Assembly: GCA_024679065.1 (NCBI GenBank)
Contig: JAGIQG010000001.1
Coordinates: 154,442,001 to 154,506,000, forward strand
Direction: 5' to 3'
Length of the DNA stretch: 64,000 nucleotides
Source: Sphyrna mokarran
Taxonomy: Eukaryota
Below the pieces are notes generated by a model. That model had not been told where the DNA came from and did not search any database. It saw nothing but the letters and a program-made list of their open reading frames with translations. This document shows positions 1 to 64,000 of the stretch, piece by piece. A program made the position numbers and the translations under genes. Within the stretch, counting starts at the first letter, position 1. Every line of letters begins with the position of its first letter.

Positions 1-1297
1 GATAACATACTCTGGTGGTGTGAATGAGATCTCAAACTTTAACTTAACGTATGTTCACATAAAAATACAAAAATAGATATAATCTGACTATCATGAACTA
101 TTTGATGAATTACTCATTCTTCAAATACAGAGTAATTCAGGTACTTTGTCTAATAATTATCTGTTACTGTCGATACAATATCAATGATTAATATACTGAA
201 ATAGTAGATATTCAAATTACAAAGAACTTCTTTGGCATAAGATGTTAGTACAAAATGGCAGCTTGACCCTAACCTTTTGTAGAACGCAGTCTCTAAAAAT
301 GATCAAATTAAGCAAACTAAACCCTATTAAAACAAAATACAAAACCCAGGTTTGCTTACAACATAATGGGTATAAATCTTTCTAAGAAGGAAAGTACATT
401 CTCTTTTGAAAATTGTGCTTGTTTGGGCCTCTTCTGGCACCAGTTCTACTTCCTGCCAGTTTCACCCTGATGGGAAAGTGGCCAAAGCATCTTCTGCTCA
501 CCCGCTTGCTAAAATAAAGATCAGGTAATTGAGCATCATCAGTGCCAGGTTTGCATGTACGAAGAATGACTATGCTACTTTCTAGTGGGTGTTTTCACCA
601 TTCTGCAGAGCAAATTAAAATAAATGGCTGTAAGAAGGGATTGAATTAGTGGTTACATCCTCTGGGTCATTTTAATTGTCTCCCCGGCTGCCAAACCAAA
701 TTATTTCACCGTTATTATCACATCTTCCTTTTAGGACAGTCTAGCCCATTTGGCATCAACCTTAAATGTCTTTTAACTTCCTGTCATTTACGTTTGTTTT
801 TTTTCTTCCTGTATCTGCTTCTTTCCTTGACTAATCCATCCCTTTTTCAAATTCCTTTCATGTTATTGTATTTCATTGTGCCAAATGTTTCCTATTTCAT
901 ATGAGCTTGGAGTCAGTAGTGCACCCCTACAGTTTCTTTGTAATAATCTCGCTAAGGCCAGTGTTCCAATTCCAACACCCTTTTCTTACAACATGCAGAA
1001 GATACTGCTTCTGCAGCCACAGTATATGTGTCAAGCTCTTCCACGGCTGCCCTGAGTGGAGTCAGCTGGTTTTAAACCCTCTCCCACTGCTCCTTCCTTT
1101 TTGGGCGACCATCCACACACTTGATAGGGGAGCTCATATTTTGCAAGGCCCACAGAGAGGTCTATTGACAATCTCCAAGGCGATTCGTAGTAATTAACAA
1201 GACTTTATTTCTACTTACAGTCTGGGGGGATTTTCATAATGTATGTCTGTGGAAGGGTGAGATGGTTAGCAATGTTAAATGTATGTTTCTGAATTGA

Positions 1298-1710
1298 GTG
1301 TCAGCTGTGGCACAGTTGTACCATTGAGTTTGAGGCACAAAGTTTTAGATTCAATTCCAACAAAGGATTTGAATACAAAGGTCTATGCTGATGCCTTAAT
1401 GCAGTTTTGAGGAAAAGTGGCATTGTTGGAGGTGCTGTCTTATAGATCAGATGAGGTCCCATTTGATTGCTTGGGTGGATATTAAAATCCCATTATTCTG
1501 AAGAGGAGTAAGGGAATTATCCCCAGTGTTCTTGCCAATATTTCTTCCTCAATCAACATCGCAAAAAGCAGATCATCTGCTCATTATCATATTGTTATTT
1601 ATGGGAGTGGTGACAACACAATGATGAGTACACTTCGAAAAATACTTACTTGACTGCAAAGTGCTTTGAGACAACTGGAGGTTGCGAATATTATATATAC
1701 ATTCAACTCT
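1298..1710 (+). mobile_element. Deu-domain SINE (SacSINE1/AmnSINE1-like): tRNA-like head, Deu core, L2-type tail
   Basis: Head gtgtcagctgtggcacagttg...ttcaattcc; core ggaggtgctgtctt...gggtggatattaaaatccca...gaagaggagtaagggaattatccccagtgttcttgccaatattt; tail gcaaagtgctttgagac. Confidence 0.75.
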
Positions 1711-2124
1711 CTCTTTCTGATCAGTGCTGCTGGTGTGCATAGCTTGCTATGAGTAGCAGTTTTAGCCAGAGGCAACCTGTAAAAACTTTGTTCCAAAACA
1801 ATTTCATTATCACGATATGTAAACCATACATCATTTATGCTCCAAGTTATCTCAGCAACCCTCTTGGCAGCTTGGCTGGAACTCACTCAGCATTTTAAAC
1901 TCTGGTCAATACATTATATTAACTGGAAAGGTGGGTAGCGTATTTAAATTCTTCATCTCTAAAGTATGATAGACCCTGAAATTTTAATTGGAGTTCTCCT
2001 GATCTCCTCCTGAGGTCATTACATAAATGGCTATTTTCAATCATTTATGCCGGAACTTGGGAAGACCTGAAAAATCCCGGCAGAATTCCAAGGTCACTGA
2101 GTTTTGGCTTCAGCTGCCTAAGAA

Positions 2125-2390
2125 ATGTTTATTTTATTTAGAAGTGTTACAAGTAGGCTTACATTAACACTGCAGTTATATTACTGTGAAAATCCTCTCG
2201 TCACCACACTTTGGCGCTTGTTCAAGGACACTGAGAAATGCACCTAACCAGCATGTCTTTCAGACTGTGGGAGGAAACCCATGCAGACAAGGGGAGAACG
2301 TGTAGACTTTGCACAGACAGTGACCCAAGCCAGGAATCAAACTCGCATCCCTGGCACTGTAAACCAGCAGTGCCAACCACCATGCCACCC
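2125..2390 (-). mobile_element. V-SINE (HE1-like) with L2-type tail
   Basis: Reverse strand: tRNA head, V core (gggtttcctcccacagtc), tail ttttcacagtaa...gcagtgttaatgtaagcctacttgt. Confidence 0.85.
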
Positions 2391-3202
2391 CTATTGAAAT
2401 GTGTAGTATAACTGAGTTCAAGAAACAATTAGGTGCATTTTCGAACAGCAAAAGAATTAAGGAATATGTTTGGAAGCTGGTAGGTGGAGTTAATCTATAA
2501 CGGGACAAATAAATTGGTTAGCCTAGTTGTTTACTGTTCCGAAAAGGCATTTTTGTTTTGTTTTGCACAGTATTATGTAGTACCTTCTGCAGATTTTTAA
2601 TGTTAATTTCAATGTAAATTCACAGTCCCAGCATTAACCTATGTTTATTAAAATGTATCAATATTACTAAGAAGTTCAACAAGCAAGCCTTTTTTTCATT
2701 GATACATGAGTTTCCAAACTCCGTTAATTATTGAAATCCCCTTGCCCCAGCCTAGCTTTTCTTGCAATAAGGACAGACAAAATCGTGCAATGATTGTTTT
2801 GATCATGTGGGTAACACCTTAACTGGGATGAATGCTACAAAACTGAGAGTCGCTTTCTGCGCTTGCCTCTACTTATCTTTCAGGCCTTCCAACAGTAGGT
2901 GGTACTGCTGCTGCTCCAAGCTGTGCTTCCCAGCGCTGTTTGCCTGAGTGATACAGCAGGTACATTTTTCCTTTAGATTTATTAACCTTCCATTTTCTAT
3001 CAACACTTAATTTAATTTAATGCACCAGTTGTCTTTTCTAATATTTTTGCTTGTTATTTCATTTGGCTCATTCTTTTACTCATGCTTTCAGCCAACTTCA
3101 TGGACTTACCTACCTCCCATTTGCAGAGCCTCTGGATTCAGACTGTCGGACCTTCTCCCAACCCACAGACTTAGCGCCAAATTTGGGGCATTTATCCATC
3201 TT

Positions 3203-3402
3203 CATAGAGTCCCTATAGTGCAGAAGGGGGCCATTTGGCCCATCAAGTCTGTACTGGTTCTCTGACAGAGTATCTTACCGAGGCCCTCTTTTCCCCTTGT
3301 ACCCATAATTCCACATATTTATCTTGCTAATCCCCCAACTTACACATCCATCTAACCGAGACATCTTAAGATACTAAAGGGACAATTTAGCATGGCCAAT
3401 CC
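3203..3402 (-). mobile_element. V-SINE 3' half with CR1-type tail
   Basis: catagagtccctatagtgcagaagggggccatttggcccatc...gggacaatttagcatggccaat. Confidence 0.75.
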
Positions 3403-3559
3403 TGCTATCCTGCTCCTAACAGCCCAGGTATATTGATCAATAGATTCATGACTCATGCCATTCTTTCCTGATTTGTAATCTACTTAACATCCTTACCTAT
3501 TCTCCAGGTCCATATCTCCATTTTAATTGTTCCGTTGACAATTTCCTGGCTCTGGGAAA

Positions 3560-4190
3560 CATTTTTTAGAATGTTTATATCATTATGAAAGGAACGTAAC
3601 ATGGTGTCCTCCCTAAAATGCTTTTTGAATTTTAAAAAGTCAAATTGCTGAATTCTCACTTCTGGGAAAACAGCAAAGCTTATAATGAGATGGAGGATAG
3701 GACTTTCTAAAATGCACTGTTGAGTGTGATTGGGATGGGTTATAAAGGAATAGGGGGCTGATGGTGAGGGACAGTTTGGGGGTGCTGTAGACTGAAGCGT
3801 TTGCTGAGATGTATGTAAGAACTGATCAGTTAAAAGAATAACTGGTTTGGGTGAGGTGGTGCCTTAAGAATGGAACTTACTAATGGGGAGATGATGACAA
3901 GAAAGGAGTAAAGACTGGTGAATAAACTTGGTGAGAGGAAAACATTAAGCACAGCGTGTGGAGAGGAAGGAGGAGTGCAGAGAATGGGGTTGAGTAAGAG
4001 GGAATAGATAATGGGATAGCAGGTGATGCAAGATAAGTGACAGAATGCAATATTAGGTGACAAAACAGCCAGGAGTTTATGATGATGCAGGGTGTGAGAA
4101 GCTGATGCAAAAAAAGCGAGAGCGTTGGGGGAAAGGGCTGGAAGAAACAAGAGAGTAAAAGGGATAGGGGGAATTTTGCCATGAAAAATA
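3560..4190 (-). mobile_element. Old LINE fragment, probably L2
   Basis: Purine-rich + strand with degenerate Pro/Leu/Ser-rich minus-strand frames; no clear motif. Confidence 0.35.
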
Positions 4191-4899
4191 CTGAAACTAG
4201 GTCCTGGCTCATCCTTTTTTATCTTTTTTATTATTTGAATAATATTCCGTATTCCTGTTTGGTGAAAACCATTTGTAGTGTCCCTGAATCTTTAATTATG
4301 CAGTCTTGATCCCTGCCCAAGAGCGTGAAGTTGGAAAATTACCCCTATCAAAAACTTCCTGGAAGGAATCCAGTGGTGGTTCAGTAGCTGAAATGGTTGA
4401 TGAATAACTGAGACAAAGAGACCAGGCTTGGCTTCTGCCCAGCAATTCCTGGTGTGTGCTGAATTAACTGATCTTAGTGGACCGGCATTGGAGACACAAC
4501 CACTGAACCAGCATTCTCTAGCTGGCAAAGGGCAACAATAAAAGAATGAGGCAGGGTTCTTGATGGAATGTGCATAGGGTTGGGTGCCAATTCAAAGCTG
4601 TTGGTAACTGAATACTGTGTGGGCCACAATTCTGTTGATTTTCTCTCAGTTACAGAAGGGCTGTTGGCAAAGTTGGGAGTGGAGTGGACTGGAGCATCAG
4701 GAGCAATACTAAAACATAGTAAAGGGGAATATAATGTACATTGGAAGCATCAGGAATGAATGGGATGGTGGGGTGAGGTTGGGACACTTAGGCTTGTAGG
4801 TGCATGACTCTCATTCTGACGACACCAAATGAGGGATTTGAGGTGGGATTAATGACTGTTCTTTGTTTCATTACAGAGTGTGATCATATCTGAGGGAGG

Positions 4900-5220
4900 A
4901 GAATCATAGAAATCCTACAGTGCAGAAAGAGGACCTTCTGCCCATCAAGTCTGCAATCCCAACCAGGCCCTACCCCCACATCCCTATATATATCCCTCTA
5001 ACCTATGCATCCCTAGGCACTAAGGGGCAATTCCTTAGCACGGCCAATCAACCTAACCCACACATCTTTGAACTGTGGGAGGAAACCGGAGTACCTGGAG
5101 GAAACCCACACAGACATGAGGAAAATGTGCAAACGCCACACAGACAGTGACCCAAGCTGGGAATCAAACCCAGAACCCTGGAGCTGTGGAGTAGCAGTGC
5201 TAACCACTGTGCTACCGTGC
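4900..5220 (-). mobile_element. V-SINE (HE1-like), near full length, CR1-type tail
   Basis: Reverse strand gcacggtagcacagtggttagcactgc (box A) ... gggtttgattcc (box B), V core, tail ttctgcactgtaggatttctatgattc. Confidence 0.9.
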
Positions 5221-5259
5221 TGAGAGAGGTTGCCAGCTGCCAATCAAAGGACTAGTTAG

Positions 5260-6240
5260 ATATGCGTGTCAAGGGAGGGGGGAATAAAATGAGAGAGCAG
5301 CTGTCAGTCAAAGGAACATTCGGATATAGGTGTTGGGGAACAGGAAAATAAAAAAGGGAAAGCTGTTAGTCAAGGGAACAGCTGGATATGGGGAAGGGGA
5401 AATGACTGAAGTGCCAGTTACAAGTAGCAGTTGCAGTGTTTGAAGGGGGGTTGATATAGGTATTAGGGAAAGGGGGATGTCTTTCTCCTTCTGAGTACAC
5501 ATACCAACTAACTTAAGAGCAGCTTCTTCTCTGTTGCCATCAGACTTTTGAATGGACCTACCTCACATCTTCCTCTGCACCCTAGCTACGACTGTAACAC
5601 CACATTCTCCACTCACTCCTTCCCTTCTCTATGTATGGTATGCTTTGTATGTGTAGTGCGCAAGAAACAATACTTTTCATTGAATACTAATACATGTTAC
5701 AATCATAAATCCAATCAAAAAAATGACAGCAGCAGTTGGATAGGGTGTGTGGTGGGGGCTTCGATATGGGTATCAGGAGGCGGGGGGGGGGGGGGTGGAT
5801 GAAAAGAGAGTGCAGCTATCAGTCAAGGGAACAGTTGGATATGACTGTCAGGGGAAAAGGAAAGTAGCTGAAGCTATCAGTTACAGCAGCAGCTGGATAT
5901 GGGGTGTGTGTGCGGTAGGGGATTGGATATGGGTGTTAGGGGAGATAAGAATGTGGATAAAAAGGGAGAGCAGCTGCCAGTGAGGGAACAGTTGGATATG
6001 GGTGTTGGGTAGGAGGGAAGTGGTTGAAGCTGTCAGTCAAAGCAGCATTTGGACATGGGTCTGTGTTGGGGGGGGGGGGGGGGGTTGGATATGGGTGTGT
6101 ATGTGTGGGGAGGTTGGATAGGGTGCCGGAGGGGGAGGGGGGGTGAATAAAAAGGGAGTGCAGCTGTCAGTTCCAGGGAACAGTTGGATACTGGGAGGGG
6201 GAAAAGTGGGCTGGAGCTGTCAGTCACAGCAGCAGCTGGG
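5260..6240 (+). repeat. Degenerate G-rich tandem repeat (~45-60 nt units) upstream of SETD7
   Basis: Recurring (c)agctgtcagtcaagggaacagttggatatgggtgt...ggg units, poly-G runs near 5782 and 6068, interrupted by a LINE tail at ~5500-5722. Confidence 0.8.
5500..5722 (+). mobile_element. 3' end of a Rex1/Babar-like LINE
   Basis: aagagcagcttcttctctgttgccatcagacttttgaat (KSSFFSVAIRLLN, Rex1-type C-terminus) plus tail; same family inverted at 45497-45705. Confidence 0.6.
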
Positions 6241-6650
6241 GGATGATGTCAGCGTCTGAACGCTGATTCCGGTTGAAGCAGGCAGTGTAGGGAGGCAGAG
6301 TTAGATAGAGGCAGTTCCCCCGGCCGGAGAGCAGCTCCCAGTCTTCGGGGCACCGAGAACAGGCAGCATGATGGACAGTGACGATGATAACGTGGAGGAG
6401 ACGGTAGAAGGTGAGTAGTGGGAATGTGTGCGGGGTTTGTTCCACACAGCCGCCTCCCCCCCCCCCCACTCCCCGCCCCTTGAAAGAAACCGAGCAGGAG
6501 GGAGGGACAGTGCGGTGCAGAGATATCCGGCCCCCAAATCACGCCTTTTAAAAGCGACTATTTTGTGTAACCGAACAAAGCATCGCAAACGTGCGCTGGT
6601 GAGAGGGGGGGAAAAAAAACCCATTCGCGACCACCCATAACCAGCACGGT
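6240..6650 (+). promoter_or_regulatory. SETD7: CpG-rich promoter, 5' UTR and start of intron 1 of SETD7
   Basis: Local CpG/GC enrichment in a CpG-depleted background; ETS core ttccgg 6267-6272; CRE/ATF-like tgatgtca 6244-6251; GC box cccgccc near 6472. Confidence 0.75.
6368..6410 (+). CDS. SETD7: SETD7 coding exon 1: (M)MDSDDDNVEETVE|G
   Basis: Tandem ATGs at 6368 and 6371; matches the vertebrate SETD7 N-terminus MDSDDE.VEE.VEG; donor gtgagt at 6411. Confidence 0.95.
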
Positions 6651-7520
6651 TCTAAATGAAATAAATGTTCAGAGGGGGAAAAAAAGTTTACTTTGGCGGC
6701 AGATCTTCCAGGGTTTTAATTTTTTTTTTTGCAAATCAACTAAAAGTGCCGATGTTAAAATTGGCAAAATCAATGGGTGCCAACTATAAGAATCAAAAAA
6801 AAAAATTCTCTTCGAAAAGAAACGTTCCTGGAATTCAGTGCATCCAAAGAAAAAGTAATTGGTTTAAAAATGAATGTGTTGGGCTACTTTAACAGTTATG
6901 TAATCCGGATTATTGTGATGCAGGCATTTCGAGTCAGTCGTGCAGAGTGAAAGCACCAGTGTTCTGGTGGGGGCGAAACTACACAGTGGGAATTTGCTGC
7001 ACACACAATTCACCTTCAGGGGTAAAGAGAGAGCCTCTTATTCCTTCTACAATGTAATCTTTGGCTCTGTTCCCCACGGGGGTAATTGCCCCTATTGTTA
7101 CCAATTTGATTGTACGATTCTTTGCCTCCATCAGGCCACTTGATAAGAACAAAGTTTCCCTATTTAATTTTAAATGTTACCAGCAACCGCGAGAGCAGAG
7201 GGGGTTAAACAAAAACAAATTTATCTTCCCTACCTTCCCCTCCCTTGTCATTGCGTGCTGATTTCAGTCGTGACAAATAACCCAGAGAAAAAAGTCACCA
7301 TCTCCAAACTGGATCTCACGTGGATTTAAAAACAACCATTCTTGAGCCTTCCTCCCGATCAAGTAAACAGGATCTAGGTGGTGTTTATAGTCAATAGCAG
7401 ATACTTAGTGTTTTAATGTTGCAGTAATGTGCAATTTTTTGGGGGGGAGGGTGGTTAAAATTATTTTACTTTTTGTGTGTCTGTCTGAGGTTCAGTAAGT
7501 TTAAAATGTTCCTGTTGTAG

Positions 7521-7650
7521 GTCCCTTGGATGAAGATAACCAGCCACATGGGTTCTGTAAAGTTACCTATGCCTCTGGTGACAGATTTGAAGGGCATTTT
7601 GTACATGGTGAGAAGAATGGTCGTGGGAAGTTCTATTTTTTTGATGGCAG
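7521..7650 (+). CDS. SETD7: SETD7 exon 2 (MORN repeats): GPLDEDNQPHGFCKVTYASGDRFEGHFVHGEKNGRGKFYFFDG
   Basis: Acceptor ttgtag, donor gtaaaa, 130 nt, phase continuous. Confidence 0.97.
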
Positions 7651-7994
7651 GTAAAAAAAACACAAGACCATCAATTTGAAACTTAACTTTAGCAGGATTT
7701 TTGTTTGTTGCCTGTGGTTTGGATTGTGTACATTTGTTTGGGGGATGGTCACTTTCTGTTCAGCCACTTGGTGCCAGCAAAATTTTGCGTTTATAGTCTG
7801 TGAATGCAGGAGATTCACATTCTGTAATGGATGTTTTGTTTAAATTGACTTTTGTAGACATTTGATAGTGTGTGCTTGCTGTAGTGTAACCTCAACAAAT
7901 TTCTGCTTTGCAAAACTGAAAATAATGTATTTTATGTTTTGACACACATCTATGGTGACAGTTAATAACCTATCTCTGGGTACTGTGCCCTAAG

Positions 7995-8296
7995 AGGGTG
8001 TTGGCAACCATGGATTTAGCATTGGACTGGTCCATGAATTTGCTTGTGGCAATCATGGACTTAGCACTGGATAGTCTGTGATTGTGCTTGGCAAAGTACT
8101 GCAGTGATTTGCCATTGCCTTCTGCAGTGTCAAACTTTCTCTTCTTCCAACATTTCTGCCATCAGGTGTATTGGAAGGCTGATGAACAACCTGTTTGGCC
8201 ATGTTATGAGTTCACCTTCCTTGGCTCCTGAAGTGTGACTTGAACCCAGAGTCTCTGGCTTAGAGGTAGGGACACTACTCACAGTGCCATAAGAGC
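7995..8296 (-). mobile_element. tRNA-headed SINE with RTE (BovB-like) motif
   Basis: Reverse strand: tggcactgtgagtagtg...gggttcaagtcac head, then gcagaaggcaatggcaaatcactgcagtactttgccaag; short tandem duplication at ~8000-8090. Confidence 0.6.
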
Positions 8297-8441
8297 TCCT
8301 AGATCAAAAGAGTTGAGTTCTAAATCTTTTCAGTTGCCGAGGGAGGTCTTTTCTTTCCTATTTTCTCTTTTTTCAATGGTGTCGATCTTCATGAAGGGAA
8401 GGATGGACGTCTCCAAGAATGGGATGAGTGCTGCCTTGCTG

Positions 8442-8476
8442 TGATGTAGAGATGCCGGCGTTGGACTGTGGTAAAC
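8442..8476 (-). mobile_element. 35-bp Penelope terminal fragment between 13-bp direct repeats
   Basis: tgatgtagagatgccggcgttggactg matches the ends at ~25650 and ~31400; flanks tgctgccttgctg / tgttgccttgctg. Confidence 0.6.
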
Positions 8477-9707
8477 TGTTGCCTTGCTGAGCAGTAGCTT
8501 TGTTTATATCACGAGGAGCACATTGAGGTCCTTGTCTCCTAATGTGTCCAGAGCAGAATCATGAAGTAATCTTGGGTGTATTAAGTCAAAATGCATTGCA
8601 TGCAGAATGACCTCCAGCAATTAATTATTCATGGAGTTGAGGTAGAGAGAAAGGCAAGTCTTTAAAGCTGAGTATATGGAAGAAAAATGTTGTATGATCC
8701 AAGTGACCAAAACACTGTATTGCATTATTACATTTTAATAAATCTTTTAGTTTGAGGACAAAATAGTGGTCTAGTGAAATCGCATTTAATATTGTTTATA
8801 TCTATACTCATTTTTGCAGGCAAAACTTAACTTGCTATGATTTTTAGTTTTCACATAAATTCCTAAGTCATCATTTATAATAGGATATATCTAGGTTGCG
8901 TTATCTTGTTACTACATTGTAATAGGTTTGGTCACCACATATCGTACTGCCTGCCACAAGGCATCAGTGCAGGTGAGAGCGGACAATGGGAAGGTCCATT
9001 GACCTCGGGCGGGATTTTATAATTTCAGGACAAGCAATGCTGTAAAATCCCACCCCAAATATTTTCTGAAGTTTCTCCATCTGAAATTTTTACTCTTACT
9101 AATTCACATTTTAAATCCCCAAGATGAGGATTTTTATGAAAAATAAAAATTTCAAGAAGTGTTAAATTTAAAAGCCTCCGTCTTTCCTGAAAGTTCATGA
9201 GTTTTTAACTCTTTCAGTTTAGTTGTGCAGTTTGAGCCTGTGCAGTGTACCTAATTTCCCACCATGTCCATCAACCACATTGGAATATTTTTCTGCAGCT
9301 TCCAAAAAATTTTATTGAGGGAAATGCATGTGTATTGATCAGCATTATAAATGAGATACAATATAATTTTTTTCTAAGAGCTGCATGTCAGTTTGGTGTT
9401 ACAAAAAAAACCTTACAGAAGTTAAACTTGAGTCTCTGTTCATTCAAAAAAGAATTTGAACACTAATGTCAATTAATTATCCCATCTATGCAATGGTTAC
9501 AGTTTTTTCTTTAAAAGTCAGTGCTAGCCACTTACACCTATGAGAGTTTCTAATCTTGACAAGACAAACAGAAAAGCCTGCATGAGTTGAGGGAGTGAGA
9601 CAGGAAGAATAAAATAATTAGAGAAAAGTGGGCAGTTTTTCTTTTCAGTCTTATTTTTAAATAAAATGAGTAAAACAAAACCTTTGGAAATTAGAAGACA
9701 CGAAAGC

Positions 9708-9863
9708 ATAGAATAGACTCCTACAGTGCAGAAGGAGGCCATTCGGCCCATCAAGTCTGCTCCGACCACAATCTCACCCAAACTCCACAAACAGTGACCC
9801 AAGCCGGGAATCAAACCTGGGTCCATGGTGATATGAGGCAGCAGTGATAACCACTGTGCCACC
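9708..9863 (-). mobile_element. V-SINE, internally deleted, CR1-type tail
   Basis: Tail joined directly to head region; V core missing. Confidence 0.85.
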
Positions 9864-10859
9864 TGACAGGGGGAGCAGAAAAAGAAAGAAACAGATTGAG
9901 CAAGGGGAGCCATTGTGCATCTACTTCTGGGGGCAGGCCAGTAGAAGTAATGAACCTAATGCAGTGCATTTACGTGAAAGAGGTGGCAAGGCCAAGAGGA
10001 AGTAAAATTGAATGGGCTGGAAAATGAGCAGTTGGTTCTATTCTATTTGTTTCCCATCAGAAAGCTAGGTTAATAACTTATCCTGGTGTTCCAGTTGGAA
10101 CTGTTGAAATTTGAGGCTGGAGATGAGGATTGGCATGCACATGAACTGGCAAAGAAACGTGTGGCCAGAATAAGTCTGGTAATTGGAGTCAGTTGGTGTT
10201 TTTAGATTCACCATTTAGATAAAATTGGATTTTATTCCAAATGATAAAATGTGGGATGATATTGATGATATCCAGATGTTTCCATTATTAATCACCCGAA
10301 ATTGGTACAAAAATAAATATGCTAGCTTGCAATACTACTTACTAGGCAGAAAAGCACGTGCTGTTATCTCATCGGTCCTTTGATGGAATGGACAAAGATA
10401 TTCTTGATGCACTTCTCGGATCTTTATAATATAATATGTGCAGGAACAAATTTACTAAATTGATACATCTTCTTGACACTTCAAGCAATGATTATTCAAC
10501 TTGAAGACCAGCAGAAATAATTTTGAAGTTAGGGGCATTACTGACTATGAAGGTCTTTGAACCAAAAGTTAAGTCATGCAGCTGTTAGTTTTAAACAAAA
10601 ATATAGAACACTTGCCAGCCAGCAAGTCAGCAGTATAAGTTGAGAAAACAGCTCAGTTAACTTTTCGGGTACAACCCACTCTTTAGAGCTGGTTAAATGA
10701 GAACAAAACAATGGTAGGGAGGAAAAATACACGTAAGGCATAGTGATTTACAGAGTGCTACAATAGGATCAGAAAATGGTTAAAATGTAGAAGCAATTAT
10801 GTACAGGAGTCAAAAAAAAAGCTGAGATTAATCAAGGAAACAAGGCACATACATTCATC

Positions 10860-11585
10860 ACCTCAGTTTCTCAAAGTGATTTGAAGTGTGGTTCACTGTT
10901 GTAATGTAGGAAGTATAGCAGTCAATTTTCACAAAACAGCAACAAGGCAATGACAAAATAACTTTTTTCATTGATTTTATTTTTATTTCCATAAATACAC
11001 TTTATTCAAAAAATATAAAAGTACATTGTTCAAATTTGACATCACATAAATGTGGTGCAGATCAGTTTCTTTCACTATGTACATGAGCTGCCTAATTACA
11101 GGTTATATTTATAATGTACATTTGCGTTTCATGTCAGACCATTTTCTAGTCGTTATAGTTTGAATCATCTTAGAAGGTGGGTGAAGGGAAGAGGTTGCTG
11201 CTTAGAAAGTGGCCTTTCACCATTGAGACTTTGTAGCAGCTGCACTGAACTTTAGTGTGACTCTCAGCACATAGTCCTAAGACCTTAATGGCCAGTCTAC
11301 AACACGCTGTTTGTAGTGAGACTCTGTGTGTATATTTTATATTGGCCTGGAGACTGAGGAGAAAACCCTTGCTGCTGAAATAGTCGTGAGATGTTTTCTA
11401 TTCAGCTCACAGTAAAAACGGAGCATTAGTTTAATGTCTCATCTGAAAGGCAGTGCCTTTGACAATACAGTAATCCCTCGGTATTAGATTGGAATGTCAG
11501 CCTGGACTTTACGCCGAGGTCTCTGGAATGGGATTGGAAGCTGCAGTCCTCTGACTCAGAATGCTACCAACTCACCCGTGGCTGC
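10860..11585 (-). mobile_element. Deu-domain SINE split by a Tx1/L1-type insertion
   Basis: Tail part 10860-10970; core and head part 11330-11585 (tttaatgtctcatctgaaaggcagtgcctttgacaatacagtaatccctc). Confidence 0.65.
10975..11310 (-). mobile_element. 3' end of a Tx1/L1-like LINE
   Basis: Reverse strand encodes degenerate CCRLA..DYVLRVTLKFSAAATKSQW, followed by 3' UTR and A-rich tail. Confidence 0.5.
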
Positions 11586-12755
11586 TGTACAAGATATGAA
11601 TGAAAGAAGAGCTAGACAGACAAATAAACAGAATGGGAGATCTGCAAAATCAACAATTTTTAAATGCTGCAATAACCTGGGAATCGAGCAGAAGTAAATT
11701 AGGTTGACATTCAAGAGTACAGACCACACCAAACTGTCTCTTCTCTTCCCTTCCCCCAACCTCCCTAACACAAATTCACTCCTTTCCATTTCAAGAAATG
11801 CCAACACATGAAAATCCTTGTCATTTTATGCTAAGGGGCAGATTTCCGGACACAGCTCCATTATCAATAAAGAGTTCAGTTAGTCTCTCAAGAGTGTAAA
11901 ATTCTTTGAGCAGCTAGACACACTGCAAGGCCATGAAATGACCCAACATGAGTGGGAGACTTGATGCTTGTTGCCAACTTGCTAATAAACTGCTCAATGA
12001 GCTAGCCATATTGTGGTGTGTGTGAGGAGGACAGTGAAATAGCAGTTATAGGGCTGGCAACAGTGGGCTCGTATGATGTGGTGAGGCAGAAACCATTTGT
12101 GTGTGTTTAAGATATAAGAAAGTTAGTTATATGGTCACTGCTGACAGGGATGGAGGAGGAAAGGTAATGAAACAACACTCTTTTATAATTGTTTTAATAC
12201 AGCAATTGCAGCTACCTTGTGATGTTACAAGTCTGTCCAGTGTGATATTTTGTACCCGGCTGGCACTATGTAAATAAGATGGTACGGTGCCATTTAGTGT
12301 TTGGAACAGTGAAACAAACAGGACTGCACTGCTTGTTTGTTTTTCCAGCGAATTACATAAACTGATCATGAAGGTCAAATACTTAATGTTGAAGTTGAGA
12401 CTGGTTGTTGTGATTAATACAATTAATTTATTCCTATTGTTACTGTACACTGCTAACCCTTTGAGTATTGTGTTTTCCATACTGTTTTTAAATTTACTTT
12501 TATCCATCCAAAGTCAGAGTTAAAATTTCCCGTTGCCAGTCAGTGGTGATTTTAGGGAAAATAAACAATGGCATACGTCATGCCTACCCCTCTCAAATAG
12601 GAACAAAATAATTCTTGTTATCCTCTCTTATTTGTCCTTAAAAAGATCTCATCAATAATATTACTGTGTAATTAGCTAATTATATTGTGAATATTTTTTC
12701 CTAGCTTGCAAAGTAAATATATTAGGAGGATGAGGGCAGGAGGAGATGAAAAAAG

Positions 12756-13036
12756 GGTGGCACAGGAGTTAGCACACTGCTGCCTTTTTGCCACGCAGCG
12801 CCAGGGACTCAGGTTCACTTACAGTCTTGGAGTTTGCACATTCTCCCCATGTTTGTGTGGGTTTCCTCCGGGTGCACCTGTTCCCTCCTACAATCCAAAG
12901 ATGTGCAGATTGCGTGGATTGGCCATGTTCAATGCGCAATATGGTGATAGGGCAGAGGAGTGGGCCTAAGTAGAATGCCCTTTCAGAAGATAGGTGTAGA
13001 CTTAATGGCCTCCTTTTGCAATGAGAGGATTCTATA
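12756..13036 (+). mobile_element. V-SINE, CR1-type tail
   Basis: ggtggcacaggagttagcac...gtgggtttcctccgggtgc...gattctat. Confidence 0.85.
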
Positions 13037-13804
13037 CAAAATAAAGAGCATCTCAATGCTTTTTGGAATCTTCAATATAGCACAAATATTTGTCACAATG
13101 CCAAATAGATAATATAATTGGGATATAAAATGCTGTTCCCCCTACACCTAATTTATTGAAGTATAAATTGACTGCATCATTTTGTTTGTTACTGTCATTT
13201 TTTTTTAAGATTTCCACCATGGATTTTGGAAAACGAGGGAGGTGAGTTCCAACCTAGATGTCCCATTTTAAAATTTAAAACCAAAAGTGTGATCGAAAAA
13301 ATATATATTTTTTAAAAAAAACTGTGAACTCCAAAGGTTCAGAAAGCACTGACTGCACAAGTGATGTGATAACACCATGTTACTGGCTCTGGGGAAGGTG
13401 TAAGGAGAGAGAAGTCAAGTGGATATTTTTGGCTGCCCAGATGCTACGGGTGTCATTGTCAATGACCAAGTTTAATCCCAAAAGTAACTTGAAACAAAAT
13501 TAAAAGGCAATAGGAATGCCTGATTAATCAAAGTTTACCTACTTGCTGTTTGTCTGTGTCATTATTGAGTGCAGCTAAACTCCTAAAGCTCGGCTCCCTG
13601 TTTCGTTACTTGTGGTCCCTAATTCTCCTTCAGCTCTGGGACCCTATTAGCTTTATTTTTTTCTGGGGGTGATCTTCAATGCTTGGCAGTGGCCCACATT
13701 GTGTGATCCATGAAAGAAAATGCAATTGCTCCAGCAAGTCTCGTCTCCATGCTGGAAGATCAAGATGTTAATGTTCAGCTCTTATTAGCCAATAAGTAAC
13801 TAGT

Positions 13805-14210
13805 ATCATAGAATAGAACCCTACAGTGCAGAAGGAGGTCATTCGGCCCATCAAGTCTGCACCAACAGCAATCCCAGCCATAACCCCAAGCATTTGCCCA
13901 AGCTAGTCCCCTGACACCAAGGGTCAAATTAGCTCGGCCAATCCATCTAACCCGCACACATGTTTGGACTGTGGAAGGAAACCAGAGCACTGGAAGAAAC
14001 CCATGCACACATAGGGAGAATGTGTGGAGTTTGCACAGTAAGAAATCTCTCAACACCAGGTTAAAATCCAACCGTTTATTTGGTAACAAACGCCACCAGT
14101 GGCATATCCACATCAAAACTCCACACAGACAGTGACCAAAACTGGGATCAAACCTGGGTCCCTGGCGCTGTGATGCAGCAGTGCTAACCATTGTGCCACC
14201 ATGCCACCCT
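13805..14210 (-). mobile_element. V-SINE carrying a short internal Penelope insertion (~14037-14100)
   Basis: agtaagaaatctctcaacaccaggttaaaatccaaccgtttatttgg matches the Penelope end at ~25686 and ~31432. Confidence 0.85.
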
Positions 14211-14399
14211 CGTACTTGTATAAAATTATAGTTCCCTTGCATTACCAGCCCCAGCCTCATTGCTCTAGGCAAGAGACTACAAGCCCAAAAGGGTTAAATT
14301 ATGAGATAAGTTATATAGTCTAAGCTTCTATTCCCTTTAATGCAGAATACTTAAGGATAGTGTAATTGAGCTATAGAAAATGATCTATGAGGTAATGAT

Positions 14400-14688
14400 T
14401 TTTAGATTTTCTGCTGTTTAGCCATTCTTACCCTTTATTCTTTCTAGGGACTGCTAATAGCAGCCCTTTACCCTGGTTTCTGTGGCTATGATTCATTTTT
14501 CAATCCCTCGCCCTGCAGTATAAATATCTCCCACTTTCTATGCCTTTTAGCTTTGACAAAGGGTCATCTGGACTCGCAACATCAGCTCTTTTCTCTCCTT
14601 ACAGATGCTGTCAGACCTGCTGAGATTTTCCAGCATTTTCTCTTTTGGTTTCAGGTTCCATTTTCCATAGTAATTTCCTTTTTATTAA
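14400..14688 (+). mobile_element. Penelope-derived short element (second family)
   Basis: tttgacaaagggtcatctggactcgcaac...acagatgctgtcagacctgctgagattttccagc; related copies near 15715, 25270, 26510, 34055, 43700. Confidence 0.6.
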
Positions 14689-14987
14689 GGAAGAAATGGG
14701 CTTGGCAAAGAGAAAACATTTCTTAGTCCAAAATGAAGGTGCATAACCATTTAATAAAAAATGTTAAGTCATTCCAGGTTGATGACCAGAAGAAATTTCC
14801 TGAATAGAGCGTGAATGGTGAAAACCTGGAGCTGTGTGTTCCAAAAAACTGTTGAAGCTAGATTTAGAAAAAAATCACCTGAAACTGCTTTTTTTTTTTT
14901 GTTTTGAAAAAGGTTATTAAGAGCTAAGAATCAAATAAGTTTGGAGTTTAGGATTTGGAAAAGCTATGACCTAATTGAGTGCTGAAT

Positions 14988-15311
14988 GAATCATAGAATA
15001 GAATCCCTACAGTGCAGAAAAAGGCCATTTGCCCATCAAGTCTGCACCAACCACAATCCCACCCAGGCCCTATCCCTGTCACCCCACATATTTACCCTGC
15101 TAATCTCCCTAACCTATGCATCCCAGGACACTAAGGCCAATTTATCATGGCTATTTCACCTATTCCGCATATCTCTGGAGTGTGGGAGGTGTCCAGAGGA
15201 AACCCATGCAGACATGGGGAGACTGTGTGGAGTTTGCACAGACAGTGACCTAACCCAGGTCCCTGGAGCTATGAGGCAGCAGTGCTAACCACTGTGCCAC
15301 CATGCCACCCC
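14988..15311 (-). mobile_element. V-SINE, CR1-type tail
   Basis: Full head, core and tail; carries a micro-inversion at 15224-15241. Confidence 0.88.
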
Positions 15312-17839
15312 TTAGTTGAGATTCCCCTACCCCTATATTCTCACAACCTGTTTGTTTTATTCTTGTATAGGAAGCCACAATTTCTGAACCTGTAAGTTTT
15401 GATTGCTACAGTAGGTGGCAGAGTTTGAGTGCAGCTCGTTGCATTGCGTGCTATCCTGATGTTGAAGAGGTTGGTGCCAAGCAGTAGGCGTTTTTTTAAT
15501 TCACATTATACAAGTTTTAGCAAAGAAAATATGGCCATCATTGTTGGTACTCTTTCCCTATACTCATAAACTGACTGAAGACTTCCTGGTGAGTTAATTT
15601 AAAACATTCTGCCCATCTAAGTTCTTTACTCTCCAGTGCCACCTTATGGGGTGAAGATCTACTCCACTTGGTATCCTTGTGCTTTGGCAGAGCATATTAC
15701 TTGTCTAAAATTTAAACACAGCAAATGCTGGAAATACTGAGCAAGTCTGACAGTGTCTGTGGAGAGCAGAGTGGTTTCTCTTTCCACAATTGCTGTGTAG
15801 TTTGCTGACTGCTTACAGCAGTCTCTGCTTTCACTGTTGCAGAAATTTCCTGGCTGTTTGTTCCTTCTCTTATCTCGTGAGTAAGTTTGACTGGAAGTCG
15901 GGTATATTACCACAGAAGCCAGTGATCCTCTGTTCCTTTCTATGTGGGACATTGTGTCATCAATGTTATGCTATTTAACTGTGGAAGTTGTCACAGTTTA
16001 ATTCCATCTTGCCTGTGTCCAGTATTCCCATGTGCATTTCCAACAGGGGTCACTGGACAGCAACAGAAGAAAGGGCCCCAGCTAGATTACCTCCACACAG
16101 TTCAAAATAGGGCATTCTTTGAATATATTAAAATGTGCAACACATGGATTGGCTAATGATTTGGACAATCAGCAAGTTCATATAATAGAATTAGACCATT
16201 CGGCCAATTGAGTTTGCTCCGTCATTCAATCACAGCTGATATGCTCCTTATCCCCATTTTCCTGCCTTCTCCCCGTAATCCTTCATAAGCAAGGATCTGT
16301 TTTTCTACTGTAAAAATTGGGTTAGGAGGGAAATCTGAGTTGCTTATGCTTTCCATCAATTAATAACTGTATCAAATAAGAGGATACACCATGACAGTTT
16401 TTTTGCTGAAGTAACCCCTGATATTCTAAGCTGAAACATGAGGCATTGGCACTTTGGCAGGGTACATGCGTATCACTTGTGAAATTGTTCTTTTAGGAGG
16501 GAAGGGTAAGAAAGTTTTTGGGAGAGGAGGGGAAAGGATGTGGAATAGCTACTACAAATGTTTGTCTTGTTTCTAACCAGCTGTATTACCATGTGTTATG
16601 GCACATAAAATTATCCTTGGAATCTACACATTCTAGAAAACGGAATACATATCCCTCTTTTTCAAAAGCGCAGCATGTTCTGCAACCTGGCAATTGCAAA
16701 CACATTTCCTACATATTGTCAAACCACATCTAGACTGTTAGTGTAACCATGGTCTGGAGTCAAAAATGTTCCTGGGGTGAAAGGAAAAAGCTAGTAACTT
16801 CAACCCCTCTAGTTTGCACATTGCTGCACTCTTTTAACAGAAATGAAGTGCAAAGGCCCATCTTGAGGGTTTAATTTTGCCAGTGGCACCCAATATAAGA
16901 ACTGTCACTGGTGGAAGAGATTTTATAATACTAATGGTAGTCAGGCAGCACACTTGTACAGGCCACTGATGTGTCTCATTTGTTTAACCTCATGGACATT
17001 ATCCAGCCAGTGCAATAGGTCAGATATCTAGAAATACTTACAAATGACTCTTTTCATCTCATTGGAAAGCACCTCCCTGTCCTTTCCCTGTTAAGGCCCA
17101 GTCAAGAGCAATATCTTGTGTGATGAATAGCATTTTGTTGCAACGTTATTGTTAGCTGCTTGGAGAAATAAGTCACCGTGTTTTAGATATGATTTTTGTC
17201 ATCCATAAGACTGACAGAGCAAAATTGGATGAATGGACTGGATGTGCACAATATTTATTTGCTGGTAAAATTCCCACATCTAGTTCTCAAGTGAGGGGAA
17301 ATTGCATTACTCCTGGTTTTGCAGATTTAATGTATGTTATGAACCATAACATTGAAGAGTCCTGCCTCTGGTGTTCTAACCTATCTGAAAATAAATAGGC
17401 CAAATTAAGAAAATTAAAAGTGGCAAGAGAGGGTTGGAAGTCAGATAAAGCATTCTTTATCTCAAAATCAAATTAATTGCCCCCATCATTCCTGTAGACA
17501 GCAAATCTAATCTAGTGTGCAACTTAAGAGTGAAATAACTGCGTAATTAGGATTCTGCTTACTAATGAATTATTGTGTGTTTGTGTGTGTGTACATGTGT
17601 CTCCATCCTAATGTCTAAGTTAGAACTGAGATCATATGTAATTGGTTGCATCTAGCATTGTAAAAGCAAGCGCAGCCAGCACAGAACATAAATTCAGTCA
17701 TTTTGAAAATCTACAGCCTAATAAAATTATTCATAACCCAAATGAATATTTGATGTGACTTTATCAATTGTTCTTATAGTCAAAACCAGCAAAGGACTTA
17801 AAAAAAAAAGTAACATCATCAATCCTTTTTATTATTTAG

Positions 17840-18041
17840 CACACTGGAAGGCAACTGCATTGACGATGCTTTACAAGGACAAGCAGTTTACACCTATGAG
17901 GATGGGAGTACTCTCCATGGTACCTACATTGATGGAGAATTGAATGGCATAGCTGAGGAATATGATTCAGACGGACAGTTGACGTTCAGGGGTCAATACA
18001 GGGATAATGTTCGGTGGGGTGTTTGCTGGATGTACTTTTCG
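17840..18041 (+). CDS. SETD7: SETD7 exon 3: STLEGNCIDDALQGQAVYTYEDGSTLHGTYIDGELNGIAEEYDSDGQLTFRGQYRDNVRWGVCWMYFS
   Basis: Acceptor atttag, donor gtaagt, 202 nt, MORN repeats. Confidence 0.97.
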
Positions 18042-18339
18042 GTAAGTTTCAGTTAAACGGTGAAAGGTATTAAAAATTGTGGCTAACTTGCATAGAGACC
18101 AGAGGGCTGCAGTTTTCTTTCCACCGCCCCTATTAAATTATTTGACCTTATCCAAATCCGCAGTTTGGTGACTTTAATTGGCCTCAACAAATATTGTTCA
18201 AATATGAAATGCAGCTGGACTTCCATGGACAAAGTCAAATTTGCCTGAACACCGTGTACAACATGCAGCTAGATTTTTGTGAAGCTGTGGTCAAAGTGAG
18301 AGACCCCATCAATTTGATTCCCAGATTAGAATTGAACCT

Positions 18340-18642
18340 CATAGAATCCCTTTGGTGCAGAAGGAGGCCATTCAGCCCATCAAGCCTGCACTGATGATAA
18401 TCCCACTCAGGCCTTATCCCTTTAACTCCATGTATTTATCCTGCTAGTCTCCCTGACATTAAGGGGTAATACAATATGGCCAATCCACATAACCTGCACA
18501 TCTTTAGACTGTGGGAGGAAACAGGAGCACCCAGAGGTGGACACAGGGAGAATGTTTAAACTCCACACAGAGACAGTGACCCAAGGCCAGAATCTCTCTG
18601 GTGCTGTGAGACAGCAGGGCTAACCACTGTGCTGCCATGCCT
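18340..18642 (-). mobile_element. V-SINE, CR1-type tail
   Basis: Head, V core and tail motifs as in other copies. Confidence 0.85.
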
Positions 18643-18939
18643 CCTATTCATATTGGCTAACATTACAGTTTTTTAAAAAAAAAATGTAAAAACGTCGTGG
18701 CTTGCTTAATACAGTTTTTGAATCATAACTGTCCTCACCTTTCTATCTTTCACTTTCTCTTGTTTGTTTTATTTATCCTCCTGTTTTAAAATAATTCCTA
18801 GCAGAATGCGTCTGTCAAAATGGCCAATCCAGCTGTGTCTAGACTGGAAAGCATTGCCTCCTTAATAAAACTTTATGCTAAATTGAAATTTGAATATGTA
18901 AAGCTGCAGCTCTTACATAAGGCACCTATTCACTCCCAA

Positions 18940-20198
18940 GTGTTTGGGATTGGTACAAGTTTGGGGATTGATACAAGGCTATCGAGGGACAGTGGGATGA
19001 GTTTGGGACTGATACAAAGCTCTGGGGAGAAAGTGGAGTAGTGCCATTACTTTGGGGGTTGACAGAGGGTGATGGAGAGAGATCGAGTTAGTGAGGTTAG
19101 TTTGGGATTGATTCAGCGTTAAGAGAGAGCAGGGCATTGAGATTATTTTGGGATTGACACAGCGCTATGGGGAGAGAGAGGCAGTGGGAATAGTTTGGGA
19201 TTGATACAGGATTATGGTGAGAGAGGGACAGTGGGATTAGTTTGGGAATTGATACATGGCTGGGGGGAGAATAGGGGAGTGGGATTAATTTGGGAATTGA
19301 TACAGGGCTAGAGAGAGAGAGTGGGGTAGTGGATTTAGTTTGTGATTTGACACGGCAGTGGGATTAGTTTGTGGACTGATGCAGGCTATGTTGAGGGAAT
19401 GGGGCAGTGGCATTATATTGGGGATTGATACAGAACTATGGGTAGGGATCAGGACAGTGAGATTAGTTTGGAATTGATACAGGGCTACAGGGAGAGAACA
19501 GGACAGTGGAATACATTTGCGATTGACACAAGGCAATGGGGAGAGAGCGGGTCAGTGGCATTAGTTTGGGGATTGATAAAGGGCTATGGTGAGAGATCGG
19601 GACACTAGGATAAGTTTGGGGATGCAGTGTAATGGGGAGAGCACGGGACAGTAGCACTTAGTTTGGGGATTGATACAGGACTATGGGGAGAGTAGGACAG
19701 TGGGATTAGATGGAGACTGAATCAGAGTACGTGCAGAGAGTGGGCAGTGGGATTTGTTAGGGGATTGATGCAGGGCTAGGGGGAGACAGCTGAGCAGTGG
19801 GATTAATTTGAGAATCGAAACTGGGTTATGGGGTGGGAGAGAGGTGCAGTGAGATTAGTTCGGGAATGATACAAAGCTATGAGAGAAAGCAGAACAGTGG
19901 TATTAATTTAGGGACTGATGCTTTGTTGAGAGATCGGGGCAGTGATATTAGTTCAGGGATTGATATAGGGTTATGAAAAGAGATTGGTACAGTAGAATTA
20001 GTTTGGGATTGATACAGGGTTACGGGGAGAGTGTGGAGCAGTGGGGCTTGTTTGGGATTGATACAGGGATATGGGATGGGAGAGAGGGGCATTAGTGTGG
20101 GGTTTGATGTAGGACATGGGGGAGAGCGGGACAGTGGGATTAGTTTGTGGTTGACGCAGGACAATGGAGAGAACGCAGTGGTATTAGTTTGGGGACTG
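18940..20198 (+). repeat. Minisatellite, ~48-50 nt unit, roughly 25 diverged copies
   Basis: Consensus approximately cagtgggattagtttgggattgatacagggctatggggagagagcggga. Confidence 0.92.
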
Positions 20199-20206
20199 AA
20201 AAAAAA

Positions 20207-20515
20207 CAGCTCAGTGACTATCGCTGTAGCTGTGCAGACACTTGGAATTGGGCCGGTGTCTGCGGGAGTTTGCGCGTTCTCCCCGTGGTTGCGTGGGTTT
20301 TCTCCAGGCGCTCCGGTTTCCTCCCACATCCCAAAAAATTTGCTCTTAGGCTGATTGGGAAACAAATTGTCCCTACATTGAGACTCTTCCATATTAGGAA
20401 TAACCTAAAATTAGAATAGGATAATGGAATTGTTACTATATAGTTATGACGGTGGCGCGGGCTCGTTGGGCCGAAGGGCCTGTTTCCCGTGCTGTGTTGC
20501 TCTTTAAAAAAAAAA
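20207..20515 (+). mobile_element. V-SINE variant with atypical head (copy 1, 5'-truncated)
   Basis: acagctcagtgactatcgctgtagctgtgcagac head, V core, CR1-type tail gggccgaagggcctgtttc; CpG-rich. Confidence 0.85.
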
Positions 20516-20679
20516 GTGTAGTGAGTGGCTAGCTCCCCACACATTTAGTGACAGATCAATTGAAAATAGCACGTGACACCATAACCTGGAATGTTTCATA
20601 AACGGGTCCCAAAACCATGGGTTGCGGACACCAGATGATCATTTTGGCTACGAGCCATGATGACTGTAAAACACACACT

Positions 20680-21860
20680 ATGTACTTAGAGCATTGCGAT
20701 CTGATTAGGGATACACAGCATGGCTTTAAGGGGAGGTCGTGCCTTACGAATCTGGTAGAATTTTTTGAGGAGGTGACAAAAATGGTTGATGAGCGAGCCG
20801 TTGATGTTGTCTATATGGATTTCAGTAAGGCGTTTGACCTCATGGGAGGTTAGTTGAAAAGGTCAAGGCTAATAGAATACAAGGACAGGTATCTAGATGG
20901 ATAAGTAACTGGCTTGGTAATAGGAGACAGAGTAATAATGGAAGGGTGTTTTTCTAGCTGGAGGTCAGTCACTAGTGGTGTGCCACAGGGCTCGGTACTG
21001 GGATTTCTTCTATTTGTAATATATATAAATGACTTGGAGGAGAGAGTAAGTGGTGTGATCAGCAAGTTTGTAGATGATGTAAAGATGGCTGGACTTGTGG
21101 GTCGTGAGGAGCATTATCAGGCGATGCAGCAGGACATAGGCTGGTAGCTTGGGCAGATAGATGGCAGATGGAATTCAGTTCTGATAAATGTGAGGTGATG
21201 CATTTTGGAGAAATAATGTAGGGGGGAGGTATATGATAAAGGGGTAGACCTATTGAGAGTATAGAAATGCAGAGGGACCTGGGGGTGCAGGTGCACAAGT
21301 CTCTGAAGGTGGCAGAGCAGATGGAGAAGGTTGTGAAGAAAGCATATAGTATGTTAGCCTTTATAGGAAGAGGTATAGAGTACAAGAGCTGGCCTTTAAT
21401 GTTGCAGTTGTATAAAACGTTGGTTAGACCTCATCTGGAATACTGCATCCAGTTCTGATTGCCTTATTACCAGAAGGATATGGAGACTCTGGAGAAGTGC
21501 AGAGGAGGTTTACCAGGATGCTGCCTAGTATGGAAGGTCTGAGTTATGAAGAGAGGTTAGGCAAATTGGGACTCTTTTCCTTAAAGACGTAGATAAGGGT
21601 ATAGATAGAGTAAACAGTGGTAAGCTTTTTCTTAGGTTAGAATCAAATAGCACGAAGGGTCACGGGCTTAGGGTGAGAGGGGTAAGGTATAATTTGGATG
21701 CTAGAGGGAGTTTTTTCACAGAGGGTTGTGGGGGTCTGAAACGCACTGCCAAGTAAGGTGTTGGAGGCAGGCACGCTGGAGTTATTTAAGAGATACTTAA
21801 ATGGGCACATGAACAGAATGGGGATGGAGGAATATAGAAGACTGATTTAAAATAGGGATC
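20680..21860 (+). mobile_element. CR1 LINE, RT domain to near the 3' end, frameshifted
   Basis: QHGFKGRSCLTNL, VDVVYMDFSKAFD, VTSGVPQGSVLG, SKFVDD, LVRPHLEYCIQF. Confidence 0.93.
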
Positions 21861-22055
21861 ATGAGCCTTGGGAGTTCCCTGTAAATTGTGAATGATATTG
21901 ATGTATTTCTGTTTTATCCTACAGGTACTTCGGTCTGTCTTGTAATCTAACAAGGGGCATACACGCGATGGGTCGTGAGAGGGCTGCTCTTGGATATTTC
22001 GAGAGTATCCTAGTGCTTCACGTCGTTAGTGTACGCTTGACCTGGACCATTTGAT

Positions 22056-22380
22056 GGGCAACACGACAGCTCAGTGACTATCGCTGTGCTGTGCAGATAC
22101 ATGGATTTTGGGCCTGTGTCTGTGGGAGTTTGCACATTCTCCCCGTGCTTGCGTGGGTTTTCTCCGGGTGCTCCGGTTTCCTCCCACACCCCAAAGATGT
22201 GTTCTTAGGCTGATTGGGAAAACAAATTCTCCCTAAATTGTCTCAAATTTGGTTCCAATGCAGATTTCTATAAACGTAGACAGGGATCATGGGTAGAGGT
22301 GGAAACATCAAGGTGGTGGCGTGGGTTCGTTGGGCTGAAGGGCCTGTTTCTCGTGCTATTTTATTCTTTGTTCTTTGTTC
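22056..22380 (+). mobile_element. V-SINE variant with atypical head (copy 2, full length)
   Basis: Starts gggcaacacgacagctcagtgactatcg, ends (ttctttg)n. Confidence 0.88.
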
Positions 22381-22639
22381 AAATTTCACTGCCCCCACCC
22401 CCAAACAGTTCATCCACAGGGCAACTTTTCAGTGCCCTGATTGGTGGTTCATTCTTGTCCTGACTGGTCATTCAATTCAATACTCTGGCTGGTCGTGACT
22501 TCCATTGACCTGCTTGTAGTTCAAGAGGGCACTTTGTGCACTGTGCAAAATGTGTAGTTATTGAGCCTTCAAATCAGTTGTAATTAAAAGGACATGCCTG
22601 CGTGCAACCGTACCTTTCCTTCCAACACTTAAAACTTAA

Positions 22640-22916
22640 AAGTTTATTTATTAGTGTCGCAAGTAGGCTTATATTAACACTGCAATGAAGTTATTGTGAA
22701 AATTCCCTAGTCACCCCACTCCAGCTCCTGTTCAGGTACACTGAGGGAGAATTTAGCACAGGGAATGCACCTAACCAGCATGTCTGTTGGACTGAGAGAA
22801 AACCAAAGCATGGGGAGAATATGCAGACTCTGCACAAACAGTGGCCCAAATTGGGAATCAAACCCAGGTGCCTGGTGCTGTGAAGCAGCAGTGTTAACCA
22901 CTGTGCCACCATGCCG
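22640..22916 (-). mobile_element. V-SINE, L2-type tail
   Basis: aagtttatttattagtgtcgcaagtaggctt...ccactgtgccaccatgcc. Confidence 0.87.
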
Positions 22917-23289
22917 TCTCCCCTCCCTGCACCTTCTATCACTCTGAGATCACATCAATTTTCAAGCATTAAAATGGTTCCACATTGGGGAAAATGTTTG
23001 GTAAGCATTGTTTGTAAATTTGGAAATACTGACAGCAAACCAACCTGTACTGTTACACATGTATAATGTACCCTAACTTCTAGTTAGATATTTAGCAGAA
23101 GAAGATGTACATTACATTCAGAAAATGATGGGTAGCTCAGGAGGAAGAGAAATTCATTCTCGGGATTACCACAACCTCTGGCTTACACGAGTGCTATCAA
23201 CAGAGCAACGACTGACTGAATGTTTTTGGAGAAAATTGGCAAAAAAAAGTAAATAATTCAAAAAATATATATTTTGCTTTAATGTTTTC

Positions 23290-23506
23290 ATAGCCTTAAC
23301 TCAGCCTTTTGGCTAAGATCAAGTCGAAAATAGGGTGCAGAGCTTTATTTTATCAACTTTGCTCTCTTGTGGAGACCTTGAATTGGATTCAATTGGATTT
23401 TGAATTTAGTTTTTAGAGCAAGCAGGGAACAGATTTGGGTTTGCCCAGTCCATTCTGAGCAGTGACTTTGTAACTTTAAGGATGCAGTAAAACATTTAAA
23501 AACAAA
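23290..23506 (+). mobile_element. U2 snRNA-headed short repeat (copy 1)
   Basis: ctcagccttttggctaagatcaagt is U2 5' region; body gtggagaccttgaattggattca shared with the 63860 copy; A-rich end. Confidence 0.7.
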
Positions 23507-23757
23507 CTCTGCTTTCTACCCTGGTCAGATGCATCTGTGAGCTGTAATCATAACTTTATCAGAATTGCAATAGAATTGCATGGTAATAGTTTTTTGTTTG
23601 CACATCTCATGAAATTAAGAAGGCAACATGTAAACAGCTCTGAAGAGGTTCTCAATCTGTTTCCCCAGATTTTTTTTCTAAAAAGAAAATGCATATGTCA
23701 TTACACCTGTGAACATTGTGTTTTATGAACCGTGTGACATGTTATCTTGTGTGACAG

Positions 23758-23947
23758 GATGGAGGCTGCATTGTAGGAGAGGTGAATGAAGACGGGGAGA
23801 TGACTGGTGATAAAATAGCTTATGTTTATCCTGACGGCAAGATAGCCCTGCTTGGAAAATTTGTTGACGGGGAAATAATCGAAGGACACCTGGCAACTCT
23901 TAAAGGTGTAACAGAAGGAAAGCCCCAGTTCGAGCTGTCTCCAGATG
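23758..23947 (+). CDS. SETD7: SETD7 exon 4: [63 protein letters not shown]
   Basis: Acceptor tgacag, donor gtgaga, 190 nt. Confidence 0.97.
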
Positions 23948-24244
23948 GTGAGAAGTATTGTTTTATCATTACACTGTTTCATCACATAATTTAATATTGC
24001 ACACATGTGTTTTCAATATTTTAAAAACATTTCTAGGAATTTATGACTTTGTTTATGCTATGTTTAAAAAGATGTGTCAATTTGAATATGTTTAAAATTG
24101 AAAATATTGGTGGATGTGACAATGGGATTTCACTTGCTGGCTCCCCAGCATCAGTTTTTTTGGGGGGCTGCCCCAAGGAAGCATTGGGGAAACCTTCTTA
24201 GAAGTTCCCAAATAAATGTTTAGCTAGTACATTCCCAGAAGGAC

Positions 24245-24757
24245 TAACTTCCTAGTCTGAGAAAGAACATTCTTGCTGTTGAAGTCCAGTGAAGGTTCAC
24301 CAGACAGATGCCCAGAATGGCAAGACTGATGTACGACAACTGGATCGACTGGGCTTGTAATTGTTGGAATTTAGAAGAATGAGAGGGGAATCTCATAAAA
24401 TTGTGATGGGACTGGACAGGCTGGATGTGGGAAGAATGTTCCTGATCTTGGAAGTGCAGAACTAGGGGTCAGAGCCCAAGAATAAGGGGTAAGCCACTCA
24501 GGACTGAAATGAAGAAGAACTTCCTCACTCAGAGTTGTGAAGCTGTGGAGTTCTCTACCACAAAGTTGTTGGGACCAGTTTGTTAGATATGTTCAAGTGG
24601 GAGCTGAACATGGCCTTTGTGGCTAAAGGGATCAAGGGGTATGGAGAGAAAGCAGCAGTGGAAAACAAAGTGCATGATCAGCCATGATGATATTGAATGG
24701 TAGTGCAGGCTTAAAGGACTGAATGGCCTACTCTTGTACTGATTATCTATGTTTCTT
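24245..24757 (+). mobile_element. CR1 3' fragment
   Basis: agaagaatgagaggggaatctcat...gaatggcctactcttg...tatgtttct; similar to 50200-50590. Confidence 0.85.
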
Positions 24758-25649
24758 CTGGACAATTGGATTGCTATGAGAACCATCTGACGAAGCAATT
24801 TAAATTGCTAATGCTGAGTGTTTCTGCCAGTTTTAAACTCAGTTACTCCAAAAGGTAGGAAACAAAATCACTTCTGACTTAACTACTTTAAACCCAGACA
24901 GAGTCCTGCCATTGGAGTTCCCCTAGTGTCTGACTCTAAACGTCTAAATCCCCAGCCCAACATCCCATTTAGTTACCTTAGGAACTTGCCTTCTCCCATT
25001 CAATAGGACCTGAAACTCACCTGCTCTATGGCAATGTCGTAAAAAGGTAGATTGGTGGAGGAAGGGTGGTAGGGAATGCTTCACTCAGCTCCTTTTGCAC
25101 TTCGCCCCAAGAGCCACGAACATGCTTTGCTTTTTCACAATCAACTAGCCTGAGTCAGGAAGGTTGGGCAGAAAGGCATTTTACAATTTAAGAGCAGATA
25201 CATCAATCTACTTCTGATTGGCCAGACTGGCCAATGTGTTAGGCATTAGATAGAGTTTTATTCCTTTGGCAGCATCTGTGGAAAGAAACAAAGTTAATGT
25301 ATCAGATTAATGACCTTTCACACGGGTTCTGATAAAAGATCATCGTCCTGAAGCATTAATTCTTGCATCGAACTCTCAGATGCTGCCAAGTCTGGTGAGT
25401 AGTTCCAGCATTTTTTAAAAATTCCCTACATCATATTTCCTCGATTTATAAGTGTTTTCAGGCTGGATGGTGTAAATTCACAGAGGGGGTGGAATGGGTT
25501 AATTCCAGGTCCCTTGTGTTGGTAACTAAGTGGGGATGGAGGATTGGAGTTGTATGTGGCATGCTGAGGGTGTGGGGAAATGGTAGATAACTTGCCTTCA
25601 TTGTCAAAGATAATGATCTATGACTTTCTGATCTTGTCAATTAAGCCAT

Positions 25650-26348
25650 CATGTGGAAATGCAAGCGTTGGACATGGGTAAGCATAGTAAGAAGTCTCTC
25701 AACACTAGGTTAAAGTCCAGCAGGTTTACTTGGCAGCACTAGCTTTTGGAGTCTCGGGCTCGGGCAGGTGAGTGAGGACTTGCGTTCTCAAACGAGTCAT
25801 ATAAAGACACAAACTCAATTTACAAAATAATGGTTAGAATGCAAGTCTTTACAAGTAATTGTCTTAAGGGTACAGTCAATGTGAGTGGAGAGAGGGTTAG
25901 GCACAAGTTAAAGAGATGTGTATTGTCCCTAGCCACGACAGTTAGTGAGGTTTTGCAAGCCCAGGCAAATTGTGAAGGTTACAGATAGTGTGTGTCAATA
26001 TGCACGATCTTCTTGGAGATCCTCTCCACTTGGGGCCACGCTATCTGTAAACCTCATGACTTGCCTGGGCTTGCAAAATCTCACCAACTGCCTTGGCTGG
26101 AGACAATACACATTCCTTTAAGCTGTGCTTAGCCCTCTCTCCACACACATTGTTTGTATCTTTAATACTTGATTATTTGTAAAGACTCGCATTCCAACCA
26201 TTATCTTGTAAATTGAGTATGTGTCTGTATATGATCTGTTTGAGAACAGCCCGCTCTCACCTGATGAAGGAGTCTGAGATTCCAAAAGCAAGTGCTGCCA
26301 AATAAACCTTGGATTTTAACCTGGTGTTGAGACTTCTTACCATGCTTG
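25650..26348. mobile_element. Penelope-like element as an inverted pair of terminal repeats
   Basis: ~25680-25992 is the diverged reverse complement of ~26037-26348; hammerhead-like core ctgatgaagg...tccaaaag at ~26261-26288. Confidence 0.8.
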
Positions 26349-26379
26349 TCAGCTAACACAAGAAAATTAGGATGGTAAG

Positions 26380-28385
26380 GAGGAATGATAAAAAGAAATA
26401 GTAAAATATTCTACACATTCTTAAACATCAAAAGAAAGGTGAAAGGGCCACTGCAATGCTTGTGCTAAACTAAACTGATAATAACACTGAAAAGACAGAA
26501 ATATTAACAGAAAATGCTGGAAAAACTCAGCAGGTCTGGCAGTGTCTGTGGCGAGTAAGAGTTAACATTTTGTAGAATCTTGGACAGATCACTTGGATCT
26601 GTCTACAGGTGCTCCAGTGGTTCTGCAGAAGGGTCATTTAGATCCAGAACATTAACACTTGTTCTGTCTCCACAAATACAACCAGGTCTCCTGACTTCAT
26701 CCAGCATTTTCTGTTTTTAGTTCAGAATTTTCAGCATCTGCTATATTTTGCTTTTATTGCAGAAATAATATGATAGTTTCCCTGAATATAGAGATAAAAT
26801 AACTAACACTGGACATGACATTAGAAGATAGAGCATGTAGAGACATTTAAGATAGAAAGGTGGGGGGAATAATTGATGAACTGATTAAACCCCTGGGTCA
26901 AATGGATTGTATCAGCGCATATTTTGAAGAGATACCGGAGGCACTATTACAACTGATAGAAAATTCATTAGGAAAGGGGACGGTGTCAGACGGCCAGTGG
27001 ACAGCTGAAGTGATTCCTGTGTATGTCAGTCCTGGACAGTAGAATGAGTCCAGAGAAACATAGACACATTAGTTGTCTAAGAAAGACAGTAGAATCTCAT
27101 GAAATATGTGATAGAGCACCTAGAAACTGAAAATATAAGAATAGTCAGTACAGATTCCAAAAGGGGAAGGTCATGCTTGACCTATCTGACTTCTAAATTA
27201 TTTGAAAAATATTGAAAATAGTTCAATGAAAGCATTCGAGAGTGTTTTGTGGATAGGGGAAAGGCACAAAGTCATAATGTTCATTTTTGAAGAGCCAGCG
27301 GAGACATTGTGGGCTAAGTGCCCTCCTGCGCCATAACCATTCTGTGACGTAATGTATTTGGATCTGGGAGGAAACAGTTTTGAAGAAATATTGCACGGTA
27401 AACCCTGATGAAAGTCAGAGCACATCGAGTCGGGGGAAATGTAGCAGAACAGATAGCAGGCTGTATTTAAACAGAAAACCAATAGTAGAGGGTAAGAGAC
27501 CTACTTAATAACAATTGACAAGGTTACGTTCCACAGGGATTGATGCTGAGACCACTGCTGTTCATCACTCATCTAAACAATTAGAGGTTTGGGATTGGAA
27601 GTAAAGTTTCAAAATGAGCTGCCGATATCAAATTAGTGGGTATAATTGATACAGAAGAGAACTGTGACAAAATACTGGAAGATATTAATAAACATGAAAA
27701 ATGGCCATTTAATTGGCGAATTAACTTCAATATAGATAAATGTGAAGGGATACATTTTTGTTATGAAGAATAAAGAGACCACATTATCATTGGACAGGAT
27801 CAAAGTGAGAAATCTAAAAATAATGAGGCAGATTAATAAGGCAATTTAAAACAAAGTACTCGTGTTACTTTATAGAACTGAAAAGCAGATAAGTATATCT
27901 GGAATCGTGGTTAGACTACACTTGGGAGTACTGTGAACAACTGATATACCTCAAAAAGGATATAGAGATGATCGAGCAAGTTCGAGAAAGATTTACGAGA
28001 ATGATACCAGATTTAAAAACTATACCCATCAGCAAGGTTGAATTGGAGCTCTTTTCTGTAGAAGAGAAAAGATTGAGGCACAGCCAGACAGAGCTCTTCA
28101 AGGTTAAGTAAGGACTTGATCGGGTATATGTAGAGAAGATATTTCCACGTGCGATAGTCATTAATAAATCCAAAAAGGAATTGAGAAGAAATCTATTTAC
28201 CCACGGTGGTAAGAATGTGGAACTGATGAGGTGAATAGCATGGATGTTATCAAGGGGAAACTAGATATGCATATGAGGAAGAAAGAAATAGATTTTATAT
28301 GTTGATGCAGTTAGATGAAGAGGGATGAGAGGGAGCCATTGTGAAGCATAGACGTGCACGGAACTACTAAGCTATTTCTGTGCTC
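26380..28385 (+). mobile_element. Old degraded CR1 LINE, with an inverted-pair Penelope-type insert at ~26507-26760
   Basis: Remnants aagggaaggtcatgcttgacc, gttccacagggattgatgctg, ggttagactacacttgggagtactgtg, and 3' tail. Confidence 0.75.
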
Positions 28386-29124
28386 CAAATGTGTAGTGAT
28401 ACTTCAAGTTGTGGACTGTTCGTAAAACTGCAAAGTTAATTTCATGATGCATTTAGTGGGTGTAGAAAATAACACATGGGCTACTTTTTCCTTAATTAAC
28501 TGTCTTATTCTCTACTGACACAGATGTTTCTCTTTTTCAAGACTACTTATTGATCAAGTCTTAGAGTACTCAAATTCCAAGCTGCTGATTTTAAGTATTT
28601 TTGCTTCCCTTATTGATTCAGTGTCTGATAGTAGGATTCCAGTTGGAACTGACCACTCTGCTAGTGGAACAGACACTGTTTAGGACCCCTGTTTCAGATC
28701 TCTCCCTCCTATTGTGGAAGTGAGCAGTGTGATTCCATATGGGCTGGCCAAGCTGTACTCCTGCTTGCACCCACAAGTGAATGATCCTACCCTAAGCAAT
28801 TTGTGTACTTTGGGTTTTCAGTTTCCAGTACAGTTCCCAGTGAATCCACACTTATCTTGAACTTTTCGCTCAAAGCAAACACTAATTGTCACCTTGTCAC
28901 TTGCGTACATTCTCCCAAGAGATTTCTCTAATCTGCCCGCTAATGCAGTTGCTCAGATTGTGGCAATCATGGTGGACAAGTAACTCTACTGTAGGTAAGA
29001 CTTAAAGAATGCCCATCACAAAGGAAGAGATTGACTTCAAGCTTAAGAATATAAGAATCAGAAGCAGAAGTCTGTAACAAGACCCTAGAGCTTACTTCAT
29101 TTCTATTTTTTTAAAAAAACCCTT

Positions 29125-30390
29125 ATCACAGAATTGTTATAGTTCAGAAGGAGGCTATACAACTCACTGTCTGCCCTGGCTTTCCAAATGAACATTATGA
29201 CTTAGTGCCATTTTCCTGGCTTTTCTCTATAACTCTGCACATTGTTTCTATTTCAATCATCCAATGCCCTCTTGAATACTTCAATGGAATCTGCCTGCAC
29301 CACATTTCAAGGCAGTGCATTTCAGACCCAAAACACTTGTATGAAAAAAAAATTTCTCACGTCATATTTGCTTCCTATCACTTTAAATCTCTGCCCACTT
29401 TGTCCTCAATCCCTTTCAGGAGGGGAAACAGTTTCTCTCTATCTACTCTGTCCAGCCCCCTCATGATTTTGAACATTTTTATCAAATCTCCTCTCCAAGG
29501 AGAACAGTCTCAACTTTCCAATCTATCCTCATAACTGAAGTTAACCTTTCTTGTAAACCTCTTCTAAACTCTCCAATGCATTCACATCAATCTAAAGTGT
29601 GCACCCAGGACTGTATGCAAACTCCAGTTGAGGCCTAATAATTACAAATTCAGCATAATCTCTTTGCTCTTGCACTCTTATGTCTCTATTAATAAAGCCT
29701 AGGATAATGTATGTTTTATTAATTGCTCTCCACCTGTCCTGTCGCCTTTAATGATTTATGCACATATACAGCTCTTGCACCTCTTATTTTATACTGCCTC
29801 TCCATGTTCTTTTAACTGAAATGAATTGCTTCTTACTTCTTTGCATAGAACTTCATCTGCTGCCTGTCTGTCTACTTCATCAAACTTTCTATATCCTTTT
29901 AAAGTTCTACACAGTTTACAATGCTTCTAAGGTTTGTATCATCTGCAAACTTTGAGACTGTCCTCTGCACACCAAGATCTTGTTCATTAATATCAGGAAA
30001 AGTAAAGGCCTCAATATCTGTCCTTGCGGAACTCCACTACAAACCCTCTTCCAACCTGACCAGTACTGTGATACACAATTGGCTAAGTAAATGAAACAAT
30101 GTTCCTACTGTTCCTTTTATTCCATGAGCCATAACCTTTCTCCAGTCTATTGCGCGGCACTATATTAAATGCTTCTTTGAAAGCCCATTCAACAGTAATA
30201 CCATAATTGACCTGTTACTTCTGCAAAAACTCTGCCAAGTTAGTTAAATTCTATCTTCCCTGTATCTGTGTGACTATTAACTCTATTCCAAATAATTGTT
30301 TGTACTAGCTTACCACCCCTGATCAAAGTTAAACTGATTTTGATCTATAATTGCTGGGCTTACTTAATCCCCGGCTTAAAAAAGGTTGTA
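29125..30390 (-). mobile_element. CR1 LINE fragment
   Basis: Reverse-strand CR1 3' tail at ~29130 and RT-region remnants. Confidence 0.75.
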
Positions 30391-30695
30391 ATGTGTACCT
30401 GTCTCTTTTCCACACTGTTGGACTTAGATAATTCATGAAAAAATATTGATTCAAGTTCTCTTCTGTGTTATTTGGAAAAGTATTAGTTAGCTCAGTTGGC
30501 TAGATGATGCAGGTTGGTACAGAATATTGACTATCAGGCTGAGTTAGGTTTTGAAATCTACTTTCTTTCCTTACCCTGTGATGATATCGTGGTATAAGCT
30601 AACCATTGCACAATAAGGATGCTGGAGGGGGAGAATGATAGTGAAACAGTCAGTGTTCACCATCAGTGTTCTGCTGAAACATAAAGCAACTTCTG

Positions 30696-30818
30696 GGGTG
30701 GAATTTTACCATCCCGCCCAGCTGGGAATTGTAGCAGGTAGGACATAGACCATACAAAGGTCTGTTGACATTGAGATTTCCCAGTCTTGGGACGAGTGCG
30801 GCTAGAAAATCCTGCCCC
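30696..30818. mobile_element. Short MITE-like element with terminal inverted repeats
   Basis: ggggtggaatttt ... aaaatcctgcccc; related partial copy at ~8980-9056. Confidence 0.5.
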
Positions 30819-31397
30819 TGGAGTTTTGATATGTGCAGTTAAATGCAGAAATCCAGCAGTTATAGTCAGTTATGTTTTGCTATATAGAGTGCGCTGTTAA
30901 AGACTCTGCAGTCTACAGTTTGAGAACTTTTATACGATTAACATCAGTGTAACAATTTTGAAAATGTTACATATTGTTGACTGAGGTATATTTGGGTTTT
31001 CAATGTTGTACTAAAGTTCACAATTGTTGCTGAGAAATCTCCCTGGCCCTGAAAAACTAATTTTATATTTACAGAATATTAAAATTTCATCAAATCCACA
31101 TTTATAAACTGATGTTTTAAAAGTTTGTTTACATCTCAGTTTCAATCTTAAACCCATGTTTATATCCTGAACATTTATTCTGAACTTTAAATTTTTAATT
31201 AAAACTGAAGGATAATCTGTTCATTAAACTTCCTGGTTTGATATCTGTGAGTTTCCTTCAATGTGATTGGCAGCTTACCCTGCTTGATGATGTGACTTAC
31301 CTGGAGATGCCCTTGACTTGGTGCCAGATTCAGACAAACTCTGGGAAAACTCTTGCTCATTGGTGAGCAACGTCACTTCATCACTGACCACAAAATC

Positions 31398-31902
31398 CAT
31401 GGAGATGCCGGCTTTGGACTAGAGCAAACACACTAAGAAGTCTCACAACACCAGTTGAAGTCCAGCAGGCTTATTTGATAATAAATGCTGCAAGCTTTCA
31501 GAACGTTGTTCCTTCATCGGATGATTAGAGTTCTGATCAGAAACAGGACATATAAAGGCACACATAGTTTACAGAATACTGATTAGAATGCAAGTCTTTA
31601 CAGCTAATCTTGAATTAGCCTTAAAGCTGTAGACAGTGTGAGTGGAGATAATATTAAGCATAGGTTAAAGAGATGTGTATTGTCTCTAGACAGGACAGTA
31701 AGTGAGATGTTGCAAGTTCAGGCAAGTCATGGGGGTTACAGATAATGTGACATGAACCCAAGGTCCCAGTTGAGGCCATCCTTGTATGTGTGGAACTTGG
31801 CTATCAATTTCTGCTCAGCAACTCTGCATTGTCGTATGTTGTGAAGGCCACCTTGTCAAACGTTTACCCGAAGATCAGAGGCTGAATAACCGTGACTGCT
31901 GG
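31398..31902 (-). mobile_element. Penelope-like element 3' part with GIY-YIG endonuclease C-terminus
   Basis: Reverse strand SSHGYSASDLRVNV*QGGLHNIRQCRVAEQKLIAKFHTYKDGLNWDLGFMSHY; same terminal repeat as 25650. Confidence 0.82.
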
Positions 31903-32772
31903 CGAACACAAGTAGAACTTTTAAGGAAGGTAGCAATAGTACAGCAATGAAGAGTTTTTAAAAAATAATAAAAATAACCAACATGTGAGAGGGTCAGTGA
32001 GTGGTTGCATGTGTATGTGGTGATAAGAGTGAGAGAGAAACCTGAGATGTGGCATAAGACTCACACTCAGCCACTCGCTCAGTCATGGCACCTTCTCTTC
32101 CTGCGGCCCGCCAAACTTTGCTCTCCTGGGGCCTGGCAAAATTTTGCCCTCCCTGGGCTTCAGGTCAAATTTATTTAGCTCTTTGGCAGTAGCTTTGCCA
32201 TTGCTTTGCTTCCCTTGGCCCAGCAGCCAATGCTGGTGGCCCTCGCCAATGCTGGTGTTCGCTGCTCCTGCAATCAAAGAATGTTTCTCTCCCACATCTG
32301 CTGCTGATAGGTGAGCTAGCTCACCTATCAGAAGCAAAATCACAAGATTATACCATGATTGGAGGAGCAGCTCCAAGAAGATTCTTCCATTGAAACTCTT
32401 TGACTAGCGTTTTGAAAACTGATAGCACAAGATGGGCTTTGCAGGCATTTGGCTCCTGTGCCATACCTGGAACAAGCCTGGTTTAGTCAGAAGAAGGAAT
32501 TGGATAAAATTAGTATGACTAGAAAATAGTCCTGGAGAAATTGATGGGACTGAGAAGCAATAAATATCCAGGGTCTGATAATCTGTACCCCAAGGTTTTA
32601 AAGGAGAGAGCCATGGAAATAATGGATGTGTTGATTTTCATATTCCAAAATTGACTAGATTCTGAAACATTCTCTGCACGTTGTGGGTGGGAATGTAACC
32701 TCCTTTTTTTAAAAAAGAGAGGGAGAAAACAGAATTACAAACTGATTCACAAAAAAAAGTGGTAGGGAAAAT

Positions 32773-33090
32773 AGAACAAAGAACAAAACAGCACAGGAAA
32801 CAGGCCCTTCGGCTTAATGAGCCCACACCGCCACCTCGATGTTCACACTTCTATCTATGATCCCTGTCTATGTTTATAGATCTATACGTTGAAACCAAAT
32901 TTGAGACAATTTAGGGAGAATTTGTTCTGCCAATCAGCCTAAGAGCACATCTTTGGGATGTAGGAGGAAACCGGAGCACCCGGAGAAAACACACGCAAGC
33001 ACAGGAAGAATGCGCAAACTCCCACAGACACAGGCCCAAATCCATGTATCTGCACAGCACAGCGATAGTCACTGAGCTGTTGTGTTGCCC
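32773..33090 (-). mobile_element. V-SINE variant with atypical head (copy 3), inserted in a CR1 remnant
   Basis: Reverse complement aligns end to end with 22056-22380. Confidence 0.88.
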
Positions 33091-33419
33091 TTCAAGAAAT
33101 ATGGACTAATAATATTAACATGTATGACTTTATGAAAATAATTCTAAAGAACGTCATTCTCTATACATGAAACACGGTCATTACCCATCAAAAGTTGGTA
33201 GATTACAAAACCGCCGATTCAAATTGATTGAAAAGTCTCATTTCAGGCTTTATCAATGGCAAAAGCATTTATGTTTATTTCCAGTACCAGTTGTACAGCA
33301 GATTTTACTTTAATAAGACATTTATAATGTATACCTGTTAAGGTATTACAAGAGGTAATGTGGGTCTAACTCACATATATCTTTCATCCTCCTCAGAGTG
33401 AAAGATTCATGACATCCAA

Positions 33420-33724
33420 TCCCTAAAGCACAGAAGGAGGAGGATACTTTGGCCCAACAAGCCTGCATTGACCGCAATTCCACCCAGATCCTATCCTAAT
33501 AACCCCACATGTCTACCCTCCTAGTCTCCCGACACTCGGGGACAATTTAGCATAGCCAATCAACCTAATCCGTACATCTTTGCATTGTGAGAAGCAACCA
33601 GAAACCCACGCAAAGACGGGGAGAACATGCAAATTCACACAGACAATCACAGGAGATTGGAAATGAACCCAGATTCCTGGCACTCTGTGGCAGCAGTACA
33701 AACCAGTGTGTCACCATACTGCCC
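33420..33724 (-). mobile_element. V-SINE, CR1-type tail
   Basis: Head, core and tail motifs. Confidence 0.8.
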
Positions 33725-34749
33725 CATGACATGATGAAGAACAAAGCACAAGAACAGTTACTGGTTCCTTTGTAAATATGCATCATTCTCTAAAACCCAA
33801 GTAAAGTTCCTCTTGACTGCTCAATACAAGCCAAGTGAAGAGGGTCTGTTACTCTCGCATCAATAATCCCAATGCAATTTAAACTTGCAATGCTGCAATA
33901 CAAACCCTTTTGAACAACCTTTGAACACCCCTCTCTCAAGCAGTCAATGAGGTAACCATGCTAATGAATCCTCCCACTCCTAACAGCTGTCAATTCAATA
34001 AAAATCTGAGGAAAGTGGGGAGGAACTTAAGCCAGGAATTAATATTTTCACCAAAACAGAAAATACTAAAAAATCTCAGCAGGTCAGACCAGCATCTGTG
34101 GAAAGAGAACAGAGTTACTGTTAAAGTCTGGATGACCCTTTGTCAAAGCTGTTTTTAATATTAACATATTAAAAATTAATAGTTTGAATCTTCCTCCACA
34201 TGGATACATGAAAACACAGTCAATTCCTTAATCACCCCCCCCCACCCCATCTCAGATGAAATATGAGTTATCACTCCATGATAAAGTGGTTTCTGTGCCT
34301 TTTCTACCTCAGTAACCACAGCCCACCTGCCTAACCAATCCCCATCTCTTGCTCTGCTCTCCTTCCCTGCCTTGTTATAATTGTCCACTCACTTTCAAAA
34401 CTGCTTGGATAGAATTTTGCATTTAATCTTCACTCGCACATACAATGTCACAAAATACCAGCTAATATTTTAAGGATAATTTATACAATATATTTGTAAT
34501 ACATACTTATCACATACTATAAATAAGTTACTAGATATATACATATCACCTATATTTTTATCCTCAAATATAATAGCCTAAGCCAAAGAGAGTGTCTCAG
34601 CAAAATAGATTTTCCATAAACATAGTATGCATAAATAGCATAAAAATGGGTCAGTTCAGGATTAGAAGTCCCTGTGAATGACAGACACAAAGTACATGAT
34701 GAATAGCTGCTTTCAGAAGATTTTGTACCTCCCAACATGCTAGAATCTA

Positions 34750-35070
34750 TAAGATAACGACACGTTTAAAAAATATCAATAGGATTAGACAAAACAAACA
34801 TTGATTTATGAAAGGGAAATTATGTTTGCAAAACGTACTGAAGTTTTTGAAGATGTAACTAGTAGAATAGATGAGGGCGAACAAGTGGATGTTGTGTATT
34901 TGGATATTCAGAAAGCTTTTGACAAAGACCCACTTAAGAGAGTAGTGTGTAAAATTAAAGTGCATGGGATTGAGGATGATATATTGGCATAGATTGATAG
35001 TAGACAAGAAACGGAGTCAGAATTATTGGGTCTTTTTTGAAGTGATAGGCAGTGAACAGTTTGCTACATA
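34750..35070 (+). mobile_element. CR1 RT fragment
   Basis: FEDVTSRIDEGEQVDVVYLDIQKAFDK. Confidence 0.8.
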
Positions 35071-35640
35071 GTTTCGCATCTGGCAGCTTGTAAATCTTGT
35101 AAAACAAACTGACATTGAGCCATATAAGGACAGATGACCAAATATTTGATCTTTCTAAGGTATAGGTTTTAAGGAATGTCTTAAAGGAAGGTAAATTGAG
35201 AGAAGGAACCTTGAGACTCATGCAGTTGAAGGCTTTGCTGCAAATAATGGACCAAGTGAGATCAGCAGAGAATTATTGTACTGGAAGAGGTTACAGAGTT
35301 GGAGAAGGATTTGAAAATCCAAAATTGAGGCTTTGCTGAACTGGGATCCAATGGGAGTCAGTAAGGAAATGGATAATAGTGAACAGAACTTTTAAAACTC
35401 TGTTACCCATTTCCTAATTCATAAATGAGGTTAAATTACAGATGGAGAAAGTTGGGGGGCCAACCATGAAAATTTTGGAATTATTGATTCTGGAGATAGG
35501 TTAACGAAGACATGGCATTTAGTTAAGATGTTCATTGAAACTGAATTTGTTTCTGAAAGACGTGCATGGACAATTTAAACAATGTTGCCTGCAAATCTGA
35601 TCAACTGATGATATTTAATATCCTTCTTTCTCTATAACAG

Positions 35641-35722
35641 GTCCAGTTTACACTTTCGACAAGTCCACCTCTTTTTGCATTTCTACAGATTGTCTCCTTC
35701 CTGATCCTTATGAAAATGAGAG
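35641..35722 (+). CDS. SETD7: SETD7 exon 5: GPVYTFDKSTSFCISTDCLLPDPYENE|R
   Basis: Acceptor taacag, weak donor gttatt, 82 nt; absent from the ORF track. Confidence 0.96.
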
Positions 35723-36457
35723 GTTATTCAAATTTTTTCTCTTCATAAACCAGTTTTTATTTTTAAATGTTAATTATTTATAGTAAAAAAAAATCATGTT
35801 TCGCCTTCTCGTGAGTGACGCTGCTGTTGGTATAAAATAATTGCTCGGATTCTGAAAATAGAAGTATACTGAATTTGTAAGAGTTAAAAACAGCAAGGGA
35901 AAGGAAGTGCTGTAGGCCCATTTTTGAGCTTGAAATGGGAGCATGCATCCCAATCTGAAGGGCAAAGAACTCTTAAGGTTGGCCCAGAATTGGGCCTGAT
36001 CAACTTTTGTCTGAGTAAGTTACTGGTAACTGTTACACTATCACAGACAACTCATTCATTTAATAAAGATCAAGCCACACAGAACAGAATGTGGGCTAAT
36101 TCCTAATTATTCACATGCGCAGTAACTGCTCTGGAGCATTTCTGCTCCTGACTCCATGTCAGATTTAAAACAAAGCTTGTCTTATTGTTACTAGCCTCTT
36201 AGAGAATGAGTCCATGTCTGGAAAACCTGAACAGATCAAGCTCAACATTTCTTTTGCTCAGGGCTGTCCTGATTTCCATAGGAATCCTAAAATCTGTATT
36301 GATCCCTCCATTAGCACATGCTAAAGGCCTAGTCTTTGTTTTGGGCTGTCATTCCCCACCTTGACCCACCACCCCCCGCCCCCCACAGATGCCCTATTTT
36401 TTTTAAAATCCAATTTTGGGATAGATGTCTTTTTGTTGGTCTGTGAGGTTGAGATAT

Positions 36458-36826
36458 TAGTGGCACAGTGGTTAGCACTGCTGTCCCACAGAGCCATGGA
36501 CCTGGGTTCAATTCCGGCCTTGGATCACTGTCTGTGTGAAGTTTGCAAGTTCCCCCGCTCCCTGTGTGGGTTTCCTATGGGTGCTCCAATTTGCTCCCGC
36601 TGTCCAAAAGACATGCTGGTTAGGTGCATTAGTTATGCTAAATTCTCCCTCTGTGACCCAAACAGGCACAGAGTGTGGCGACTAGGGGATTGTCACAATA
36701 ACTTAATTGCAGTGTTAATGTAAGCCTACTTGTGATACTAATAGGACTGGCTGTGATTATTGTTGGTGCAGGCTTGACGGGCAGAATGGCCACCTCTTGC
36801 ATTGTAGGGAATTCTATGATTTTATG
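36458..36826 (+). mobile_element. V-SINE with L2-type tail followed directly by a CR1-type tail
   Basis: ...aatgtaagcctacttgtgatactaata then ggactgg...gaatggccacctcttgcattgtagggaattctatgat. Confidence 0.85.
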
Positions 36827-37444
36827 ATTTCAAAATTGGCCTTTGGTGTGAGTTTTAAGATGGGCGCATGAGAAACAATATCTATCCCCCCAAACACTGG
36901 AAGTACACATTTGAAAAGAAAAAAGAGGGGCCTTGCACCAAACATTAAGTAGGCTTTTTAACATTTTCAGATATAAATGGACACTGTATATTTCCAGCAC
37001 TTTTTGATTTTATTTCAGAAATACAGCATTTTGTTTTCTTTCTGAATGTATTTGTCTTTGAAGACTGTTTTTGAGAGTGGGGAAGGTGATGGGCTTCTTT
37101 CCTTCTTTGATCAGTCTTGGTTTTTCCCGGGCTGTTTTCTAGTGGATTCTTTTTCAAATGTCTGTGGTTTTCTTTGAGGCATAATTCCTTTCATGTCTTG
37201 TTTGTCTGCTGCAAATATTGGGTTAGTTTGACTTCCCTTTGCTCTATCAGCTCCACTCTACGTTGTGTTTCAGGTGGAACTTATTCGACTTATCACTAAA
37301 ATATATTGAAACTCTTGACTTGGGTTTTATTTATAAAAATTCTTTCCAATCAGTGATCTGCAGTAACACCCACTTTCTTGTTAAAGTTACTTAATTGTGG
37401 TTTACTAGTTTTTAATAGATCATTCTCATTTAAATTAGTATTTT

Positions 37445-37712
37445 AAGTTTATTTACTATTGTCAAAAATAAGCTTACATTAACACTGCAATGAAGTTACT
37501 TTGAAAATCCCCTAGTCAGCAACTGTTTGGCTTCATCGAGGGAGAATTTAGTGAGGCTAATGCATCTAATCAGCACATCTTTCGGACTGTGGAAGGAAAC
37601 CGGAGCAACCCACGCAGACACAGGGAGAACATGCAGTCTCTGCACAGAAAGTGACCCGAGCCAGGAATTGAACCCGCTGGCGCTGTGAGGCAGCAGTGCT
37701 TGCCATTGTGCT
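37445..37712 (-). mobile_element. V-SINE, L2-type tail
   Basis: Head, core and tail motifs. Confidence 0.85.
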
Positions 37713-38676
37713 CCCCCCTAGTCTGTTTGCAAACTGTAACAATTTACTGCATTGGTATCCTCTTAAACTACTTTGCTTGAAGCAAGAATAATTGTCAAAA
37801 GGGGATCTAAACTTAAGGATTCCTGAGTGCATTCTGGACAGTCACGAATACTTCATTTAATTCATCTTCATGAGCTGACTATTGCTTAGAAAAGTGATTG
37901 AGGTCGATATTTGTCTTCACCATCTGGGCGTTAGGCAGAATGCAAAAAGGAGTATCGTGCAGGGAGGAAGAAATGCTCCCTGTTTCTCAAGTGATGTTTA
38001 AATGGCCTGGCGGTAAAGACAAAAACCTACCCCATTAATTCCAGAATCAACACTGAACCCGTGTGATGAGTAAATGAACATGAAGTAACAGTTTGTTACT
38101 AAAAGGGAATAAATTGAGATGTCATGGATTCTTTGTTAATAGATCTTCTACTGCTTTGTGACTTTTAATTATTTAAAAAATTGGGAAGGCATTCAAATTT
38201 ATATTAATTGATAATGACATGAGACCTAGAATTTAGAACACCAAGCGAGAGAATGTAGCTGATGACCTATAGGCCTGGACCTATCTCTCTGGAAAATGGA
38301 TATTATGGACTTTGAGGTAGAAAGATTGTTTCCATGAAGTCTATTGGTAAGCATAACTTTGGACCACTGAACCCAGGAGAGATGTATCTTCTCTCCATCT
38401 TGCTGAAAAGTATTTCACCAAAGGGCGAGGATAAAAAAATTAAAATTTTTAAAATGAGTTGAGCTGAGCTTAAATTTTAAATTACCATTACAATGTGTTT
38501 GTCCAAGTGTGGTTCAGCCGAAGTTGCAAAGACAAGCTTATATATCTACTGGCCAAGATTAACTAACTGCCTCTTCATTATACAAAGCAAATGCTGAGTT
38601 ATAATTTTAATGTATTGAAGAGATTGCACATTTTTATCAAAGGACATGCATAAATATTGTTTTTCTTCTAAATTAG

Positions 38677-38794
38677 GGTGTATGTTACTGAGTCTCTTAT
38701 TCCTAATGCTGGGGAAGGTTTGTTTGCAAAAGTAGCAGCAGAACCTGACACAGTCATGGCTTTCTACAATGGAATGCGACTGACACATGAAGAG
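38677..38794 (+). CDS. SETD7: SETD7 exon 6 (SET-N): VYVTESLIPNAGEGLFAKVAAEPDTVMAFYNGMRLTHEE
   Basis: Acceptor aattag, donor gtgaga, 118 nt; AGEGLF SAM-binding motif and Y245 equivalent. Confidence 0.98.
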
Positions 38795-38897
38795 GTGAGA
38801 GGCACCATTCCAAGGTTTTTAATGAAGTTAGAATTTACCAGTCAAACAGAATGCAGAAATGTCTAGTTGTTTCATAGAAAATCACTTGTCTTTCCAG

Positions 38898-39055
38898 GTG
38901 GATTCTAGAGACTGGTCTCTCAATGGGAATACTATATCACTGGACGGTGATACTGTGCTAGATGTTCCTGAGCCTTACAACAGTACAAAACACTACTGTG
39001 CATCATTGGGGCACAAAGCAAATCACTCCTTTACTCCCAATTGCAGTTATGCGAC
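38898..39055 (+). CDS. SETD7: SETD7 exon 7: VDSRDWSLNGNTISLDGDTVLDVPEPYNSTKHYCASLGHKANHSFTPNCSYA|T
   Basis: Acceptor ttccag, donor gtaagt, 158 nt; KANHS SET motif. Confidence 0.98.
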
Positions 39056-40536
39056 GTAAGTAGTTGCTATTGTTTTACAACTGCAAACAATACTATAACT
39101 TTATTTACATATACATGGTTTTACAATAGGTTATCACTTTGAGGAGAGAAGGTAATGATGTATGAGTATCATTTACTTTAGTTTTAAGTAACTAGACAAT
39201 CTTTGGATTGGAATAGATTTTAGCCTGGGCCTATTTTTACAAAAGAACTCAACAAGTATTCCCATAATGTCTAAAGCTGCAGGAAGGTGAAGAAAGGATA
39301 AGGAACAAAGTTTATAGTCAAATCGTTGTTGTGGGAGACTCAGCTGTTATAATGCTATTGAAAGTCAGGGAACTTTAGTTAGATGTCATTCTTGTTGGAT
39401 TTGGAGATGGTGTGATGTAAATGTTATCTGCTTTTCAGTTCTTCCAACTAGTGCATTTTTGCCAAATACCACAGCTAAGATTTTGAACTCTGAGAAATCT
39501 GTTCTTGTTTTTTGGGTGAAAAATTGATGTTGGAGGGAAAAGTTTTGGGTTTTTGTCTTTTGTGCAAGATCCCCCCTGAATGGGTCTTGTTTGGCAAATT
39601 AGAAAGCTCTGATTTTTAGCTATATAAAGCATCCACCTGAAATGAGTTTTGGATGCCCTGACTACTCAAATAGGGGCCCTGTTGTTTGAAAGTGTCATCC
39701 ACTGAGAATATACATCCTCCCTCCAGTTGTTTCAGGTTTATAGTCTAAGCAGTGACCCACAAAAAGGACAGTTAATGATCACTCACAAAAAATGTAGGAA
39801 AAAACTTCAATTTTTAGAAGAACAGGACTTCCTCTCTTGGCTCCACAGGATTAATGCTGGTCTTGGCCCATCCACTTCACATCTTGCCTCCTAGTCTTCA
39901 GAAAAGCTTGGGCTGCAAGGTAGCTAAAATTTCTACGGCCCTGATTGGAGGGCTGCATATGAGTTCCAATTTTGATGAAGCTTTCGGCTCACATCTTCAA
40001 GTGCACGTTGCAATCACATCATCAATCAGTAAACTTCTCCCTCTGTTTAGGATGAAAGGCACTTCAATCGTCTTCAAAAGGCAAATTATTGTTTACTGAG
40101 CTGTGGGTATACTTGAGCTCTAGAAACTAGGAGCACAAAATGAACTAAGAGCAGATTTGACACCTACTATGAATAATGAAACCATAGTGTTTTCTCATAA
40201 GTTTTTAGAATAGGTCTAGGTAATGAATAATTAATATATGGTACCACCACTAATATAAAAAAAACTCAATTTTTAAATCTCCTCAGTAAACCTACTTAAT
40301 TTTCACTTGCATAATGCCAATTTGGTTGATGTTTATTGGATGTGTATCTTCCTGGCATTTGGCACTAATACTACTGTTCTGATGCTAAGAAATGCAACAA
40401 ATTACTCTTACTTTCCTTCCAATTAATTTGTTCAAGAGAGCGGCTTGCTTCAATGTGCAACATACTTGAATTAAACCACTTTTTTAAGGAAAAAAAACTA
40501 CCTTGATATACATCATGGTAAATTTTTTCTGTCAAG

Positions 40537-40717
40537 GTTCATCCATCCTCGGTTCGGACCTATTAAAAGCATCCGCACCATCCAGATGGTACAAGAGGAT
40601 GAAGAGCTTACCGTGGCTTATGGATACGATCACTATTCTGCAGGCAAGGGTGGGCCAGAAGCTCCTGACTGGTACAAGCTTGAACTGCAGGCCTTCCAAC
40701 CGGTTCAGCGGAAATGA
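40537..40717 (+). CDS. SETD7: SETD7 exon 8 coding part: FIHPRFGPIKSIRTIQMVQEDEELTVAYGYDHYSAGKGGPEAPDWYKLELQAFQPVQRK*
   Basis: Acceptor gtcaag; EELTVAYGY motif; TGA at 40715-40717; exons total 1101 nt from the second ATG. Confidence 0.97.
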
Positions 40718-42630
40718 AATTTATGCAGCTTTCTCTTTAAGCAACTAGCAAAAGCAGATGAAGCTATGCACTAAAGCTACATGGAACTGCCAGATCAGGA
40801 CCTTTTAAAATGCTCTGTTCTTTGAATTATCATTTACCTTGTATTTAAACTAGTCAAGGATTAACTTTTGCAAAATACATAAGACACCTGAGCAAGTAAC
40901 TATACATTTACCTTTTAGCATATGAAAGTTTATTATGTAGCAGTAAACACTACTAACCTACTAATTGTGCAGTGTGGCTTGTCCTACTTGGTAGTCTTAT
41001 GTGAAGCGTGCAGTTTTCTAAAATGGTTCATGGACAGCTGGATAGCCTTGGCCATTTTCACTGTTTCAAATTAAGATGGGTTTTTAGCCAAATCTAACTA
41101 CATACACTATTTATGGGTTTAGGGTGTTCACCTGTAAACTTTCTTGAGGTACTATCAGTAGAAGCCGTTAAATTTTTAGTTAATCTGATTGTGAATACGG
41201 CATCATTCAATATTTTCAATAGGGTTTAAGTGAAAGCTGACACTTCTGTAATTTGTGTACCCTGTCCACTTTAAATTGTGAATAATACTTGGCACAATCA
41301 GATAAAAGTTTGTTCTCCAAAAGTTAGCTTATGTCTGGAGAAAGCATTTTGAGTTGCATATCCATATCACTAGGATGAAGTACAGTTATTTATAGGTCTT
41401 CTACTGCTACTTGAGTGATGAGTTAAAAATTTTTTGAATAATGTTCAAGTGCATTAGCTTGCATATGATTTCTTCCCTGGCCCTAGTTACGTAGTATTTA
41501 ATACTAATATATTAAATACAGCTATTGACAATAATGTTGCACTCTCTGGCATTCAGACACAGTAGCTTAACTCAGTGAATTGTCTGACCTTGTTGATAAA
41601 GTGTGAGTTTCCATTTTCTGTTCATTTCAATCCACTGACTAATCAAAGCCAGCAACTGAAACATTATCCAAATAGAGTATTCTTGTGTTCATGTGACAAC
41701 ATCACTATTTCAAATCAAGTAACATTTAATCTTGCTTCAGGTGTAAAGCTATAATCTTGGCCACCTGCAAGCAATTTTTTTCTAAAGAACAGTAGCACAA
41801 TCTAAACTTCTGTTTCAGTACAGTGCTTTTTCCCTGAAAGCTTGACTAGTTAAGCTCTGCATTTTGTAATTGCTGTTTGCAGCCTTACTAAAATTACATA
41901 GTTTTGCTAACGTGACAGGGGATAAAAGCTTAACGGGTGCGAGTACGAGAGAATGGAATTATTCCAAAAGTTTACAGATATCCCTTGCGTGGTGTGAATC
42001 CTCAGTGTATTAAATGAAAAGCGTGTGCATTTTATAAGAGTGTCTGGGTGAGCGTGAGAATTGTTTTGGTTGCTGGGGGTGGGAAAACATTTGTAATATG
42101 TTTTGGTTTTGACAAAATGAATTATGCTGTGATCAATATGTGAAGTTAATAACTTGATATAGAAGAAGAAAATTTGTTTTCTAATGGTCATTTAAAGAAA
42201 AAAAGTGGTAAATTGTGAATAAATGGATTTTTACCATGAAGATAGAAACAGGAAAGAACAAATTATGGATTTAATTGATTTTAAAACTGTAATATATGTG
42301 TCAATAGTTCAATGATTCTGACTGGTGCATGATTTGTTTTCAAACATGAAATACCTGTTCATTTTAAATCTAATCTTGTGTTGGTCACCCTTCAGCTTTA
42401 AGTCTGTCTTTCTTTGATTCAAAATGAGAAAAGGTTACAGTATTTCAGAGTTAATGTACATTTCAGTCTTTCTACAGCATTGTAGCACTGTATCCATTAT
42501 TAATGGCCTCTGTGGATTTGTCAACATATTGAACATCAAAACCTAGTGTAGAAGTTTTGCGTTGCCAAATTAATTCACATTAGAGCAGTAGGTTGTCCGT
42601 GGCAATAAATGCTGCAAGCTTATAACTGAC
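40718..42630 (+). other. SETD7: Probable SETD7 3' UTR with candidate poly(A) signals
   Basis: Repeat-free AU-rich tract; AATAAA at 42218-42223 and 42604-42609; true end unknown. Confidence 0.55.
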
Positions 42631-43049
42631 TGGTCTGTTCACTATTTTTCACTTCCTGTAACTTTGATCCTGTGATCTGCTTTTTTTTTCAGTTACAAAA
42701 GTGGATTACCAGCTGTTAATTTACTGGATATCTAAATCACTTGGGTGTGATATTGAGCTATTGAAGTCAAAAGGTCTAGGAGTTCAATTTCTGTTCTGGG
42801 CCAAGTTAGTTGATCTCTGATATAATAGAAATGGAAGCTGCACAATTAGTTTTAGCATCCCTGTCCTGTGGAGGAAGAAAAGAAATTCAGCTACAGTACA
42901 TCAACTCCTACTGTGGAGATAAGACAAGATCATGAGTGGGCCTATCTACAAAGTCCACTCTTGATCTTCAAATAGCCTGCTACCATTTGCTACAAGACAG
43001 TTACCAGTGCCCATAGAGGCTACCATTTAAAAGTCTAAAATGGATAGAA

Positions 43050-45185
43050 CCAGGCAGACCACCTGCATTGACCCAGGTACTGGAAACAGTAGTAGCAAAC
43101 TCAGCCCCATCAACCCTGCAAAGTTCTTGGGGACAGTACCAATGCTGAGAGAGCCCTCTCGCAGACTAGTCAGGCAACAGCTTGACATGATCTGTAAGGT
43201 ATGAATCTGAGAGTATAACGATATTCCAGATACCAGCGTCACCATTCCTAAGTATGTCCTGTGCCATCCGCATGGCAAACCCAGCAGCGATAGCAGCATA
43301 ATGGTATACAGTTGGGACGAAGTTGCTCTGACAATCCTTAACATCTGGGCTCCTTAAAGTCTCGTGGCATCAGGTCAAACATGGGCAAACATGCTGATTA
43401 CCATGTATTTCCCTCCCCCTACATAATAAACCAGTACTGCTCCATGTTGAACACCACTTGGAGGAAGCACTGAGGGCGGCAATGTTGTATTTACTCTGGG
43501 TGGGGTCTTCAATGCTCATTACCACGAGTAGCTCAATAGCACCACAAACTGAGCTGGCTGAGGCCTAAAGGGCACAACTGCTAGGTTTGATCTGTGGCAG
43601 ATGGTGAGGAAGCCAAAAGTGGAAAATACATGCCTGATTTCATTTTCACTAACCTGCCTGCTGCAGATGTGTCATCCATAACAGCATTGGTAGGAATGGC
43701 CAAAAGAGAAAATGTTGGAAAATCACAGCAGGACTGGCAGCATCTGTAAGGAGAAAAAAGAGCTGATGTTTTGAGTCCAAATGATTCTTTGTCAAAGCTT
43801 GGTAGGAGTGAGCACTGTACAGTCCTTGTGGAGATTAAGTCCCATTGTATTGTGTGGCACTATCACCATACTAAATAGGATGGATTTCACACAGATTTAG
43901 CAACTCCGGACTGGGCAGCCATGAGGTGCTACAGGCCATCAGCAACAGCGGAACTGTACTCCATCACAATCTCTGACCTCAAATCTAGCATATCCCCACT
44001 CTACTGTTACCACCAAACCAGAAGATCAATCCTTCCTCAATGAAGAATGCAGGAGAACATAACTGAAGATAAAGTGTCAGCCTGGTGAAGCTAAGTAATT
44101 CCACAAGCAACAGATCAGATCTAATTTCTGTAGTCTTGTCGCATCCAGTGGTGAAGGGTAGTAGATGATTACACAATTCACTGGAGGTGGAGGCTACATA
44201 AATATTTCCATCTTCAATGGAAGAGCCCAGCACATTAGTGCAAAAGAGAAGTCTGAAATATTTGCAACCATCTTCAGCTAGAAGTGCTGAGTGAATGATT
44301 CATCTGTGCCCCCTCTCAAAGTCCCAACATTACAGATGCCAGTCTTCAGCCAATTTGATTCACTCCATGCTTTGTCAAGAAACGGGTGAAAGCAATGGCT
44401 ATAGCAAATGTATGGGCCTTAGGAGGGAGTTGCCTTGAGAGTCCTCAACATCTGGACCCCATTAAGACTTAAGGCATCAGGTCAAACGTTTGGCAAGGAA
44501 ACTACCTGCTGATTATCACACACTGTGTCCTTCCACCACATGATGAACTAGTATTCTTCCATGTTGAACACTACTTAGAGGAAGCATTGAGGATGGAAAT
44601 GTTGCATCTACTCTGGGTGGGGTCTTCAGCATCCATCACCATGGATAGCTTAGTATCACCACAAGCAAGCAACAGAACTCGAGATTTGTGCTTCACATGT
44701 CCCTCACCAAACTGCTTATGTACAACTACAGCAATGACATTTACAATGTGCACAGTTTCTCAGGTATGTCCTATACACAAAATGAAACTCTGCCAATAAC
44801 TTCCCCATCATAATATTCTCAGCCGTCAGTAAAGTGATGAAAGGGGTCATCAGTGCTATCAAGCAGCACTTACTTAGCAACAACATGCTCACTGTTCGGG
44901 TTCTAGCAGGGCCTGATCTTACAGCTTTGGTTCAAACCGAACTCCAGGGGTGAGATAACGTCCTTGACATCAAGATAGCATTTGACCAAATGTAGCATCG
45001 AAGAACTCTAGCAAAACTGGAGTCGGGGGGAAATCTCCCTGCTGGTTGGAGTCATACCTGGCACAAGGATGAAATTTGTGGTTGTTGGTAATTTATTTAA
45101 GTTCCATTCATCACTACATGAATTCCTTAGGGATGGGCAATAAATGTTGGTGTAACCAATGATGCCCCACCCGCATGAATGTTTT
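43050..45185 (+). mobile_element. Fragmented LINE (clade uncertain), endonuclease and RT remnants with a repeated EN segment
   Basis: catgttgaacaccacttggaggaagcactgagg occurs at ~43443 and ~44560; LDIK.AFD remnant near 44965; tail gggatgggcaataaatg. Confidence 0.75.
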
Positions 45186-45496
45186 TAATTTGTAAATTGG
45201 TACTTTTCAGCAGAAATGGGAAAGAATGGAATTTGAGGATGCTATAAACATGGAACTATGTCTTTTGATTTTCACGTTGATTCTTTCAAGCTCAACAGTG
45301 GGGGTGGATCTAACAAAAACCATGTGCTTCACCATTGGCAAGATCAGCCTGCTAGTCAAAGAAAATAACATTGTTGTTCACATTACATCACTGCTAATGC
45401 ATATAGCAACTGTCATATAGTTAGGCCTCAAATGAAGTGTAATTCTGGGCACTAAACTTAAATCACCTCAACACCTTTTTATAGGTCTATCAAGAT

Positions 45497-45705
45497 TTTG
45501 ATTTGATTTTTATTGTCACATGTATTAGTATACAATGAAAAGTATTGTTTCTTACAAGCCATACAGGTAAAGGGTACCGTACATTAGAGCAGGAACGGAG
45601 AGAGTGCAGAATGTAGTGTTACAGTCATAGCTAGGATGTAGAGAAAGATCAACTTAGTATGTTCATTCAAAAGTTTGGCAGCAGGGAAGAAGCTGTTCTT
45701 GATTG
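45497..45705 (-). mobile_element. Rex1/Babar-like LINE 3' end
   Basis: Reverse complement resembles 5500-5722. Confidence 0.6.
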
Positions 45706-45714
45706 GTTAATATT

Positions 45715-47328
45715 AGGAATATGGACCTTTAGTCATGTGGGGAGATTGGAGAAGTGGGATTGTTTTCCTTGGAGCATAGAAGTAAGCATAAGGTGACTTG
45801 GAGAAATTAAAAGCTATTTAAATTCACAAGAGAAAGTAGAGAAAAATTCTTGGGCAAACTGGCTAATTAAAATTAGGGTAAGGGAAGAGAAATTATTTTG
45901 GACAAAGGGTTGTGATGGTCTGGAAAGCATTAACTGAAAGGTGGTGGAATAAGATTTGATGGGAATTATCAAAAAGTAATTGGACAGATATTTGAAGGAA
46001 ACTAATTTGCTGGGTTATGGAATGGGGAAAGAATAAATTCGTTCTTTCCAAGAGGTATGATGGGCTAAATGGTCCCCTTTTTTACTACATGTTTTAATGA
46101 GCTAGCAATTTTGAGAAGGACTGGTAAGGGGCAGAGGAAGACAGTTTATCTCTTGCATAATTATTGTGCCTGGAATGATATTGTGCTTTTTTTTTTTGTT
46201 AGAATTTGATCAACTTTGTGAAGGGGGGGGAAGTTCATTTGACGTATTTTATATGGATTTCAGCAAAGTTTTTGACAAGCCCAACATGGGAGACTGATTT
46301 GAGAAGGTTAAAGCACGTGCAATTCAGGGAAATGTGGCGAATGGATCAGAAACTGGCTTAGTAATAGGACACAAAGGGTAGTGGTAGAATGCTGTTGGAG
46401 TGGCTGGAGGCTGGTGTCCAGCAGTGTGCCACAAGGATTTTCGGGATTCTTTATTGTTTGTTATATACATAAATGATATATTAAAAATGTGGGAGGGGGA
46501 ATGATAAGCAAATTTGCAGGTACCACCAAGATTGGTAGGGTGCTTAATAGTAAAAAAAAGGTGATTGTAGGTTGCAGGAAAATCTAGATAGTTTGCCAGA
46601 GCAGTGGTAGATGGTATTTAACACTAAGTGCAAGGTGATGCATCTGGAAGAAGTAACAAGACAGAGTATTTAATGAATGGTAGGAGACTAGGAAACTCAG
46701 AGGAACAGGTGGATCTTGGCATACTTATTCATAGATCTCTGAAATCAGGAGAGCACATGAATAGGATAGTTAAAATCAAATGCCTCATATGCCTTCTTAT
46801 CAGTTCTGACATAGAGTGTCAGAGAAAGGAGGAAATGTTGAAGTTTGTACAATGTGTTGATTAGGCTACAGCTGGGGTACTGTGTGCAGTTCTGGTCATC
46901 TCACTATAGGAAGGATGTGATTACTCTAGAGGGAGTGCAGAGGAGGTTCACCAGGATGTTGGCTGGGATGGAGCATTTGAGCTATAAGGAGAGACTGGGT
47001 AGGCCTGATTTGTTTTTTAGAACAGAGAAAGCAAAGGGGGGGACATGATTGAAGTGTACGGACAGTGTGAATAGGAAGCAGCTGTTCCCCTTGGTTGAGG
47101 GCTCAATCACAAGGGAGCATAGTTTTAGGTAAGGATCAGGAGATTCAGAAGGGATTGGAGGAAAAAAAAATCACTTAGAGGTCGTGGGAACCTGGAATGC
47201 ACTGCCTGAGAAGGTCATGGAAGTTGGAAACATTATAACTTTAAAAAAAAAATTTAGCTGAGTACTTGAAATATCCTAGTATTTAAGGATGTAGAAACAT
47301 TATATTAGTGATAGTGTTGGTGCAGACT
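45715..47328 (+). mobile_element. Two consecutive CR1 fragments (3' end 45715-46095; RT to 3' end 46200-47328)
   Basis: YMDFSKVFDK, LIRLQLGYCVQFWS, LEGVQRRFTRM. Confidence 0.85.
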
Positions 47329-47329
47329 C

Positions 47330-48155
47330 AATGACAATGGATGAAGCAGCAAGATCTAAAAAGCTTTCGGGCTTGGGCTGATAAGTGGCGAGTAATATTT
47401 ACACCACACAAGGAAATAATAATCTCCAAAAGAGAGAATCTAACCATCTCCCCTTGACCTTCATTAGTACAAATCTTGCAGAATTCCCCCACTATCAACG
47501 GCCAGGGGGGAATTATCAATTACCAGAAACTGAATTAAATAAGGCATATAACACTGTGCCTACAAGAACAGGTCAGAGCTAGGAATTCTGCGTAGAGTAA
47601 TTCACACCTTGCTCCCAAAGTCTGTCCACCATCTTCAAGATACAAGGTAGATGTATGACGAAATACCTCCTCTTACCTGGATGAGTGCAGATCCAATAAA
47701 ACTCAAATACGGTCAGAGACAGTCCACTTGCTTGAAACACATCCACCAGCTTTAACATCCATTACCTCTTCAAATCACTGATGCATAGTAGCAATAATGT
47801 GCACCATTTACAAAATGCACTGCAGCAACTCACCAAGGCTCCTTAGAGATTACCTTCCAAATCTTCAATCTACCTAGAAGGATAAGGGCTATAAATGCAT
47901 GGGAACACCATAAGCTGCTAGTTTCTCTCCAAGCCACAGACCATCCCAACTTGGAAAAATAATGCTGTTCCTTCACTGTCACTGGGTCAAAATTCTGGAA
48001 CTCCCTCCCTAACAGCACTGTGGGTGTACCTACACCACATGGATGGCAATGGTTCAAGAAGGTGCATTATTACCAACTTCTCAAGGACAATTAAGGATGG
48101 GCAATAAAAATATAGGCCTAACCAATGACATCCTTATCCCCATGAGTGATTTTAA
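47330..48155 (+). mobile_element. LINE 3' fragment, same family as 43050 and 58960
   Basis: ctgtccacca...ttacctggatgagtgcag...caattaaggatgggcaataaa. Confidence 0.8.
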
Positions 48156-48989
48156 AAATTGACATTTCTGATTTTGTCTTTTTCTAGGTAAGACAACAAG
48201 CATCATAAAAAAAAAACTTGAGATTTCTTTAGAAAAACATTGATATTGATTTTCCTAACTTATCTATAAATAAATGGCTTTGTACAAAATAACTGTGTGT
48301 ACACACTTTTACTCTGAAGGTGAAAGTTACAAGATGTGGGTGAGAAAAGTAGTTTATTGTAATACCTTGTTTTGACAAATATTTTATGCAATATATACAG
48401 TTAATTTATTCATATAATAGAAAAACATTGGTTCTTACCTATAATACATTAAAATCACATTTATATAGTTTTATTTCCTATTGCCACATTTTTGCCAATT
48501 TACCATAATTTTTTATTTATATGTCTTTACAATTATAATGGAAATGATCTATGTCAACTTGTCACGCTGTAATTACACCTTTGTGCCAGTGCAAGTGGTT
48601 TTCCAACTCTCAGTGTTTTAACCTCAGGTTTAGAGACACTGTGAGAACCGACTCCACCATTTGATTATAAGCAATGTATAATAAAGCTTTGAAAAAAAGC
48701 ACAGAATTCATGACTTTTTAAAATGGAAACTGAATCCATGCCAGTCCAATCACCCTCGATCCATCTGGAAAATTGCATTTCACCCTGATTGGATAAAGAG
48801 CAGCAATATTCTATCTAGCAATAATCAGCCACAAGAAATATCAGCTGGACTTTTAAGCTGATCACAGCTAACTGGGATGTGAGAAGAATGCCTCATTGAT
48901 TGCTGTCACTTCATTAGAATTGCCTGAGGAGCAAGGCACGAGGAGGCTATAATTTTTCAAGCAGGTGATCTGTACAGCCGTTCTTTTAA

Positions 48990-49560
48990 AAAGTGCTCTC
49001 CCATAAACAGTGACAAAAGTAAATAAATGACCAGATCATCTATTTTAGATATTGGTCAAGAAATAAATGTTGGCCAAGGCATCTATGGAATTCCCTTGCC
49101 CATCTTTGGATTACACAGTGGAATCTTCTACTTGCAGATCAGCTGAAAGGAAGACAGGGCTTCAGTTGAATTGCAACTCTGCAAGTCTAGTTTTATCTTC
49201 TCAAGCCGGGCACAGTGTTTAGCATTACTGCTTCACAGTGCCAGGGACCCTAGGGTTTGATTCCAATCTCAGGTGACTGTCCATGTAGAGTTTGCACATT
49301 CTCTATGCCTGCACGCGATTCCTCCGTGATTCCTTCCACAGCCTGAAGATGCACAGGTTAGATTGACTGGCCATGCTGATTTGCCCCCTTAATGTCAGGG
49401 GGACTAGTGGGTTAACGTGTGGGGTAACGCCGATAGGGCCAGGGTGGGATTTTGTTGGGAGTGCAGCTCAATGGGCTGAATGGCTTTCTTTTGCAATGTA
49501 GGGACTTTTATCATTCTACATAACTGCCAGCCTAAATTATGTGCTCAAATCTACAGAACA
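48990..49560. mobile_element. Deu-SINE remnant (-) interrupted by a V-SINE (+, ~49205-49520)
   Basis: Deu core ataaatgttggccaagg on the left flank, resuming gccagcctaaattatgtgctcaaatct on the right. Confidence 0.7.
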
Positions 49561-49784
49561 AGAAACAGTTCCCAATGTCCAACATGCTATGAACATCGGA
49601 AAAAATCAACTGCATACACTAGTAACAAGCCATTCCTGCATCTTTTTTAAAGCTACCTGAAAATTGGTTGCAAAATCCTGAATTATGGTAAGTAATACTG
49701 TTGTGCCTGCAGTGAACAAGGTATTTTTCAGTTCATCCACAATTTTAAACATAGCTCATAGAGGTGAAAAGTCAATGATCAATA

Positions 49785-50590
49785 TACAATGATTTGGACG
49801 TAGGAATTAAATGCAATATTTTCAAACTTCCAGACAACACTAAGCTGGGTGATAGTGTGTGGTGTGAGCAGAATGCTAAGAAATTGCAGGGTGACTTGGA
49901 CAGTCTGATTGAGTAGGCAAATACTTGGCAAATGCAATATAATGTGGATAAATGTGAAGTTATCCACTTTGATGAAGAAAACAGGAAAGAAGATTATTGA
50001 ATTATGGCAACTTAGGAAAAGGGGAAGTGCCATGTAACCTGGTGGAACAGTCACTGAAGGTGGCATGCAAGTACAGCAGGTGGTGAAGAAAGTTAATGGC
50101 ATGCCAGCTTTCATTGCAAGAGGATTTGACTATAGGAATAGAGACATCTTGCTGCAGTTATACAGTACCTTGGTGAGACCACACTTTGAGTAATGTATGC
50201 AGCTTTAGTCTCCTAGTTTGAGAAAGGATATTCTTATAATTTTGAGTGAGTCCAGCGAAGGTTCAACAAGCTCATTCCTGGAATGACAGGATTGACATGA
50301 AGAAAACTGGATTGACTGGGCTTGTACTCACTGGAATTTAGAAGAATGAGAGGAAGAACTTCACTCAGAGTTGTGAACCTGTTGAATTCTCTATCACAGA
50401 AGACTGTTGGGGCCAGTTTATTAGATATGTTCAGGAAGGAGTTGGACATGGACCTTGCGGCTAAAGGGACCAAGCAGAGAGAAAGCAGGACTGGGATGCT
50501 GAAAGTGTGTGTTCAGTCATGATCATATTGAATGGTGGTGCAAGCTCAAAGGGCCAAATGGCCTACTCCTACACCTGTTTCCTATGTTTT
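49785..50590 (+). mobile_element. CR1 3' fragment
   Basis: ttggtgagaccacac, cagcgaaggttcaacaag, tail cctactcctacacctgtttcctatgttt. Confidence 0.85.
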
Positions 50591-50704
50591 CCCTGTCCTT
50601 TTCAGTTCTGGCGTATGCAATGTGGTTACTATTCTACCATCATGAATAATTGTCAAGAAATCTATTTGAAACTAAATGTTTTAGATCTCTTTAACGATGG
50701 ACAG

Positions 50705-51708
50705 GAATGCAAAAGGGGAATGGCTCGTTAGAGGGGTCTGTTTTTGTACAAAGTGTGCAGGAAGGTTTTTTGACTCAGTATGTAGATAGGCCAACTAGAG
50801 GTGAGGCTACATTGGATTTGGTGCTGGGCAATGAGCCAGACCAGGTGTTAGACTTGGAAGTTGGTGAACATTTTGGTGAAAGTGACCACAATTCGGTTAC
50901 GTTCACCTTAGTGATGGATAGGGATAGGCATGAAGCTGGGGGCAGTAGTTATAGCTGGGGAATGGTAATTATGAGGCCATAAGGAGGGAATTAGGGTGCA
51001 TAGGTTGGACTAGGAAACTACAGGGACTGGGCACATCTGAAATGTGGAGCTTATTCAAGGAGCAGTTACTGCGAGTCCTTGATAAGTATGTCCCTGTCAG
51101 GCAAGGAGGAAATGGTCGAGTAAGGGAACCATGGTGTACTAAAAAAGTTAATTCGCTGGTTAAAAGGAAAAAAGAGACTTATGTCAGGATGAGGCTTGAA
51201 GCTCAGTTAGTGCAATGGATAGGTATAGATTAGCCAGGAGTGAGCTAAAGAGTGAGTTGAGGAGAGCTAAAAGGGGACACGAGAAGACTTTGGCTGATAG
51301 GATCAAGGACAATCCTAAAGCTTTCTTTAGATATGTTAAGAATAGAAGATTGGTTAGGGCAAGGTTAGGGCCAGTTATGGACAGCAGTGGGAAGTTGTGC
51401 ATGGAGCCTGAAGAGATTGGAGAGACACTGAACAAATATTTCTCTTCGGTATTAAATTAAGGGGTGGTGGTTTTAGGACAGATGTCAGAGGTAGGTTCTT
51501 TACCCAGAGTGTGGTAAGTGTATGGAATGCCTTGCCTGCGTCAGTTGTAGATGCGCCAAGCTTGGTGGCGTTTAAGAGGTTAGTAGATAAGTTTATGGAT
51601 GAAAGGGGAATGGTTTAGGTTAGAGGGTCACTGCTTGTTCCTAATTGGTCGGCGCAACATCGAAGGCCGAATGGCCTGTTCTGCGCTGTAATGTTCTATG
51701 TTCTATGG
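50705..51708 (+). mobile_element. Relatively young CR1 with the RT domain deleted
   Basis: FLTQYVDRPTRGEATLDLVL..SDHN (endonuclease end), NPKAFFRYVK..LNKYFSSV, then jumps to the 3' end with (atgttct)n tail. Confidence 0.88.
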
Positions 51709-52329
51709 TTATCTGACTCATCCAAAGATTAATTGAATGAAATGCTAAGCATAATCTACATAATGTGAAAAAAGTAAAATTATCTGAGAAGTCAAGGTGA
51801 ACTTGAACTGTAGTCTAAATCCAGCTGTAAAATATATAAATCTGCTTGAATTTACGACTTAGTCAGTTGTTATAACAACTACTGAACAAGCAAAGATTAT
51901 CTTGCGACTAGTATCTTCCAATATACTGTATGACTCACACTGAAGGTATGTCTTACCCAATCTCTGTAAGGAAGTAAATAACTATGGGTGAAATTTTGAA
52001 TACATTCTGTGGAATGTCAGCACACAACCAAAGTGATCAGATGAGCTGCTGAGATATTCATCTACATTGTTCTCACCACATAATTTTTGCTGAGGCTGTA
52101 GACTGTAAAACATAGGAACAGGAACCAACATGTCCATCAGTTGAAAAGTTAATCTGATAATCCTTTTCTCCTTCAATCTAATTCATATATTGGCTTTTTA
52201 TTCATTTATATTAATCAAATTGGTATGAACAGTTTTAATTTTTTTACAGCTGTGGTTTTGGAAGATCTAAGTTCTTGTAAATTCTCAGTCCTGACATCTT
52301 TTCCTGAGTTAGATGTCAGGGTCCTCCAA

Positions 52330-53450
52330 TCAGATTTTCGCTCTTGCCACAGTATTGAAATGGCTCCTATCAAAGTTACAAATAACATTCTATAGGACGG
52401 TGACAAAGATAATCTAACTTTGTCCTTTTTGATCTGTCTGCAGCTGTTGTGGTTGACCACAGCATCCTCTTCCAACGCCTGTCCACTGTTGTGCAGCTGG
52501 GTGGGACTGCACCCATATACCCAGGCAAAGTCGGGAAATCACCTGCAATGCTTTTCTTCACATTCCTTCACTTAACTCTGGTATCCCACAAGTTTTTGTC
52601 CTTGGCTCTCCTCTCTTCTTTCTTATCTATGTGCTGCCCTTGATGATGTTGTCCAAAAACACAACATCCATATCTTCATATATGCTGACAACACTCAGCT
52701 ATATTTCAGTATTATCCCATTTCTAAATTGTCTTGCTGCTATGTCTGACATCTAAACAAGCAGTAATTTCCTCTGGTTAAATATTGGGACGATTGTAGCC
52801 ATTGTCTTTGGTTATCGTCACAAATTCTATTTGCTTGCCTCTGTCCGTCTTTATGAAAATTTTCAGGCCGGATCACTTCACAAGCTAGGGGTCATATTTG
52901 ATCCCAACATGAACACAGATCCATGACATCACTAAAACTGCTTACTTTTAGGTCTGTAACATGCCCATGTGCCTTCCACAGTTCATTTGCTCTGATTGCT
53001 ACCTTTAGACTTGATTATTTAAAGTAGCTCATATTTGGCCTCCCACATTTTACCCTCTGTAAACTTGAAGTCTTCCAATATTCTGCTGCACATGCTCTAA
53101 CTCTCACCAAGTCCCATTCACCCATTACTGCTGTGCTTCCTGACCTACTCTGGTTCCAGGTTAAGAAAACCCTTGATTTCAAAATGTTCATCCTTCTTTC
53201 CAAATTCTCCATGGTCTTGCTCCTGCATTCTGTATTCTTCAATAATTCTAGAGCCTTGAGCAACCCCACTTTTAATTGCTCCACCATTGTAGCCATGTTT
53301 CAGGTTGTCAAGGCCCTGAGCTCAGGAATTCTTTACCTAAGCCTCTCTACCTCCCTTTCCACCTTTAAGATGCTGTAATATCTCCTCACGTGGCTTTTGT
53401 GAGGCACCTTGACACATTGTTTTATCATGCAAAAGATGCTTTACAAAAAC
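52330..53450 (+). mobile_element. L2 LINE RT-to-3' fragment
   Basis: HSIEMAPIKVTNNIL, DLSAA..VDHSILFQRL, YADNTQLY. Confidence 0.85.
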
Positions 53451-53794
53451 AAGACTAGAAATTTAATTTATTTTGTTAGCAACACTCCTACGAATGATTT
53501 CTGGAGAAAATTATTGAAAACTCCTTTAAAAAAGGGAGCTCAAAGAAATGTAAATGCAGAACAGAATAAGGATTTGCAATGAAGGTTTAGCTTTTAATTC
53601 TACATTTGGATATGACAAAACAAAATAATTTAATGATAGTGTTGAATTAGATGTTGATTTGTCATGACAAATTTCTTTCCACAATGAATATAATTTATGA
53701 TTTCCTGTTTTTAATAAATTATGGAGATCCTGGCACTTCCCCAGTCTGGGAGTCCATGAAATGACTTCTTGATGGAACTACTCCAGATGACATT

Positions 53795-54570
53795 CAACAA
53801 CTTGTATTTATATAATGCCGTTAACGTTTTGTAAATACTCCAAGATGCTTCACTGCAGCATTATAAAGCCACATTAGGTGATATCATGGCCAAAAACTTG
53901 CTCAAAGAGCTAAGGAGCATCCTAAAAAAGGAAAGAAAAAGAAATTTAAGGAGAGAATTCTGAAGCTTAGGGTGCAGGCAACTGCAGACATTTTCATCCC
54001 TTGTGGAACATTTAAAACTAGAGGTACTTGAGGCCAGAATATTTATATATAACCAAGAGTTGTGGGACTTGAAGATAATACAGAGATAGGATGGACGTGG
54101 CCATGGAAGTATTTGAAAATTGAGATGAGAAATTTCAGATTGAGGCATTGCTTGACTGGGAGCTAATACAGGTCAGCGAGCACATGGGTTATGGGTGAAA
54201 AATTCTGTGTACTGAAGGACAAAGGCAAAAGAACTTCAGAAGACTTCAGGTTAACAGAGGATAGAATGTGGTAGGATTGCCGTGTGTTGGAATAATCAAC
54301 TGCAGAGGTAACTAAGGCATGAAGCAGGGTTTCAGCAGCAGATGAATTGAAGCAAGAGTGAAGATATGTGATTTCAGTGTTAGAAATAGATGGTCTTTGA
54401 GGTGGCATAGATAAAGCTCATTTCATAGCCAAATATGGCACCAATGTTGCAAACAATCTGATTCAGCCTCTGACAGTTGCCAGAGAGAAGAAGCTTAGGT
54501 AGAGGGTGGAGTTTGTTTTGGGGGACAGCATTGGTCCTGGTCTTCCTCACATTTAACTCAAGTCGATTTT
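53795..54570 (-). mobile_element. L2 LINE 3' fragment
   Basis: AAETLLHALVTSAVDYSN, SPITHVLADL. Confidence 0.82.
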
Positions 54571-54954
54571 TGCTTGCGCTGTATCAGACCACTCCACATC
54601 CCCAATGGTCAGTGATGTCCAAAACAATTTCAAATTTAATACAGCCTTAATATACACAGAGGCACTGGGACAAGAGTTTTGAGCCTGTGCTTCCCCTTCC
54701 ATATGTTGGTAGACACAATATTAAACTACCCTTCCACAGTAGCGTAAATATCCAGTATCCTTCCTCGATGAGCAACACTGTGTGGTTTGCAAAGGCCCCG
54801 AAGGAAATTTACTCCACCTAAGAATGGTATTTCATTCATAAGAATTAAAAGGAGTGAATGAATTTATTTAAAAACAAATAAAAACAACTTTTACAAAACT
54901 CTTATTACTTCATTAATTTGGAAGACTCAATTTCAGATAATCTGTGAGAATCTA

Positions 54955-55452
54955 TATTGGCCATGCTAAATTCTCCCCCAGTGTAACCACACTGCTGCCT
55001 CACAATGCCAGGGACTTGGGTTCAATTCTGGCCTTGGGTCACTGTCTGTGGAATTTGCTCATTCTCCCTGTGTCTGTGTGGGTTTCCTCTGGTACTCCAA
55101 TTTCCTCCCACAGTCCAAAGATGTGAGGTTAGGTTGATTGGCCATGCTAAATCGACCCTATTGTCAGAGAATTAGCGGAGTAAAATACACAGGGTTTTGG
55201 GGATGGGTCCTGGGTGGGATTGTGGTCAGTGCAGACTCGATGGGCTGAATGGCCTCCTTCTGCACTGTAGAGATTCTATTCTATAAGTGTGGCAACTAGT
55301 GGATTTTCACAGTCACTTCATTGTTAAAGTTAATGTTTATTTATTAATTATAAGTAAGGCTAACATTACACTGTAATGAAATCACTGTGAAATTTCCCAT
55401 TGCAGTATTGATGTAAACCTATTCGTGACAATAATAAATAAACTTTAAAACT
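54955..55452 (+). mobile_element. Nested V-SINE cluster
   Basis: L2-tailed SINE split by a CR1-tailed SINE (~54989-55284) and by an inverted L2-type tail (~55324-55397). Confidence 0.8.
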
Positions 55453-55699
55453 TCTACTTTCAGTAAACTTTTAAGACTTCAATTGAGTTCAATACAAAAA
55501 ACAGTAGTACTACCAACAAGGGTGAGAAATGGCTGGGACAAATTACAATTCACTTTTAAAGCTAATGTATGGGTAACAGATCATTTTTACTCATCTTCCA
55601 AAAGAAACAAGAAGGTAACCCAGAAATCAATCCTTTGACCAACCAAACAAACTAAATCAAATTAACCAAGGGAACAACGCAGAAATGAGAGAATGCAAG

Positions 55700-56300
55700 G
55701 AGTGGGAGGCAGATTAGAGCTTGGTGGGCTGGACAGGGTTAAAATGAGCTGAGGTGTTCCTGTTGAGCCAGTTACACCTGTGAGGGAAAGCTTGACAATG
55801 GAGTCGAGTTAATGGCTGAGAGAGACACGCTTGGTGCTGCCACACAGGAGAAGTTCTTCGGCTTTTCTGAGAGGGGGAAGCAGATAATTTGAAGAAAACA
55901 ATTAGAAACAAACTTTGATGAAATTTGGAAGGAATTGTTGAAAATGTGGTAAGTCAGCCCGCGCTCGTGCACTCATTGTCTTGCTCCTTACTTTTTAAAA
56001 CATGGGAGTGAAGGTAGCGGTTTGTTCCTCGGGCTGTACCGAGGAGGTGGGTTTGGGAAAGTGTTGGACCTGGACATTTTTGTTGAGGCGAGTTTTCTTT
56101 GTTCCCGGTGTGTGTGTTTATTTGGTGGAGGGAAGGAGGGGGAAAGGCGCGCACTCCCCGGGGTAAGAGTCCAGGATTCAGAGGGATTGGATTGTGGGTG
56201 AGGCAGAGCCAGGCTTTGAGAGAGAGGCACGAATCAGGATTTTGTTTCTTGGAATACTTTTTTAAAATTGAAAATTTGAGGTGGTGACCGTCCCAAGGCT
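55700..56300 (+). promoter_or_regulatory. Candidate promoter and first exon of an unidentified transcript
   Basis: Unique, locally GC/CpG-enriched; consensus donor tg|gtaagt at 55949. Confidence 0.35.
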
Positions 56301-56514
56301 GTTTTTTTTTTAAACTGCAATTTTATGCCTGACTGGAGGACAAATAACAACATCCACTTATTAAAAGTCTCTGGAGAAGAACAAACAGCATTCAGTTATT
56401 AAAAATGTCAATGCCTCCCGCCCCCTTTATTTACATTTAGGAATCTGGTGATGGCAGAGTGGATTAAAAACAGCGAGTTGAATCATTTTGTGGTAGGAAT
56501 TCTATAGTAAATAG

Positions 56515-57970
56515 ACAAATAGAAACCCTACAATGCAAAAAGAGGCCATTTGGCCCATCCCGGCAACTAAGAGGCAATTTAGCTTGGCCAATCCATCTAA
56601 CCTGCACGTTTTCGGACTACGAGAGGAAACTGGAGCACCTGAAGGAAACCCACACAGACATGGGGAGAATATGCAAACTCCGAAGAGACAGTGAGCTGAG
56701 AATCAAACCCAGGTCTCTGAAGCAACAGTGCTAACCTCTATGTTCCAATGCTGCCCTGATGTCCAAAGATGCACCTTAGGTGAATTGGCCATAATAAATT
56801 GCTCCTTAGTATCAAGGGTGATTAGCAGGGTAAATTTGTGGGTGTACAGGAATAGTGCCTGGGTGGGATTGTTGTCAGTGCAGATTTGATATGCCAAATG
56901 GATTCTTTGATTTTATAAACAGTTATTGTGTGCAGAAATCGCTCCAGTTTCTAAATACTTTGCATTGAGCAGTCCAGTGCAACATGTCATAGAAAAGAAT
57001 TTCTATAGTGCAGGAGGCTATTTGGCCAGTGAGCCTGTACTGACCACAATTGCACCCAGGCCCTCTTCCTGTAACCCCACATATTTACCCTGCTAACACC
57101 CTCTGACACTAAAGGGCAACTTAGTACGGTTAATCTACCTAACCCTCACTGGACTGTGGAGGAAACAGGAGTACTGGAAGGAAACCCATGGAGACACAGG
57201 AAAATGTGCAAACTCCTCACAGAAATAACCTGAGGTTGGAATTGATCCCAGATCCCTGATGCTGTAAAGCAACATTGCTAACCACTGTGCTGCAAATGAT
57301 TAGTTTATTAATATTTACATCCATCTGTCTACTTTTTTATGATTTTTGTTTTACAAAAGGTATTGCCTAAACGTTAAATATTTGATGACAAATGTGTTTG
57401 ATTTCATGACACTATTGAATCTGCACTGGCTGTTGTTCCTAATGACAAGGGGTGGTTTGGGCAGGGGTGGTCACTTAGTTAATTGTTGGCTTGTGAGACA
57501 TAGAAGATGTTCTTGTTGGGCTATATAAGTCAAATTGTTTTATATGGTGAGGTGATTCGCTGTGGCAGTGGTATGTATTGCAAATAGAGTGTTTAACCTT
57601 ATCAGTAACATTGTTTAAATTGTGAAGTATGTATATGTTTAGCATTGCCATCATTGAAACTTTAGGCTCCCAAAATTGCACACAAGCCTAACTCTGAACC
57701 TGTTCACTCTGCTGCCTCACGATATTAGGGACCTGGGTTCAACTCCTGGCTTGGTTACTGTGCAGAATCTGCACATTCTCCCCTAGTCTGCATGGGAGCG
57801 GCTCCAGTTTTCTCCCACAGTCTGAAAGACATGCTGTTATGTGCATTGGCTGTGCTAAATTCTCCTTGGTGTACTTGAACAGAATGTGACAACTCGGGGG
57901 ATTTTCACAGTAACTTCACTGCAGTATTAATATAAGCCTACTTGTGACACTAATAAAAAAAACAAACTTA
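56515..57970. mobile_element. Cluster of V-SINEs (56515-56745 -, 56755-56910 +, 56988-57292 -, 57700-57970 +)
   Basis: Head, core and tail motifs as in other copies. Confidence 0.8.
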
Positions 57971-58529
57971 CAAATCTTACAGTGAGTTAATTTGGAAATG
58001 TTAAGTATAGCAAAAGGCTGTATTATCGTTTGTTTCTTTATACTAAAATGGTTTATGCACACAGTCTGTCAGTGAAAGTCTTTGTTTAATGTCTCATTCT
58101 TTTGCACCAAAACCATGCTGGTTTATGCATGCAGCACAGAGCCTGTGAGTCTTGGTACAGTATCTCATCTGACTTCTAACAGCAATGTGGCTTGTGCTGC
58201 TATGTAAAATGAGTTTGAATATACAAGCTGGGCAACTATTTAAAGGAAGGAAAGATGGAAGTCAGACAGAGCCCAAATGCAAACTACTAAACTGTTTAAA
58301 AGGTCACATGGTTCTTGTAGTTCAGCTGAACAAATTTATGTAAACAGTCTCTAATGGTACAGTAATTGTTTTTTCATTCAAGTTTCTGTAGTCTTAAGAT
58401 GTATAACACTACAATGAAATGACACGAAGCCATTAATTTATAAGGGTGCTTTTTTCTGTCAAGTTCAATTACAATTCGTACAAATGAAATAACTCATCAT
58501 AGTTGAACATAACATGGCAAGGCAGTCTC

Positions 58530-58955
58530 TCCCTTCAAAATGTGTTCTGCTAATCAATATCCAGCCTCAGTACACTTTCCTGCCTGCTGTTCATAAAGTC
58601 CTGATCCTATAGTTCAACAGTCTGTCTAGCTCAGCTTTGACTATATGTGGAGATTCCACCTCCATAGTTTTCTGGGATAAAGAATTCCAAAGATTCACAA
58701 CCATCAGAGAAGGAATTACTTCTCTTTCAAGATGAGGATAATGTGGCACCTATCCTTATTTTGAATATGTATACAAATGTAGTAAAAATATTCTGAAGTT
58801 AGTTGTAGGTTCCCCAGTGAGGCAAAAATCCTCTCAGCATCTTCCCTATCAAGCCCCCTTAGAGATATGATATGTTTGAATAAGATCACCTCTCATTCTT
58901 TTAAATTCCAAAAGGTTTAAGCCCAAACTGCTCAACATTTCCTCATGAAACAACC
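58530..58955 (-). mobile_element. CR1 3' fragment
   Basis: agaattccaaagattcacaacc, taagatcacctctcattctt. Confidence 0.7.
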
Positions 58956-58959
58956 GGTC

Positions 58960-61790
58960 AGAGTGATCAAAGCATGGTCTTTATGGAGGCCAAGTCCCAT
59001 CTTCACAATCCCTTCATTGTGTTATGTGGTACTGTCACTGTGCTAAATGGGATTGATTTAGAACAGATCTAGCAATTTGACTAGGAAACCATGATGCAGC
59101 AATAGAATTGTAGTCAACCACACTCTAACCTAATAACTTGGCATATTCTCCCATGACCTGGGAATCCCCCACTCTACTATTACCACCAGGCCAGAGGATC
59201 AACCCTGCTTCATGAAAAGTACGGAATAGTATGCAGGAGCAGCACCAAGCACGTGTAAAAATGAAGTGTCAACTTAATGAAGCTACAACATTGGGCTACT
59301 TGCATGCACAGCAGCATAAACAACAAGTGACAGAAAAAGCTAAGTGATTCCACAACTATTAGATCAGAACTAAACTCTGCAGTCCTGCCACATCCAGTTG
59401 TGAAAAGTTGAGAACAATTAAACCATTCGCCAAAGGAGTCTCCATAAATATCCCCATCCTCAATGCTGGGGAAGCCCAGCACGTTACAAAAGATAAGGCT
59501 GAAGCACTCGCAACAATCTTCAATCAGATGTACCAAGTGGATGATCCACCTCAGCCTACAACAGAGGTTCCCAACACCTTGGATGCCAGTCTTCAGACAA
59601 TTTAATTCATTCCACGTGATATCAAGAAACATCACAAGGTACTGGATACTGCAAAGGCTTTGGGCCCTGATGATATTCCAACAGTAGTACTAAAAGACCT
59701 GTGCTTCAGAACTTAATGTATCCCTAGCCAAGCTCTTTCAGTATAGCTTCAACACTGGCATCAAGCTGGCAATGTGGAAAATTGCCCAGATGTGTTGTGT
59801 ACATATATGCAAATGCAATTTGGCCAATTGCTACCCGAGCAGTCTACACTGAGTGAAACAATGGAAGGAGTCATCAACAGTGCTATCAAGCAGCACTTGT
59901 TTAGCAGTAACCTGCTCAGGGGTGTTCAGTTTTGGTTATGCCAGGGTTCTCGGCTACTAACTTCATCACCGGCCTTGGTTCAAACATGGACGAACCAGCT
60001 GAACTCTAACAGTGAGGTGAGAGTCACTGTCTTTCACGTCAAGGCAATATTTGACTGAGTGTGGCATCAAGGAGGCCCAGCAAAACTGGAATTAGTGGGA
60101 GTTGGGATAAAAATTTTCTACTGGATGGAGTCATGTCCACAACAAAGGAAAATGGTTGTTCTTGTTGGAGGGCAATCACTTCAGTTCCATGACATCACTC
60201 TTTTCTTTTAACTCCTGTAGTGTTATTTAAAGACCTTCCTTTGATCATAAAGTCAGAAGTGAGGATGTTTGTTGTTTGTATAATGTTCAGCATTCATAAC
60301 TCCTTAGGTACTAAAGCAGTCCATGTCCAAATGTGGTAAGCCTTGGACAATATTCAGGCTTGGGTTTGACAAGTGGCAAGTAACATTTGTGTTATACAAA
60401 TGCTAGGTAATAACCATTTCCAACAAGAATCAATCTAACACTTGCTGCTTGACATTGAATGGCATTACCATCAGTGAATCCCTTACTTTCAATTTAATAT
60501 TGATCAGAAACTGAGCTACACCTGCTTTGTAAATGCTTTGGCTACAAGAGCAGGTGAGAATCTAGGAATCCTGCAATGACTAACTTGCCTCCTGACTTTC
60601 TAATACCTGTCCACCAGGTATGGACCAAAAATATTGGTCCATAAAATTATTTCCTATATCTGTTGCAGTGGGAAGAATAGGAAAGCAAAATATTTTAATG
60701 GAGACTTTAGAATGTTTTTGTTACAGAAGATCTGGATATCCGAAGACATGAAGTACAAAGAGTTAGAATGCAGGCACAGTAGAAGACAAAATTACAAGGG
60801 AAATGGAATATAAAAGACTTGCTAGAATTGTACATGGCACTGGTGATGTCTTGGTCTATTTCTAAAAAAAAAGAGGGGATATACTGTGAACTTCCACTAT
60901 TCACAGAAGGTTCACCAAGTTGTTTCTTGAATTAATTCATAGGATGTGGGCATCCCTAATTGCCCTTGAGAAGCTGGTAGTAAATTGCCTGCTTGAATTG
61001 CTGCAGTCCATGAATGTAGATGTATTGCAGTTGGAAGGGGGAGGGAGAAAACAGAAGTTCCAGAATTTCAACCTAGCAACAGTGAAGGAACAGCAATTTA
61101 TTTCGAAGTCGGGTTGTTGAGTGGTTGTGCTCCCACGTATCTGGTGTCCTTGTCTTAAGTGATAGTAGCCACAAGTTTGGAAAGTACTATTTAAAGTAGC
61201 CTAGATTGCATCTTGTCAATGGAACGCACTGCTGCTATTATGTGTCGGTGGTGTAGGGAATGGATGTTTGTAGATGGAGTGCTAGTCAAGTGGGGAGCTT
61301 TCCTGGATGCTGTTGAGCTACCCGAGTGCTGTTGGAGCTGCACTCATCCAGGGAATATTTTGTATTTACCTGGATGAGTGCAGCTCCAACAGCACTCGGG
61401 TAGCTCAACAGCATCCAGGAAAGCTCCCCACTTGACTAGCACTCCATCTACAAACATCCATTCCCTACACCACCGACACATAATAGCAGCAGTGCGTTCC
61501 ATTGACAAGATGCAATCTAGGCTACTTTAAATAGTACTTTCCAAACTTGTGGCTACTATCACTTAAGACAAGGACACCAGATACGTGGGAGCACAACCAC
61601 TCAACAACCCGACTTCGAAATAAATTGCTGTTCCTTCACTGTTGCTAGGTTGAAATTCTGGGACTTCTGTTTTCTCCCTCCCCCTTCCAACTGCAATACA
61701 TCTACATTCATGGACTGCAGCAATTCAAGCAGGCAATTTACTACCAGCTTCTCAAGGGCAATTAGGGATGCCCACATCCTATGAATTAAT
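58960..61790 (+). mobile_element. LINE (same family as 47330), interrupted by an inverted duplication
   Basis: KDKAEALATIFNQ, VRVTVFHVKAIFD; reads to 60616 and resumes at ~61353 to tail caattagggatgcccacatcctatgaat. Confidence 0.8.
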
Positions 61791-62097
61791 TCAAGAAACA
61801 ACTTGGTGAACCTTCTGTGAATAGTGGAAGTTCACAGTATATCCCCCTCTTTTTTTTTTTAGAAATAGACCAAGACATCACCAGTGCCATGTACAATTCT
61901 AGCAAGTCTTTTATATTCCATTTCCCTTGTAATTTTGTCTTCTACTGTGCCTGCATACTAACTCTTTGTACTTCATGTCTTCGGATATCCAGATCTTCTG
62001 TAACAAAAACATTCTAAAGTCTCCATTAAAATATTTTGCTTTCCTATTCTTCCCACTGCAACAGATATAGGAAATAATTTTATGGACCAATATTTTT
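60627..62097. repeat. Long near-perfect inverted repeat: arms 60627-61352 and 61369-62097, 16-nt spacer
   Basis: Direct reverse-complement comparison; mirrored ORFs 60920+/61601- and 60707-/61817+. Confidence 0.97.
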
Positions 62098-62204
62098 CCA
62101 CTCACTTAACCTCAGCACTTATCTCTGTGGCACTCCACTAATTAAAGTTTGCCAACCTGAAGATGACCCATTTATCCCGACAAACTTCTTAGCTATTGTA
62201 AGAG

Positions 62205-62455
62205 GCAGCATATTGGTAGAGTGGTTAGCACTGTAACCTCACAGTGCCAGGGACTCGGGTCCGATTCTTGGCTTAGGTCACTGTCTGTACAGAGTCTGTA
62301 AGTTCTCCCTGTGTCTGCTTTGTTTTCCTCTGGGTACTCCAATTTCCTCCCATAGTCCGAAAGAGCTGCTGGTTAGGTGCGTTGGTCATGCTAAATTCTT
62401 TCCGTGTACCTGAACAAGCACGGGAATAATGTAAGCCTACTTGTGACACTAAAAT
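62205..62455 (+). mobile_element. V-SINE with L2-type tail inside a minus-strand CR1 remnant (~61790-62600)
   Basis: gtggttagcactg...gggtccgattc; flanking MGEGEPVGVMYIDFQK. Confidence 0.8.
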
Positions 62456-63859
62456 AATGTTACTACCAACACCATCAAATCTTACTTTGTATGGTAACGT
62501 TTTATGTGACACCTTCTGAAAATCAATATACATTACACCCACTGGTTCTCCTTCACCCATCTTGCTTGTTGTATTCTTAAGAGAGCTGTAGTGAATTTGT
62601 AGGAAAGGAAAATCGTGTTATAATTTAATATGGCTTTTACAATTTTCTAATTGTGGTACATGTACTTTTTTGATAATGGATTCCAGAGTTAAGCAAGAAT
62701 TATCTTGTGTCTTTTACTCCTGACTCTGTAACTACTTGACAATTTTATGAACGAGATGTCCACACCCAGCAGAGTTAACATGTGATGAATTATAGCTAAT
62801 GCCATAGAAACTATGCCTGCCTGTCAAGATGCTGTATTACCACTTATTAAAATCTCATTGTTCCTGCCATTAATATAAATCCTTTTATAGAAGGATTAGT
62901 TCCTTCCATTTTGAAACTTGGAGAGCAGTCTCAAATTTAAACCCAATGGTTTAAAATTGTGTACTACACAAAACTGACCAAAAACACTACGTTTTGGAGG
63001 AGTTAACATTTAATTTAAATTGAATTAAGTCAAATAATAACATGTAATCTAACATTTCACTACACATTCTAGATGTGACATTTGTGAGAAAAATAAGTGT
63101 CTCCTGGTATTCCCACAGAATAGTCCAACTTCATTTGTACTGTAATTTCCCCAAATGATGAGTTCCTGAAGACGGCGATGCCAAATCATTCTATCTCACT
63201 CGCTGGGATTATCAACACGCCTGCTTCAGTTGTGACATTGATTCAGCAAAAATTAAGTGTGAATTTGGTGATTTTAAATGTCACTAAAACCAAGGACTCA
63301 AACTGAGATTTAACAGTTAAGTCTTGTTATCATTGAAACAATATCTGCAGACTTTAAGTCAAAACTAAATTTAGATTTCATTTATTTATTATAGTTTCCC
63401 TGAAACAGGTTAACTGCTGTGTAAATAAAGTAGGGAAAAGTAGCAAATTGGGTACATTGTTCACAATGTATTATATTCACACAGGAAAGATTTCTCCCCT
63501 AGGTTGCGTCTTCGGCACCCATCTTTCAACACAAATCATACACGTTCATTTCTTAAAATTGTAGTGTTCTTGAAATAGCTGTCTTTAAGATGAAACCATT
63601 TTGGCCGTGGTCCTAAATTTGAATAGCAGATGCTGAACTGTAACTCAAACTTTCAAATAGCTAGCCCACAGCTTCATGACATTTGCATGTGCTGATTTCA
63701 GAGTTTATATGATTTCACACGCACAGTTTCTACTATCTGTTTCACATATTGGTTTCCTGCATTGACAGCAGTCATTTTACATAAAAGTGGAACCTTTTCA
63801 AGCCACCAAAATAATTGAAATCCACGTGCTGAGTACATACCTATCCATGGTGCATGTGC

Positions 63860-64000
63860 ATCACTTCTTGGCCTTTTGGCTAAGATCAAGCGTAGGATCA
63901 AGTCCGAGATCAGATGTAATGCCTATTCTTGTCAGCTTGGGGCTCTAGTAATTGTGTCTAGTGGGGACCATGAATTGGATTCATTTCAAATTGGTTTTGG
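63860..64000 (+). mobile_element. U2 snRNA-headed short repeat (copy 2, runs off the window end)
   Basis: 63860-63895 atcacttcttggccttttggctaagatcaagcgtag matches U2 nt 1-36 with 3 mismatches, then non-U2 body. Confidence 0.78.

Follow-up and report, generated by a model that had tools for sequence, protein, structure and literature searches.

Probable chained template switching behind a young near-perfect palindrome in a decayed LINE of Sphyrna mokarran

Introduction

Rearrangements of the FoSTeS/MMBIR type are characterised by several template switches, short microhomologies, and templated pieces copied from near the breakpoints. Both processes are named in PMC5453318 and PMC10766186. Local events have also been described by a four-point switch model, in which a stretch from close by is inserted as its reverse complement and exactly two switches take synthesis away from its strand and back again. 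According to the available part of PMC5453318 (Loytynoja and Goldman 2017), events of type 1-4-3-2 and its mirror account for 31% of high-confidence human–chimpanzee events. Chained local switches have been reported as well, and in the accessible text of a human haplotype survey, events average 11.6 bp and the longest reaches 318 bp (Loytynoja 2022, 10.1101/2021.11.26.470150).

Other inverted duplications are attributed to fold-back. In the available portion of one study, human inverted duplications carry 2–8 bp of inverted homology together with templated insertions (Hermetz et al. 2014, PMC3907307), while the accessible sections of another report that fold-back priming occurs at imperfect repeats (Al-Zain et al. 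2023, PMC10622511). A further system, ODIRA, is treated in PMC10766186, where the part available also describes long interrupted palindromes as unstable and rare in natural genomes.

Here, we examine a palindrome in a 64-kb stretch of contig JAGIQG010000001.1 (the window; 64,000 nt, to which all positions refer). As a structural variant it is unremarkable and of a type already known, and it is long among such events. We put at roughly 0.75 the probability that it is a real, young local inverted duplication, produced inside a dead LINE during one episode of faulty synthesis by chained, microhomology-guided template switches.

Architecture of the palindrome

The window contains one near-perfect palindrome, with arms of 726 and 729 nt around a 16-nt spacer (Table 1). 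Arm alignment reproduced exactly what the original prediction had described, namely these lengths, about two substitutions, and differences in homopolymer length, and the observation of the palindrome is thus confirmed. The arms are 98.6% identical over 1475 columns, and their pairing ends abruptly at 60627/62097. One substitution lies at 60767 (A, whose partner 61957 reads T on the opposite strand) and the other at 61059 (T, whose partner 61662 reads C). Near 60864–60878, the left arm has an A-run of 9 where the right arm has 11, and a neighbouring G-run of 4 where the right arm has 5. The match is not due to chance: the window has 97 further self-matches that reach 100 nt or more, and all fall far below it, the closest being 90% identical across 100 nt and 88% identical across 330 nt. 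Within the 64-kb window, the arms occur in two copies.

Substitutions separate the arms at 2 of 726 sites, or 0.28% (95% interval 0.03–1.0%). Because in-window paralogs are 29–40% diverged, the inverted copy would be young. Its earlier description as recent is consistent with the substitution count, and holds only if the arms have not been homogenised by arm-to-arm conversion.

Table 1. Positions of the palindrome, its left junction, and the sequences compared with them (X1 is a public sequencing run)
Feature	Position	Strand	Description	Basis
Paralogous LINE copy	47366..48099	+	Stand-in for the un-duplicated state; outside the palindrome	Sequence match
Left flank	59015..60616	+	Decayed LINE-like reverse-transcriptase region; old; ends at proposed switch point 1	Paralogs, broken frames, X1 contigs
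7-nt match	60614..60620	-	Reverse complement of 61367-61373 (centre breakpoint); possible first short switch, or chance	Sequence match
Junction piece	60617..60626	+	10 nt between old flank and new arm; unpaired with right flank	Inside X1 contig 60300-60656, 0 differences
10-nt match	60619..60628	+	Identical, in forward orientation, to 62081-62090, which lies 7–16 nt in from the far breakpoint at the right arm's outer end	Sequence match
Left arm	60627..61352	-	726 nt; new inverted copy	Arm comparison, paralog, X1 contigs 60627-61103 (depth 24.1) and 61075-61352 (depth 15.4)
Spacer	61353..61368	+	16 nt, single-copy; old LINE sequence, probably in original orientation; weak imperfect hairpin	Paralog, folding, reading frame
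Right arm	61369..62097	+	729 nt; original copy; LINE to ~61770, low-copy beyond	Paralog match 61366-61770 to 47673-48099; mirror-position depth

The age of each arm can be judged from related LINE copies. The left flank matches paralogs at 43843–45115 and 47366–47631 at 60–71% identity. The longer copy at 47366–48099 aligns to the left flank up to 60616 and then continues in the right arm, from 61366 to ~61770, at 62–71% identity. Because this paralog shows left flank, spacer, and right arm colinear, the three represent one old element, and the left arm is a new copy that interrupts it. This agrees with the original assignment of the right arm and spacer as original, which the reading frame of the spacer also favours. 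Between its two anchors, the paralog has 41 nt, and the palindrome locus retains 13 nt as spacer, leaving 26–28 nt absent relative to this single old paralog. The proposal that the left arm had replaced about 30 nt therefore fits the missing length, although part of the loss may predate the duplication.

The spacer itself is probably in its original orientation. A Tyr codon is separated from the Trp-Met after it by 12 nt when the spacer is read forward, and by 11 nt when the spacer is reversed. The reversed spacer matches the paralog, without gaps, about as well as the forward spacer does. An inverted-spacer reading (type 3-1-4-2, with a 5-nt overlap at the return) was set aside on the reading frame, which is a modest argument.

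Junctions and proposed mechanism

The original prediction overlooked the 10-nt junction piece, which we take to be a mark of chained template switching. Each base of the junction can be matched to sequence lying no more than 20 nt from one or other of the two remaining breakpoints. The segment that copies 62081–62090 forms a small 10-bp hairpin with the start of the left arm, and of 58,990 10-mers taken from other parts of the window, 24 have a match no more than 30 nt away from 62097. The 7-nt match to the centre breakpoint is weaker: it is one of several patterns examined, and 168 of 58,993 7-mers elsewhere match 61360–61380. Microhomology amounts to 2 nt at 60627–60628, 1–2 nt at the centre, and, depending on the reading, 2–6 nt at the landing site at 62081, junction overlaps this short being common by chance. 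Alternatively, the first 8 of the 10 junction nucleotides may have been LINE sequence already in place, spared by an earlier deletion. They would then have supplied the 6-nt landing homology, and the duplication would have lost almost nothing. Under either reading of the junction piece, there are at least three switches.

In the proposed sequence of events, synthesis would depart from its template at about 60616–60624 and land ~720 nt ahead at 62081–62090, where a few bases would be copied. It would then flip strands at 62097 (2-nt overlap), copy back over 726 nt as far as 61369, and switch to its starting strand again at 61352/61353 (1–2 nt overlap), with a loss of at most 26–28 nt. The switch points would have the order 1-4-3-2. 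Such an order (1 < 4 < 3 < 2, with the spacer not inverted) fits when the single 62–71% paralog is used as the ancestral stand-in together with the reading frame. The same product could also be reached from the right side, if a 3' end folded back on the weak spacer hairpin and was extended by 726 nt, and the extended end was then joined to the other end with the templated piece. We hold the version at a fork to be slightly more probable than the version at a broken end, though sequence cannot separate the two.

Replication template switching of the FoSTeS/MMBIR type, as originally suggested, is supported by microhomology at the junctions, and the templated piece (60619–60628, equal to 62081–62090) strengthens the suggestion. 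The locus resembles FoSTeS/MMBIR products in its several switches, short microhomologies, and pieces templated near the breakpoints. It differs from them in being sub-kilobase and wholly local, and the window shows neither a direct duplication nor a triplication surrounding it.

The left arm is a reverse complement of sequence close by, and in this respect the locus resembles the four-point switch, as it does in its strand return, its probably direct spacer, and its small loss between points 1 and 4 (PMC5453318; 10.1101/2021.11.26.470150; both in their available parts). Two features set it apart from the events in those texts. The copied segment is 726 nt, over twice the 318-bp maximum of the human short-range survey, and the 10-nt junction piece has a template of its own, which requires at least one further switch, absent from the basic two-switch model. 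The locus is thus best described as the chained form, and it would represent a clean natural example with a readable junction.

Similarities to fold-back inverted duplications, as these appear in the available portions of PMC3907307 and PMC10622511, include a single-copy spacer, short imperfect inverted homology, and a templated insertion at the other junction. However, the duplications described there are megabase-sized and involve a terminal deletion or a dicentric intermediate, with spacers of 766–70,466 bp in the human set. Here, in contrast, the chromosome continues beyond the palindrome, no more than 28 nt have gone missing, and 16 nt separate the arms. An adjacent terminal deletion, translocation, or dicentric signature is absent, the left flank being colinear old sequence. 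Spacer homology of the kind in Hermetz et al. 2014 is weakly present: the 16-nt spacer lengthens the long stem by 4 pairs and folds alone at -0.1 kcal/mol.

Lastly, the locus shares with ODIRA a palindromic junction at a short interrupted inverted repeat and a centre that is expected to decay (PMC10766186, available part). It differs in having two copies rather than three, one palindromic junction, and no flanking direct repeat. An inverted triplication was rejected on the two copies in the 64-kb window and on a sequencing depth of 1.7x.

Support from public sequencing data

Among public DNA runs, the one designated X1 holds 0.92 of the sampled words of the stretch, while X2 and X3, from one other sample, hold 0.05. 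Contigs of the three runs were compared with 59000–61420, which takes in the left flank, left arm, and spacer together with 52 nt at the start of the right arm. The assembly may itself have been built from X1, which thus argues against a stray read rather than providing independent replication. The contigs come from Logan, which keeps each 31-mer once and drops words seen once (available part of PMC12424806). As each 31-mer is kept once, two arms collapse into one contig that is broken where their flanks diverge. Logan depths are approximate, and the depth of an X1 contig can rise through words shared with paralogs.

One X1 contig of 357 nt (60300–60656, depth 14.1) crosses the left junction with 0 differences and extends 30 nt into the arm. 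It reaches 40 letters past 60616 and 30 past 60626, the latter one below the tool's bridging rule. Junction words make up 40 of its 327 words; had these been at depth 2, the mean would be 12.7 instead of the 14.1 observed. The other four long flank contigs have depths of 14.3, 14.2, 14.2, and 13.3, and an 81-nt flank contig at 20.9, whose depth paralogs have probably inflated, was not counted when the flanks were averaged.

The contig that follows begins precisely at 60627, overlaps the junction contig by 30 nt, and has a depth of 24.1, or 1.72x the flank. Such an overlap is expected as the branch formed when a single collapsed arm joins two different flanks. The outer-arm contig combines right-arm letters (at 60767 and in the homopolymers) with the letter of the left arm at 61059, as would be the case for two arms collapsed into one. 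Under each of three read settings, a one-copy model failed to give 1.72x in any of 600 runs. Most X1 molecules thus carry the left junction together with the outermost ~450 nt of the duplicated sequence. Over most of the left flank, the X1 contigs show one difference in all. At 59837, both X1 contigs over the site read C where the window has G, which may reflect an allele, another individual, or an assembly error.

Neither an un-duplicated allele nor an orthologous long contig was found in X2 and X3, which gave only short pieces of ~90% identity. One X2/X3 contig (depth 13.6–13.7) covers 60767 without the right-arm letter. This is a faint hint that the left-arm letter there is the older state, and too little to polarise the change.

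The runs also bear on the original claim that the arm crosses a boundary between two unrelated repeats. For its outer third, this is incorrect. Summed X1 contig depth is 27–72 in the four bins of 60620–60943 and 1,000–24,000 in the six bins of 60944–61420, and the outer ~320 nt of the arm is low-copy sequence, not a second repeat. The host repeat, in contrast, is high-copy and dispersed, with 7,641–9,290 contigs matching at 88% identity or more in each of the three runs. The frames of the left-flank LINE are broken, and we take its broken translations to resemble ORF2 of CR1-group LINEs. Similarly, the repeat landscape of the window presumably resembles that of cartilaginous fish. Database searches with the host repeat gave no Pfam match in 8 frames, no PDB match for its proteins, and none among 71 protein-search candidates, and pattern scans with the LINE stretch had 0 matches in metagenome contigs and 0 in viral contigs. 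An Atlas score of 0.87 to a cluster with RVT_1 on 21% of its members is a lead only.

The palindrome centre and competing explanations

The inner part of the arm behaves differently from the outer part. The X1 contig at 61075–61352 (278 nt) has a depth of 15.4, or 1.10x the flank. Its one extra base mismatches 61353, with continuation on the right-arm side only. None of the 8 X1 pieces listed spans the centre (28,356 further pieces lie outside that list), and no alternative joint occurs among the 15 joints listed of 955. The original prediction had named half coverage over the arms as one sign of a fold-back read or an assembly artefact; the outer arm, at 1.7x, does not show it, whereas the inner 278 nt, at 1.1x, do. 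The share of X1 words is uninformative here, since 8% are missing where the known differences would remove 4.1% of 3,069 words, or 5.6% with the centre.

Simulated libraries were compared with these depths. A plain two-copy model fell as low as 1.10x in 1, 2, and 0 of 600 runs, while a short-read library losing centre-spanning fragments matched both arm depths in 133 and 119 of 600. The X1 flank depths are very even (SD 0.41), which occurred in 0–2 of 600 runs under each of ten short-read models and in ~26% with 15-kb reads. Because this evenness is rare in the short-read models, X1 may consist of accurate long reads, to which dropout by fragment size does not apply. Long-read models, each retaining 2,109–2,207 of 3,000 runs (flank depth 10–18) and using deletion sizes chosen after the data were seen, matched both depths in 41% of runs if both alleles are without the inner left arm. 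The value was 23% if one allele is without both inner arms, 6% if one is without the inner left arm, and 0% for the full palindrome on both alleles and for the plain heterozygous or un-duplicated states. A plain heterozygote, with one full and one un-duplicated allele, was disfavoured (2 of 600 runs per short-read setting, 35 and 13 of 600 with dropout, and 0.000 of 2,173 long-read runs). Nanopore-type loss of a whole second arm (PMC7229812, available part) was also set aside, as by reasoning it would lower both arm contigs alike, unlike the 1.72x observed. Under these models, the candidate explanations for the centre are hairpin-related dropout, a second allele that has lost it, and an incorrect centre, and contig depth near a palindrome centre is unreliable as a measure of copy number.

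The most substantial rival accepts the duplication and its left junction, and holds that the inner ~280 nt and 16-nt centre of the window are wrong, or a minority form in X1. The run could contain a second allele without the centre, or a shorter left arm (~450–500 nt), with the centre in the window then derived from another individual or from misassembly. A centre-deleted second allele is compatible with our preferred explanation, and the rival proper requires a centre that is wrong or in the minority. It gains from the flank evenness, from the long-read fits above, and from arm loss being a described fate of palindromes (PMC10766186, available part). However, dropout in short reads matches the depths repeatedly, and palindromes are reportedly under-represented in PCR-based libraries (PMC4057610, quoting an unpublished observation). 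Hairpins also reduce long-read cover, for satellites at least, in the accessible part of 10.64898/2026.07.13.738322. In addition, the listed joints offer no alternative, the Logan depths are approximate, and the deletion sizes were post hoc. On balance, we regard this rival as unlikely. A centre-deleted allele lying beside the full allele, taken alone, is somewhat more credible, though still doubtful; if this were the source of the low inner depth, the palindrome would be decaying from its centre in a wild germ line.

Far less probable is that the whole palindrome is a laboratory or assembly artefact, such as a fold-back read, a missed adapter, or a chimera from whole-genome amplification. Long near-perfect palindromes are difficult to sequence (PMC7229812, available part), homopolymer lengths make up half of the arm differences, the inner depth is that of a single copy, and X1, the sole run containing the stretch, may be the source of the assembly. 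Nonetheless, X1 yields the junction path on its own and at full depth, both flanks continue normally, so that at least two switches are needed, and the centre is genomic LINE sequence rather than adapter. A stray chimeric read is unlikely, since the left junction is crossed by a contig free of differences and the contig of the outer arm, at 1.7x, starts exactly at the arm end. Among artefacts, a jackpot chimera arising during DNA amplification is the one form that may still be a candidate. The long arms, inverted and ending sharply, could also suggest that a DNA transposon of the fold-back or TIR type had inserted into the LINE, which we consider exceedingly improbable. There is no target-site duplication (direct repeats shared by the 30-nt flanks reach 4 nt at most, and the one of that length does not touch both ends), the arms have low-copy outer ends with no other match in the window, and the LINE seen in the left flank goes on into the right arm, with no coding frame that matches Pfam. 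The original view that the arm is not a transposon TIR is upheld by the same evidence.

Possible function and genomic surroundings

The chained inverted duplication preferred here has little significance by itself. It is probably a neutral variant in repeat-rich DNA in which no gene was found, and most likely it has no function; it is probably unstable. No Pfam family scored above cut-off in the 70 frames of at least 85 residues across the window, a search that short exons would escape, and the palindrome may be intronic.

We consider it highly improbable that the locus is a hairpin-RNA gene at birth, in which read-through transcription would produce ~730 bp of near-perfect dsRNA, ~400 bp of it derived from a LINE family that has thousands of related pieces across the genome, and this would give small RNAs acting on the LINE family while a centre-deleted second allele exists in the same animal. 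If that combination were true, the birth and decay of a palindrome would have been caught in one germ line. Hairpin genes derived from template switches or inverted repeats are already in print (10.1101/2023.04.19.537475 and PMC10317233, in their available parts), and the locus would then be a fresh case of a known route.

A standard Rfam scan gave 0 matches at gathering score over the window, and scans for tRNAs and bacterial promoters gave no match. With laxer filters on 58000–64000, the palindrome centre scores on several microRNA models, reaching 75.6 against a cut-off of 75 for MIR898 (61291–61430). This identity was rejected, as the score reflects perfect pairing rather than homology, and long perfect hairpins can yield a false family call.

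Several other features were seen in the window. The sequence at 63860–63989 (+) is U2 snRNA-like (RF00004, 41.5 bits against a gathering score of 46, E 6e-6) and is probably a decayed pseudogene. A dispersed repeat of ~200 nt at 62189–62425, which we assume to be SINE-like, has 20 matching pieces in the window at 63–80% identity. Degenerate tandem arrays at 18937–20199 have a 47–49-nt unit in 7 and 17.5 copies and are strongly G-skewed. Finally, 22051–22380 and 32767–33095 form an inverted pair of 330 nt, 88% identical and 10 kb apart, which looks like a younger dispersed repeat present in two copies.

Follow-up and report, generated by a model that had tools for sequence, protein, structure and literature searches.

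We analysed a window of 64,000 nucleotides from Sphyrna mokarran, that is, the whole stretch between positions 154,442,001 and 154,506,000 of contig JAGIQG010000001.1. Two copies of an interspersed repeat, called family A here, were found in it, one of subfamily A1 and one of subfamily A2. The features are as follows.

23290..23503, + strand: the other family A copy, of subfamily A2; full-length apart from two short deletions, ending in an A/T tail (nhmmer 120.8 bits, model positions 7-218)
23758..23946, + strand: SETD7 coding exon, which places the host among the elasmobranchs (identity 92% to a protein of the white shark and 89% to two rays, with 76% for the next best match)
63860..64000, + strand: A1 copy of family A, of whose ~220 bases the first 141 lie in the window (agrees with the A1 majority at 188 of 213 positions)
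63860..63894, + strand: fresh U2 head, U2 nt 1-35 (alignment to the genome's own U2 gene)
63896..63943, + strand: 48-nt hairpin region, a second GATCAAG unit and an old U2 nt 22-60 segment, decayed in this copy
63906..64000, + strand: older, diverged U2 sequence forming the body, starting at about nt 23 and reaching the Sm-site region (aligned locally with U2 nt 37-191)

The A1 copy runs about 75 bases beyond the end of the window, to the equivalent of window position ~64,075 (G000:C1:~154506075), where an A/T-rich tail follows. The A2 copy lies about 250 bases upstream of the SETD7 exon on the same strand. A second copy near 23290 had been predicted from the sequence, and it is real: over 23300-23492, 163 of 187 positions are identical to the A2 majority. 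Elsewhere in the window, a near-perfect inverted repeat of about 30 bp (61323-61398) was below the cut-off against two microRNA models and is likely to be a palindromic repeat.

Structure and abundance of family A

The genome's own U2 gene (L061; Rfam RF00004, 189.7 bits) was used as the U2 reference; there are four near-identical U2 genes, spaced by about 8 kb on contig C949. According to the original prediction, 63860-63895 matches U2 nt 1-36 at 33 of 36 positions, with two mismatches due to CpG decay and a following GATCAAG repeat. Comparison with the genome's own gene confirmed this count. The mismatches at nt 4 and 10 fall at CpGs, the third one, at nt 32, is a family trait, and the repeat is real. 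The match was also said to stop at nt 36; in fact, the alignment goes on through an old U2 body.

Family A, of about 220 bp, consists of U2 nt 1-35, a 13-nt linker, a diverged U2 segment of about nt 23-181 and an A-rich tail. The U2-like body carries two short insertions. Of the U2 structure it retains stems IIb and III as well as the Sm site, but not stem IIa, nor stem IV, which is eroded. In an alignment of 31 copies (30 and the 23290 copy), the 5' edge is sharp and falls on U2 +1, and the A/T-rich 3' end is common to them; the family aligns to the genome's own U2 gene over nt 1-181. When the head was removed, the family majority scored 113.5 against U2 nt 37-191 (1,000 shuffles, 26 ± 5, maximum 54). 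The window copy alone scored 77 (300 shuffles, 27 ± 5, maximum 44.5), and five natural copies including it scored 77-110 against shuffle maxima of 40-46. Over U2 23-160, 103 of 137 aligned positions (~75%) are identical in the body. The body had been regarded as non-U2, either a foreign sequence fused to a U2 head or a LINE 3'-end derivative; these scores identify it as a second, older and degenerate U2. Judged by these alignments, family A is a mobile U2-derived SINE and not a U2 head fused to a foreign body.

The body differs from U2 at 34 positions. At 28 of these, the change is present in 70% or more of 86 copies, which share the insertions too. Because 28 derived changes are common to them, the copies must descend from few master copies. 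A U2 head on a LINE-derived body (a non-autonomous Keno or Utopia derivative), or a pile of independent U2 pseudogenes, is very improbable. The first bases of the partner LINE described below do resemble the A linker, weakly, over only about 13 bases that are partly U2 nt 25-31 itself, and the AATAAA-like signal and T/A run at the last bases of A loosely resemble the LINE tail. However, the body aligns to U2 and not to the LINE 3' end, which refutes the strong form of this idea: BLAST matched no part of the last 410 bases of the LINE to the interior of an element of family A or B. The independent pseudogenes are ruled out by the shared derived substitutions and insertions. Family A resembles processed U2 pseudogenes in being U2-derived, retroposed, dispersed and numerous in this genome, whereas such pseudogenes follow the present U2. 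Many ordinary U2 retrocopies (L066-L090) are also present; they carry about 35 bases of 3' flank beyond the mature end, as if derived from a precursor, and comprise two U2 sequence types.

The majority head is identical to U2 nt 1-30 at 30 of 30 positions, against ~75% for the body, so by sequence the head is probably younger than the body or under separate constraint. The copies have a retroposon anatomy, namely a fixed 3' end with an A-rich tail and variable 5' truncation. Upstream of full-length copies the DNA is unrelated, without shared 5' extensions, and a shared non-U2 upstream sequence was absent in 29 loci picked by the 3' half of the element. A fixed head-body junction, TSDs and a common 3' tail had been proposed as checks. 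Only the common A/T-rich 3' end was found; the head junctions vary among copies, and TSDs were not in excess (6/58 versus 29/523 for the control).

A DNA search of the 2.77-Gb assembly with 63860-64000 gave 1,514 candidates. The 41 matches listed are on many contigs and, apart from the self-match, are 75-85% identical to the query. A body-only 16-mer had 766 exact matches genome-wide and its reversed control 0. Comparable 16-mers survive in 2-5 of 30 copies, and the body 16-mer in 4 of 29 copies chosen by another region, which yields an estimate of 4,600-11,500 copies. In 100 evenly placed 10-kb stretches we found three A, two B and one U2-headed LINE, and none in the reversed controls; for A, this sampling corresponds to 8,300 copies (95% interval 1,700-24,300). 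Thus, family A has about 5,000-11,000 old copies. The expectation of a mobile, sizeable family is borne out, and the genome-wide spread rules out a local duplication of only two copies. In all counts, L031 (the same copy as L004) was excluded, and L025 (3'-truncated) was excluded from the profile.

Among 30 consecutive loci selected by a body motif, 21 align to model position 22 or earlier; a stricter test for U2 1-24 was passed by 14/30 and 11/29 loci, the remainder being 5'-truncated or decayed. The 86 copies cluster into A1, A2 and a truncated group. Their mean identity to their own subfamily majority is 0.84-0.86 (best 0.94), and overall they are 83-86% identical to the consensus. At least half of the sampled body words were present in 14 sequencing runs, where an orthologous copy and family presence are not distinguishable; with the likely source excluded, the runs represent three other labelled organisms and one unlabelled set from four studies. 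No RNA run was listed among them, which has no bearing on expression.

Family A showed no TC bias after the tail (3/32). Flanks were shared in 43/178 cases versus 33/178 for control flanks, and no host transposon appeared as a dominant target. Head-to-tail neighbours were found: A-A in L006, L023 and L052, B-type-A in L058 and L233, and A-LINE in L214, across a short simple repeat. There is almost no spacer in the L006 and L052 dimers. Among 30 unbiased loci, A stands head-to-tail with A, B-type or LINE sequence in three (L233, L241, L243), while about 0.01 would be expected from density (an estimate).

Family B, the partner LINE and the U2 target site

Family B is a composite of about 310 bp that is younger than A (example L104:8470-8785; loci L139-L168), with a density of about 2 per Mb in a random sample. 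The search gave 3,420 candidates; the best 40 of the 3,420 were 88-91% identical to the query and 94.8% to their majority, a sample biased to young copies. B consists of U2 1-40, 65 bases without assignment and two A-type units. The units score 101 and 111.5 against A versus 48.5 and 31 against U2, and on these scores B is built from A-type units. The 65 bases end in an Sm-site-like T run at the same 5' distance as in U2; they may be heavily diverged U2 41-105. TSDs were found for 9/30 B copies versus 13/131 control pairs (~10%), including one clean 13-bp case (L155). Away from U2, TC follows the B tail in 8/29 copies (background 9%, p = 0.004), which is a mild echo of the target site. Shorter or dimeric relatives (L231, L238, L240, L243, L330) stop shortly past the Sm-like site and have a poly-A signal of their own; they represent further subfamilies between A and B.

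The partner LINE (L169) is decayed, about 5 kb long, and retains zinc-knuckle-like ORF1 pieces. RVT_1 matches were obtained in two of five L169 fragments, one of them above the cut-off. An endonuclease fragment, itself without a Pfam match, shares 52-54% identity with two Exo_endo_phos proteins, of which one is from a ray. These similarities point to a Tx1-like LINE of the Keno type with APE-type endonuclease and RT regions. By BLAST, 15 of 30 LINE 5' loci carry U2 heads, and six match family A over about nt 1-49. Many LINE copies are dispersed away from U2 genes, bearing U2 or U1-like heads.

According to PMC4640811, the sequence flanking Keno and Utopia on the 3' side begins with U2 nt 39, and PMC6136364 gives the same target sequence. 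We searched the genome for poly-A followed by U2 nt 39-51 as an exact pattern and found 17 matches at 12 loci, compared with one for the control. The loci comprise five LINE 3' ends, four B copies, one B-like dimer, one LINE-like tail without assignment and one chance match. A LINE 3' flank at U2 nt 39 was also seen in L082, L183 and, approximately, L086. B and the Tx1-like LINE share the exact Keno target, i.e., poly-A and then U2 nt 39. Their heads end at or just past the nt 38/39 target. Between tandem LINE copies lies U2 39-58, which looks like a duplication of 20 bp. Family A occupied this site in 0 of the 12 junction loci and a separate junction pattern gave 0 matches, while exact junction patterns lose most copies as old as family A. 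The predicted tie to a U2-targeting LINE, of the Tx1/Keno type, is seen for B and likely for A, which is connected indirectly through the common head, its descendant B and the head-to-tail neighbours. Utopia, named as well, is not implicated, because the LINE found carries an APE-type endonuclease region.

Some arrangements around the LINE are worth recording. The 5' ends at L211, L213, L217, L218 and L219 (~1380-1500, oriented strand) bear a head that we take to be U1-like, followed by a U2 fragment; Rfam gave a weak U1 match in one of these five heads (E = 0.014). They resemble crocodilian Tx1-2_Crp and SINEU-2. At L179-L189 there are dispersed units of U2 39-191, a spacer of ~200 bp and U2 1-38..57, flanked by LINE ends. 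These units derive either from a second U2 array of short period, now in remnants, or from 3' transductions by the LINE; no intact U2 gene of this type was found. At L098 (G000:C557:766560 region, minus strand), U2 upstream DNA and U2 1-38 adjoin a piece of LINE endonuclease sequence that is 5'-truncated; this locus is at a great distance from the array.

The insertion at L170 consists of U2 upstream DNA, U2 1-37, B, an A-tail, U2 40-191 and the 3' flank. It is about 40 kb from the intact U2 array and one of only six loci with upstream motif and head. Its B copy is decayed (83% to the consensus) and the promoter is split by another repeat, so L170 shows the architecture and is not a proven master. 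L183, within a LINE array, has a second type of upstream DNA followed by U2 1-40 and B; the full LINE in L169 lies behind this second type too. From their position, the upstream stretches at L170, L183 and L169 would be promoters, and vertebrate snRNA promoters are external (PMC4494074, accessible text). Transcription from a U2 promoter, as originally proposed, is likely. Loci with U2 upstream DNA were seen for B (L170, L183) and not for A: four genome searches placed A behind either U2 upstream sequence in 0/8, 0/11, 0/6 and 0/1 cases, and these searches are insensitive, the first having missed L170 and the second L169. The architecture of promoter capture is seen for B at two loci, and the mechanism would extend to family A.

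Several features may reflect the polymerase. Runs of at least four T occur in family A at positions 15, 65 and 135, which would argue against Pol III, and Rfam gave no tRNA or 5S match at element positions. An AATAAA-like signal before the tail is fixed in B and present in 32/80 A copies. The internal T runs and AATAAA-like signals appear to fit Pol II.

We consider it probable that family A is a non-coding U2-derived retroposon, likely copied by a Keno-type Tx1 LINE from masters that likely lay inside U2 genes and used the U2 upstream promoter. Alternatively, a free-standing variant U2 gene with its own promoter, never inside another U2 gene, could have drifted, gained internal duplications and a poly-A signal, and been retroposed by any L1/Tx1 machinery, as monomeric Alu was from 7SL. 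The colinearity with U2 over nearly its whole length, the retained stems and Sm site, the lack of A at the nt 39 site and the common ordinary retrocopies agree with such a gene. We nevertheless think it unlikely. An intact head followed by a ~75% body that restarts at nt ~23 is in line with later addition of the head, use of the U2 site is demonstrated for B, which is assembled from A units, and no variant gene was found behind either upstream sequence.

Heads might also arise if reverse transcription switched templates between U2 snRNA and the element, with masters read through from unrelated flanking promoters, as Kojima proposed for crocodilian SINEU. The nearly spacerless dimers and the variable head junctions would suit this, and so would the U1-like LINE heads, which a U2 target does not explain. 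However, full-length copies start sharply at U2 +1 next to unrelated DNA, the B and LINE heads stop at or just past nt 38/39, and the LINE tandems are spaced by U2 39-58. We rate template switching as still less probable than the variant gene, and prefer copying by the Keno-type LINE from masters within U2 genes.

The hairpin from the branchpoint stem-loop

A 48-nt hairpin is common to the folds of A1, A2 and both B units. The majorities reach -16 to -21 kcal/mol versus -0.8 to -2.9 for the U2 segment, and the inner stem is the branchpoint-interacting stem-loop of U2. The second GATCAAG unit of this region resembles the 5' end of the partner LINE. In 44 distinct natural copies (L034 and L039, with head deletions, and copies needing gaps were excluded), 85% of cells pair, compared with 79.5% after shuffling and 31-48% after sliding, and 69 cells are changed on both sides versus 28 in shuffled data. 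Two other pairing measures on these copies were not above shuffles; the copies represent only four lineages.

We also compared the lineages under a simple substitution model, with the structure chosen after the sequences were seen, to which all the following p-values are subject. From A to B unit 1 there are four double compensatory changes among 10 substitutions (p about 0.003). From A1 to B unit 2, 9/9 pairs are kept (p = 0.001), and from U2 to A2, 9/9 pairs are reached (p = 0.0015). The change from U2 to A1 was not significant (p = 0.15). Of the 19 proposed pairs, RNAalifold recovered only 6, and the energy was weak. Old copies taken singly fold weakly (z from 0.4 to -2.2), and the window copy (z = 0.42) folds no better than its shuffles.

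A30G is found in 85% of copies, and A2 adds U43A. In the accessible text of PMC13019295, A30G and U43A are the laboratory-built mutations M1 and M2 that stabilise the stem-loop. More than 80% of copies have changes at bases 36 and 38, which serve in branch recognition, and the old U2 unit could therefore not read branch points. The covariation suggests that the hairpin was kept with compensatory changes in A and B and may have a function. It could serve as a handle for the LINE protein, in RNA stability or in avoiding the spliceosome.

Relation to known retroposons and possible mechanism

SINEU has a 5' end derived from U2 or U1; according to the accessible text of PMC4494074, none was found outside crocodilians, SINEU-1 has about 7,700 copies, and copies are 83-92% identical to the consensus. 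Like SINEU, the shark elements have a U2-derived 5' end, are shorter than 500 bp, are non-coding, end in poly-A, contain internal oligo-T and include 5'-truncated copies. As far as that description goes, recurrent head addition leading to composite subfamilies, tandem insertions, a similar age and copy number, and a Tx1-lineage partner with matching snRNA heads are also common to both. Family A is closest in plan to the described SINEU-3, which is mostly U2, but has insertions and a renewed head instead of the ~50-bp deletion of SINEU-3. In contrast to the crocodilian elements as described, the host is an elasmobranch, there is no Mariner-N4_AMi-like target, the target seen being U2 itself, and promoter-bearing insertion loci exist. 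By description, family A has the structural features of SINEU and is none of SINEU-1, -2 or -3 by host, target or internal plan. The forecast of a SINEU-like family in a cartilaginous fish thus agrees with its structure.

The partner LINE is like Keno, as far as this is described, in ending with poly-A before U2 nt 39 onward and in its APE-type endonuclease and RT regions. Unlike the described Keno, many of its copies are dispersed with U2 or U1-like heads, as in crocodilian Tx1-Mar. In their accessible parts, PMC4640811 and PMC6136364 list Keno from frogs, fish, lancelet and hydra and name no SINE partner.

We found no chondrichthyan SINEU in the literature covered, to which Repbase, Dfam and subscription papers did not belong. 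The elephant-shark SINE paper (PMC5499810) contains no occurrence of U2 snRNA, SINEU or Tx1, and the accessible part of a 2017 review names SINEU for crocodilians only. Family A is likely to be a new, independent SINEU-type family; we judge the chance that Repbase or Dfam already has an entry for it to be about one in three.

Our preferred reading, copying by a Keno-type LINE from masters inside U2 genes, can be described in steps. The LINE machinery inserts RNAs at U2 nt 38/39, as is seen for the LINE and B and would also hold for A. A SINE landing in a U2 gene would gain the U2 promoter, the start site and a fresh head. Pol II would then make a polyadenylated RNA from U2 +1, which the LINE RT may copy into mostly random sites. 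Repeated rounds could have added new heads and given the composite family B. The masters may have kept the strengthened branchpoint hairpin as a LINE-protein handle or to keep the RNA out of the spliceosome. We tentatively go further, at slightly short of an even chance: U2 arrays and a Keno-type LINE might act as a SINE factory, in which a promoterless RNA inserts at U2 nt 38/39, captures a Pol II promoter and a head, and scatters, while selection on masters locked the branchpoint stem-loop shut, including by A30G and U43A.

Monomeric Alu (FAM/FLAM) is a 7SL RNA that was remodelled into a SINE with part of its fold kept and later dimerised. 7SL has an internal Pol III promoter, whereas U2 has none; thus, an external promoter is needed. 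The Alu/7SL analogy was also drawn for SINEU (PMC4494074), where the accessible text leaves SINEU transcription as an open question. In that text, SINEU is the one vertebrate SINE class without an internal promoter and is reported only from crocodilians. Its occurrence here shows that a second vertebrate lineage, very distant from the crocodilians, either gave rise to the class or retained it. Because a single genome contains the SINEs, their partner LINE, the shared target and promoter-bearing insertion loci, promoter capture by U2 targeting can be tested directly. If the SINE factory exists, SINEU would have been born twice, independently, and the question of how snRNA-headed SINEs without a promoter are transcribed would be answered, for crocodilians as well. 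The covarying hairpin offers a naturally occurring set of branchpoint stem-loops with increased stability, and it is a candidate signal for the Tx1 reverse transcriptase.

Old insertions of these families could serve as phylogenetic markers. In shark annotation, thousands of copies may be wrongly labelled U2 genes; three matches that contain B lie above or near the U2 cut-off of Rfam.
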